Shown here piece after piece: positions 1 through 45,131 of a stretch of 45,131 nucleotides of DNA. The notes under the pieces were generated by a model that did no database searches, was not told the origin of the DNA, and was given only the letters and a program-made list of their open reading frames with translations. A program made the position numbers and the translations under genes. The stretch is from a virus (taxonomy: Duplodnaviria; Caudoviricetes). The stretch spans positions 1 to 45,131 of the IMG/VR virus record IMGVR_UViG_3300048858_000066. One strand, written 5' to 3'. Position 1 is the stretch's first letter, and each line of letters opens with the position of its first letter.

Positions 1-208
1 GGGGTGGGGCGGCTGCGTGGGGACGCTGCCGCCCGTCCGCCATGAGGGGGAAGCAGGGGGACGCGCTCATGGCGAACCATCCGACGCGGGCGCACATGTC
101 TGCGCTTGCGTCGCCGGAGCAGGAGCCGGCGACAGCCGCCAGTCCTGCTCGGGCGGCACAAGCTGCCAGCGGTCGGGCCGTTGAGAGGGGCATTCGGCGG
201 CACACATG

Positions 209-436
209 TCAGGCCGCCTCACCAGGTGCCGTGACGCCGTCGGGAGCCGGCCACAGGTCGGGACGAAGGAGATGGCGTGGGGTGCCGGTCTCCCGCTCGA
301 TGTCGACCGCCCGCTCCGCCGTGATGCGCAGCCGGCCATCTCGCCACTTGAGGACAGTCTGATGGCTGACGCCGAGGCGCTTCGCCAGCGGCCGCATGCC
401 CTCAGCCCGTTTGATCGCGTCAAGGATGCCGTTCAT
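209..436 (-). CDS. cro: Cro/YdaS-like HTH transcriptional regulator
   Basis: GMRPLAKRLGVSHQTVLKW...AERAVDIERETGTPRHLLRPDLW; divergent from cI; ATG at 436 preferred to TTG at 442. Confidence 0.88.
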   Translation of the reverse strand: MNGILDAIKRAEGMRPLAKRLGVSHQTVLKWRDGRLRITAERAVDIERETGTPRHLLRPDLWPAPDGVTAPGEAA

Positions 437-443
437 GGGCAAA

Positions 444-497
444 AAGGTACCCTAGAGGTACTTGCCAGCGCAACAACAAAGGTACCCCTAGGGCACC
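444..497. promoter_or_regulatory. Operator pair and putative cro promoter
   Basis: GGTACC-CTAGA-GGTACT (446-462) and GGTACC-CCTAG-GGCACC (481-497); minus strand TTGCGC-N18-TACCTT (473..444). Confidence 0.8.
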
Positions 498-529
498 CAT
501 GCCCAGATGAGACCCGGCAATGTACCGGC

Positions 530-883
530 ATGGACCTCGCGAAACGCTTGCGAACAGAAAGAGAACGGCGCAACCTGGGGCAACACGAGGTCGCGGCCGC
601 GATCGGAGTGTCGCGCCCAACCATTACGCAGTGGGAAGCCGGCACGAAGAAACCAGGCCGCAATAATTTGGAGGCGCTGGCGTTGTTCTACCGGCTAAGG
701 ATTGACGACCTTCTTGGACACGAAGCGCCCGGTGAACGGATTGAGGTGGAGTCGTTGGAGGAGGCCAAAACCTTGCTCCTGATGCGCCAAGCGCCTCCCC
801 ATATTCGCGACGCCGTGATGGCGATCCTGGGTACCTGGTCCGACTCGGCGGATAGCGTCACGCCCGGCATAACGAAAAAATAA
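530..883 (+). CDS. cI: CI-like XRE-family repressor, 117 aa, no C-terminal S24 peptidase domain
   Basis: MDLAKRLRTERERRNLGQHEVAAAIGVSRPTITQWEAGTKKP HTH; between two operator pairs, divergent from cro. Confidence 0.85.
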   Translation: MDLAKRLRTERERRNLGQHEVAAAIGVSRPTITQWEAGTKKPGRNNLEALALFYRLRIDDLLGHEAPGERIEVESLEEAKTLLLMRQAPPHIRDAVMAILGTWSDSADSVTPGITKK

Positions 884-892
884 CCGTCTGCG

Positions 893-947
893 GGTACCCA
901 TAGGGTACTCATTTTCCTTGTGTCACGAAGTACCTACAGGGTACCTA
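893..947. promoter_or_regulatory. Operator pair and putative early-operon promoter
   Basis: GGTACC-CATAG-GGTACT (893-909) and AGTACC-TACAG-GGTACC (929-945); TTGTGT-N18-TACCTA (918-947). Confidence 0.8.
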
Positions 948-975
948 TACCGCACCCCAACGTGCGGAGGTACCC

Positions 976-1365
976 GTGCTTACAGCCTCAGCCCACGCCT
1001 CTTCCAGACCCGCCGGCGGCCGCGCAGGCCCAGAGTTTCGTCCGATCGCGCAGCTGGAGCCGTTGCGCAGTGCCCTGATGGCACTGGTAACTCAGGACAG
1101 CCCCGACCTGACGGCCCGCCAGATGGCGGTCCTTCTCACCGTGGTGCAGCAGAAGGGCCCGCACACCGTGCGTGGCCTGGCAGCGCAGATGCGCATCCCC
1201 AAGCCTTCCACGACCCGTGCGATCGATGTTCTGCAAGGCCACAAGTATGTCACCCGAACCATCGATCCGAGTGACAGGCGCAGCGTCCTCATTGATGCGA
1301 CCGAGATCGGGCGCAGCTTCCTGCTGAGCCTGCAGCCAGCTCCAGCAAAGGAGATGGCGCGATGA
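976..1365 (+). CDS. MarR-family winged-helix regulator
   Basis: DLTARQMAVLL...TVRGLAAQMRIPKPSTTRAIDVL...DPSDRRSVLIDATEIG; GGAGG upstream of GTG. Confidence 0.85.
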   Translation: MLTASAHASSRPAGGRAGPEFRPIAQLEPLRSALMALVTQDSPDLTARQMAVLLTVVQQKGPHTVRGLAAQMRIPKPSTTRAIDVLQGHKYVTRTIDPSDRRSVLIDATEIGRSFLLSLQPAPAKEMAR

Positions 1366-1604
1366 GTCCGATCGAAGACGGCGGCCCTGCCTTCCCCGCC
1401 AGCACGGGCCCGGTCGCGAGTGGCATGTCCATGCGTGACGTCATCGCGACGGCGGCGCTGGCGGCGCTCATCTCCAAGGCCCCTTACCGTGACGCGCCGA
1501 TGGAGGCCGAGGACCCCGATTTCCTGGCACTGGCGCGCGGCGCGTACCTCTATTCCGACGCGATGCTCGCCATGCGGACAAGGACGCTGACCGATGGCCG
1601 CTGA
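1362..1604 (+). CDS. Conserved phage hypothetical protein (GGPAFP...GMSMRD type)
   Basis: GGPAFP-GMSMRD-AY-xDAML pattern typical of small phage early proteins; ATGA overlap. Confidence 0.75.
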   Translation: MSPIEDGGPAFPASTGPVASGMSMRDVIATAALAALISKAPYRDAPMEAEDPDFLALARGAYLYSDAMLAMRTRTLTDGR

Positions 1605-1794
1605 TCAGATCCCTGGCGGCTCCGCCGTCGACCGCCTGCCCTACACCACGCTCACCTTCAGTGCCGCCTATGTCCGCGCGCTCCGCGAAGAGGAAGCTTG
1701 GGAGGACCCGTTGAATGCCGCTCGCGGCATCTTCTTCGGTGTCTCCTTCATGTCGGCCGTGGCGTCCTGGATTTGCTGGATCGCGTTTGGATGA
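1594..1794 (+). CDS. Small membrane protein
   Basis: Hydrophobic C-terminus GIFFGVSFMSAVASWICWIAF; overlaps upstream gene. Confidence 0.65.
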   Translation: MAADQIPGGSAVDRLPYTTLTFSAAYVRALREEEAWEDPLNAARGIFFGVSFMSAVASWICWIAFG

Positions 1795-1831
1795 CCACGC
1801 CCTCAGCGCGAGCCGGGCTGGCGCCACTCTG

Positions 1832-1921
1832 ATGCGCGGCCCCCTCCTCGATATCGCTGTCGTCGCCTTCATCGCCATCGGAGTTCCCTTGGCGATGTGG
1901 GCGTGCGGCATCCTTCCCTGA
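1832..1921 (+). CDS. 29-aa hydrophobic peptide
   Basis: MRGPLLDIAVVAFIAIGVPLAMWACGILP; TGATG-coupled to a 13-codon ORF at 1791-1832. Confidence 0.4.
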   Translation: MRGPLLDIAVVAFIAIGVPLAMWACGILP

Positions 1922-1948
1922 TTCCTCTCATCCCCAGGAGGACTTCCC

Positions 1949-2635
1949 ATGCAGCCCGAAGACAGGGCCACCGCCGACCGGGTTTGGAGCACCTATACCC
2001 AACTGGCCGGCGTGATCCGCCAATCCGTTCACATTCCAGACGCCGTGGTGCTGACAACGCGGGATTTGCTGCTGCTGGCCGATGACCGCGCTTACTGGAA
2101 GAAGGCTGCGGAGGAGCAGGTCACAGTCGCCGTCCCGGCGTCGCCAGATGAGAAGCCGCAACAGCCCGATGTGGTGCCCGAGCCTTTGAAGCCCGAGGCG
2201 GTTTCGAAGCCCCTCGATCCGGCCTCGATTATCACGAAGCCGCTCAGCAGCAGAACGCCTGAGCGGATCGAGCTTCTGAAGGCGCGGTGGGATGATACGA
2301 CACTATCGATCGCAGACATCCTGCAGCAGATCAATGCCCTCCCAGGCGCGCAGATCAAGTCTACCACATTGCTCTACAGCTGGGCGGGCGACCTGCGCCT
2401 CACAGTCCCGCGTAGCTACTGCCCGCCACCCCCGGTCCGGATCAGGCAGGGGAGCGTGATCGTGAAGGCGGGCCACATGCCCCTCACTCGAGAGGACAAC
2501 CTGGAAGAGGCGCGGAACCTGCTCGCGGCGGGCGTGCCGGTTATCCGGGTGGCTGAGGAGGTCGGGCTCGACAAAAGCGAAGTCTTCCGCATGAAGGAAG
2601 AGATGGCCCGCCGGAAGGCCGGGGATGCGGACTGA
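1949..2635 (+). CDS. Putative DNA-binding protein (central GcrA-like HTH, C-terminal HTH)
   Basis: AGGAGG RBS; RTPERIELLKARW...SIADILQQI; ARNLLAAGVPVIRVAEEVGLDKSEV. Confidence 0.65.
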   Translation: MQPEDRATADRVWSTYTQLAGVIRQSVHIPDAVVLTTRDLLLLADDRAYWKKAAEEQVTVAVPASPDEKPQQPDVVPEPLKPEAVSKPLDPASIITKPLSSRTPERIELLKARWDDTTLSIADILQQINALPGAQIKSTTLLYSWAGDLRLTVPRSYCPPPPVRIRQGSVIVKAGHMPLTREDNLEEARNLLAAGVPVIRVAEEVGLDKSEVFRMKEEMARRKAGDAD

Positions 2636-4329
2636 TGGCCGACACGATCAGCAGCCCTCGCCAGGTGGATCTGGAAGCAGACATGTCCGCCCCGCGCGGC
2701 CTTGTTGCTTTGCTGAGCCAGGTACACCCATCGCCTGACAACGTGCGTCGCACGCCTCCCAGCGACGACGACAACCGCAAGATGCGGGAGAGCGTCGCTT
2801 CGGCCGGCATTATCGAGCCGATCCTGGTGCGCGAGATGCCCACCGGCTGCGGCTGGGAGATCATCAACGGCCACAGGCGCCGCGCAGCTGCCCTGGAGTT
2901 AGGCCTGATGCATGTGCCCATCATCGTGCGCGCAGGCGGCGAGGCCGAGCATCTGGCCGCGCAGGCCGTTACCAACATGATGCACGCGCCACTTGCGCCG
3001 GTTGACCAGTGGGAAGCCATCAAGGCGCTGCAGGATCGCGGCTACAGCCTGAGCGATGCTGCGCACATGCTGGGCCTGGAGGAGCGCAAGGCGCGCCGAC
3101 TGAGCCTGCTGGGCCAGCTGCACCCGGATATCCTGGAGCAGATCCGCCTCCACGGCCGGCCTTCGGACTACCAGCTCGCCGCCGTAGCCCGCGCGCCCGC
3201 CAAGACGCAGGCGGCCGCGCTGAAGGCAAAGTCTTGTTGGAAAGGAAAGGGCAAGGCAGCGGAGCTGTCCTGGCATGATCTGGTGATGGCCTGCGAGCGC
3301 CAACGCATCCCGCTCAGCCGCGCCGTATTCAAGCCGGCCGAGCATGGTGTGGCCTTCGAAGAAGATCTCTTTGCGGAACCGGGCAGCAACGACCAGTTCA
3401 CCACCAGCGACGTAATCGGCTTCATGAAGGCGCAGGAAGCAGCGTTGTACGACGAGGCTGAGGCCTCCAAGGGCAAGGTGAAGGTGGCGGACTGGTCCGC
3501 CAGCCAATACCAGCCAGCCATCCCAAAGGGCTGGGAAGCGTGCCCCTATGGCACGAAGCCGAAGGGATCGGTCGTGTTCAAGGCCATTGTTCCCAGCGGG
3601 CACGACATCGGCCGCGTGACCGAGCGGCGAGCGATGCCAAAGCCGAAGCCATCGCCCAAGAATCCTCCGGCTGATCTGGCCAGAAGCCCCGCCACAGTCG
3701 AGGAAGATCAGGCAGCGCAGCCCACTACCGCGCGCGGCCCGATCACGCAGAAGGGTCTTGAGATGCTGGCGGAGGCCAGGACGCAGGCCATCCGCACCGC
3801 GTTGCGCAACCGCGCGGAGGAGATGAAGGAGTCGGAGCTGCTGGAGCTGCTGCTGCTGGCCCTGTGCGGCTCCAATGTGCAGGTGAGCGGCGAAAGCCGA
3901 GCATGGAACGGCCACCGCATGTCCTGCGACTTCGAGGACCTGGCTGCCGCGCTGCTGGATGGCAAAGGCGAGCAGCGGGAGCTGGAACACGGTGCGGTGC
4001 GGCGCCTCGCGGCCGAAGCGATCGCCCGCATGGTCGTGGTGGGGCCGGTGAAGAGCGGCACCAGCAGCGGCCTCCCCGCCCAATGGATCGGACGCCGGCT
4101 TGATCCACAGGATGAGATGCCGCGGCTCGATACCGCCGAGTTCCTGGCCACGCTGTCACACGATGCCCTGCGGCAGGTCGCTGTCAGGCGCGGGGTGCCT
4201 GGCACCGGCAGCGCCAAGGCCCTTCGCGAGCGCCTGATCGGCTCCGCACCCTTCATGACCCTGCCCGAGGCCGCCTGGGCACAGGATGGTCCTCAAGCAC
4301 TGCCCTTCCCGCAGGGAGAGGAGGACTGA
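2635..4329 (+). CDS. ParB/Spo0J N-terminal domain protein with long C-terminal region
   Basis: HPSPDNVRR, GIIEPILVR, IINGHRRRAAA, VPIIVR, NMMHAPLAPVDQWEA followed by HTH. Confidence 0.88.
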   Translation: MADTISSPRQVDLEADMSAPRGLVALLSQVHPSPDNVRRTPPSDDDNRKMRESVASAGIIEPILVREMPTGCGWEIINGHRRRAAALELGLMHVPIIVRAGGEAEHLAAQAVTNMMHAPLAPVDQWEAIKALQDRGYSLSDAAHMLGLEERKARRLSLLGQLHPDILEQIRLHGRPSDYQLAAVARAPAKTQAAALKAKSCWKGKGKAAELSWHDLVMACERQRIPLSRAVFKPAEHGVAFEEDLFAEPGSNDQFTTSDVIGFMKAQEAALYDEAEASKGKVKVADWSASQYQPAIPKGWEACPYGTKPKGSVVFKAIVPSGHDIGRVTERRAMPKPKPSPKNPPADLARSPATVEEDQAAQPTTARGPITQKGLEMLAEARTQAIRTALRNRAEEMKESELLELLLLALCGSNVQVSGESRAWNGHRMSCDFEDLAAALLDGKGEQRELEHGAVRRLAAEAIARMVVVGPVKSGTSSGLPAQWIGRRLDPQDEMPRLDTAEFLATLSHDALRQVAVRRGVPGTGSAKALRERLIGSAPFMTLPEAAWAQDGPQALPFPQGEED

Positions 4330-4330
4330 G

Positions 4331-4714
4331 ATGCTGAAAGCTACTCAAGCCCTGCAGGTGGCCTTTGCCTGCCATCGTGACCAGGTCACCGCCGGCGGCG
4401 GCCATCGCGTCCGGCCCGAGGGCCTGCTGCGCGTCGCGCTCGCGCGCGGCGGCTGGCCTCAGCCGGTGCGCCGCACGCTGCCACGCGGCCCCGCTTCCAT
4501 GGCTGTGCTGATCACGGCCGAGGACGAAGGCCATCGAGCCCGGGTGGCCGAGGAACTGACACGGGTTGTGGCACGCGAAGGGCTGTTTGCCCTGAACCAT
4601 CACGGCCGTGATGCTGACGCGGTGCTTCGCTCGCGCCGCGCGGTCACCTGCGCTTCGCGCCTGGTGGAGATCTTCACCGCGCCTGCCTTTAGTGTTGCGG
4701 GGATCCCGACATGA
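4331..4714 (+). CDS. Hypothetical protein
   Basis: GAGGAG RBS, operon packing. Confidence 0.6.
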   Translation: MLKATQALQVAFACHRDQVTAGGGHRVRPEGLLRVALARGGWPQPVRRTLPRGPASMAVLITAEDEGHRARVAEELTRVVAREGLFALNHHGRDADAVLRSRRAVTCASRLVEIFTAPAFSVAGIPT

Positions 4715-4908
4715 ACCGCCCTCCCGTTTGCAGGGTCTTCCCGGATTGCTCCTGCTCTGGACCATGCGAGCAAGACAAGCGCCAGCAGGAGTTTGCCGAG
4801 GAGCGCGCTGCCATCGCAGCTGCGGTCGCGGAAGTACGGCAGTGGCCGGTGGAGCGGCGGGCCGCCTTCCGCGCTGCCCTGCGCCTCACCGATCGCGCAT
4901 CCACCTAA
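4711..4908 (+). CDS. Hypothetical small Cys-containing protein
   Basis: ATGA overlap; C-x4-C-x-C-x3-C. Confidence 0.55.
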   Translation: MNRPPVCRVFPDCSCSGPCEQDKRQQEFAEERAAIAAAVAEVRQWPVERRAAFRAALRLTDRAST

Positions 4909-4930
4909 CCCCCGAATCAAGGAAGCAATC

Positions 4931-5098
4931 ATGCTGCTCTCTCATCATGAGCGCCTGACGCTCATCGTCACCGCCCTCGCCGCGCTCACCAAGGAAGCGA
5001 CGAAGGGAAGCATGGGCCAGCTCCGCGAGCTGGAGGAGGCCGTGCGCCGGCTCCAGCTGGACCAGAATGCGCGCGACTGCGTCGACGCCGAGCCGTAA
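4931..5098 (+). CDS. Hypothetical protein (55 aa)
   Basis: AAGGAAG RBS after repeat motif; MLLSHHERLTLIV... Confidence 0.65.
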   Translation: MLLSHHERLTLIVTALAALTKEATKGSMGQLRELEEAVRRLQLDQNARDCVDAEP

Positions 5099-5117
5099 CC
5101 CCCCGAAAGGCGAACAG

Positions 5118-5390
5118 ATGCCCATCCTCGACGCCCTCCAGTACAGCGATGGTTCCTTCAGCGTGTTCTCGCCCGGCGTCCCCATGAAGCAGATCGAGGC
5201 GGAGCGCGTGGAAGTGGACCGCAACGAAACGAACCCTGAGCACCTGACCCGCATCGTGCGGGTGAGCATCGAGGTCACCGAGGTGTTGTTCACCCCGACC
5301 GAAGTGCCGCAGGCCGCGTCCTCCGAGCTGGAGAAGCTGCGCCGCGAGAACGAAGCACTCCGCGCGCAGCTCAGCCGCCGCGCGGCCTGA
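5118..5390 (+). CDS. Hypothetical protein with C-terminal coiled coil
   Basis: MPILDALQYSDG...ELEKLRRENEALRAQL; strong GC3 bias. Confidence 0.7.
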   Translation: MPILDALQYSDGSFSVFSPGVPMKQIEAERVEVDRNETNPEHLTRIVRVSIEVTEVLFTPTEVPQAASSELEKLRRENEALRAQLSRRAA

Positions 5391-5415
5391 ACCCCCCGTT
5401 TAACAGGAGACCGAC

Positions 5416-5805
5416 ATGGCTGAGATCTATGGGATCATGGAAGTGGCGGACGCCGAGGGGAAACCCACGGGCAAGTTCCACTTCGTGTCCTACAGCGATG
5501 AAGTGCCGCTGAGCCGCCGCGTCTACCACCGGATAACCGACAAGGACTACGGCAGCCGTGAAGAGGCTGAGGCCTGCCCGGACGCAAAGGCCGCGATTGC
5601 TCGTGCTTTCGGGAGCACCGAGGAGCCCGACACTGCGGAGATCCATCCCGACGCGATGGAGGAGCTGCGTCAGTGCGCGGTGATGATCCGCACCTGGATG
5701 CCCGCATCGTTCCCCGAGAATGAACAGGGGCAGAAGCACTTCGTCCGCGTCGTGATGGAGTCTGTGGCCGACGTGATTGACCGCGTGGCGCCGCCCGCAG
5801 CCTGA
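5416..5805 (+). CDS. Hypothetical protein
   Basis: AGGAG RBS; codon bias. Confidence 0.7.
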   Translation: MAEIYGIMEVADAEGKPTGKFHFVSYSDEVPLSRRVYHRITDKDYGSREEAEACPDAKAAIARAFGSTEEPDTAEIHPDAMEELRQCAVMIRTWMPASFPENEQGQKHFVRVVMESVADVIDRVAPPAA

Positions 5806-5827
5806 ACCCCCGATTCAAGGAGGCCCC

Positions 5828-6070
5828 ATGGATACCCTTGATCCCGTCGGCTTTGACCGCTTCCCCAAGCAGGGCTCGTGGCTCGGCAGGCGGGTTGTGG
5901 TCTGCTTCGACTACGACACGTCGCGGACTATCGGAGGAACGATCATCCGTGAGGATGAGGAAGCGCCTGGCCTGATGCTGATCCACCTGGACGATGGACG
6001 GGTCGTGCGAAGCGTGGAGTGCCAGTACTCGTTCCCGGAAGCCGCCAAAACCTCTGACACCTTGCAATAA
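5828..6070 (+). CDS. Hypothetical small beta-rich (possibly SH3-like) phage protein
   Basis: AAGGAGG RBS; FPKQGSWLGRRVVVCFDYD...IHLDDGRVVRSVECQYS. Confidence 0.7.
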   Translation: MDTLDPVGFDRFPKQGSWLGRRVVVCFDYDTSRTIGGTIIREDEEAPGLMLIHLDDGRVVRSVECQYSFPEAAKTSDTLQ

Positions 6071-6092
6071 CTCCCTCGCGGCAGATGAGGCC

Positions 6093-6692
6093 ATGAAGAT
6101 CGGATACATGCGTGAGAGCGCGGCGGGCCCATCATTGGCAGAGCAGCAGGCCCTGCTGCGCCTGGCCGGCATCGAGGACTTTAGCAGGCACGCCCCGGTC
6201 TATACCGACCGCCGCCGCAAGGGTCCGACCGCCACGACACCGGAGCGCGACAATATGGTGCGCATCCTGCGGCCGGGTGATGTGGTGATCATCGCCAAGG
6301 CCACCCGCCTCGGCACCAGCCGGGCAGATGTGCTGAAGGCGATGGCCGCCATCACAGCGCGTGGCGCGGCGATCCATGACGCCGAGGCCGGGCAGGATGT
6401 GCAGCTCCACCCCGACGCTGTGCGGGCCATCGCCTTTGCCGATCGGGCGGAGAGCGGCGCCAAGCGGGAGCAGACCGCCAGGATGCGGGCGCGGAAGGTG
6501 GCGCTGGGCGTGACCGGCGGCCGGCCGGAGCGGCTGCAGGGCAACACGAAGGCGGCCGCCGCGGCTGCCTGGGCAGATCTCACCAAGACCGTCCAGCAGG
6601 TGGCGGTCGAGTTCAACGTAGGGGCGCGGACCCTCTATCGGCTGTTCGGGCCGAAGGGCACGCCCCGCTTTGGCAAGAAGGCTCAACCATGA
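6093..6692 (+). CDS. Small serine recombinase (resolvase/invertase family), divergent active site
   Basis: MKIGYMRES, LRPGDVVII..TRLG, GGRP, C-terminal HTH TVQQVAVEFNVGARTLYR. Confidence 0.85.
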   Translation: MKIGYMRESAAGPSLAEQQALLRLAGIEDFSRHAPVYTDRRRKGPTATTPERDNMVRILRPGDVVIIAKATRLGTSRADVLKAMAAITARGAAIHDAEAGQDVQLHPDAVRAIAFADRAESGAKREQTARMRARKVALGVTGGRPERLQGNTKAAAAAAWADLTKTVQQVAVEFNVGARTLYRLFGPKGTPRFGKKAQP

Positions 6693-7084
6693 GCGATCAG
6701 AAGCCTACCCTGCCCGCCGACGTGGCCCGGCTGGTGATAGCCGCCCGGCACGTCGCGTTCGGAGATCCGACCGATGTTGAGGCGCTGAAGGAGTTGGAGA
6801 CTGCGTCGGAGGCGTTCGCCGATCGCATCCCCTGGGAGGATGAGCCTGAGGAGAAGGATGACACGCGCTGGATGTGCGAGGCCTGCGGCGCTTCCTACCC
6901 TCACGAGGAAGGCTCCTCATCCCTGGACGGGGCCAACTTCTGCCCCGACTGCACCAAGGCGCGAGTGGAAGCCATCGCTTCCTGTTCCCACGACATGGAG
7001 CCCTATGACGAAGGCGAGCCGGGCGACACCTACTGCCCGAAGTGCGGCGGCGTGTTTCCGGCCCCGGAGGCCCAGCATGCCTGA
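6689..7084 (+). CDS. Hypothetical Zn-ribbon protein
   Basis: CEAC, CPDC, CSH, CPKC motifs; ATGA overlap. Confidence 0.7.
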   Translation: MSDQKPTLPADVARLVIAARHVAFGDPTDVEALKELETASEAFADRIPWEDEPEEKDDTRWMCEACGASYPHEEGSSSLDGANFCPDCTKARVEAIASCSHDMEPYDEGEPGDTYCPKCGGVFPAPEAQHA

Positions 7085-7736
7085 CCAGCAAACGGCCGAC
7101 ACGACTTGGCAGAAGACGCTCAGCCATCGCGACCTCTGCGACATCGCTGTGCGCTGGCTGCGCCGCCCCTTCTCCGCACAGGGTCATGGCTGCAACTTCG
7201 CCGTGTCCGAATGCCGCTCCGCGTTCGGCGGCGGCGAGACGCCTGATGCCATCGGCTATCGAGCCCAGGGCTGGCGAGACGGTACGGTGATTGTTGAGGC
7301 CAAAGTCAGCCGCAGCGATTTCCTGGCCGATCGCGCGAAGCCGCACCGACTAGCCGGCGGCATGGGCACCTGGCGCTACTTCATCGCGCCGGCTGGGCTG
7401 CTGAAGGCGGAGGAGTTGCCAGACCGGTGGGGCCTGATCGAGGTGAGTAGCCGCCGCCAGCCCAAGGTGCGTGCCGGCGCAGCCCTGACCTTCTCCAGCT
7501 TCCATGACCGTGGAGGGGAGGAGGAATGGCGACATGTGCCCGACCAAGCGGCCGAACTTTCACTGCTGGTCCGGCTGATGGCCCGCGTGGGCGATCCGGA
7601 AGAGGCGAACCGGCGCATCGCTGCTGCAGAACGAGGTGTCGCCCACTTCGCTAAGAGGGAGGAGGAGAGCCGGAAGAGGATCCGGGACCTGGAGACGAAG
7701 CTCTGGAGCAAAGCACTGGAGGCACCCCATGGCTGA
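7077..7736 (+). CDS. PD-(D/E)xK nuclease-like protein (MmcB-like)
   Basis: ETPDAIGY...IVEAKVSRSDFLAD..KP.R...G.WRYFIAP.GLL..ELP..WGLI. Confidence 0.75.
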   Translation: MPDQQTADTTWQKTLSHRDLCDIAVRWLRRPFSAQGHGCNFAVSECRSAFGGGETPDAIGYRAQGWRDGTVIVEAKVSRSDFLADRAKPHRLAGGMGTWRYFIAPAGLLKAEELPDRWGLIEVSSRRQPKVRAGAALTFSSFHDRGGEEEWRHVPDQAAELSLLVRLMARVGDPEEANRRIAAAERGVAHFAKREEESRKRIRDLETKLWSKALEAPHG

Positions 7737-7824
7737 CCCTCAAACGGCCAAGATTGGCTGGTTGTAAGAGCGTTGGGGAGATGATGGAGGTCACTCGTGT
7801 CGACGAATGACCCCCAAGACGGCA

Positions 7825-9423
7825 TCAAGAGGAACTGCAGATACTGCTTGCAGGTATGAACAAGGGCGCGAAGCTCAGGCCAGACACGACAAGGCCTTCG
7901 ACGAGAAGGCCTGGCGCGCAGTGGATCGCCGGCAGACGCAGGGAGAACCCCACTGCAGTCGTTCCCTTTAGCCGCAGCGCGGTCAGCACGTCTGGCCGCT
8001 CAACGTTGGGAATCACGCTGCCCACGAAATGCTTGTCCGCGAAAAGTAGGACAACCAGTTCCGAGTTCCGCCCGCTACGGTCGAGCGCCCAGCCGTCGAT
8101 CTGAACGCCCGAGCCATCGGCGGGAAGTGCACCGAACTGATCCAAGAAGCCTTGCAGCTCAGAGCTGCGAGTCAGCCCGGCAGCTTCGGCCAAGGCGTCG
8201 ACTGGCAGGGCCACGTCTTTCGAAGTGGAGCCGAGCCTCGCGCCTAATGCCGTAGGCTCTCGTAGGACGGCGCGCTCATACCGTTCCTGAACGTCAGAAT
8301 ATATGGCACCTCCCAGGAAAAGCCCGAGGAAGACGCAGACTACGGATGCTGCAACCCAAGGTGCGGCATTGTCGCAGGCCTGCTTGAGTCGGGCGTAAAG
8401 CCACAAATCAACCTTGCCGAGGAGAACAGAGCCAAAAAGGGAAGCTCCTATCACCGCAGACCAAGCCGACAGGCCGGAAATATTCTCGGGAAGCCGTGGA
8501 AGCAGGGCTAAAATGATTGGAACGTGGACAAGATAAAGGGCAAAGCTCCAGTCCCCCATTCGCACGAGAGTCGTCGATTCTTGGCGCAAAGAACGGCCGC
8601 TCTCCGCAGCGGCCACGGCGACGAGCAGCGCACATCCTCCGGCCATCGTCCATTGCTCGACGCTTCCAAGCGCACCGCTGAGGAGGATCAGCCCAGCTGA
8701 TGCCACGAGAGCACCTGGGCCTGGGCGGAAGCGCTGCACAATGAAGGGAACCAATAGGCCTAGAATGAAGCCTATGCATTTCTCGGAAGTCAGCAAGTAC
8801 GAGAGAGATGGCAATAGCCCAGAGGCGCTGTAATACTTCCATTCCGGCGCCAAAATCTTGGTCATAATGACAACCAGAAGCCATCCCATAGCAATAGCCG
8901 GCAGCCAGCGCCGCAACCCCAGAACTATAACCAGAAACACTGCCACATAGAACGAGATCTCAAACGTTAAAGTCCATTCTATAGCAAGCATGTATTGCCG
9001 GCCATCGCCTGGGATCAGACCGAATGCCCAGGGGTCAAAAGGGAAGTACGTCCCCCAGAGGCCGTATGCCAGCAGCACGGCGCAGGTCATAACCCAGTAG
9101 ATAGGGTAGATCCGGATGATGCGATGTAGAAGAAACCGGAATGGCTGCGTGCGCTGAGAGAGCTCCGCCATCAAATATCCGGAAATCACGAAGAATGATG
9201 TGACCCCGAACATCCCGAAATATCCGTTAAAGACCGCGAAGAGGGCGCCTTCGCCACGGATTTCCTTCACATAGTGCGACGCATGAAAGAGGAGCACGGC
9301 TACCGATGCCGCCGCACGAATGTACTGGATTTCAGAGATACGCCGCACGCCCACCGCGAGCGCTTTTGTGGAATCTGTGAATTGCATTTCGAGCTTGGTC
9401 TTCGTGAATAATGAACGCTTCAC
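7825..9423 (-). CDS. Acyltransferase family 3 (O-acetyltransferase) with C-terminal soluble domain; moron
   Basis: IQYIRAAASVAVLLFH, FFVISGYLM, RIIRIYP, WTLTFEISFY, GDWSFALYLVH; many TM segments; opposite strand and visibly lower GC; start uncertain. Confidence 0.9.
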   Translation of the reverse strand: MKRSLFTKTKLEMQFTDSTKALAVGVRRISEIQYIRAAASVAVLLFHASHYVKEIRGEGALFAVFNGYFGMFGVTSFFVISGYLMAELSQRTQPFRFLLHRIIRIYPIYWVMTCAVLLAYGLWGTYFPFDPWAFGLIPGDGRQYMLAIEWTLTFEISFYVAVFLVIVLGLRRWLPAIAMGWLLVVIMTKILAPEWKYYSASGLLPSLSYLLTSEKCIGFILGLLVPFIVQRFRPGPGALVASAGLILLSGALGSVEQWTMAGGCALLVAVAAAESGRSLRQESTTLVRMGDWSFALYLVHVPIILALLPRLPENISGLSAWSAVIGASLFGSVLLGKVDLWLYARLKQACDNAAPWVAASVVCVFLGLFLGGAIYSDVQERYERAVLREPTALGARLGSTSKDVALPVDALAEAAGLTRSSELQGFLDQFGALPADGSGVQIDGWALDRSGRNSELVVLLFADKHFVGSVIPNVERPDVLTALRLKGTTAVGFSLRLPAIHCAPGLLVEGLVVSGLSFAPLFIPASSICSSS

Positions 9424-9546
9424 GATACCACAGATCGCAGTCGTTACGCCCTAGGTGACGGCCGACGCGGTAGAGGCAAGCGATAACAAGCCATCAAACG
9501 ACCCTGTCCGACTAAGCACCTAGGATTTAATGTTTTCTGTTCAGGT

Positions 9547-9712
9547 GTAACCATCCTCACATGGTTACAACCATTCAACCATTCAACCTTGTAACTTTGT
9601 AACCAAATCCGCATACTTAAGGTGATCGGCCTGCCAACGCCAGCCTAGCCAAGCTGCACCGTTGCACGAACCATTCAACCATGGTTACAACCAACGCACC
9701 ATGTAACCAATT
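9547..9712. repeat. Centromere/operator-like AACCAT repeat arrays upstream of parA
   Basis: About 8-bp periodic AACCAT units in two clusters (9547-9606, 9669-9712), each containing ATGGTTACAACCA. Confidence 0.8.
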
Positions 9713-9718
9713 GGAGCG

Positions 9719-10369
9719 ATGGTGCAGACAATCGTTGTGGCAAGCCAGAAGGGTGGGGCGGGCAAGACGACGCTTACCAGCCATCTGGCCGTTGAAGCCG
9801 AGCGCCAGGGCGTCTCGCCCGTCGCGGTCATAGACACTGATCCACAGGCAGGCCTCTCCGGTTGGTTCCGGGTGAGGCAGCCAGAGACACCCGCCCTGGT
9901 CCAGGTCCTTCCAGAGGGTCTCAAGGCCACTCTGGACAAGCTGGCCGAAGGTGGCGTGCCCTTGTGCATCATCGACACCCCGCCGGCCATCACCGAGAGC
10001 ATCGCCAGCACAGTGGCTCTGGCCGACCTGGTGCTGATTCCTGCCCGCCCTTCCCCCAACGACCTGCGCGCCGTCGGCGCCACAGTCGACATCGTGGAGG
10101 AAGCTGGTAGGCCGATGGTGTTCGTGGTGAATCAGGCTGTGGCCCGGTCCAAGATCAAGACCGAGACCATCAAGGCTCTGAGCCAGCACGGCCCACTGGC
10201 ACCGGTGGAGATTCACCACCGCATCGACTTTGCCACCTCGATGACCGATGGGCGCACGGCCGGAGAACTGGACCTGAAGTCTGCCAGCGCCGTCGAGATC
10301 ACTGAACTCTGGACCTACATTGCTGACCGGCTTGCCCGGAGGAAACGCTATGGCATCGCCTCCCGCTAA
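9719..10369 (+). CDS. parA: ParA Walker-type partition ATPase (type Ib, no N-terminal HTH)
   Basis: SQKGGAGKTT, IDTDPQ, IIDTPP, ADLVLIPARPSPNDL. Confidence 0.95.
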   Translation: MVQTIVVASQKGGAGKTTLTSHLAVEAERQGVSPVAVIDTDPQAGLSGWFRVRQPETPALVQVLPEGLKATLDKLAEGGVPLCIIDTPPAITESIASTVALADLVLIPARPSPNDLRAVGATVDIVEEAGRPMVFVVNQAVARSKIKTETIKALSQHGPLAPVEIHHRIDFATSMTDGRTAGELDLKSASAVEITELWTYIADRLARRKRYGIASR

Positions 10370-10601
10370 AATTGACGCTTCCCTGCTGGTCCGGAAGACC
10401 GATCTTCCAGCCACTGTAGCGCCGCCCAAACCCGAAGCGCCGGTGACCCCTTCGGGCGCCCCAGTGCGCGAAGGCCTCACCATCCGCATTCTGGCTTCAG
10501 ACAGTGAGCGGCTTCGGACCCTGGCCTTCAAGACACGCCAGAAGAAGCAGGCCCTACTGGATGAAGCGATCCGCCAGTACCTCGACAAGATGGGCGTCTG
10601 A
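10350..10601 (+). CDS. Small centromere-binding partner of ParA (ParG-like ribbon-helix-helix)
   Basis: Disordered N-terminus then GLTIRI...ERLRTLAFKTRQKKQALLDEAIRQYL; overlaps parA; GGAGG RBS. Confidence 0.8.
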   Translation: MASPPAKIDASLLVRKTDLPATVAPPKPEAPVTPSGAPVREGLTIRILASDSERLRTLAFKTRQKKQALLDEAIRQYLDKMGV

Positions 10602-10680
10602 ACCAATGCACCATGGTTGGTTGTAACCAACCATGTAACCACGCAACCATGCAACCATACATGGTTGTACGGTTGTAACT
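10601..10680. repeat. Centromere-like AACCA(T) array downstream of the par operon
   Basis: Multiple AACCA/TGGTT units including palindrome ATGGTTGGTT-GT-AACCAACCAT (10613-10634). Confidence 0.8.
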
Positions 10681-10898
10681 GCTAAATAGCTGAATTTATT
10701 GGCTTGTCATCAGAAGCGTGGCCGGGAATCATATTGCCCGGTCATGCAATCATGCAGGCCGGAATCGAGAAGGGGCCGCCCAGCAGACCAGCCAGAACGA
10801 CCCCTTCCCTCGACCAATGCCGAAGCATCTTGGCCGGCGTGAGAACCCCAAGATAGGACGGCGCTTCGAGCACCGCAAGATTCGCGGACGGGAGAACT

Positions 10899-11474
10899 GT
10901 GCCCTGTTGGCGGCCCAGGAGCATGGGCATGCCTGCCTCACCACGCCCGGCGCGTGCCGGGTCTGTGCGCATTGCCGCTTGGCAGCGCCAGCGCCTCGGC
11001 GACGCTGATCGCCGCCGCATCATGGAAGCCGCGCGCCGCCTGGAGCGGCGCAGCCACCAGCCTGGGATGCACGGGGGGGCTCTGCGCCGCACCGGCATCC
11101 TGGTGCTCTGGGCGCTGCTCTACCGCGGCCCGTCCCGACATGGCGTCTGTGACCCCAGCATCAGCCAGCTCGCCGCCTGGTCCGGCTGCGCCCGCTCCAC
11201 CGTGCAGCTCGCCCTGCAGCGCATCGAGGCCGCTGGCATCATGGGCCATGTGCGGCGCGGCCTGGTGGTGGCCGGCCGCTGGTGCCAGTGGACCTCGGCC
11301 TATCTCTTCGCCAGCCCGGCGCAGTGGGCTGGAAGCGATACCGAGGCTCGGTCAGCCGAAGTCTCTCTAGTGAAAAAGAAAGCTCAGGAAGGGAGAAGGG
11401 AAGGGGATGGCAGCGCCCTGCCGACGGCCGAGCGCCAAGCGCTGGCGGCGAAATGGGGGCTGGCGATGGCCTAG
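10899..11474 (+). CDS. Putative plasmid replication initiator (small wHTH RepA type)
   Basis: GILVLWALL...CDPSISQLAAWSGCARSTVQLALQRIEAAGIMGHVRR...QWTSAYLF; next to par locus; start uncertain (10899/10923). Confidence 0.7.
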   Translation: MPCWRPRSMGMPASPRPARAGSVRIAAWQRQRLGDADRRRIMEAARRLERRSHQPGMHGGALRRTGILVLWALLYRGPSRHGVCDPSISQLAAWSGCARSTVQLALQRIEAAGIMGHVRRGLVVAGRWCQWTSAYLFASPAQWAGSDTEARSAEVSLVKKKAQEGRREGDGSALPTAERQALAAKWGLAMA

Positions 11475-11582
11475 CCGCACCGTATGGTCGCCGCCGGAAC
11501 GAGACGCCAATGTGGCAAGCCCTGCCAACAGCCGGGCAGGGGCACGATAACTGGAGCTTATCGTGTGGCGAGCGCAGAAATC

Positions 11583-11641
11583 ATACACATGCATACGCAT
11601 TACCGCTTGCTGTCCGATCCGTTCATGTGTATAAATACACA
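11583..11641. promoter_or_regulatory. Putative HicB operator palindromes
   Basis: TGTGTAT-AA-ATACACA (11626-11641) and ATACACAT (11583-11590) just upstream of hicA. Confidence 0.65.
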
Positions 11642-11661
11642 CATCAACAGGAACGGAGGGC

Positions 11662-11862
11662 ATGGGCAAAACAGTCAGCAGCCGCGAGGTCATCAAGGCC
11701 ATCGAGGCAGACGGGTGGTACGAGGTGGGACAGGACGGCAGCCACAAGCAATTCCGCCACCCCACCAAAAAGGGCCGCACCACGGTCCCCCACCCGAAAA
11801 AAGAACTGGCGATCGGCACGCTGAAAAGCATCGAACGCCAGTCGGGTGTGAAGCTCCGGTGA
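11662..11862 (+). CDS. hicA: HicA mRNA interferase toxin
   Basis: SREVIKAIEADGWYEV...GSHKQFRHPTKKGRTTVPHP..L.IGTLKSI. Confidence 0.96.
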   Translation: MGKTVSSREVIKAIEADGWYEVGQDGSHKQFRHPTKKGRTTVPHPKKELAIGTLKSIERQSGVKLR

Positions 11863-11917
11863 AAACCGGGGCTTCCGCCTCATTCGCTGAAGCGCCCAGG
11901 CCCGAACATGAGAGGGT

Positions 11918-12328
11918 ATGACAATGGCTGTGCGGTATTATCCCGCCATCGTGGAGCAGGCTGGCGGCAACTTCTCCGCCTTCTTTCCCGACTTCGACGG
12001 CTGCGTCTCGGCCGGCGATACCGTGGAAGAGACGGCCGCCAATGCCGAGGCGGCGCTGGCCTTCCACATCCGTGGCATGATTGAGGATGGCGAAACCATC
12101 CCCATGCCGACGCCGCTGGAGCAACTGGCGAAGGACCCGGAGGTGGAGGAGTTCGCCCGCATCCTGGTGCGCGCGGAGCTGCCCGGCAAAGCGGTGCGGC
12201 TCAACATCACCATGGAGGAGGGTCTGCTCTCCGCCGTGGACGCTGCGGCCAAGAGCCAGGGCAAGAACCGCTCTGCCTTTCTGGCCGATGCCGTGCGTGA
12301 GGCGCTGCGTGCGGAGCGCGAGGCGTAG
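11918..12328 (+). CDS. hicB: HicB antitoxin with C-terminal RHH
   Basis: YPAIVE...FPDFDGCVSAGDTVEE...AALAFHI...VRLNITM...NRSAFLA. Confidence 0.95.
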   Translation: MTMAVRYYPAIVEQAGGNFSAFFPDFDGCVSAGDTVEETAANAEAALAFHIRGMIEDGETIPMPTPLEQLAKDPEVEEFARILVRAELPGKAVRLNITMEEGLLSAVDAAAKSQGKNRSAFLADAVREALRAEREA

Positions 12329-12376
12329 AACCACGCCGGCAGGCGGCCCACCCTGGATTGCAACCCCAAGGTGCTT

Positions 12377-12391
12377 GTTCTTGTTGTGTTC
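12377..12391 (+). promoter_or_regulatory. Alphaproteobacterial LexA (SOS) box
   Basis: GTTC-TTGTTGT-GTTC, exact GTTC-N7-GTTC, upstream of orf-umuD-umuC. Confidence 0.85.
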
Positions 12392-12461
12392 ACGGTGTTA
12401 GCGTAGAGAACCCCCAAGGTCACGGTTCCCCCGCCGTGACCGCTCTTCGCCTGAGGTTCCG

Positions 12462-12812
12462 ATGAACAAGAAGTCCCGGCCGTCCGCCCCCGCCCCGCGC
12501 CGCGCTCCTGACCCCCGCAAGGCGGCGCTGAGCCGCGTGGCGGAGCTGGTCGGCCGGGGACACGACGCCGGACGGCTCCAGCGTGAGACCGAGGCGATGA
12601 TCAGCGCGCTCCGCGCCGACATGGCGCCCGAGGATCTGCGCGAGGTGCTGGATGAGGTGCGCGAGGAACTGGCCACCGGAGTCGAGGCGGTCGAGGAGCA
12701 GGCCAGCGAGATCGAGGCCGAGGACAAGGCCGGTCAGCGCCAGGCGCAGCGTCTGGTGAGCGCGCTGGCGGCGGCGCGAGACACCTTCGGGCGGGCCGCC
12801 CTGTCGCTTTGA
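12462..12812 (+). CDS. SOS-regulated hypothetical helical protein
   Basis: 116 aa, GAGG RBS, first gene after the LexA box. Confidence 0.75.
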   Translation: MNKKSRPSAPAPRRAPDPRKAALSRVAELVGRGHDAGRLQRETEAMISALRADMAPEDLREVLDEVREELATGVEAVEEQASEIEAEDKAGQRQAQRLVSALAAARDTFGRAALSL

Positions 12813-12833
12813 TCCTCCCGCCCCAGACCGGCC

Positions 12834-13241
12834 ATGGCCCCGCCCCGCTATCCCGACCAGCCGGAGGAGCCCGCCTACAGCGGCGGCGAAACCACCGGCT
12901 TTGTGTCGCCGGCCGCCGACCATCTGGAAGGCCCCATCGACCTTTCTGATGTGCTGGATCTGCGCAAGCCCAACCGCTACCCGGTGCGGGTGCTGGGCGA
13001 GGCGCTGACCCGGCGCGGCATCCTGCCGGGCGATGTCCTGATTGTCGATGCCGCGGCCGAGCCACGCACGGGGGCGGTGGCCATCGTCATGCTGGGCGGC
13101 GAGGTGCTGCTGGCCCAGCTGGCCTGGAAGAACGGGCAATGGTGGCTGCGCTCCGGCCGCGCCGAGCAGCCGCCGGTGATGCTGGCGGAAGAGGCCGAGA
13201 TCTGGGCCATGGTCGCGGCCCTGGTGCGCGAGCGGGTGTGA
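12834..13241 (+). CDS. umuD: UmuD/LexA S24-like protein, apparently catalytically inactive
   Basis: GFVSPAADHLEGPIDL, VRVLGEAL..GILPGDVLIVD, VLLAQL, EIWAMV; directly upstream of umuC. Confidence 0.85.
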   Translation: MAPPRYPDQPEEPAYSGGETTGFVSPAADHLEGPIDLSDVLDLRKPNRYPVRVLGEALTRRGILPGDVLIVDAAAEPRTGAVAIVMLGGEVLLAQLAWKNGQWWLRSGRAEQPPVMLAEEAEIWAMVAALVRERV

Positions 13242-13242
13242 G

Positions 13243-14502
13243 ATGCCTGCCGTCTATGGCCTAATCGACGGCAACAGCTTCTACTGTTCCGCCGAGCGGG
13301 CCTTCGCGCCGGCGTTGCGCGACAAGCCGGTGGTGGTGCTGTCGAACAATGACGGCTGCGCCATCGCCCGCACGCCGGAGGCCAAAGCCCTCGGTATCAA
13401 GATGGGCGATCCCTGGCATCTGGTGCGCGGCCGCCGCGAGTTGCGTGGCGTCGAGTGGCTGAGCAGCAACTACAGCCTGTATGGCGATATGAGCCGCCGG
13501 GTGTATCAGGTGCTGGCCGAGCGGGTGCCGCGCGTCGAGCCCTACAGTATCGATGAGATGTTCCTGGATCTCGACATCCCGGTCGAGCTGCACGCCTTCT
13601 GCGCAGCGCTGCGGGCGGAGGTGCGGCAGGTGGCGAAGATCCCCACCTGCGTCGGCTGGGGCCCGACGAAGACCATCGCGAAGTTGGCCAATGGCATCGC
13701 CAAGGACCACGCTGAGCTGGGCGGGCTGTGCGATTTGCGCGAGTCGGAGGAGCGGGCAGGGTGGTACGCCCGCTTGCCGGTGGATGAGGTCTGGGGCATC
13801 GGCCGCCGCACCACGGAGAAGCTGCGCGCCGGCGGCATCGAGACCATCGCCGACTTCCTGGCGCTCGATGCCCGGGCTGTGCGCCAGCATCTGACGGTGG
13901 TGGGCGCCCGGGTGCAGGCGGAGCTGCGCGGCATCTCCTGCCTGCCGCTGCAGATGCTGGCGGCGACCCGCAAGGGGCTGGCCTGCACCCGGGCCTTCTC
14001 GCGGCCGGTGACCGCTTGGCCAGACATGCGGGAAGCCGTGGCAGCCTATGCCGCACGGGCGGCCGAGAAGCTGCGCGCGGAACGGTTGGAGGCCTGCCAC
14101 CTCTCAGTGTTCCTGCATACCAACCCGCACGAGCAGGCGCCGCAGTATTCCGCCAGCCGCGCCTGCCGCATCGAGCCGACCAGCGACACGCGTGACCTGA
14201 TTACGGAGGCGGTGCGGCTGCTGGAGCCGCTGTGGCGCGACGGCTTCCGCTACGCCAAGTGCGGCGTCATCCTCAATGACCTGGTGCCCGCCGGGGAGCA
14301 GGCGAGGCTCTTCGCGAGACGCAGTCCGCAAGCCTCGGCAAAGACCATGGCGGTGCTGGACGCCATCAATAGGAGCCACGGGCGCGGCACGCTGCAGGTG
14401 GCCAGCACCGGCATCGCCCGCAGTTGGGCCACCAAGGCGCAGAGACTGTCACCACGCTACACCACGAGGCTGGAGGATATTTTGGCGGTGCGCGCGTTCT
14501 AA
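13243..14502 (+). CDS. umuC: Y-family DNA polymerase V catalytic subunit
   Basis: LIDGNSFYCSAE, VVVLSNNDGC, SSNYSLYGDMS, YSIDEMF, SPRYTT. Confidence 0.96.
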   Translation: MPAVYGLIDGNSFYCSAERAFAPALRDKPVVVLSNNDGCAIARTPEAKALGIKMGDPWHLVRGRRELRGVEWLSSNYSLYGDMSRRVYQVLAERVPRVEPYSIDEMFLDLDIPVELHAFCAALRAEVRQVAKIPTCVGWGPTKTIAKLANGIAKDHAELGGLCDLRESEERAGWYARLPVDEVWGIGRRTTEKLRAGGIETIADFLALDARAVRQHLTVVGARVQAELRGISCLPLQMLAATRKGLACTRAFSRPVTAWPDMREAVAAYAARAAEKLRAERLEACHLSVFLHTNPHEQAPQYSASRACRIEPTSDTRDLITEAVRLLEPLWRDGFRYAKCGVILNDLVPAGEQARLFARRSPQASAKTMAVLDAINRSHGRGTLQVASTGIARSWATKAQRLSPRYTTRLEDILAVRAF

Positions 14503-14796
14503 ACCCCTGCGGCGCGCAACATCCTCTTGAGCTTAGTACGCCGCTGGGCCTGCCTCTGGCGCTTAGGTCGCCAAGAATTGGTCGAGACATAGAAGGTCCG
14601 CCCACAGCAGCGAGAATCTTCGCCTAAGGCCTTGATAGGGCCTGTACTCGATAAATTTTTTCAGGGGTGTGACATGGCCTGCGCAGGGCTGTGGAGAACC
14701 CGAAAAAATCGGCCTCTAGCCGTCGTTTCTGAATGGTGGAGGAAAGGGCCAGACCCCCAACCACGGGGGTTACGGCCGCATCCCATCCCTAAATCC

Positions 14797-14895
14797 GGTG
14801 TTGCTGGGCGCGCGGCCGCCACCCTACGTAATAGCTACGGGCGCCGCATGATTCGGAACTGTTCCGACCCAGCAGCGCCCGCTCTCCACAGGAGA
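14797..14895 (+). ncRNA. Candidate structured RNA (three-way junction plus SD-sequestering hairpin)
   Basis: 12-bp closing stem GGUGUUGCUGGG/CCCAGCAGCGCC with two G-U pairs enclosing two hairpins; then UCUCC-ACA-GGAGA. Confidence 0.5.
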
Positions 14896-14899
14896 AGCT

Positions 14900-14989
14900 A
14901 TGAGACTGAAGCTGGAGGTTGAGTTCAATCCTCAAACCCCTGCCATTATCACCGCTCTGGTCCATCTGATCATCGCCATCTGGCGCTAA
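14900..14989 (+). CDS. 29-aa hydrophobic peptide, type I toxin-like (below ORF-track cutoff)
   Basis: AGGAG RBS; MRLKLEVEFNPQTPAIITALVHLIIAIWR. Confidence 0.55.
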   Translation: MRLKLEVEFNPQTPAIITALVHLIIAIWR

Positions 14990-15054
14990 TCCGATCTCAT
15001 CAGGTCCGGGTACCAATCGACCCTGATGCAGAGCTTTCCGTCAACCTCACTCGC

Positions 15055-15080
15055 GAAGGCGGCCCGAAGGGGCCGCCTTC
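15055..15080. terminator. Strong GC hairpin between convergent transcription units
   Basis: GAAGGCGGCCC-GAAG-GGGCCGCCTTC, perfect 11-bp stem; no U tract on either side. Confidence 0.5.
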
Positions 15081-15179
15081 AGCATGTCGGACACTAGTGG
15101 TACCGATCGGCGGTATCAAGATTAGATCGGGTCCGGTTGGATCCAGGTCAGTCCTAGGCCGTTTCGGCCGCGCGACACG

Positions 15180-15368
15180 TCACCACCCGCACAGTCGTGA
15201 CCCTGTTTCGTTATGGGTCAGAATCTCTTTGGCGGTGCCGCCCGTCAGCTGGTCTGTGCGGCTGATCAGAATCGGCCGCCATGGGCCGCAGACATCAATC
15301 CCGGCTCCACCGCTCGCGCAACCGGCCAGCAGGGTCAGGCTCGCGAGCCACATCGCGCTCCACCGCAT
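15180..15368 (-). CDS. o-spanin-like lipoprotein (Rz1-like)
   Basis: Lipobox LLAGC after short signal; overlaps the i-spanin 3' end. Confidence 0.75.
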   Translation of the reverse strand: MRWSAMWLASLTLLAGCASGGAGIDVCGPWRPILISRTDQLTGGTAKEILTHNETGSRLCGW

Positions 15369-15525
15369 CACGGGTCTCCCTGGATCTGAGATCGGCCTCG
15401 ACCGCCCGGGCACGGGCACTGGCCGTGCCGGCGGCGCGGCCCCGCCACCAAGCGGCGCCCACCACCCCGAGCACGGCCCCGGCGCCGGCGACCCAGCCGC
15501 CGACGCGGGACCAGAGCCCGGCCAT
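15295..15525 (-). CDS. i-spanin-like membrane protein (Rz-like)
   Basis: N-terminal TM WVAGAGAVLGVVGAAWW then charged helix; TGATG-coupled to endolysin. Confidence 0.7.
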   Translation of the reverse strand: MAGLWSRVGGWVAGAGAVLGVVGAAWWRGRAAGTASARARAVEADLRSRETRDAVERDVAREPDPAGRLRERWSRD

Positions 15526-16181
15526 CACACCGGTGCACTCCGGCGCTGCGTCAGGACCACCGCAACGGCGACGGCCGCGACGGCGATCACCACCGCCACG
15601 CCGACCCACTGAGGCAGACCGGCCACTGCCTGGAAAGCCGGCGCGGCAGCGGAGGCGGCGGCCGCCACAGACGCCACGGATAGCGCCGCCTTGCCCTCGC
15701 CGGTCGTCGCGGCCGCCGCGATCGTCGGCACCGGCCTGGCCAGCCCCGCCAGCCGCAGCCCGGCCTCGATCGTCGCCGCGTCATACGGCTGGCCGCCCAG
15801 CTCGTGGGTGATGATGGCCTCCACCAGCCCCCGCATATCCTCGTAGCGGTGAAGGTCGAGCCGGGCCGTCTCCGAGCGCCCCATCAGATCGGCGACATGC
15901 GCGGCATAGGCGGATGTCTGATTCTCCACCGGCGGCGCCCAGCGGTTGACGATCTCGCGGATGGTCCGCAGACCGTGTCGGTCCTGGTAGGTGGTCAGAA
16001 GCATGGCCAAGGCACGGATGCCATACTCATGGCTCTCGAATACAGCGAAGCGGCCGGCAGGTTCTTTGCCGACCTGGCCCTGCCATTTGTTGCTCGCGTT
16101 GTAATCGATGTTGCCCGGATTCTTGTTCCGGTAGCCCCGCGCATTGCGCGCGCGGGCAGCTGCGGAGCTGGCGGCTGCCAT
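15525..16181 (-). CDS. Putative endolysin (lysozyme-like RNxNPGN family) with C-terminal TM segments
   Basis: RGYRNKNPGNI, FAVFES.EYGIRAL, TIREIVNRWAPPVENQTSAY, IITHE; directly upstream of spanins. Confidence 0.8.
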   Translation of the reverse strand: MAAASSAAARARNARGYRNKNPGNIDYNASNKWQGQVGKEPAGRFAVFESHEYGIRALAMLLTTYQDRHGLRTIREIVNRWAPPVENQTSAYAAHVADLMGRSETARLDLHRYEDMRGLVEAIITHELGGQPYDAATIEAGLRLAGLARPVPTIAAAATTGEGKAALSVASVAAAASAAAPAFQAVAGLPQWVGVAVVIAVAAVAVAVVLTQRRSAPV

Positions 16182-16230
16182 CCGTTGATCTCCAGATTGT
16201 TGAGGTTGCCGGGATGCGCCCCGGAGGCGG

Positions 16231-18081
16231 TTACTGGGCCGCCGCGATGCTCAGCAGCGGGTCGCGGGCATAGTCGGACGACTGGGTAAACGGCGCGCCC
16301 TCGGCCGGCAGCCAGTCATAGAGTCGGCGCGCCTCGGTATCGCCCAGCAGGTCGGCAAGGCCGGCGAGCGTGGCGCGGGCCCATTGCGAGTAGTTGCCCT
16401 CGCGCTCGTTCTTCCCCCAGCCGGCGCCATTCGACCAGCCACGCGCGGCCGTCTTGGCCTTGATCTCGGCCCAGGTGGCGAGGATGCGACTGCCCTCGCT
16501 GATCACCAGCAGATAGGCCGCGCCGTCATGGCCGAGCGCCTTGAAGCGCCCGACCAGGAAGTTCGAGGCCCAGCGCAGATAGGTGACGGCATCGGCATTG
16601 CCCCGCCGCGCCGCCGCGATTGCAGTGGAGGCGAAGTAATCCTGTTGCCACGGCGGCAGCGCGCCCTCGGTGCCGTATTCGCCCGGCAGCCAGCCATGCG
16701 CCTCGCCCTGCTGCTGTGTCCAGATCGGGATATTGTCCACGATCCAGGACCAGTTGGCTTCGGCGACGGCGGTGAAATAGGCCTTCTCCGCGCTGCCTTC
16801 CGGGCTGGCCCAGGCCGCCTCGTCGATCTGCCGCAGCGCCCAGGCCGAACCACGCACCTGCCCGCCGTTGACCACCAGCATGTCACTGTCGCCACGGGTT
16901 TCGGGCTGCTGCGCCAGGATCGTCCAGGCTGCTTGGGCGGCGTGGTTATCGCGGAAGGCACGTCGGCCGGTCATCAGCCAAGCCACGAAGCTGAGGCCCG
17001 GCTGGTGGGCGATGTCCAACTGCCAGCCCGTGTCGCCCGGCTGTGGCTGAAGGAGAGCGGTGTCCCCTGGCGCCTTGCCGCGCCAGTCGGCCCAGAGGCG
17101 CGGGTAGCGTTGCACCGAGATCCAAGTGCTAGCCTCCGCATCCCAGAAGTGCCAAGGGATCGTGCCGGCGGCCTCGGCCTGACCGACCACATAAGCCCGC
17201 ATGCGAGCGTCACGTGTCATAAGGGCAATGGCCTGCGGGGCTGTCACGGGCCCAATATCGTCCCGCCCGCCGGTACCAAACATGTCGAGCGCCACACCGC
17301 GCGGCGACCAGATGTCATCGCCCCAGGTGGCCATGGCCGCGACGTAGCGGTCCAGCACATCGGCGTTGACCGGTCCGGCGTAGTTGGCGACCCCGGCTTT
17401 GGCCAGCGCCTCGCGAGTCGGCAGCTCCACCTCCGGCATCGGGCCGGCGCTGACGAGACGGCCCCAGGCGCGGTACTGCTGGTGGCGCGGCACGTCCTGG
17501 CGCAGCGCCTCCTGGCCGTCCAGAACCACCCGCACGGAGTAGCTCGCTGGGCCGCCGCCCTCGCGCATGGTGATGTCGTTCCGCAGCCAGACATCCGCCC
17601 ACGGCACGCCGTTGGCGGCTGTGCCCCAGTCCACGACCACGCGCAGTGACGTGCTGCCCACATACACGGCAGGCACCTCCGCTGTGGCGCGCCACTGGTC
17701 TCCGTAGGCGCCCGGCCATGGCCCTTCCGATGGCACTACCGATAGATCCAGCGTCCAGATCGCTCCGTTGGCACCGGTGATCTCGACCTGGTTGGAGCCG
17801 ATATCCGGCGTCGGCGTAACGACGACCGGCGCGGGGGGCTCCGGCTCCACGACGATAGGCGCGGACACTGGCGGGGCTTCTGGCTCAGGCGCCAGAGCGG
17901 CACGCATCTCCTGCCGCATGGCCTGCATCTCGGCCGTCATCTCGGCCATGCCCTCTGCCAGGCGCTGCAGGGCGTCATCAGTTGCCGCTGTCTGGCCTGC
18001 CACGGCCTCCGCGATGGCGGGCGCCAGGAGCTGCTGCACGAAGGCGCGCAGCAGCGCGGCACCAGGATCGGTGTCGGACAT
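16231..18081 (-). CDS. 616-aa protein: coiled coil, Pro-rich linker, large aromatic-rich enzyme-like domain
   Basis: GGAGG RBS before MSDTDPG; GGRDDIGP, IPWHFWD, DIAHQP, QVRGSAWALR, PWQQDY motifs. Confidence 0.7.
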   Translation of the reverse strand: MSDTDPGAALLRAFVQQLLAPAIAEAVAGQTAATDDALQRLAEGMAEMTAEMQAMRQEMRAALAPEPEAPPVSAPIVVEPEPPAPVVVTPTPDIGSNQVEITGANGAIWTLDLSVVPSEGPWPGAYGDQWRATAEVPAVYVGSTSLRVVVDWGTAANGVPWADVWLRNDITMREGGGPASYSVRVVLDGQEALRQDVPRHQQYRAWGRLVSAGPMPEVELPTREALAKAGVANYAGPVNADVLDRYVAAMATWGDDIWSPRGVALDMFGTGGRDDIGPVTAPQAIALMTRDARMRAYVVGQAEAAGTIPWHFWDAEASTWISVQRYPRLWADWRGKAPGDTALLQPQPGDTGWQLDIAHQPGLSFVAWLMTGRRAFRDNHAAQAAWTILAQQPETRGDSDMLVVNGGQVRGSAWALRQIDEAAWASPEGSAEKAYFTAVAEANWSWIVDNIPIWTQQQGEAHGWLPGEYGTEGALPPWQQDYFASTAIAAARRGNADAVTYLRWASNFLVGRFKALGHDGAAYLLVISEGSRILATWAEIKAKTAARGWSNGAGWGKNEREGNYSQWARATLAGLADLLGDTEARRLYDWLPAEGAPFTQSSDYARDPLLSIAAAQ

Positions 18082-18127
18082 AAAACCTCCGGATTGTGAG
18101 AGACGCCGGCAGCCGGCCGGCGGCGGG

Positions 18128-18793
18128 TTAGGCGTCGCGGTCAGGCACCCAGGCCACCGACGGCTCGTCATTCTGCTGCCGCGTGCCTGGAGCACTGAGC
18201 CGGCTCTCAAGCCGCTCCTGCCGCCGCAGGATCTCTTCCAGACGCGGCAGGATGCCAGCGATAGTATTGGCCAAGGCCGCCATTCTCTCGGCACCGGACT
18301 GATCAGCATTGGCCAGCGCGCGGATCTGATCCTGCATGCCCTGCTGCTGCTGGTCACGAATGCGGCTGGCTGTGGCCATGGAGGCCTCCAGCTGTGCCGA
18401 CTTAGCCTCGGCAGCGTTCAGCCGCGTGCCCTGCGCCGCGATCGCGGTGCCCTGCGCCACATCGCCCTTCTCCAGAGCATCCAGCCTGGTGTTCACCGGC
18501 CCGATCGCGATATTCCAGATGATTGCGAGGACACCGCAGCCAGTCAGCACCGCACCGCCCAGCGCGCCGACGATTTTCAGCCCCACCGGAACGTCGGCTT
18601 TAGTCTCAGGCTTGGACATGTGCGGGGCGAGCGCCGCCGTGATCTTGGCCGCCAGCATGTCGGAACTCGACAACGCCTGCTGATGGTTTTTGGTATCATG
18701 GCTTTGCTGGCTGGCGCGCTCCGCCGTGATCAGCGCCTCCACCTCAGCGCGGCTGAAGGTATCTTGCGTCGGCGGGATCGACCGCAGCGGCAT
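18128..18793 (-). CDS. Membrane-anchored coiled-coil protein (possible holin-like role)
   Basis: One TM (IVGALGGAVLTGCGVLAIIWNIAI) then long heptad helix. Confidence 0.65.
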   Translation of the reverse strand: MPLRSIPPTQDTFSRAEVEALITAERASQQSHDTKNHQQALSSSDMLAAKITAALAPHMSKPETKADVPVGLKIVGALGGAVLTGCGVLAIIWNIAIGPVNTRLDALEKGDVAQGTAIAAQGTRLNAAEAKSAQLEASMATASRIRDQQQQGMQDQIRALANADQSGAERMAALANTIAGILPRLEEILRRQERLESRLSAPGTRQQNDEPSVAWVPDRDA

Positions 18794-18832
18794 GGTTCTA
18801 GCCCCTTCCTGACCAGATGCGGCGGATGGCGG

Positions 18833-19129
18833 TCATGCCGTGCCACTCGCGTAGAGATCGCGAGCCCGTTCGATGATCCACTGATCCGCCTCGCGAAGAT
18901 CGTCCGAGGAAAGCTGAGACACCTTGGCGAGGTGCCGCAGGAGCCAATCGTGCTCTTCCTCCAGACTGGCATGCTCAGCCGACCTGCCGCCGTCGGCGAT
19001 GGTCAGGAACAGGCCGGTCAGATGTGCGGGTACATCAGCCAGATCAACCTGCGCGACTTCGAGCAGGCCCGCTCGCAGCCGGAGGATTTCGGCTGCCAGC
19101 CCAGGCTGGCCGTCGCGGCGCGCGGTCAT
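18833..19129 (-). CDS. Hypothetical protein
   Basis: ATGA overlap with upstream gene. Confidence 0.55.
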   Translation of the reverse strand: MTARRDGQPGLAAEILRLRAGLLEVAQVDLADVPAHLTGLFLTIADGGRSAEHASLEEEHDWLLRHLAKVSQLSSDDLREADQWIIERARDLYASGTA

Positions 19130-19878
19130 GCCAGCACCAGCCCGCGATCTGCCATCCGCTCCTTCGAGCGGAGGTAGATTGCCAGCAGCGCGGCATCATC
19201 TTTGGCGTCTGGGAAGAAGATGGCTTCGGCCAAGTCGAGCGGGTTCTCGATATAGCCGGCGGCGTTGCGGTAAGCATTGCCGATGACCCGCTTGCGCATC
19301 GGCGTTGCGATGGTCTTCGTGCCTGTGGTCGTCGCGGATATGAAACTCGCCCCATCAACGCCCCGGTACACCGTTCGCGTGCCAGGGACCCGCCTATTCG
19401 CTACGAACAACCAAGTCGCCGCAGGCATGGAGCCGGCTGCCGTGGTTGCCTGCGCTGAGTAGCCCCGCACGCTGCACGCCAGGCGCTCCAGGTCGGAGAG
19501 GTAGAAGAACTCGCCGCCCGCTGCGGTGGTACCGGTGTCAGAGGCCAGGATGAGCGTCTGCGCGCTGGTCGCTGCCGGGTAGCGCATGACGAAGCAGTCG
19601 GTGCCAGCCGCGTCGTCATCATCCCATGGCGTGATCAGTCCTCGCAGGCCGCCGCCCGGCAGCGTCAGGTAGGCGCCAGGAAATGTGGGCGCCAAGCCGG
19701 TCGGTGTCAGCACCAGCCCGGACTTGGTGCCGATCAACCCCGCGCTGCTGCCCTTGTCGAACAGCCAGTGCTCGGTCGAGGTCTGCTCATAATCGGGGTA
19801 ATCCGGCATCAGCGAGGCCGGCACTTTCGGAAGGGTCGTATCGGTGACGGTCACGTCCACCACAGTGACAGCAGGCAT
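19126..19878 (-). CDS. Beta-sandwich (ConA/LamG-like) tail-associated protein
   Basis: MPAVTVVDV start; HWLFD, TWLFVA, LAEAIFF..AL.AIY pattern; follows fibre gene. Confidence 0.55.
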   Translation of the reverse strand: MPAVTVVDVTVTDTTLPKVPASLMPDYPDYEQTSTEHWLFDKGSSAGLIGTKSGLVLTPTGLAPTFPGAYLTLPGGGLRGLITPWDDDDAAGTDCFVMRYPAATSAQTLILASDTGTTAAGGEFFYLSDLERLACSVRGYSAQATTAAGSMPAATWLFVANRRVPGTRTVYRGVDGASFISATTTGTKTIATPMRKRVIGNAYRNAAGYIENPLDLAEAIFFPDAKDDAALLAIYLRSKERMADRGLVLA

Positions 19879-19889
19879 GTGCCGCCCTT

Positions 19890-21986
19890 TCAGTTTCGGG
19901 TTGTCAGGAGGTATTCGACCGCGGCATCCCAAACGTCGCCTTGCGGGGCGGTGTAGGCACCGACGAAATCCCAGTAGAGCTTGTTCATGCCGACGCGGCT
20001 GGAGACGTAGAAGCGCCGGTTTGGCTTGTCCCAGCCCTTCAGCCAGCGCATCTCCAGCGCGTAGCCTGCTGGCCCCCAAAGCTTCGCGTCGCCGGCCTGA
20101 GTGGTGATCTGCGCGAAGCCATCCTGGCTGATATCTTCAATCTGCCAGAAGCGATCGTCACGAGTGGCCGCGTTGCTGATCACCGTGCCATTGCTGTGGG
20201 TGCGGGCGACGCAAGCCATGGCGAGGTAGGCGCCGACAGCGCCGCCCGGATAGGTCAACCCGACCAGATGCGTGACGCGGTTGGAGAGCACCCAGCGCAC
20301 GCCGCCGTCATCGCGGGTGAATTCCCAGCGCCGCAGCAGGTCGTAGACCTGATCACCCTTGGGCACCCATGTGGTCTCGGTGGTTGACCCAGGGCGCCAG
20401 CCGGCCGACCGCTGGAACATCTCGAAGCGCCGGCATTCGAGGCGCTGCCCCGGGCTGATGGTGATCGGCACCCCGTCAGCCATGGCAAGGAAGGAAAGCT
20501 GCTGCTCGTTGCCGTGGTTCGAGCCCCCGACAAAATTCGCCCAGCCCTGCGCCTGAAGCGCACACTCCTGCTCGCCCTCGATGAAGATTTCCTGGCCGAG
20601 CAGGAAATTTCCATCGCCGCCGATGGTGCTCTCGTAGATATTGTGGACGCGCCAGACATCCGAGTTCTTGGCGGCATTGACCACATTCTTGATGATGTAC
20701 GCAACGTACTTCCCGGAGTTGGCGATCTGCCCCTTCGCGTGCAATCGGATCTCGGTCGCGGACACGACCTGCGCCACCATCTCAGGGCGCAGGGAACTGA
20801 TGCCGCCGGCGACCGGCGGGAAGGCCTCCCCGGTATCGGCATAGAAGCCGCGCAACACGCGTCGGCTGGGCACGGCCACAGTGAGCGGCTGGAAAGGACG
20901 CCCATTCACGGTGATGGCCGGTAGCTGTCGAATGCCACCGGTGCGCGTCTCGACCGCCTGGACCTGCTGGACCGTCGCGGATGGCCGCATGGGCTCCCCG
21001 GTGTCGGTCCACACGCCGTCCAGCACCGTCCGGTCCGTGTTGACCCGCGTGGGCTGCAGCATGCGCCCGCCCACGTTGATTGGCGGCAGGTCAATGACGG
21101 ACTTCACGCGGCCTTGCGTCGCCGCCAGGCCCGTGCCGATAGCCGCCACTGTCAGGCTGCTGGTCTGCACCCAGGCGCCATTCCGCTTGGTCCAGATGCC
21201 GTTCAGCGCCGGGTTCGGGTCGCCGATGACCTGGACCGACTTGTTCTCCGCGTAGTCACCCTTCTTCGCCTCAATATCGACGCGCGTGTCGTAGCTGTCC
21301 GTGAGGGAGAGGGCCGCCGTGGCATCGTCAGCGGCCTTCTGCGCCTCTGCCACCTTGGCGCTGGTCGTATTCGCCGCCTGCTGCGCGGTGTCCCGCGCCG
21401 TCTCGGCCGCCCCGCGCGCCCCCTTCGCCGCCAGTTCGTGATCCCGCGCTAGATCCGTGGCATCGAGCGCGAGCATTGCGCTCCCAGCCGCAGCCTCGGC
21501 ATAGGGCCTGGCACCCTCTTCGCCGGCCACCAGACCAACCCGCCTGGACTCGGCCTGCGCGACGCTGAGCGACATGGCTGCGGCGGCAGCCTGGATCGTC
21601 CCGTAGGGGATCGTGCCATCGGCCGCCAACGAAACGCCGCCCCGCGAGGAGGCGATGAAGACAATGTCGGCGGTCTGCTGCACCGGGCCGGTGATGCTGA
21701 CCCAGACGGCATAAGCCCCCGGGATGGTGGCCGGAACCCACACGAGCCAGGTGCCCGGCGTCACCTCGATCGGCATCAGTGGCTGGCCGGCCGACTCATC
21801 CTCGACGGTGCTCGGCAGCCAGTAGAAGGCCGAAGCGCCCGTGGCGCCCGACACCAACTCACCCGTGATCTGGTCGCGTACGTCAAACCAAACCGCGACA
21901 TCCGACCCCACAAACTTGGCGTGCACACGCTCGCTTGTCCTGGCGCCAAGGCGCGGCTCCAGGATCACGCCGAGAGCACTCGACAT
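19890..21986 (-). CDS. Tail fibre/receptor-binding protein
   Basis: N-terminal adaptor-like region, Ala-rich coiled coil, GDPNPALNGIW motif, internal repeat, beta-rich C-terminus. Confidence 0.7.
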   Translation of the reverse strand: MSSALGVILEPRLGARTSERVHAKFVGSDVAVWFDVRDQITGELVSGATGASAFYWLPSTVEDESAGQPLMPIEVTPGTWLVWVPATIPGAYAVWVSITGPVQQTADIVFIASSRGGVSLAADGTIPYGTIQAAAAAMSLSVAQAESRRVGLVAGEEGARPYAEAAAGSAMLALDATDLARDHELAAKGARGAAETARDTAQQAANTTSAKVAEAQKAADDATAALSLTDSYDTRVDIEAKKGDYAENKSVQVIGDPNPALNGIWTKRNGAWVQTSSLTVAAIGTGLAATQGRVKSVIDLPPINVGGRMLQPTRVNTDRTVLDGVWTDTGEPMRPSATVQQVQAVETRTGGIRQLPAITVNGRPFQPLTVAVPSRRVLRGFYADTGEAFPPVAGGISSLRPEMVAQVVSATEIRLHAKGQIANSGKYVAYIIKNVVNAAKNSDVWRVHNIYESTIGGDGNFLLGQEIFIEGEQECALQAQGWANFVGGSNHGNEQQLSFLAMADGVPITISPGQRLECRRFEMFQRSAGWRPGSTTETTWVPKGDQVYDLLRRWEFTRDDGGVRWVLSNRVTHLVGLTYPGGAVGAYLAMACVARTHSNGTVISNAATRDDRFWQIEDISQDGFAQITTQAGDAKLWGPAGYALEMRWLKGWDKPNRRFYVSSRVGMNKLYWDFVGAYTAPQGDVWDAAVEYLLTTRN

Positions 21987-22013
21987 GGCAAAACTCCGAA
22001 TTGTCAGGGTGGA

Positions 22014-22427
22014 TCAGAGGAGGACGGCGGACCGGAACAGGCCGTCGATGCCCTCGCTATCCAGGTTGAGATCAGTGGCGATGGTGTTCAGCAGCGCATG
22101 ATCACGCCGCACTTCCAGCGCGAAGTCCCACTCTTCCTGCGCCTCCTCGCCGGCCGCGGCGATGGCCTCCTCGACCTGCTGCAGCAGGCCGGCGGCACGC
22201 AGCGCCTTGCGGGCTTGTAGCGGCGTGACGCTCTCGGGCACGGGCTGCCGCGTCGATGCACCGTCGCCGACCTCGGCCAGCGCGGCATTCAGCGCCGCCT
22301 GTGTGACGCCCGCGACATAGAGCCGATCCCTCTCATAGCGCCGCGCGTCGGGTGCAGGGTTCCCAGCCAACGCCGCGATGCGCGGCAGGTCGGCGTTGCT
22401 GCTCACTACGACCGATGCTGTTGTCAT
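22014..22427 (-). CDS. Tail fibre assembly/chaperone-like protein
   Basis: VPESVTPLQARKALRAAGLL..V...EWDFA.EVRRDH.L...ID.LF. Confidence 0.65.
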   Translation of the reverse strand: MTTASVVVSSNADLPRIAALAGNPAPDARRYERDRLYVAGVTQAALNAALAEVGDGASTRQPVPESVTPLQARKALRAAGLLQQVEEAIAAAGEEAQEEWDFALEVRRDHALLNTIATDLNLDSEGIDGLFRSAVLL

Positions 22428-23203
22428 AGCCGCGTCAGCGTGAAGCTGCTCTGCGTCGTGCCGCCGCAAGCCAGTGCCGCACCGCTGTCCTGGTAGAGGA
22501 AAGTCTGCACGTTCTGTCCAGCCTCCATCGGTCCCTCCCACGCGCAGACCAGATCCACGATGCCGGTAGAGGACGGAGAGCGCACGCGGGCGCGCGTAAC
22601 GCCGCCGATGATGATCTCCGCGAGGCGCTGCCCGACCGTGCTGGGACCAAAGGTGATGCAGAGGGCGGCACGATAGAGCCCAGCGGTGGGCGGAACCAAC
22701 GCATAGGCCGGGTTTGCGCCCGGCTGCGCGCCAAGCGAGTTGACCCCCATCTGGTTCCAAGGGGCGTTGAAGCTCGTGTTGTGCGGAACCGAGAAGGTCC
22801 CGCCGGAGAACACCTGGCTCATCAGCGCCTGCGGAACAATGCTGTTCGGCAAGAGGCCATCGGTGTCCAAGATCGCCAGGCGCTTCGCGTTGACCGCCAG
22901 GAACACGTACCGCGTGCCGACGCCCCAGTTCACCGCGCTGCTGCCGCCGCCATGGGTGCGGAGAACCTGCACCCGGCTGAGCGTCGCCGGCGTTCCCGAC
23001 GTGTAGATGCCCTCGCCGATCTCGAACTGCGTCGGCTCGGTAAGGCTGTCCTGGACGCAGTAGCTGACACGCGAGCCAGACGTGATACCCGCCTGCGCCA
23101 TAGTCAGGAATCCGTCCAGAGCGACGCCGAGCTGATAGGTGCCAGTGCCTGGAGTGATCGTCTGCACCAGCACCCGGTCGCCATGCATAATTGGTGTGCC
23201 CAC
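22424..23203 (-). CDS. Tail fibre/tip protein
   Basis: DRV...T.GTG.Y.LG.A..GF...FEIGEG...TLSR N-terminus; C1q-like beta C-terminus. Confidence 0.7.
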   Translation of the reverse strand: MGTPIMHGDRVLVQTITPGTGTYQLGVALDGFLTMAQAGITSGSRVSYCVQDSLTEPTQFEIGEGIYTSGTPATLSRVQVLRTHGGGSSAVNWGVGTRYVFLAVNAKRLAILDTDGLLPNSIVPQALMSQVFSGGTFSVPHNTSFNAPWNQMGVNSLGAQPGANPAYALVPPTAGLYRAALCITFGPSTVGQRLAEIIIGGVTRARVRSPSSTGIVDLVCAWEGPMEAGQNVQTFLYQDSGAALACGGTTQSSFTLTRL

Positions 23204-23997
23204 TAGCAGTCCTCCTCCTGAGCGATCTCAGCCGACCAGTACAAGTGTGTGATGCGCCTGGGCATCGGCGGGCTCCGAAATGGACCTAGTACCCCGTCAC
23301 GCTGCAGCGCCTGCAGGGACGGCGCTGCGAAGACCTGCCCGGTGGTGCCCGCAGCAAGCGCGATGTCTTCCAACGTTTCTGCTTCGGCTGTGGTCAGGCG
23401 CGGCAGCGTCCAGGACGGCTGCCGAAAGCGTGCACCTCGCGTGGCATAGCGCACGCCGGAGTAGGCCGAGCGCTCATTGCTGCCGGCATCCACCACCCCG
23501 CGCTGCTGGCCATAGGAAATCGCGCGTGTGGTCACGAGCGCCGGCTGTATCAGCAGGCGTCCGAACTGCGCGTACGGCTGCCCAGCCGCGAAGTCGAAGG
23601 TGATGCGCCAGTACCGGGCCGTCACCGGCTGCGGCAGCACATGCGGCCAGAGAGCGCGCGGGACCGGCTCCAGCGGCAGCGCGCCGCTGTCGTAGACCTG
23701 AGTGCCGTCCGTTCTGGAACAGACGATCCGCCAGGTGCTGCCGGTCAGCGGCAACACGCCGTCCCGTGGCGCAGCCAGGAGCACCAGCTGCGCCACCGTG
23801 TCGAGTCCGACATCCACCATCAGGACAACCTGCCCCACAGCCGCCGGCGCCAGCCGCCAGACATCGGAGATTTGCGGCGTCAGCATGGAGCGCAGGCCAA
23901 GTCCCGCCACCTCGCTGTTAGTCTGCAGCGAGGCCGACGATCTCTCGACTTGATTCCATGCGGCCGGCGCGATGATCGCTGACGCGATAGTCGCCAT
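23203..23997 (-). CDS. Tail tip component
   Basis: Position; ARYWRITF, FGRLLI motifs. Confidence 0.65.
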   Translation of the reverse strand: MATIASAIIAPAAWNQVERSSASLQTNSEVAGLGLRSMLTPQISDVWRLAPAAVGQVVLMVDVGLDTVAQLVLLAAPRDGVLPLTGSTWRIVCSRTDGTQVYDSGALPLEPVPRALWPHVLPQPVTARYWRITFDFAAGQPYAQFGRLLIQPALVTTRAISYGQQRGVVDAGSNERSAYSGVRYATRGARFRQPSWTLPRLTTAEAETLEDIALAAGTTGQVFAAPSLQALQRDGVLGPFRSPPMPRRITHLYWSAEIAQEEDC

Positions 23998-24000
23998 GCC

Positions 24001-25725
24001 TTACCCCCAGAGTGTCAGTGTCATGCGGTCGCCGACGCTGCTGACATCTCGCACCAGCATCGGCTTCGGTTGCGCCAGGGACAGGATCCCCGGCCAGGTC
24101 AGACTCACCACGGTGCCAGGCATCAGCATCTGCGGCGCTACGCCGGCCGCGCCCGCACCGATCTGCACCCGCCATGCCTCGCGAGGCACCCCGAAGAGCG
24201 CCATGAGGCTACCTGCCAGCGCCTCCGCGGGACCGACCTGATCAAAGACGCTGTCCAGCACCGACCCGTCGAGAGCCATCGGGTAGAGATTTTGCGCCGC
24301 GCCCAGCACCGGCGGCGCCATGAGGCTCGCCTGTCCCAACAGGTCGCGCTCCGCCGCCGCAACGGATGGCGCGATGTCCTGCCCACTCAGCACCACGTCA
24401 CGCCCCTGATAGGTGACCCGAGCGCGCCACCAGGGCGGCTGATCCTGCACGGCAGGCTCTGGCGGCGCCCTGAGCATCCAAGGCTCCAGCGCCAAGCTGG
24501 GCCCCTGAGCCTCTGGCGCCACCAGCGCCCGGCCGTACCAACGACCGAACGCGTCAGCACCCCAGGAGGCGCCGACCCCTGCCGCCAGCCGCTCCATGGC
24601 ATCAGCAACAGTGCCACCAGCCACCAGCAGGCCGCACTCGCCGCCCGGCCACGAACTGAAAGCCCAGTCAGGCGCCTGATCCACAGCGACGCCACCCGGA
24701 CCGGTCAGCAGCGCGATGGCGATGCTGGCGGCGGTGCCGCCGCGATAGGTTCCGCTGCCGGCGAGCGGGTCACCGCGCGCGGCGACGCTCAGCGCGGAGG
24801 ACGTGGACCCAAGGCGGATATGGCCACTCGCGAGACAGGTGTAGTAGCTGGTAGCCGGCACCGTCGCTGCCTCCAGGGCGCCATAGCCGCCCAGATCGCC
24901 CAGCGGCGTCCAAGGAACCCCCTGGTTGCTGACCGACAGCACTTCCTGCAGCCCACCGTCGCTGACCTGGTAGATTAGCCGCCCCGCATCCACCAGCACG
25001 GGCGCCATCGCCCGGCGGATCCCATAGAGGCGCGGCTTGGCCTGTCCGGTCAGGCTCTGCGGCCCCTCCACACCGCCGGTGCCGGCATAGAGGTTATTCG
25101 CCGGAACAGAGAGGTCGGCTGCTCCGCTGGTCAGCGTCAGCCGAAGACGCCCGGCGCCGTCTGGTGCCCGCCGTACCCGCATCTCCGCCACCCGGCCGAA
25201 CTCGGCCCGGCGGGCATGCACCGGCCGGCGCAGCGGCCCACGGGAGATGACCACCTTGCGCCCGGCCAAGCGCCAGGCGCCGCGCAGGCCATCCAGCGCG
25301 CCATCGGCGTTGGCCAGCAGCAATTCACCGGCGGTGATTTCCGTGCGCCTCCCCTCGGTCGGGTAGATGGGCATACCCAACTCCAAGACCGGCGGCTCCA
25401 GCAATCGGCTGGGCCAGCGGACGTTCGGCGCGTCGGGATCGTCCGGTTCACCGATCCAGTCGCGGTCCGTCACCACGATGGCGCCGTCTCCTGGCGCAAG
25501 CGGGTCCGGCGGCAAGGACAAGGTCAGCGACGGCATGCCGGAGATCATGCCGAACGGCGCCGGCCGGGCCTGACCAGACGGGCCCGGCGCCGTGATCTCC
25601 ACTGCCCAGACAGCCTCCCGCGACGGCAGGTCCGACACGCGGACTGCGCCGCTGGCAACGCCTGCCGTTGAGGCTGGCCACAGCGCTGCCGACGGCGCTG
25701 CGCAGCTGGGCGCGAAGCCGCTCAT
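24001..25725 (-). CDS. Tail tip/hub protein
   Basis: Follows tape measure; GELLLANADGALD, YAGTGGVEG..L.GQAKPRLYG. Confidence 0.7.
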   Translation of the reverse strand: MSGFAPSCAAPSAALWPASTAGVASGAVRVSDLPSREAVWAVEITAPGPSGQARPAPFGMISGMPSLTLSLPPDPLAPGDGAIVVTDRDWIGEPDDPDAPNVRWPSRLLEPPVLELGMPIYPTEGRRTEITAGELLLANADGALDGLRGAWRLAGRKVVISRGPLRRPVHARRAEFGRVAEMRVRRAPDGAGRLRLTLTSGAADLSVPANNLYAGTGGVEGPQSLTGQAKPRLYGIRRAMAPVLVDAGRLIYQVSDGGLQEVLSVSNQGVPWTPLGDLGGYGALEAATVPATSYYTCLASGHIRLGSTSSALSVAARGDPLAGSGTYRGGTAASIAIALLTGPGGVAVDQAPDWAFSSWPGGECGLLVAGGTVADAMERLAAGVGASWGADAFGRWYGRALVAPEAQGPSLALEPWMLRAPPEPAVQDQPPWWRARVTYQGRDVVLSGQDIAPSVAAAERDLLGQASLMAPPVLGAAQNLYPMALDGSVLDSVFDQVGPAEALAGSLMALFGVPREAWRVQIGAGAAGVAPQMLMPGTVVSLTWPGILSLAQPKPMLVRDVSSVGDRMTLTLWG

Positions 25726-28700
25726 GTCCGCACCCGCATGCTGCGCAGCTCCTCCCGCAGATCGGTCACCTCCTGCGTCAGGGCGGTGACCGCATCGGTG
25801 TTTGGCGTCATGACCCGCTCCAATCCCGCTGCGAAGTTGTCCGAGAAACCCGGCAGATCCAGGCTGGTACCGAGCCCGCGCGTGGTGCTGAGCACCATGT
25901 CGCGGAGCGCGGTCATCTGCGGGCTGACGCCGTAATAGTCGCTGCTGGTGGAGATCAGCGTATTGGCGGCCGAGGTATAGGCCGACAGGTCGCCACCATT
26001 CCGGGCAGCACTCAGCGCATCGTCATACTGACGCTGCGCCTCCAGGAACGCCTGCTCCGGCGAGACACCCGGGCCCGACAGAGCCTGACTGTCCAGGAAG
26101 CCGGCCAGGATCCCCGCTTGCGACTGCAACGCCTGCAGGCCTTGCAGCTCGGCATTCAGGGCCGTCTGCTGCCGCTCCTGCTCCGCCGCCGTCGCCTGCT
26201 CACCGAACTTGCGGATGATGGCCGCCCGCTCCTCGGCAAGCGTCTTCTCCAGCATCACCATGTCGGTGACCCCGTCGCTGGCCGCCGAGATGCGCTCGGC
26301 ATTGGCCCGCCGTTCCTGGTCCCACAGCGCGCCCTCCAAGGTGCCGCCATTGCCGCTGGCTGACTGGAATCGGTCCCACAGCGAGTTGCTGCTGGCCGTG
26401 GTGGCCGCGTCGCGCCGCCGCACCAGAGCGTTGTATTCCGCGTCCAGGGTCTTCCAGCGATCCGACGTGAAGCTGGCGCGCGCCTCGGGCTGGATATCCA
26501 GGTCGCGCAGCTGGTCATCCAGGGTTTTCACTTCCGCCTGCGCAGCGACGGAGAAGTTCTGGATCTGCAACACCAGTTCCGAAACGCCGGAGGCGAGCGC
26601 CTGGCGTTGACTGTCAGTCGCGGTGATCGAGGAAAGCGTTGCCGATCTCTGGTCAATCAGCGTCTGCACCGCCTTCGCGCGGACGCCATTCAGAGCCTCC
26701 TCGTTCAGCCCCAGCTCTTTCGCCTTGGCGATCGCCTGATCAATGGGCGCCGCCAGAGCGTTGACCTGCTGCACAAAGGCCGCAGTCGGCGTGACGCTCT
26801 CAGCGATCATCGTCTTGTACGTGCCATTGTACCAGTCGAGGTTCGCCAGAGTCGCATCCACACCGGAGCTATGGGCAATGACCGACTGCACCTCGGAGCT
26901 CGCCAGCCCCTTCATGCTGTCAATCAGCGACTGGGCCATGTCCTGGACCAGCTGCGCGGCGGAAGCATCGTTGCGCTCGTACTCGTGCCAGGTGCCACCG
27001 CCAGGGCCATACAGCGCGGCGATGCCGTCCCGGTTCCCCGCCTTGATCTCGAAATTATACGGGATCTCCGAGACGCCCAACGAAGCCTTCAGGCTGTCGG
27101 CCAGCGAATTGACCTGGCCGCCGATCTGCGCGGCGAGGTCGCGGTTGTCCTGGCTGTACCGGTCGCCGGAAAGACCATCGACCTCCGAAGTGCCCGTGTG
27201 GAGGTTCGAGCGATACACGCCGGTCATGTCGCTGGGCTTCTGGCCGCTCAGGAACATGGCCGCGATGGCGGCGATCACGGCGACATAAGGCGCCGCAGCG
27301 GCAATGGCGCCCAAAGCCGCCGAGGCCCCCGCACCAAGGCCAGCCGCCGCAGCACCACCGGCCACGGCGGCGGAGCCGCCTGCCAGCGCGGTACCGCCGG
27401 CAATGACACCCGCCGTGCCACTAACGCCTTGCGCCCAGCCCTTCGCGCCACCCGTCTGAATGCCGCTGTAGATACCGTAGATGCCGCCCGCGATGCCGGC
27501 AGCGCCACCGATAGCGCCACCAACGGACACACCGCCGGCCGGATTAGCGGCCGAATAGGGGCCGTACATGGCCTCGCCCGCACCACCGGCCGCATTGAAG
27601 CCGGAGGAAGTATTGTAGAGCGGCGTGTTCAGGACATCGTCTAGATAGGCAAATCCTGTCTGGGACGGCCCAGTACCCATGAAGCTCTTGAACGCGCTAC
27701 CAGCAGCATCGGTGTACTTGGATACGCCGGAGAGCATGCCAAGTGAACCACCTGATCCAGACGCACTTCCAGTCGCGTCAATCTGACCAGCGGAACCGAG
27801 GACACCGGTAACGATCGGCGTGATGATCGGCCGAATGATTGCTTCGGCGGCAATCCTGGAAAACGTCCGCCGCGCAGTGGACTCGAAGGTATCCAGCATA
27901 CCCTCCCAGCCGCGCCCGTTCTGATCGAACATGTCGGCGAAACTGTCAGAGGCGTAATCAACGATGTTGTCGGTTGAGCGCTCAATCTGCGCCTGCTGGC
28001 GATCCTGGGAAGCCTTGCTATCCCTCTCGATTTTATCGAGGGCCTTCTTTCGTTCATCAGGATCCAGCGCGGACCCTTTCAATGCGCGCTGGATCTCGCG
28101 CGCCATATTGTCATCACTGGCCGTGCCGTAGAGCAGACCGGTGCGACCATCGCGCTGGAGGCGGTCGTAGATCTTCAGGGTATCGTTGGCGGCATCCCGT
28201 TCCGCCCGAAGCGATTCAGTCCGCGCCCTGGATGCGGCACGGTCCGCCGCGGCTTCCCGGTCCCGGATCTCCTCCCGACGCGAGGCGATGGTCTGCAGGA
28301 GGGTATCAGTCTCCTGCATCTGCTGGCGCACCACCGGCTCGCGGTCAGCACGCAGCTTCGCCAGCTCGGCGTCACGGTCGGCGAGAAGACTCTTAGCCTC
28401 CTCCACCTTTCCATCCATCTGCAGCTGCTGCGCCTGGGCCTCCAGCACGGCACGCCGGTTCTTGACCTCGCTTTCCAGCTGGGCTTCCACCCGCTGCTGC
28501 AGCGTACCCGCCGCCTGCTGCTGGCGCTGCAAGGCCTCGGCGGCCTTGGTACCCGACTTCTCCAACGTCGCCAGCAGCGCCTGGGCGTTGCTCAGCGCCT
28601 CGCCCGGCGCCTGGCGCGCCCGCTCGCCTGCCGCCTTCAGATCGCCCAGCTTGGCGGACAGCCGGCCAGCGGCACCCGCCAGGGTGTCAACCTGCCCCGC

Positions 28701-29915
28701 CGCCGTGCCGGACGCCGAGCCAAGGCCATTGATGCCACCCGTCGCGCCAGGCGTGGCTTGCTCGATCAGGCGAGCCCGCTCGGCCAGGGCCCGAGCCGCC
28801 TCGCCATTCTCGACAAAGGATTGCCGGTTCTTGTCCAGCGCGACGATCAACGGCTCGATCGTGCCCTTCAGAGCCGGGTTGGCCTCGATCATCCGCGACA
28901 GCTCGCCGATGACTCCGCTGACCGCCTCGCGAGTTTGGTTCAGCGGATCGCGTAGCTGGGCCATGGAGGCCAGAGCATCACGGACCACCGACGCATCGGT
29001 CAGCTGCAGGCTCAGCTCACCGCCCACGTTGGCGACCGACGCGCGCCGCAGCTCGCCGCTCACATCGGAGAAGAGCTTGTCGCTGGCCTTGCGCAGGTCG
29101 CCCTGTTCGCGGGCCAGCGAGGCCCGCTCACCGGCAAGCTGAACATCCGTCAGACGCCGGTAGTAATCGGTCAGACGCTCGACGCGCTCCGCCTCGCCTT
29201 CCAGGCTTTCGAAGCGAATGCGGGCGGCGGCATCGAGGGCCTTGGAGGACGCTTCCACATCCTTCAGCACTGACGCCAGGTCGCGGCCGTTGATGGCCGT
29301 CTCGGCGAAGCGATAGGCCACGGCGCCAATGGCGACCGCCGCGCCGGACACGGCACCGATCATGCCGAAGCTGCCCAGCAACTGCGGCAGCTGCTGCGCC
29401 AGGGCAGTCACATAGGACTGCCCCGAGGCCACCTGCACAGCGAAGTCGCCGATCTGGAACGATGCATTCTGGATGTTGGACGCCAGCTTGCTGGCGCTGC
29501 CGGCGGCATTGTCATTGGCCGTGGCCATGCCCGTGAGGTGGCGCGAGGCACCCTCGGTGCCGCCGACCTGCACCGCGAGGCGCTGATACTGCGCCTGCAG
29601 GTTCTCGACCGCGCGCAGATGCGTCTCGGTGACGGTGACGCCCTTGGCCTGGGCGCTGCTCACCACCTCCTGCGCGCGGCTCCACTTCTGGTAAGCGGCT
29701 TCGATCGGGTTGACCGAGGCCGTGACACGGTCCAGCGACGCCGCAACGCCACGCAGGGACCGGCTCTGCGACTCAGTGCCGGCCGCCGCCCGCTCCCCGG
29801 CAGCGCCGACCCGCGCCAGCCCTGCTTCGGCAGTGGTGGCAAATTGCTCGATCTCGGCGCCGGCCTGCTTTGCGTTCGCCTCGATACGGACGCCGACGGA
29901 GCGGGTGCCGGACAT
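25722..29915 (-). CDS. Tape measure protein (1397 aa)
   Basis: Longest ORF; QIGDFAVQVASGQS..TALAQQLPQL lambda-type motif; Ala/Gly-rich helical. Confidence 0.92.
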   Translation of the reverse strand: MSGTRSVGVRIEANAKQAGAEIEQFATTAEAGLARVGAAGERAAAGTESQSRSLRGVAASLDRVTASVNPIEAAYQKWSRAQEVVSSAQAKGVTVTETHLRAVENLQAQYQRLAVQVGGTEGASRHLTGMATANDNAAGSASKLASNIQNASFQIGDFAVQVASGQSYVTALAQQLPQLLGSFGMIGAVSGAAVAIGAVAYRFAETAINGRDLASVLKDVEASSKALDAAARIRFESLEGEAERVERLTDYYRRLTDVQLAGERASLAREQGDLRKASDKLFSDVSGELRRASVANVGGELSLQLTDASVVRDALASMAQLRDPLNQTREAVSGVIGELSRMIEANPALKGTIEPLIVALDKNRQSFVENGEAARALAERARLIEQATPGATGGINGLGSASGTAAGQVDTLAGAAGRLSAKLGDLKAAGERARQAPGEALSNAQALLATLEKSGTKAAEALQRQQQAAGTLQQRVEAQLESEVKNRRAVLEAQAQQLQMDGKVEEAKSLLADRDAELAKLRADREPVVRQQMQETDTLLQTIASRREEIRDREAAADRAASRARTESLRAERDAANDTLKIYDRLQRDGRTGLLYGTASDDNMAREIQRALKGSALDPDERKKALDKIERDSKASQDRQQAQIERSTDNIVDYASDSFADMFDQNGRGWEGMLDTFESTARRTFSRIAAEAIIRPIITPIVTGVLGSAGQIDATGSASGSGGSLGMLSGVSKYTDAAGSAFKSFMGTGPSQTGFAYLDDVLNTPLYNTSSGFNAAGGAGEAMYGPYSAANPAGGVSVGGAIGGAAGIAGGIYGIYSGIQTGGAKGWAQGVSGTAGVIAGGTALAGGSAAVAGGAAAAGLGAGASAALGAIAAAAPYVAVIAAIAAMFLSGQKPSDMTGVYRSNLHTGTSEVDGLSGDRYSQDNRDLAAQIGGQVNSLADSLKASLGVSEIPYNFEIKAGNRDGIAALYGPGGGTWHEYERNDASAAQLVQDMAQSLIDSMKGLASSEVQSVIAHSSGVDATLANLDWYNGTYKTMIAESVTPTAAFVQQVNALAAPIDQAIAKAKELGLNEEALNGVRAKAVQTLIDQRSATLSSITATDSQRQALASGVSELVLQIQNFSVAAQAEVKTLDDQLRDLDIQPEARASFTSDRWKTLDAEYNALVRRRDAATTASSNSLWDRFQSASGNGGTLEGALWDQERRANAERISAASDGVTDMVMLEKTLAEERAAIIRKFGEQATAAEQERQQTALNAELQGLQALQSQAGILAGFLDSQALSGPGVSPEQAFLEAQRQYDDALSAARNGGDLSAYTSAANTLISTSSDYYGVSPQMTALRDMVLSTTRGLGTSLDLPGFSDNFAAGLERVMTPNTDAVTALTQEVTDLREELRSMRVRT

Positions 29916-29918
29916 GAA

Positions 29919-30632
29919 TCAGTCTCCGATACGGTTGAGTTCCGAGGCGAGATCGGCCTCCGCGCGCTTGGCGGCGGCATCGATGTCCAACCGCTTTTGC
30001 ACGCGGGTGGCACGCACCAGGCTGAACAGCGGCTCGCCTTTGCTGTCTTCCTTGGCGAAGTAGAGGGCGACCAGGTTGGCGCGGCTGCGCTTGCTGGGGA
30101 CCAGCAGGATGTAGGGCTTGAAGCCGCGCTGGCGCTTCCGCTTGCCCTTCAGGCCCGGCTTGCTGGAGACGATCTTCGCCTTCAGCTCGCGCGACGCCTT
30201 AGCCAGCATGGAGTAGCGCCGCTTCTGGCCCGCCGGCACCCGCCCGCCCTTGCGGCTGATCTCGGTGTGCCCGTAGCCCAGCTCGACCGCGCGGGGCAGC
30301 GCGATGACCAGGAACCGGCCGCGCCGGGGCAGCACTGCGGGGCCGGCATCATAGGCATCATGCAGGACGGTGCTCTTGGAGTAGACCAACGCGGCCGGCC
30401 GCAGCGACCGCCCCCGCGCCGGATAGGTGCGCTGCTGCCACGCCTTCTCTAGGCCCATGCCCAGATTGGCCGCGCGGACCTGGCCGCGGAGATCCCCCTG
30501 TAGCCGTTCGCCCACGCGGTTCATCACCGCGCGCAGCTGATCGGCATACTCGCCGACACCCTCCGCCAGCACCGGGCGCAGGTTGTCGCCGACCGTTACC
30601 ACCGTGCGGATGCGGCTGGTGCTGTAGCTCAT
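29919..30632 (-). CDS. Basic tail-completion-like protein (DUF6441-like)
   Basis: LRGQVRAANLG, YP..RSLRPAALVYSK, FLVIALP, KRLDI. Confidence 0.65.
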   Translation of the reverse strand: MSYSTSRIRTVVTVGDNLRPVLAEGVGEYADQLRAVMNRVGERLQGDLRGQVRAANLGMGLEKAWQQRTYPARGRSLRPAALVYSKSTVLHDAYDAGPAVLPRRGRFLVIALPRAVELGYGHTEISRKGGRVPAGQKRRYSMLAKASRELKAKIVSSKPGLKGKRKRQRGFKPYILLVPSKRSRANLVALYFAKEDSKGEPLFSLVRATRVQKRLDIDAAAKRAEADLASELNRIGD

Positions 30633-30955
30633 ATCTGCGCTCCCCTGTCCTCGTCCTGGCGGCTCTTCCGCGCCTCCGCCTCGGCGGCGTTGAGGATGTC
30701 AAAGGCCGCCATCAGCCAGGCAGGCTGGGCGTTGATGCCGCCCGGCTCCGGCAGCTGGGCATAGCCACCCATGCCGGACTGGCACCGCCGCCAGAGGCGC
30801 ACGATGTGGTAGAAGCCCGCGGGAACCGCGAAGCGCGGATTGATGCGCCAGCTCGTCCCACCGGCCGGCCAGCGGCCGCCCTCCGGCCGCCGCGCGGTAT
30901 TGGGGTAGTCGCCTCGCCGGGCGGCGCTTACGGCGTAGGCGGCGCGGAGTTTCCC
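30629..30955 (-). CDS. Tail assembly chaperone -1 frame extension (gpGT-like C-terminal part)
   Basis: -1 frame after GGGAAAC reads KLRAAYAV...LPEPGGINAQPAWLMAAFDIL. Confidence 0.7.
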   Translation of the reverse strand, partial: GKLRAAYAVSAARRGDYPNTARRPEGGRWPAGGTSWRINPRFAVPAGFYHIVRLWRRCQSGMGGYAQLPEPGGINAQPAWLMAAFDILNAAEAEARKSRQDEDRGAQI

Positions 30956-31530
30956 TCCGCCACCTTGGAGGGCGAGCGCAGATCCCGGGCCACCTCCGAC
31001 AGAGCCAGGACATCGCAGCCGGGCAGCGTCTTGTTGATGTAGTCCGGCGTGATGGCGCTGGCGCTGAAGGCCGGCAGGGCAGGGCCTTCCCAGCCGCACA
31101 GCATCAGCGCCAGCGTGGCCAGGATCTGCTCCCGCGAGGTGCGCTCGCGGTCCAGGCGAATGGCCTTCAGGCTCGCATCATCGGCCACCAGCGCCTCGAC
31201 CACGGCGCGCTGCCGCTTGGCCTTGCGATAGGCGATGTTCGCCTCGACCACCTGGTCCTTGCTCTCGTCCTTGTCCAAGGTCTCCAGCAGGGCCAGGAGA
31301 GTGTCTTCCGCCTCCTCGAAGGCATCGATCACGGCGACCTTGTCCGCATGGCCAGCCGTCGTCAGCGCCTCGCGCAGCCGCTCATTGATCACAGCCGGCA
31401 CCGGCTCCAGCCGCCCCAGCCCTTCCTCCAGCAGACCGCCGACTTCGCCGAAGGTGGGCGCGCGCAAGACGTACTTGCGGTCACCGTACTGCTTGGTCAC
31501 GCAGAAACCGGCGTGAGTGATGACATCCAT
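30928..31530 (-). CDS. Tail assembly chaperone (gpG-like)
   Basis: Downstream of tail tube gene, upstream of tape measure; slippery G GGA AAC near its end. Confidence 0.75.
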   Translation of the reverse strand: MDVITHAGFCVTKQYGDRKYVLRAPTFGEVGGLLEEGLGRLEPVPAVINERLREALTTAGHADKVAVIDAFEEAEDTLLALLETLDKDESKDQVVEANIAYRKAKRQRAVVEALVADDASLKAIRLDRERTSREQILATLALMLCGWEGPALPAFSASAITPDYINKTLPGCDVLALSEVARDLRSPSKVAEGNSAPPTP

Positions 31531-31543
31531 GCTGGGGGCGCTC

Positions 31544-32719
31544 TCAGAAGACAGTGATGAAGGTGCCCTGGCCGGGCACCAAGGGGGTCAGCTGGATCTG
31601 GTCCACGCCCTTTTCGCCGCGCGCGCCGAGGCCGAAGCCGGTCACGCGGTTGCTGGGATGCGTGATGCCGATCCGGTTTCCAGGCACCGTGCCCAGCATC
31701 GCCGCGAAACTGGCGGTGTCGCCGGTGCGGAGCTTCGAGAAGCGGCCGTTGCTGAGCAAGGTGCTGCTGAACGGATCGATATCGATGCGCGGGGCGGCGC
31801 CGGTGATCTCCGGTGCGTCGAAGCCTTCACGCGCCTCGGGATTCTCGCCCTCGCTCATAGCCGTGTTGCTGTTCCAGCTGTAGCTGGCACAGCGGGCCAG
31901 GGCGCCGTCGAGGCGGGACAGGCCACGCGCCCAGATCGGCGGCTGCTGCCGCGTGATGTTGTTCCAGCCGGCCGGCGGCGAGGCGATCACCGGGTCGGCG
32001 GCAAGCTGCCCGCGCATCGCCAGCGTCATGGTGCCGGGCTGCGCGGCCTGCAGCGCGATCGAGGGGCTGCCGACGCAGCCCACGAACTTCCAGAGCTGCC
32101 CGCCCCGGTAGCCGTAGATCGTCACCGGCCGGATCATGTCCGGATCATCGGTCAGCCGGTACAGGGCATTGACCGGGATCTGCGCCATCGTGGCGGTGCT
32201 GAGGACCGGATTATAGGCCTTCGGCACCTTAGCGACGCGGCCGGAGGTATAGTCCAGCACCAGCATCGTCTCGGCCGTGGCCGGATTGCCGGAGAGCACC
32301 AGCGGCATGCCGCGATAGACCTGCGGCGTCGCCACGAAGGGGGTGCCGAGCGTCAGGCTGTCGGCAGTGCCCGCTGTGGCGGCCGTGGGGGCACCCACCG
32401 CCGCTGCCTGCAACACCTCCTCGAAGCGCGCCGCCTGCAGCAGCTTACCCCATTCCGGCGCATTCCCCGGCGTGCCTGGGCCGCGCATGCGGAAGTTCAG
32501 GCTGATGGCAGGCCGGATGCCCGTGGGGATGGGGGCGTTGATGTCGAAGCTGCCCGTGGCGGAATCGTCGGCCACGGTCTGCTGCGGCAGCTCGAATGAG
32601 GCGCTCGCGGCGATGAAGTCCGACAGGGCAGGGGTGCTGCCGCCGAAAGCATCCACGCCGGCAGTGGTCTCGGCCTTGACCGCGATGGCGGTCAAGGCGA
32701 GGCGAATGGTCTCGGCCAT
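31544..32719 (-). CDS. Major tail tube protein
   Basis: AGGAGG RBS; AVKAETTAGVD, PEWGKLLQA; position after tail terminator. Confidence 0.8.
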   Translation of the reverse strand: MAETIRLALTAIAVKAETTAGVDAFGGSTPALSDFIAASASFELPQQTVADDSATGSFDINAPIPTGIRPAISLNFRMRGPGTPGNAPEWGKLLQAARFEEVLQAAAVGAPTAATAGTADSLTLGTPFVATPQVYRGMPLVLSGNPATAETMLVLDYTSGRVAKVPKAYNPVLSTATMAQIPVNALYRLTDDPDMIRPVTIYGYRGGQLWKFVGCVGSPSIALQAAQPGTMTLAMRGQLAADPVIASPPAGWNNITRQQPPIWARGLSRLDGALARCASYSWNSNTAMSEGENPEAREGFDAPEITGAAPRIDIDPFSSTLLSNGRFSKLRTGDTASFAAMLGTVPGNRIGITHPSNRVTGFGLGARGEKGVDQIQLTPLVPGQGTFITVF

Positions 32720-32746
32720 CGGGCCTTCCCTCCTGGTGCTGGAATC

Positions 32747-32768
32747 AAAAAGGCGCCACGCGGCGCCC
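32747..32768 (-). terminator. Putative intrinsic terminator/attenuator
   Basis: Minus strand GGCGCC-GCGT-GGCGCC-TTTTT. Confidence 0.5.
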
Positions 32769-32793
32769 TGGAATGGGGTGTCAGGGCACGGCG

Positions 32794-33282
32794 CTAGTCG
32801 GCCGTTTCCACGAAGACCTCGCCGCGGTTGACGGTCACGCGGAAGGTGAAGCCGGCGGTGAAGACGCCGGTGGGGATCTCGGTGTCGCCGGCGCCGAACA
32901 TCTCGATCCGCAGATCGGATTCCTCCAGCCACAACTCCAGCGCGCCTTCCGCCAGCGGCACCACAATGGGTTCGCCCGGCGCGACCGCCTCGACGAGGCG
33001 CGCGTGCATCGCGTTCAGGGCAGGGCCCAGATCGGCGGAGTTCTCCACCTGGATGTTGCCTTCGGCATCCCAGGCGAAGAGGTAGGTGATCTCCGGCGGG
33101 CCAGCCTCATCCGTGGGCGCTTGGTCGCCGTCGAAGAGCCGGAAGCGCGGGTGCGGTTCCTTCGGCCCGATGTCGTCGACGCGGTTGCGCTCCACCTGGT
33201 CGCGGGACATCTCAGGGAAGGCGCCGCGCACCACTTGGTCCAGCGCCCCATAGACCACCTCGCGCAGCGGGTGGCGCGCCAT
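32794..33282 (-). CDS. Tail terminator-like protein
   Basis: Acidic 162 aa; PLREVV..L, VERNR; position. Confidence 0.65.
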   Translation of the reverse strand: MARHPLREVVYGALDQVVRGAFPEMSRDQVERNRVDDIGPKEPHPRFRLFDGDQAPTDEAGPPEITYLFAWDAEGNIQVENSADLGPALNAMHARLVEAVAPGEPIVVPLAEGALELWLEESDLRIEMFGAGDTEIPTGVFTAGFTFRVTVNRGEVFVETAD

Positions 33283-33545
33283 CAGGCGCCGCCCTTGGCC
33301 TTGCCCGGGTCGGTCGCGCGCCCGGCCTTGATCTCGGCCGCCGCGATCTCCTTCGGCAACCAGACCAGCTGGCCTGGCGCGATGTCGGTGCCAACCTCGC
33401 GCGGGATGGTCTTGGTGGCCAGCACCTGGCGCAGCGGCGCCAGGTCAGCCTGCTCTGGCTCCGGCAAGGGCGTCTCGGCGATGGGCGTGGTGACGGGGGC
33501 CGGGGCGGTACCCGCGACCTCCTGAGCGGTCTTGTCGGTGGGCAT
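33282..33545 (-). CDS. Hypothetical virion-associated protein
   Basis: GAGGAG RBS; in head-tail block. Confidence 0.6.
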   Translation of the reverse strand: MPTDKTAQEVAGTAPAPVTTPIAETPLPEPEQADLAPLRQVLATKTIPREVGTDIAPGQLVWLPKEIAAAEIKAGRATDPGKAKGGA

Positions 33546-33576
33546 GCTGCCTCTCCTCTGCGGCGCGAGCCGCTGT

Positions 33577-33900
33577 TCAGTCCTGGCGCGTCAGCGTCAG
33601 CGTGTAGGATGCGCCTGAGCTATCGGCCTCGACATTGGCCACGGACCAGCCGCCCTCATCCTGGAAGCCGACAAGATCGTCGCGCTCGGGCTCTCCCGTC
33701 GCACCGAGATCCGCGCGCGCCACCACGATCCGCCGGCGGCGCAGTGTGCGGCCTCGACTGCCGCCGGCGCTGTCATCCGCCTGATCGAAGATGGCCGGGA
33801 TGTCGAAGGGCACCCCTCGGCCTCCCGGCCGGTAGCTGACCATGACGCTGACCCCTGGCGCCCGCACCAGCGCCTGGGCTGCCGCCTGGAAGGGGTCCAT
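33577..33900 (-). CDS. Head-tail joining/closure protein (FII-like)
   Basis: 107 aa beta-rich, position. Confidence 0.65.
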   Translation of the reverse strand: MDPFQAAAQALVRAPGVSVMVSYRPGGRGVPFDIPAIFDQADDSAGGSRGRTLRRRRIVVARADLGATGEPERDDLVGFQDEGGWSVANVEADSSGASYTLTLTRQD

Positions 33901-33910
33901 GGCGGATGGC

Positions 33911-34240
33911 TTAGATGGTCACGCCATTGAGGCGGACATTGACACGCGTGGCATCGGCGGCGGCGGCCGCAGCGGCCGCGCCGATCAGCTTGTTGCCGCT
34001 GGCCGTGGTGGTGACGCGCGCATTGGCCGCATCCCAATAGACCTTGGCCAACCACCCGATGGCGCCGGTGGCCTTCGGCAGATTGATGACCCCCACCAGG
34101 CGGAGCGTCAGCGGCTGGCCCAGCAAGGCATCATGGGTGGCGACGCCGAAAACATCGCCGACGATCAGCCCGGCGCCAGAAAGGGTATCGGCCGGCGCAG
34201 GACCCGTGAGCTGCTCGCCGACCTGGACGAAGTTGCGCAT
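33911..34240 (-). CDS. DUF2190-family capsid cement/decoration protein
   Basis: MRNFVQVG...SG..LIVG..FGVA..D...GV..LPKA...KVYWD. Confidence 0.85.
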   Translation of the reverse strand: MRNFVQVGEQLTGPAPADTLSGAGLIVGDVFGVATHDALLGQPLTLRLVGVINLPKATGAIGWLAKVYWDAANARVTTTASGNKLIGAAAAAAAADATRVNVRLNGVTI

Positions 34241-34260
34241 CTGGAAGTCCCTCCAGGGAC

Positions 34261-34289
34261 AAAAGAAAAGGGCCCCGGCTGGGGCCCTG
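34261..34289 (-). terminator. Intrinsic terminator after the capsid gene
   Basis: Minus strand AGGGCCCC-AGCC-GGGGCCCT-TTTCTTTT. Confidence 0.75.
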
Positions 34290-34317
34290 CGGTTGCGGAG
34301 AGAGGCGGCGGCGAGCC

Positions 34318-36450
34318 TTACGCCGGGCCGGGATTGAAGTAGATGCCGTTCCAGTCGATGGGCGTCGCCTCGTAATCGAGGCCGATGCGCACCTTGACGC
34401 CGTAGGTCTCGAAGGAGGCTTCGGTATCGACCATCGGCGTCTCGCGGCCGCCCAGCAACGGCACCGCGATCACCGGCCGCACATCAGGATCGGCGATCAA
34501 AGCCCAGCCCTTTTCCGGGAAGGTGGGTTCGTAGACCACCTCCATGCCGAAATAGAGGTTACGCGCACCGTCCTGGAACTTCTCCTGCGCCACAAAGCGC
34601 AGCGCCTCGTGCCGCCGGCCGATGCCGACGACCAGGCGCTTGGCGACGATGCCGAGTGGCTTGCCGGGCACCGATGCCTGCTTCATCAGCGCCATTTCGG
34701 CGGCGGCCAGCGTGGTCTCGTCAATCGGCCCACCCGAGGCCGCCAGGTTGCCATGGTCGGCATGGAAGAGCGGCTTGCCATCCGGCATCAGAATGGTGCT
34801 GCCACCCTCACGGAAAATGCGCCAGACGCGGCCGGAGAGGCTGCGGGCGACCATCTGGCCGTATGCCGCGGACTGACCGGTGAACTCTTCCAGGTCGTTG
34901 TTGATGATGGCCTGGCGGGAGAAGGCGAAGCCCTTGGCGAAGGTCTGCATCTTCACCTTGCCCAGCGCGCGGGAAATGGTGCCGTAGGTGATCTCGCCGT
35001 GTTCGGTCACCAGCTCCAGGTCATCGACATCCCAGCCGCCACCGATCGGCTTTTCCTTGAAGTCATCGACGTTGAAGGTACGCGCCACCTTGCGCCATTC
35101 GCTGGAGGCCGCCTCATAGGCGCCCAGCACAATGATCTCCGATGCCTCATTGAACATGCGGGCGAAGTCGGAGGTGGTGTGCATGCCGACCGTTGCGCTG
35201 GCGCTGAAGGCATGGCGGAACAGCTCATCCGGCTGCACCCAGCTGGCCGGGCGGCGGCCCTGCAGGGTCAGCGCCTCGTAGGCCAGGTCGCGCAGCGTGG
35301 CGCCCTGGTAAGGCTTGGCGGCCGCCACGATCTCGGGCCGCTTGACGCCGCCGCGCACCGCCAGCGCCGCCGCCATCGCCTGGAAGGCCGTGGCCGGGTC
35401 GCGGCCACCGTCCGGCGCGCCAGGCTGGCCGCGAGGCGGCTGGGCCGCCGCCATGGCATCGATCATGGCATCGCGCGCCTGGTCCAGCGTGGCGCCGGCT
35501 TCCATCTGCGCCACCACCCAGTCGCTGTTGAGGCGGCCGTTGCTGCGGGCCACCAGTTGCTTCAGGTCGCCCAGCGACGCGGCCTTGGCCTGCGGCGGGA
35601 TCACCGGCGGCGCGGCCTTGGCCTGCGGCGGGATCACCGGCGGCGCGGCCGGCGCGGGGTTCGGCGCCGAGGTGGGGTTGGCAGGCGGCTGCGGCGCCGG
35701 GTTGTCCTGGGGCATAGGTGCCTCTTTCGGTTCAGCCGGCGGCGCCGGCGGCGTGGTTGGGGAGACGGCGCTGGCCCAGGCCTGTACGGGCGTAGGCAGC
35801 TTGCCGAATTGGGAGAGCAAGGCGGCGGCCCGGGGGGTCAGCCTGCCCTTGGCGACAGGATCGATGGCGTCACCCTCGATCCTGTCCGCGAAGCCGCGCT
35901 CCACCGCCTCCTCGGCGGTGAACCACGTCTCGGCATCCAGCATGGCCGAGATCTCATCATCCGAGAGGCCCGACCGCTCGGCGAAGACCTGGCGCTGCAG
36001 CGCATCGATCCGCTCCAGCACTTTCTGCGTGTCCGCATGCGCGTTGCGATCGCCGAACGTCAGGCCGCTGGAATTATGGATCATCATGAAAGATGCACGC
36101 GACATGACGACGGTGCTGGCCGCCATCGCGAAAAAGGCGGCGATGCTCGCGGCCAGGGCCTCGACCACCAGCGTGACCTGGCCGTCATGGCGCGCAAGCA
36201 GGTTATAGATGGCGAAGCCCTCGAAGACATTGCCGCCGGGGCTGTTGACCCGCAGGGTGATGTCACGGCCGGCCAGCGGCTTCAGAACGTCCCGCACGCC
36301 GCGCGCGGTGATTTCCCAGCCGACCTCGCCATAGAGTTCGACCTCGGCCGGCGCGTCCGCCAGGGCAGTGGCCTTGATCAGCCCACGCCGCGACGACAGC
36401 GGCGGCAGGTCGAAAGCGAGCGCCTCGCGCTGCGCAGCATCCAGTGGCAT
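34318..36450 (-). CDS. ClpP-type prohead protease fused to major capsid protein
   Basis: VNSPGGNVFEG, AASIA, MMIHN, ETWFTAEEAVERGFAD; Pro-rich linker; HTTSDF, GEITYG, FSRQAIINND. Confidence 0.92.
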   Translation of the reverse strand: MPLDAAQREALAFDLPPLSSRRGLIKATALADAPAEVELYGEVGWEITARGVRDVLKPLAGRDITLRVNSPGGNVFEGFAIYNLLARHDGQVTLVVEALAASIAAFFAMAASTVVMSRASFMMIHNSSGLTFGDRNAHADTQKVLERIDALQRQVFAERSGLSDDEISAMLDAETWFTAEEAVERGFADRIEGDAIDPVAKGRLTPRAAALLSQFGKLPTPVQAWASAVSPTTPPAPPAEPKEAPMPQDNPAPQPPANPTSAPNPAPAAPPVIPPQAKAAPPVIPPQAKAASLGDLKQLVARSNGRLNSDWVVAQMEAGATLDQARDAMIDAMAAAQPPRGQPGAPDGGRDPATAFQAMAAALAVRGGVKRPEIVAAAKPYQGATLRDLAYEALTLQGRRPASWVQPDELFRHAFSASATVGMHTTSDFARMFNEASEIIVLGAYEAASSEWRKVARTFNVDDFKEKPIGGGWDVDDLELVTEHGEITYGTISRALGKVKMQTFAKGFAFSRQAIINNDLEEFTGQSAAYGQMVARSLSGRVWRIFREGGSTILMPDGKPLFHADHGNLAASGGPIDETTLAAAEMALMKQASVPGKPLGIVAKRLVVGIGRRHEALRFVAQEKFQDGARNLYFGMEVVYEPTFPEKGWALIADPDVRPVIAVPLLGGRETPMVDTEASFETYGVKVRIGLDYEATPIDWNGIYFNPGPA
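35578..35650. repeat. 33-bp tandem duplication in the protease-capsid linker
   Basis: CGCGGCCTTGGCCTGCGGCGGGATCACCGGCGG x2, encoding AAPPVIPPQAK twice. Confidence 0.9.
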
Positions 36451-36468
36451 TGCTTGGTCCTCTCGGTT

Positions 36469-38106
36469 TCAACGGTCCCGCGACAGTTCGCGGAGATCGA
36501 ACTCATCCGCGATGGCCGACGCCACAACCTCGCGAATCATCATGGCCAGCGCCTGCGGCTCGACGCCGTCGCCCTGACGCGGCAACGCCGCGCCAGTCGC
36601 CCCGATCTCGATGGCGGCGTTCTGCTTCGCGTCCTGCGCTCCGCCAGCAAGGCTGGTGCGGCGCGGGTCGCCGTCCAGGATCAGCCCGAGATCGTCGAAC
36701 AACTCGTTCTCGCGCGCGATCTCGTGCGCCTGCTGCTTTGGATCCCAGCCCTGGGCCATGGTCTGCTGACTCCAGGTCGCCAGTCCCATGCGGCGCATCA
36801 GCCGCAACATTGGAACCTCACGCGCCGGATCGATCATCTGCTGCACCGGCGGCATCCACTGCGCCCGGTAACCACCACGGCGCGGAGGCAGGCGACCAAG
36901 AGCGACCCCTGCATCCATGACCGCGTTCCACACTGGCTGGCACAGCACCGGAATAAGGCGGATCCAGTGATCCTGCTCCAGCGTGTTGCGGAACTCGATC
37001 TTGCCGGCCCGCAGGCTGCTGAAGTTGGCCTGCCGCAGGTCGCCGGTCAGCTGGTCATAGGTGACGCCAGTGCCGATCGCGATGGACATCAGGTAGTGCA
37101 ACGCCAACTCGCTGAACTGACCTTCCCCGGATGGCTGCACCGCCTCGACGGATTCACCGGGCTGCAGGCGTCCGATCATGCCGGGGCGGAACTGCCGCAC
37201 TTGGTCCACCGGTACGCCGCCGTCATGGTTGAGGCTGTTCATCAAACCTGACTGTGACACCGGCGCCGGGCTGGTGATGAAGGCGGCCAGACAGGCCTCG
37301 ATCCGCGCCTTGTCCATCGCGGCGTCTTCCAGACCGTCGAGCTTGTAGGCGCGCTCTGCCACCCCGGCGAAGATCGGCACGCCGCGCATCTGCGAGGGTC
37401 GCTTGCGGGTGTAGACGTGCATCACGTCCTCGACCGCCCAGCGATCCAGCAGATTGGCCCCCTCGGCACTGGCGCCTCCGAGAGAAGACCGGCGCATCCA
37501 GTAACCTGCGCGGCGCCAGCGGCGGTCCAGCTCCACACCATTGACGATGGCGCCGCCGCCCGGCAACGGCCGGGAGGAGTCATCCATCATCTCAGATTCC
37601 AGCGCCTCCAGCTGGAAGGGAACGGGCAAGCGCCGTTCGCGCATCTCAGCGGCGGAGCAGCGGACGATCCGCACCACCCCGTCACCACCCTCAGCCCAGG
37701 TCCGGGCCGCCATCTCCTGCACCGCGCCGAAGCCGCCGGGGCTACTCAGGTCGGCGACCTCGATAAACTCCTGCCACAGCTCATTGGCAGCTTCATCGGC
37801 GAAGTCGTTGCCGGTGTCCGCCCGCCCGGTAATGCCGGCGCCGACGCGATGGGCGGTCAGGATCGAGACGGCGCGATCGGCATAGGGATTATCGCGCACC
37901 AGCTGGTGCGAGCGGGCCTGCAGCTTACCAAGCTTGCTGCCGATGATTTCGTTCGGCCCCTGCCGGGTGGCCTTCCAATCCCCATTGCGCCGGCCGGTCT
38001 CGGCCGAGGCATATGCGGTCATCGCGGCCGCCGCAACACGCGTGCGGGCGCGTGACAGCGCCCAGCCAGGCGACACTGCCTGGATGGCGCGTTCCAGGAT
38101 GTTCAT
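36469..38106 (-). CDS. Portal protein, lambda family
   Basis: RSHQLVRDNPYA, LEALESEM, NGVELD, QMRGVP, LTGDLRQANFSSLRAG, IDPARE. Confidence 0.93.
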   Translation of the reverse strand: MNILERAIQAVSPGWALSRARTRVAAAAMTAYASAETGRRNGDWKATRQGPNEIIGSKLGKLQARSHQLVRDNPYADRAVSILTAHRVGAGITGRADTGNDFADEAANELWQEFIEVADLSSPGGFGAVQEMAARTWAEGGDGVVRIVRCSAAEMRERRLPVPFQLEALESEMMDDSSRPLPGGGAIVNGVELDRRWRRAGYWMRRSSLGGASAEGANLLDRWAVEDVMHVYTRKRPSQMRGVPIFAGVAERAYKLDGLEDAAMDKARIEACLAAFITSPAPVSQSGLMNSLNHDGGVPVDQVRQFRPGMIGRLQPGESVEAVQPSGEGQFSELALHYLMSIAIGTGVTYDQLTGDLRQANFSSLRAGKIEFRNTLEQDHWIRLIPVLCQPVWNAVMDAGVALGRLPPRRGGYRAQWMPPVQQMIDPAREVPMLRLMRRMGLATWSQQTMAQGWDPKQQAHEIARENELFDDLGLILDGDPRRTSLAGGAQDAKQNAAIEIGATGAALPRQGDGVEPQALAMMIREVVASAIADEFDLRELSRDR

Positions 38107-38108
38107 GG

Positions 38109-38345
38109 TCAGTCGCGGGAGAAGCTGGCGAAGGCGCACCGCTCCAGAACATCGCCCGTGGGCACCAGGCGCAGCTCGCGCACAGTGTTCAAAGCGATGC
38201 GGATCTCCTCCAGGGTCCGATACTTCACCTGACGGCCGTCCGAGAAGCGCACCTCCTGCACCGGATTGACCGCGGCGTTCACCAGGGCGCGCTGCAGCGC
38301 AGCTTCATCCGCCGCCGTGAAGCCGGGGCTGGGCAGGTCGGTCAT
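38109..38345 (-). CDS. Head-tail joining protein (gpW-like)
   Basis: ALQRAL...VRFSDGRQVKYRTLEEI; between terL and portal. Confidence 0.85.
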   Translation of the reverse strand: MTDLPSPGFTAADEAALQRALVNAAVNPVQEVRFSDGRQVKYRTLEEIRIALNTVRELRLVPTGDVLERCAFASFSRD

Positions 38346-40435
38346 GAGAAATATCCTCCCTCGCGATGGCTGAACCAGTCGCGGTGCTCGAAGTAGTCAT
38401 CCACCGGCGGCGCCGGCGGCGGGATGGGCGCTGGAGGCACTGCCAGAGGCTGCGGCACCACCACAGGCAGTGCGGCCGCAGGGAGCGTGACGGGCGGCCC
38501 CACCGCTTCGCCCGGGGCGGCGACGGCCTCCTTCAACGGCGGGGCCCAGAGGGCTGCCATGTCGCGCTGCGGCGCGTCCGGCGGGCCTTGCCTCTGCGCT
38601 GCCAGCTGATCCCACTCGGCATCGGTGAAGGCGACTGTTTCATGCCGCGCCAAGGCCCTGGCATAGACCGCCAGATCCCACTGCTCATTGCGCGCCGAGA
38701 TCTTGCGCCACTCGCGTTTGATCTGGCGCCCGGGCACGCCGACCTCAATGCAGGCTTCCGCCGTAAGCTGCTGAAAGAAGCCCAGGTCAATACCGTCCCT
38801 CGGAAAGCGCATGGCACCCTGGGGCCAGACGCCATTAGAGTCGGGGCCATTCACCGTCAGGTGCAGCGCCGAGGCCAACTCCGACTTCAGGTCCCATGTG
38901 CCCACCGGCCAGATGCGCACGGCGCCAATCTTGCGCCCCTCGTAGTCGATGTCGCGCGTGGAAGGCGCGCCGATGGGCGGCTCGCCCCACTTGTCGCGAC
39001 CGTCCAGCGCGAAGACGCGAGGCTCGGCACGCGGCCCGTTGCGCTGGACGTAACGATAGACCTGCTGGGATAGATAGCCGCTGTCGATACCCCAGCTCAC
39101 CGGGCAGCATTGCCGCCCCCAGGCATCTGGCCAGCGGCGGTCCAGCAGATCATCGTGCTGCTTCCAGACCTGCGGCAGGTTCGGGTCGCCTTCCAGCACC
39201 CCGCCGTCGATCCACCACATGCCGAAGTGCCGATCGAAGCCATAGAGCGCCCATTCCAGACGGTCGCCCTGCACGTCCGTGGCACCCACCAGGAACAGCA
39301 CGCCAGGTGGTACCCGCCGGGGACTGCGGCCTTCTCGGCGCTCCCACAGCAGCTCCGCCTTGGGCACGTCGAAGGTCGGCTTGAAGGGCCGCCCCAGCCA
39401 CTGCTGCGTGAACGGCTTCAGCAGAGTCGGGTCGTCGCGCACCTTCTCCGCCTGCCGCGCGACCTCGTCCCAGCCGACGAATGGGCTGTAGAGCGAGTTC
39501 AGGCGGTAGCTGGCGTGGAGCACCACCAGCTCCGGGCGCTCATGCACCCACTCGCCACGGCGCAGCATCTCCGCCTTTTCGCTGTGCTGGATCGGGTAGC
39601 CGTCGGCCTCGCAGAGGTACCAAGCGCCTTCCGGCCGGCCATCATCCCACTTCAGGTTCTCGTATTGCAGCTCCTGACGATGCCCGCACTGTGGACAAGC
39701 CACCATGAAGCGGCCCTTGCTGCCCTTCTCGTAAGAGGCCGTGATCCGGCATTCGCCTTCGAGACCCGGGGTGGATACCTCCACGATCTTCTCGCGGCCC
39801 TTCCAGGCGATGGTGCGCGCCTCGGCCTGAGCCACCGGGTCGCCGCGCCCGCCGGCATCGGCCGGGAACTCGGAGACCTCGTCCATCATGATGACGCGCC
39901 GGGTGCGCGACTGTAGGCCGCGCGAGGAATTGGCCCCCGTCAGCTCAATCAGGCCCCCAGGGAACTTCTTGCGCAGCACCGTCGAGCCAGCATCGTCGCG
40001 GCTGACCACCGGCGCGATGCGCTCGCGCACGGCCGGCGTGTTTTGGATCAGCGGATCCAGCTTGTCGCGGTTGAAGTTCTTGGCCTCGTCCCAGGTCGGC
40101 AGCACCCACAGCACAGTGGCGGGCGTCTCGGTCGCGATCTGCCCGGCGAAGTTCAGTTCCACCTGCGTCTTGCCGACCTGCGCACTGGCCATCAGCGTGA
40201 CGCGGCGGGATGGATGACGCAGCCCCAGCACGTCCATGGGCTCGCGCAGGTAGGGCGTCGTCGCCGTCTCCCAGCGGCCAGCCTTCGGGCCTTCCTCGCC
40301 GCCGAGGATGCGCTCCTCGTCCGCCCACTCGCTCAGTGACCGCTCCGGTGGTGGACGCATGCCGCGTGCCGCCGCGGCGCGCATGATTGGACCCGCGTCA
40401 GGCAGTAGGGAGCCGGAACTCCTCGTATTGTCCAT
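38342..40435 (-). CDS. terL: Terminase large subunit, lambda gpA family
   Basis: TPYLREPMD, SAQVGKT, MMDEVS, VSTP, CPQC, DVQ.DRLE, IDSGY, RNEQWD. Confidence 0.96.
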   Translation of the reverse strand: MDNTRSSGSLLPDAGPIMRAAAARGMRPPPERSLSEWADEERILGGEEGPKAGRWETATTPYLREPMDVLGLRHPSRRVTLMASAQVGKTQVELNFAGQIATETPATVLWVLPTWDEAKNFNRDKLDPLIQNTPAVRERIAPVVSRDDAGSTVLRKKFPGGLIELTGANSSRGLQSRTRRVIMMDEVSEFPADAGGRGDPVAQAEARTIAWKGREKIVEVSTPGLEGECRITASYEKGSKGRFMVACPQCGHRQELQYENLKWDDGRPEGAWYLCEADGYPIQHSEKAEMLRRGEWVHERPELVVLHASYRLNSLYSPFVGWDEVARQAEKVRDDPTLLKPFTQQWLGRPFKPTFDVPKAELLWERREGRSPRRVPPGVLFLVGATDVQGDRLEWALYGFDRHFGMWWIDGGVLEGDPNLPQVWKQHDDLLDRRWPDAWGRQCCPVSWGIDSGYLSQQVYRYVQRNGPRAEPRVFALDGRDKWGEPPIGAPSTRDIDYEGRKIGAVRIWPVGTWDLKSELASALHLTVNGPDSNGVWPQGAMRFPRDGIDLGFFQQLTAEACIEVGVPGRQIKREWRKISARNEQWDLAVYARALARHETVAFTDAEWDQLAAQRQGPPDAPQRDMAALWAPPLKEAVAAPGEAVGPPVTLPAAALPVVVPQPLAVPPAPIPPPAPPVDDYFEHRDWFSHREGGYFS

Positions 40436-40937
40436 CGAGCACCTTCCGGAGTGCGATCAGCAGGTGAGCGGCAATGGCGCCCTCATCACCCAGGCGGGCC
40501 AGGTCGCCGGCCACCTCGCGAGGCACCTGCAGGATCTTCTCGCGTGTGTTACGGAATAGTTCTTCCACCTCGCGCTCTGCCGGGTCGCGATAGATCGCTT
40601 TGCCAATCAGCAGGTCGCGTTCAACCTCGGCCATGTCAGCATTGGCGCGGTCGCGGCGCTCTTTGGTGCTCATCAAGCTGGGATCGCGCGGCAGGGCCTC
40701 CTCGGCCGCGATTTCCGCCAGCTCGCCGGACAGCATGGCGTCGGCTGCGGCGACATCGATCTGCCCATCCTCCGCGCGCACTGGAATCCGCCCCTGGCCG
40801 ATCAGCTGCGACACCCGGCCGGGAGAAATGCCCCGATAGGCGGCGTAAAGCGACTTGGAGAGGATGGGCGCCGCAGGCGGCTGCGCTGGCGGCGGCAAGG
40901 GCTGCGGCCTGCGGCCATGGCGTATGCCGGACAGCAT
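40398..40937 (-). CDS. terS: Terminase small subunit
   Basis: N-terminal wHTH LSKSLYAAYRGISPGRVSQLI, then coiled coil; overlaps terL. Confidence 0.85.
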   Translation of the reverse strand: MLSGIRHGRRPQPLPPPAQPPAAPILSKSLYAAYRGISPGRVSQLIGQGRIPVRAEDGQIDVAAADAMLSGELAEIAAEEALPRDPSLMSTKERRDRANADMAEVERDLLIGKAIYRDPAEREVEELFRNTREKILQVPREVAGDLARLGDEGAIAAHLLIALRKVLDGQYEEFRLPTA

Positions 40938-40954
40938 TCCTACAACTCCATGAT

Positions 40955-41076
40955 TTTAGGGGATTTTAGGGGCTTTAGGGCCGCAGAGCGCATTCCCTAA
41001 AGGATACTAAAACACCGGCACTAGTGTACACGGACGCGCTGGCTGCCCGTATATGCGTGGGGGCCGGGAAGGACCC
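40955..41076 (-). other. Lambda-like cos site (cosQ, cosN, cosB-like repeats)
   Basis: Minus strand GGGTCCT-TCCCGG...TATACG-GGCAGCCAGCGC parallels lambda GGGTCCT-TTCCGG...TTACG-GGGCGGCGACCT; TTTAGGG x3 plus one inverted copy before terS. Confidence 0.75.
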
Positions 41077-41144
41077 ATAGGGGTGGGGGTAGGGAGGGGG
41101 TGCCCCCCCCAACCCCCCCCCGCCCGCGACGGGGAGGGGGGCCT

Positions 41145-41231
41145 GAAACGACAACGCCCGAGCGGCAGGGCCGTCCGGGCGCAGTTCGCGAGGTTGATAA
41201 TTTCTAGTCGTGAAACCGCACTTGGGTCAAG
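41145..41231 (-). promoter_or_regulatory. Putative late promoter followed by terminator-like hairpin
   Basis: CTTGAC-N18-CTAGAA then CGCCCGGACGGC-CCT-GCCGCTCGGGCG-TTGTCGTTT. Confidence 0.55.
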
Positions 41232-41802
41232 CGGCATGTCCCAGCGCGTCAACCCAACCGGCCATCACGGCATACCGCCAGAGCCCCTTCTGCAACCAGC
41301 GCAGTGCGGTGACATGATGGATGCCGCGGCGAATGGTGACCTGGGACATACCGAGGCCGTCAATGGTCACATCCTGCACCAGCTCAACCAGCGAGTAGCG
41401 CGGGGTCACGCTGACAGCCTTGGCCCAGTCTGCCCAGGCCGAGTAGCGCTGCGAGGCGGCCTTGAGGGAAGGCGGCCAGTCCGCGTTGGAGAGCCCCTCG
41501 CAGCCTGTGGCGCCGTAACGGGCGATGCGGGCTGCGACCACGCTGGTGACGGCCTCGTAGACCATCCTCACCTCGATGGCCGCCTGCGCCTGCGCCTCGC
41601 CCAGCTTCCCGGCTTCGAACAGGCAGAGCACCACGTCCCGGCTCTTTATCCGCGCCGGCCTGTCAGGCTGCGCCGCCGCACGCTCGGCGCGGGCCTGGGT
41701 ACCGAGGGCTGCGGCCACCTTGTCAGGCGTGGAGAAGGGGCCGAGCTGGCCGACCTGGTCTTGCACCAGGACGCGGCCGTTGATGAGCAGGTTCAATGCC
41801 AT
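41227..41802 (-). CDS. Putative late transcription regulator/antiterminator (DUF6456-like)
   Basis: Q-equivalent position; L...G.L..AQ.QAA motif and C-terminal HTH-like LVQDVTIDGLGMSQV...LQKGL. Confidence 0.6.
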   Translation of the reverse strand: MALNLLINGRVLVQDQVGQLGPFSTPDKVAAALGTQARAERAAAQPDRPARIKSRDVVLCLFEAGKLGEAQAQAAIEVRMVYEAVTSVVAARIARYGATGCEGLSNADWPPSLKAASQRYSAWADWAKAVSVTPRYSLVELVQDVTIDGLGMSQVTIRRGIHHVTALRWLQKGLWRYAVMAGWVDALGHAA

Positions 41803-41821
41803 GCGCCGGCCTCCAGATGCA

Positions 41822-42055
41822 GTTGTCCCGTTTGTCCCGTGCCTTGTCCCGTCTTATCCCTTTGAAAATAAATGAATGGGACAATGGGACAAATGGGACA
41901 CGCAAAGACGCCACATGCGTCGCGCACACACACACACATGTAGCGATGTGATTGCCTGTCCCATTTGTCCCATTTGTCCCATTGCTTGTTTATCAATGGG
42001 TTAGGACGGGACAACCTACGGGACAAACGGGACGAATGCTGTCCCGGATGGGGCC
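41822..42055. repeat. Iteron-like TGTCCC/GGGACA arrays, putative lytic replication origin
   Basis: Two blocks of convergent TGTCCC...GGGACA repeats, each around an AT-rich core, separated by a (CA)n run; directly after the helicase gene. Confidence 0.75.
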
Positions 42056-42064
42056 ACAGGGCCG

Positions 42065-43816
42065 TCATGGCTTTGGCTCCTGCGGCAGTAGCTCGTTCGG
42101 CAGCACGACGCAACGCGGTTTGGCAGGCCCGATCCATTGAGGGTCTGGCGGCTGCTCCGCGCCGGGCAATCGCCGCAGGTCGTCCTTCCATCGCCCGCCC
42201 GCCCACTGGGTGCCGACGAAGACCTTGGCCAGACGCGGATGCTTGTCGGCGACGTAGAGCCGCAGCGGGCCGTCGCCACGCTTCGGGTACTTGGCCACCA
42301 TCAGCCCATGCTCCTGCAATGCTTCATTGGCCTGTCTGCTGGTTTCGGTGTCGGCCAAGGCCTGCCGGATCAGTCGGCCGAAGGTCGGATGCTCGCCGCC
42401 CCAGGTGATGTCGGCTGTGCTCTGCAGGATGTGGTTGAGCGCGGCTTGCGGCCCGCCATCCTCGCGCTGCTCCTCCTCCGTCTGGACCAGCCAGCGGAAG
42501 TCATCCGCCAAGTCGTGAGCGGCACCATCCGACAGCGCCTCATCGCTGAGCATCATCTCCCGCGCCGCCAGGATGGTGCCCACCTGGTCGGCCAGACGGG
42601 GCACACATCCCCTGCCCAGCAACTCGGCGCGCAGCGCCGTCAGATTGGCGCGGAAGCGGGACAGCCCGTTCAGGGCGCGGGACCAAAGCTGCGGCGCCAG
42701 AGCGCGCAGGCGGGCCAGCTCGGCCTCATCTGGCAGGCCGGGGCCATTCTCCGGCTTCACACGCAGATCCACGCGGGTGATGCGGCTGGCATCAGCGGGC
42801 AGCAGCGCCGGCGGCAATACCGCGCCCAGGATGGCCGGCGACATCACCAGGAACTGCTGCGCCTGGCCGCCGGCACTGCCACGCGCGGTGCGGGCGCCCT
42901 CGCCGCCGGAGGCGCGGCGCAGCAGCTCGATGACGCGCTGCATCTTCGCCATGCCCTCGATGTCGCCCTCGGCTTCATCCAGGATCAGCGGCGCGGCCCG
43001 GCCGCTGATGGTCTGCCGGATGCCGGCCTCGGTGAAGTCATTGGATGAGAAGGCCAGCGGCGAGACGGAGGCATACAGCTCCAACAGGGTCGTCTTGCCG
43101 GTGCCCGGCCCGCCAACCACCAGGCCATGCGGGCGCCAGCGGATGGCGGCGCCGAGTAGCCCAGCGGCCCATAGGCCCAGGAACACACCCGCCTCGCCCG
43201 GCCGTTCCCAGTTCCAGCGCTGGAACGCCGCCTCCAGCGACTGCGCGTCCTCGGCCGACGCGGGCTCGCCCGGGCGAGGCGTGCGGGGTGCGCGGGGCCA
43301 CAAGGCACCATGCGCCGCGAACCCCGCACGCTGGTCATGCTGCGGGTCCGAGAGCCAGCGAACAAAGTCGCCCATATGCAGCGCCACCTGCCCTTCGGCA
43401 GCCCACACACCGATGCCACGACGTGGCATGTCGGATTGGAACAAGCCGGCCCGGCTCGACTGCTCCACCAGCCAGCGCCCCACCAGGCGGGCGCTGAACC
43501 AGTTGGTCGGATTGCCTTCGCGGTCCAGCTGCGGGAAGCGTCCCGTTGGCCAGCGGGTGTCCCCGCCAAACAGGCTGACGATCTGCGGCGCCTGGCTGAT
43601 CTGCTGCGCGTTGAAGCTGCGCAACTCACCATTCTTGTCAAAGAACCAGTAATGCCCGGCCAACATTCCCAGTGGCGTGATCGGGCAAGAATCGTCGCCG
43701 AATTGCTCCGGCGGTGGCTCATCCGGAGGATGGGAGCCACCACCACCATCGCCACGACGCTTGCGCTTGTCGTCACGCACGGCATCACTCAGCGAAACCA
43801 CGTTCGGCTGGCCCAT
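42065..43816 (-). CDS. Replication helicase/P-loop ATPase (primase-associated)
   Basis: Walker A GGPGTGKTT, Walker B LILDEAE, ASR arginine-finger-like motif. Confidence 0.8.
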   Translation of the reverse strand: MGQPNVVSLSDAVRDDKRKRRGDGGGGSHPPDEPPPEQFGDDSCPITPLGMLAGHYWFFDKNGELRSFNAQQISQAPQIVSLFGGDTRWPTGRFPQLDREGNPTNWFSARLVGRWLVEQSSRAGLFQSDMPRRGIGVWAAEGQVALHMGDFVRWLSDPQHDQRAGFAAHGALWPRAPRTPRPGEPASAEDAQSLEAAFQRWNWERPGEAGVFLGLWAAGLLGAAIRWRPHGLVVGGPGTGKTTLLELYASVSPLAFSSNDFTEAGIRQTISGRAAPLILDEAEGDIEGMAKMQRVIELLRRASGGEGARTARGSAGGQAQQFLVMSPAILGAVLPPALLPADASRITRVDLRVKPENGPGLPDEAELARLRALAPQLWSRALNGLSRFRANLTALRAELLGRGCVPRLADQVGTILAAREMMLSDEALSDGAAHDLADDFRWLVQTEEEQREDGGPQAALNHILQSTADITWGGEHPTFGRLIRQALADTETSRQANEALQEHGLMVAKYPKRGDGPLRLYVADKHPRLAKVFVGTQWAGGRWKDDLRRLPGAEQPPDPQWIGPAKPRCVVLPNELLPQEPKP

Positions 43817-44493
43817 CAGGCGGCCTCCCCGGGGACTTCAACGTTGATCCGAGGCGTCTCTGGCACTGGACGGCGCATCAGCTTGTCCAGCGCGACGCCA
43901 TGGGCGACATCCTCAGTCCGAATGCCGCCACGAAAGGAGCGCAGCAGGCCCGCCTGTTCATCGGCTGTCCCCAGCGGGAGGCAGGCGCCATCGAGGCAGC
44001 GCGCGATCCAGCGGTGGAAGTCGCGCACCACCAGAACCTCCTCCTCTGCACGATCGCTCCAGGCGATATCATCGATGGCGCCGCCGATCGCGCGGGCCAT
44101 GCCGGTCAACCGGAGTGGCGCCCGCTTCAAGGCGCGATCCGGCCAGCAGATCAGATCGATGATGTCGGGCCCCTTCAGAGCACGCATGCCCAGCAGCTGC
44201 AGGCGGCTCGCCTCAGTCAGCTGCCAAGTATCGGGATCGCGCTCCAGCCACGCTGGATCCGCCTCGCCTTCAAAGGGATTGCCGCAGCGGATGGCCATCA
44301 CCAGACGGAAGTCCGCGGGCTGCGCGCTACGCCAGTCGCGCGGCTGCCAGTAGCCGTCTCCAGCCCTGGCGACCGGCAGCATTCCGAATGCGTCGCGGAA
44401 GAGCCACTGCCCCCGACCGAACAGCAGCCGCCATGCTTCAGACGGCATAAGCCGCTGCGCACGCCAGAAGAGGGCCGCCGGATCATTGATCAT
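43816..44493 (-). CDS. Conserved replication-region protein (possible degenerate primase domain)
   Basis: TGATG-coupled to helicase; DLICW...LTG...IG...LVV....WI..C..GAC pattern. Confidence 0.55.
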   Translation of the reverse strand: MINDPAALFWRAQRLMPSEAWRLLFGRGQWLFRDAFGMLPVARAGDGYWQPRDWRSAQPADFRLVMAIRCGNPFEGEADPAWLERDPDTWQLTEASRLQLLGMRALKGPDIIDLICWPDRALKRAPLRLTGMARAIGGAIDDIAWSDRAEEEVLVVRDFHRWIARCLDGACLPLGTADEQAGLLRSFRGGIRTEDVAHGVALDKLMRRPVPETPRINVEVPGEAA

Positions 44494-44692
44494 TAGCCGG
44501 CAGGCCGGAAGTTTCCTGCTCCGCGCGGCGGCGGCTGACGCTGTGCTCCAGCACGCCCTCCAGATGGGGGACCGCGACGCGCAGCCGAACGAAGAAGAGC
44601 CGCAGTTCCGGCATCACTCCGCCGGGATGGCGAAGTCCGAAGCCGAAGCCGGTGCCGAACGCCGCCATGATTTCGAAGCCAGTTTTTGACAC
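44483..44692 (-). CDS. Hypothetical protein
   Basis: GAGGA RBS; operon packing. Confidence 0.55.
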   Translation of the reverse strand: MSKTGFEIMAAFGTGFGFGLRHPGGVMPELRLFFVRLRVAVPHLEGVLEHSVSRRRAEQETSGLPANDQ

Positions 44693-44958
44693 AGTTCCTC
44701 CCGGCGGCTGCGAACCATGGAGAGGATTTCTTCCTCCACCAGAGGATCAGCAGCCATCAGATCGATGGCATGCGAGAGCTGGGGCAGGTTCCTGCCATCC
44801 AGCCAGTTCTTTGCTGCCCGTGGGTCGGCATTCCCGGCGCGCGCCGCGAGGCACTTCGCGCCGGCGCGCAAGGCTCCGTAGCGATCGCGCAGAAAACGGC
44901 TGAAGTGCTCCGCCACCCACTCAGAGCTAGGAAGATATGCGGACATTACTGGGTCCAT
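44614..44958 (-). CDS. HTH regulatory protein in CII-like position
   Basis: AKCLAARAGNADPRAAKNWLDGRNLP; start uncertain (44958/44946). Confidence 0.6.
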   Translation of the reverse strand: MDPVMSAYLPSSEWVAEHFSRFLRDRYGALRAGAKCLAARAGNADPRAAKNWLDGRNLPQLSHAIDLMAADPLVEEEILSMVRSRREELCQKLASKSWRRSAPASASDFAIPAE

Positions 44959-45131
44959 TTCAGGCCGAGGAATGCTCGGCTGCCTCTGGCATTGTTCCGA
45001 TCGCGATGACGGGAACAGTTGCCTTGGTGAGACGGCTGGAAGGCACCAACGGGGCAGCAAGGGGGTCGGGGGGGGGGGGGGGGGGGGGGGGGCCCGGCCC
45101 CCCCGAGGGGGGGGACGGGGGGGGCGCGGCG

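Follow-up and report, generated by a model that had tools for sequence, protein, structure and literature searches.

In the textbook view, cleavage of UmuD acts as a timer that holds mutagenesis back until the late SOS response. How a mutasome might dispense with this timer is the question raised by a phage locus in which a UmuD homologue lacking both catalytic residues and the usual cut site is encoded directly ahead of an intact UmuC. The window (the whole stretch of DNA analysed, 45,131 nucleotides) is a 45-kb phage record with terminase, portal, capsid, ParB, resolvase and HicAB genes. The nearest relatives of its umuD, at 79–80% identity, are found in Pseudoroseomonas and Roseomonas, which points to Acetobacteraceae as the probable host family. 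The gene and the positions that define the problem are the following.

12834..13241, plus strand: umuD, encoding a protease-dead UmuD (135 residues, complete open reading frame; Peptidase_S24, E-value 2.7e-12)
12897..12920, plus strand: GFVSPAAD, the segment with which processed UmuD' begins (its G, F, S, P, A and D occur in 42/42 sequences)
13002..13004, plus strand: codon of Ala57, at the position of catalytic Ser60 in the alignment to E. coli UmuD (GEAL)
13113..13115, plus strand: codon of Ala94, at the position of catalytic Lys97 in the same alignment (LLAQL)

Residues 13–120 of the window protein align without gaps to residues 16–123 of E. coli UmuD (8gmt_B), and in this alignment Ser60, Lys97 and the C24–G25 site of E. 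coli correspond to Ala57, Ala94 and T21–G22 (12894–12899). The absence of both catalytic residues and of the canonical site, the central claim of the preliminary description, is confirmed in this way, as are the parts it had read as intact: the GFxSPAAD arm (GFVSPAAD), the GDxLIVD core (GDVLIVD) and, in UmuC, DGNSFY and YSIDE. A displaced dyad, which would have changed the picture, was sought by sequence among 61 distinct rows of the clade described below, where no column from residue 40 on holds Ser/Thr/Cys or Lys/His in at least 70% of the rows. The AlphaFold model of the protein has the UmuD' fold, with Z-scores of 14.6–14.8 against the known structures 8gmt, 1umu and 1ay9; the match to 8gmt (Z 14.6, rmsd 1.9 Å, 96 residues aligned) is one of overall fold, without residue-level superposition, and residues 18–31 of this monomer model have a pLDDT <50. 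The Pfam S24 match lies above its cut-off, while the scores against the NCBIfam models PRK10276 (71.2 bits, cut-off 110) and NF051876, the HumD model (35.5 bits, cut-off 120), lie below theirs. An assembly error is ruled out because the gene is also covered by a 526-nt contig obtained in a second study (X2), which spans 12765–13290 with 2 differences.

The loss is shared by a whole group of homologues. In an alignment of the 120 homologues listed out of 161 matches, position 94 is Ala in 71, Cys in 30, Gly in 12 and Ser in 7, and position 57 is Ala in 113, Gly in 3, Ser in 2, Val in 1 and Cys in 1; both Ser57-bearing proteins among those listed carry Ala at position 94. Lys at position 94 is found in none of these 120 and in none of the 61 distinct locus rows, so that the loss, common to proteins down to ~45–50% identity, is not the recent and private decay that intact dyads in all homologues would have implied. 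The ratio dN/dS, estimated on a sample of 42 distinct whole umuD–umuC pairs, has a median of 0.36 for umuD (159 of 861 pairwise comparisons, those with dS 0.05–1.2; none >1) and of 0.30 for umuC; 13 hand-picked close pairs give 0.00–0.16, and the window compared with locus L001 gives 0.33. The clade thus behaves under the proposed check for purifying selection as a conserved lineage that is likely functional. In a quick UmuD tree (177 of 228 rows, near-copies dropped, 117 columns, frameshifted fragments included), dyad-less proteins form an all-dead branch of 62 rows with an SH-aLRT of only 84, and the 12 dyad changes, 3 of them forced by starred branches, leave the number of independent losses unfixed. 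Since the clade loci are partly redundant and related, counts over the clade overstate independence.

Clade loci occur on chromosomes, plasmids and viral contigs, mostly of Acetobacteraceae sensu lato, with a few in bins labelled otherwise. Among 401 genomes sampled across the class, a clade-level score was reached in the centre genome only, and canonical Ser and Lys are present at each of the 18 next-best loci that were looked at. Carriers include the cultured, non-pathogenic industrial genera Gluconobacter, Acetobacter, Komagataeibacter and Acidiphilium, and for this reason the question is directly testable and bears on mutation rates of production strains. A DnaE search in five carriers found extra DnaE-like copies in three.

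The partner polymerase follows at once.

13243..14502, plus strand: umuC (419 residues; Pfam IMS, IMS_HHH, IMS_C and DUF4113; QxxLF clamp-type motif at residues 353–357; conserved C-terminal tail)

Its start lies one base past the umuD stop, and the protein scores 417 bits against PRK03609 (cut-off 431). Residues D9, N11, F13, Y14, I103, D104, E105 and Q353 are present in 42/42 partner UmuCs, and umuC adjoins umuD in 55 of the 62 clade loci; in the other seven, umuC lies ~1.9 kb further on in one, one is at a contig edge, and five show no umuC in the sequence covered. The partner UmuCs, 46 in number, make up one side of a branch with a support of 100 (FastTree), and their sister group consists of two UmuCs whose UmuD is canonical. 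The distances of UmuD and UmuC covary (Mantel 0.59, 0/999 permutations). This branching is compatible with a single loss in an ancestral umuDC, which may have been followed by joint inheritance. Positions specific to the UmuCs of the clade were discarded as evidence since they are confounded with ancestry. The notion of a conserved accessory subunit of Pol V that would not cleave itself and is paired with an intact UmuC therefore holds at the level of sequence: the dyad is lost, umuC is adjacent in most loci and the polymerase motifs are retained in the partner UmuCs compared. A single metagenomic protein of 546 residues (P0271) joins a clade UmuD and a UmuC in one frame; its UmuD end looks frameshifted and the fusion may be an artefact, and in its predicted fold residues 1–41 of the UmuD part have a pLDDT <50, with no alignment depth there.

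What distinguishes the clade beyond the missing dyad is its N-terminal arm.

12876..12896, plus strand: arm motif Y15-x-G17-x-x-T20-T21, directly before G22, near-invariant in 61 rows

In these rows Tyr is found in 58, Gly in 60 and each Thr in 61; window Y15 aligns with F18 of E. coli UmuD. Both Thr are present in 42/42 of the whole pairs and are encoded by three or four synonymous codons, which indicates that they are held at the protein level. Measured to the nearest ATG, the arm has a median of 11 and a minimum of 9 residues, versus a median of 31 in 28 canonical loci, and shortening stops directly ahead of the Tyr, never passing the motif. Cleavable arms, as seen in 83 canonical rows, carry Pro at −9 (68), Leu at −8 (59), Val at −3 (63) and Ala or Cys at −1 (81); the clade is largely devoid of these residues, with Pro at −9 in 6/61, Arg, Asn or Glu at P3 and Thr at −1 in 61/61, a residue found at P1 in 1/83 active rows. 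This fixed short arm sets the clade apart from other dyad-less UmuDs, and Y-x-G-x-x-T-T is its distinctive element, the candidate roles of which are taken up below. That translation might begin internally and yield a HumD-like product was considered and rejected: a possible start no more than 6 codons from the Gly exists in 1/63 sequences, and the arm has at least 9 residues in 62/62 rows with an ATG.

Upstream of umuD, two further features complete the operon.

12377..12391, plus strand: GTTC-N7-GTTC, candidate alphaproteobacterial LexA-type operator (sequence match, putative binding)
12462..12812, plus strand: orf12462, a 116-residue protein between the operator and umuD, without Pfam or PHROG family

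The window contains 2 matches to GTTC-N7-GTTC against 0.6 expected, which is not significant alone (10/100 shuffles), but the box lies within 700 bases upstream in 57/61 clade loci and in 0/61 control stretches of equal length. Because this pattern is the alphaproteobacterial LexA motif (PMC8565304, in the text available) and its complement precedes most of the host lexA genes inspected, transcriptional SOS control is probably retained. A promoter scan did not find a sigma-70-like site. For orf12462, one NCBIfam match falls far below its cut-off and no usable Atlas match was obtained; homologues occur in 2/62 clade loci and at the plasmid locus L192. The gene is found in a few Roseomonas-type loci. 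The protein had been suggested as a partner to be assayed with umuDC, but with this distribution it is rejected as a required one and is a lineage-limited passenger, no conserved part of the system. On a Lichenicola plasmid (L193:4184-6664; L013), the LexA box is separated from the dead umuD–umuC pair by an imuA-like gene; an imuA-like match is near only 1/62 other clade loci.

The explanation we favour, with a probability of about 60%, is that the protein would be an uncut, born-active UmuD'-like subunit under LexA control, RecA still being loaded onto UmuC. The activity is what is proposed; the loss of dyad and site, the conservation of the clade, the shortened arm, the operon layout, the operator motif and the co-inheritance with UmuC are observed. 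DNA damage would lift LexA repression, and the dead UmuD would dimerise. Its arm, lacking the Pro-Leu and the P3 Val by which cleavable arms stay fastened in the cleft, would be loose and would let GFVSPA enter the cleft between palm and little finger of UmuC. The retained Y-x-G-x-x-T-T would serve for binding, as an extension that contacts UmuC or the partner subunit, and not as a cleavage signal, and RecA would still be bound via the tail of UmuC. A UmuD without Ser-Lys dyad and cut site would in this manner work uncut beside the adjoining UmuC, and LexA at the promoter together with the loading of RecA onto UmuC, instead of proteolysis, would control mutagenic bypass.

Engineered and modelled precedents point in both directions: an extension is tolerable, yet costly in E. 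coli. According to the consulted part of PMC5342242, E. coli UmuD18, in which 7 residues are left before Gly25, stays uncleaved, is structurally UmuD'-like and supports low but detectable mutagenesis, while the uncleavable UmuD8 S60A, which keeps Phe18, shows greatly reduced mutagenesis. In a model of Pol V, the N-terminal segment of UmuD' is predicted to insert by the active site of UmuC (PMC11791011, consulted in part). Against a born-active subunit, the E. coli variants show that extra residues before Gly25 cost activity, the aromatic residue kept at the Phe18 position (58/61) could still hold the arm down in the way seen for the uncut protein, and the strict Thr-Thr before Gly also suits a recognition site for another enzyme. 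Of the three routes of activation that the preliminary description had left side by side, namely cleavage-independent activation, trans-cleavage and another protease, the first appears likeliest from the sequences, whereas trans-cleavage by a canonical UmuD, which accompanies the clade protein in 1/15 carriers, is disfavoured.

The tethering just mentioned leads to the alternative of a reversible switch that is never cut, in which Tyr would hold the arm in the Phe18 pocket of the partner (off) and the RecA filament would release it, so that RecA* would time activation. In the available text of PMC9926225, the pocket for RecA F203 is built by UmuD Y52, residue 54, F94 and the arm residue F18. 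The clade has kept Tyr52 (60/61), Val54 (58/61) and Tyr at position 18 (58/61) while catalysis was dropped, and the trimming of arms up to the Tyr and never past it speaks in the same sense. However, other positions of RecA contact are eroded (D91 lost, F94 mostly Val or Leu, E93 acidic in 37/61), and since the armless P1 HumD also retains Tyr52, keeping the pocket does not require an arm. We consider such a switch unlikely. A broader version, doubtful as it stands, would have Pol V of Acetobacteraceae replace irreversible cleavage with a purpose-built uncut arm, Y-x-G-x-x-T-T acting as a reversible latch or extended UmuC-binding element and RecA toggling the complex without proteolysis; separate lineages whose arms end in Thr-Thr would have reached a similar solution.

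A different route back to ordinary UmuD' would be removal of the arm in trans, by host LexA or another host protease, or by an unusual self-processing at Thr-Thr; we regard it as quite unlikely. The old site reads T-T-G-F without exception, Thr-Thr recurs in other dead groups (3/3 and 14/14 rows), and LexA-like matches (any match) exist in 284 of 301 genomes of the family, those inspected being LexA. LexA, however, is not known to accept Thr at the cut position, and in active UmuD rows Thr at P1 is the single exception noted above and the P3 Val is gone from the clade. In E. coli, an active partner can cleave UmuD S60A in trans (PMC5342242, in the part consulted), but such partners are rarely at hand: among the 301 genomes, canonical UmuD is found in 11 (10 over the curated cut-off and one more with a partial copy) and a clade match in 15 (12 with a whole copy), with an overlap of one genome, whose clade copy is frameshifted. 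As near-total overlap would be needed, obligate cleavage by a normal UmuD is disfavoured; canonical UmuD is absent from 14/15 carrier genomes, of which assemblies may be incomplete, and 0/5 named carriers, one of them among the 301, have a match over the cut-off. Within the phage window, a search for another UmuD- or LexA-type peptidase returned 1 of 799 frames, UmuD itself. An SRAP peptidase was rejected as the protease, being near only 7/62 clade loci and absent from the window.

The protein could also remain fixed in its uncut form, stabilising UmuC as a brake or checkpoint subunit and allowing little or mostly accurate bypass. K97A and S60A are indeed used in the laboratory to trap UmuD uncut (8gmt carries K97A), and, in the part of PMC5342242 consulted, mutagenesis is poor with UmuD8 S60A and weak with UmuD18, which does aid survival. 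Yet the catalytic residues of the partner UmuCs are all retained, under purifying selection, most carriers have no other UmuD, and the arm characteristic of uncut UmuD is for the most part missing, all of which makes a brake quite unlikely. Decay of umuD has next to no probability: some copies are frameshifted or partial, and 3/15 carrier genomes have only such a copy, but the depth to which the loss is shared, the invariant motifs and, above all, dN/dS values well under 1 already largely refute it.

If the favoured explanation of an uncut, active subunit is right, a lineage that dropped cleavage while keeping an active-looking UmuC and a new arm would make the timer optional, and the clade would separate the role of RecA in cleavage from its role in activating the polymerase.

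Compared with E. coli UmuD/UmuD' (peptidase family S24; PDB 8gmt, 1umu, 1ay9), the clade shares the fold, GFxSPAAD, the operon with umuC, LexA-type control, an aromatic residue at position 18 and Tyr52; it differs by Ala at the positions of Ser60 and Lys97, by its Thr-Gly site and by an arm of ~11 residues with Y-x-G-x-x-T-T in place of P-L...V-x-A/C. As a family, UmuD is recognised by the S24/UmuD' fold and an operon with a catalytically intact umuC under a LexA box, which the clade has, and by the Ser-Lys dyad, an Ala/Cys-Gly site with hydrophobic P3 and long arm, and at least 110 bits, which it lacks. The clade thus falls outside UmuD (PRK10276) on dyad, site and score, yet to judge from its sequences it likely acts like UmuD'.

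The HumD protein of phage P1 is a published cleavage-free UmuD' (PMC7092418, in the part consulted; the note in the P1 record agrees), so that an 'undescribed mode of mutasome regulation', as first suggested, is too strong as a general claim. Like the clade protein, HumD needs no self-cleavage and is carried by a temperate phage, and a LexA site is annotated upstream of humD in P1 and of phiKO2 gp23. The clade protein is nevertheless not a HumD because HumD starts with Met-Gly without an arm, keeps Ser and Lys and sits on a separate branch (support 99), in line with the low HumD score of the window protein. N15 gp26 and phiKO2 gp23 (NF051876) have Thr and Lys at the dyad positions, and none of the three has a umuC annotated within 1.5 kb. 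The engineered E. coli UmuD18 and UmuD 3A are likewise uncleaved, loose-armed and UmuD'-like (PMC5342242, in part), but they are laboratory variants with an intact dyad, UmuD18 being weakly mutagenic, whereas the clade occurs in nature, is inherited together with a UmuC branch of its own and has new arm residues fixed. The small subunits YqjX/YolD of the Gram-positive YqjW/UvrX mutasomes have been modelled with an N-terminal arm that is longer and reaches into the polymerase (PMC12926913, in the part consulted); they are predicted monomers and, according to the available portion of PMC6511836, not detectably homologous to UmuD, unlike the clade protein, a true UmuD homologue. For the combination of a lost dyad with a short arm kept under selection, no published description was found in open-access PMC and bioRxiv, and the supplements of PMC6511836 and PMC12926913 may list members.

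Further dyad-less groups exist: a Chitinophagaceae pair and two sets of viral contigs, with a separate UmuC branch for each; dyad-less UmuDs adjoining an intact umuC were seen at L097-L099, L102 and L100-L127 (viral contigs) and at L064 and L066. In the two viral dead groups the arms end in Thr-Thr-Gly-Phe without the Tyr-x-Gly part, and the proteins of one group have only ~90–105 residues. Proteins of ~220–300 residues with two UmuD-like domains in tandem were also encountered (P0141, P0145, P0156, P0159, P0161, P0165, P0173, P0182, P0184 and others). Their first domain carries an arm and a site, with the catalytic Lys in 4/16 mapped, and their second is usually armless, with the Lys in 16/17; by sequence they resemble a dimer in a single chain, one half acting as substrate and the other as enzyme.

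Elsewhere in the window, positions 209–883 form an immunity region with a cro-like gene on the minus strand and a gene for an HTH repressor (likely ATG at 530, 117 residues). This repressor is without an S24 peptidase domain and is therefore probably not RecA-cleavable either. Given such a non-cleavable repressor, an SOS-induced antirepressor is a possible role for orf12462, the first gene behind the LexA box. The second LexA-type match (552–566) falls inside the first codons of the repressor gene, and GGTAC repeats at ~445–495 and ~890–975 may be operators. A stretch of lower GC content (7825–10654) contains an acyltransferase-3 gene, possibly for surface modification, and an unknown frame of 345 residues, and the HicAB toxin–antitoxin genes (11662–12328) lie just upstream of the operon.
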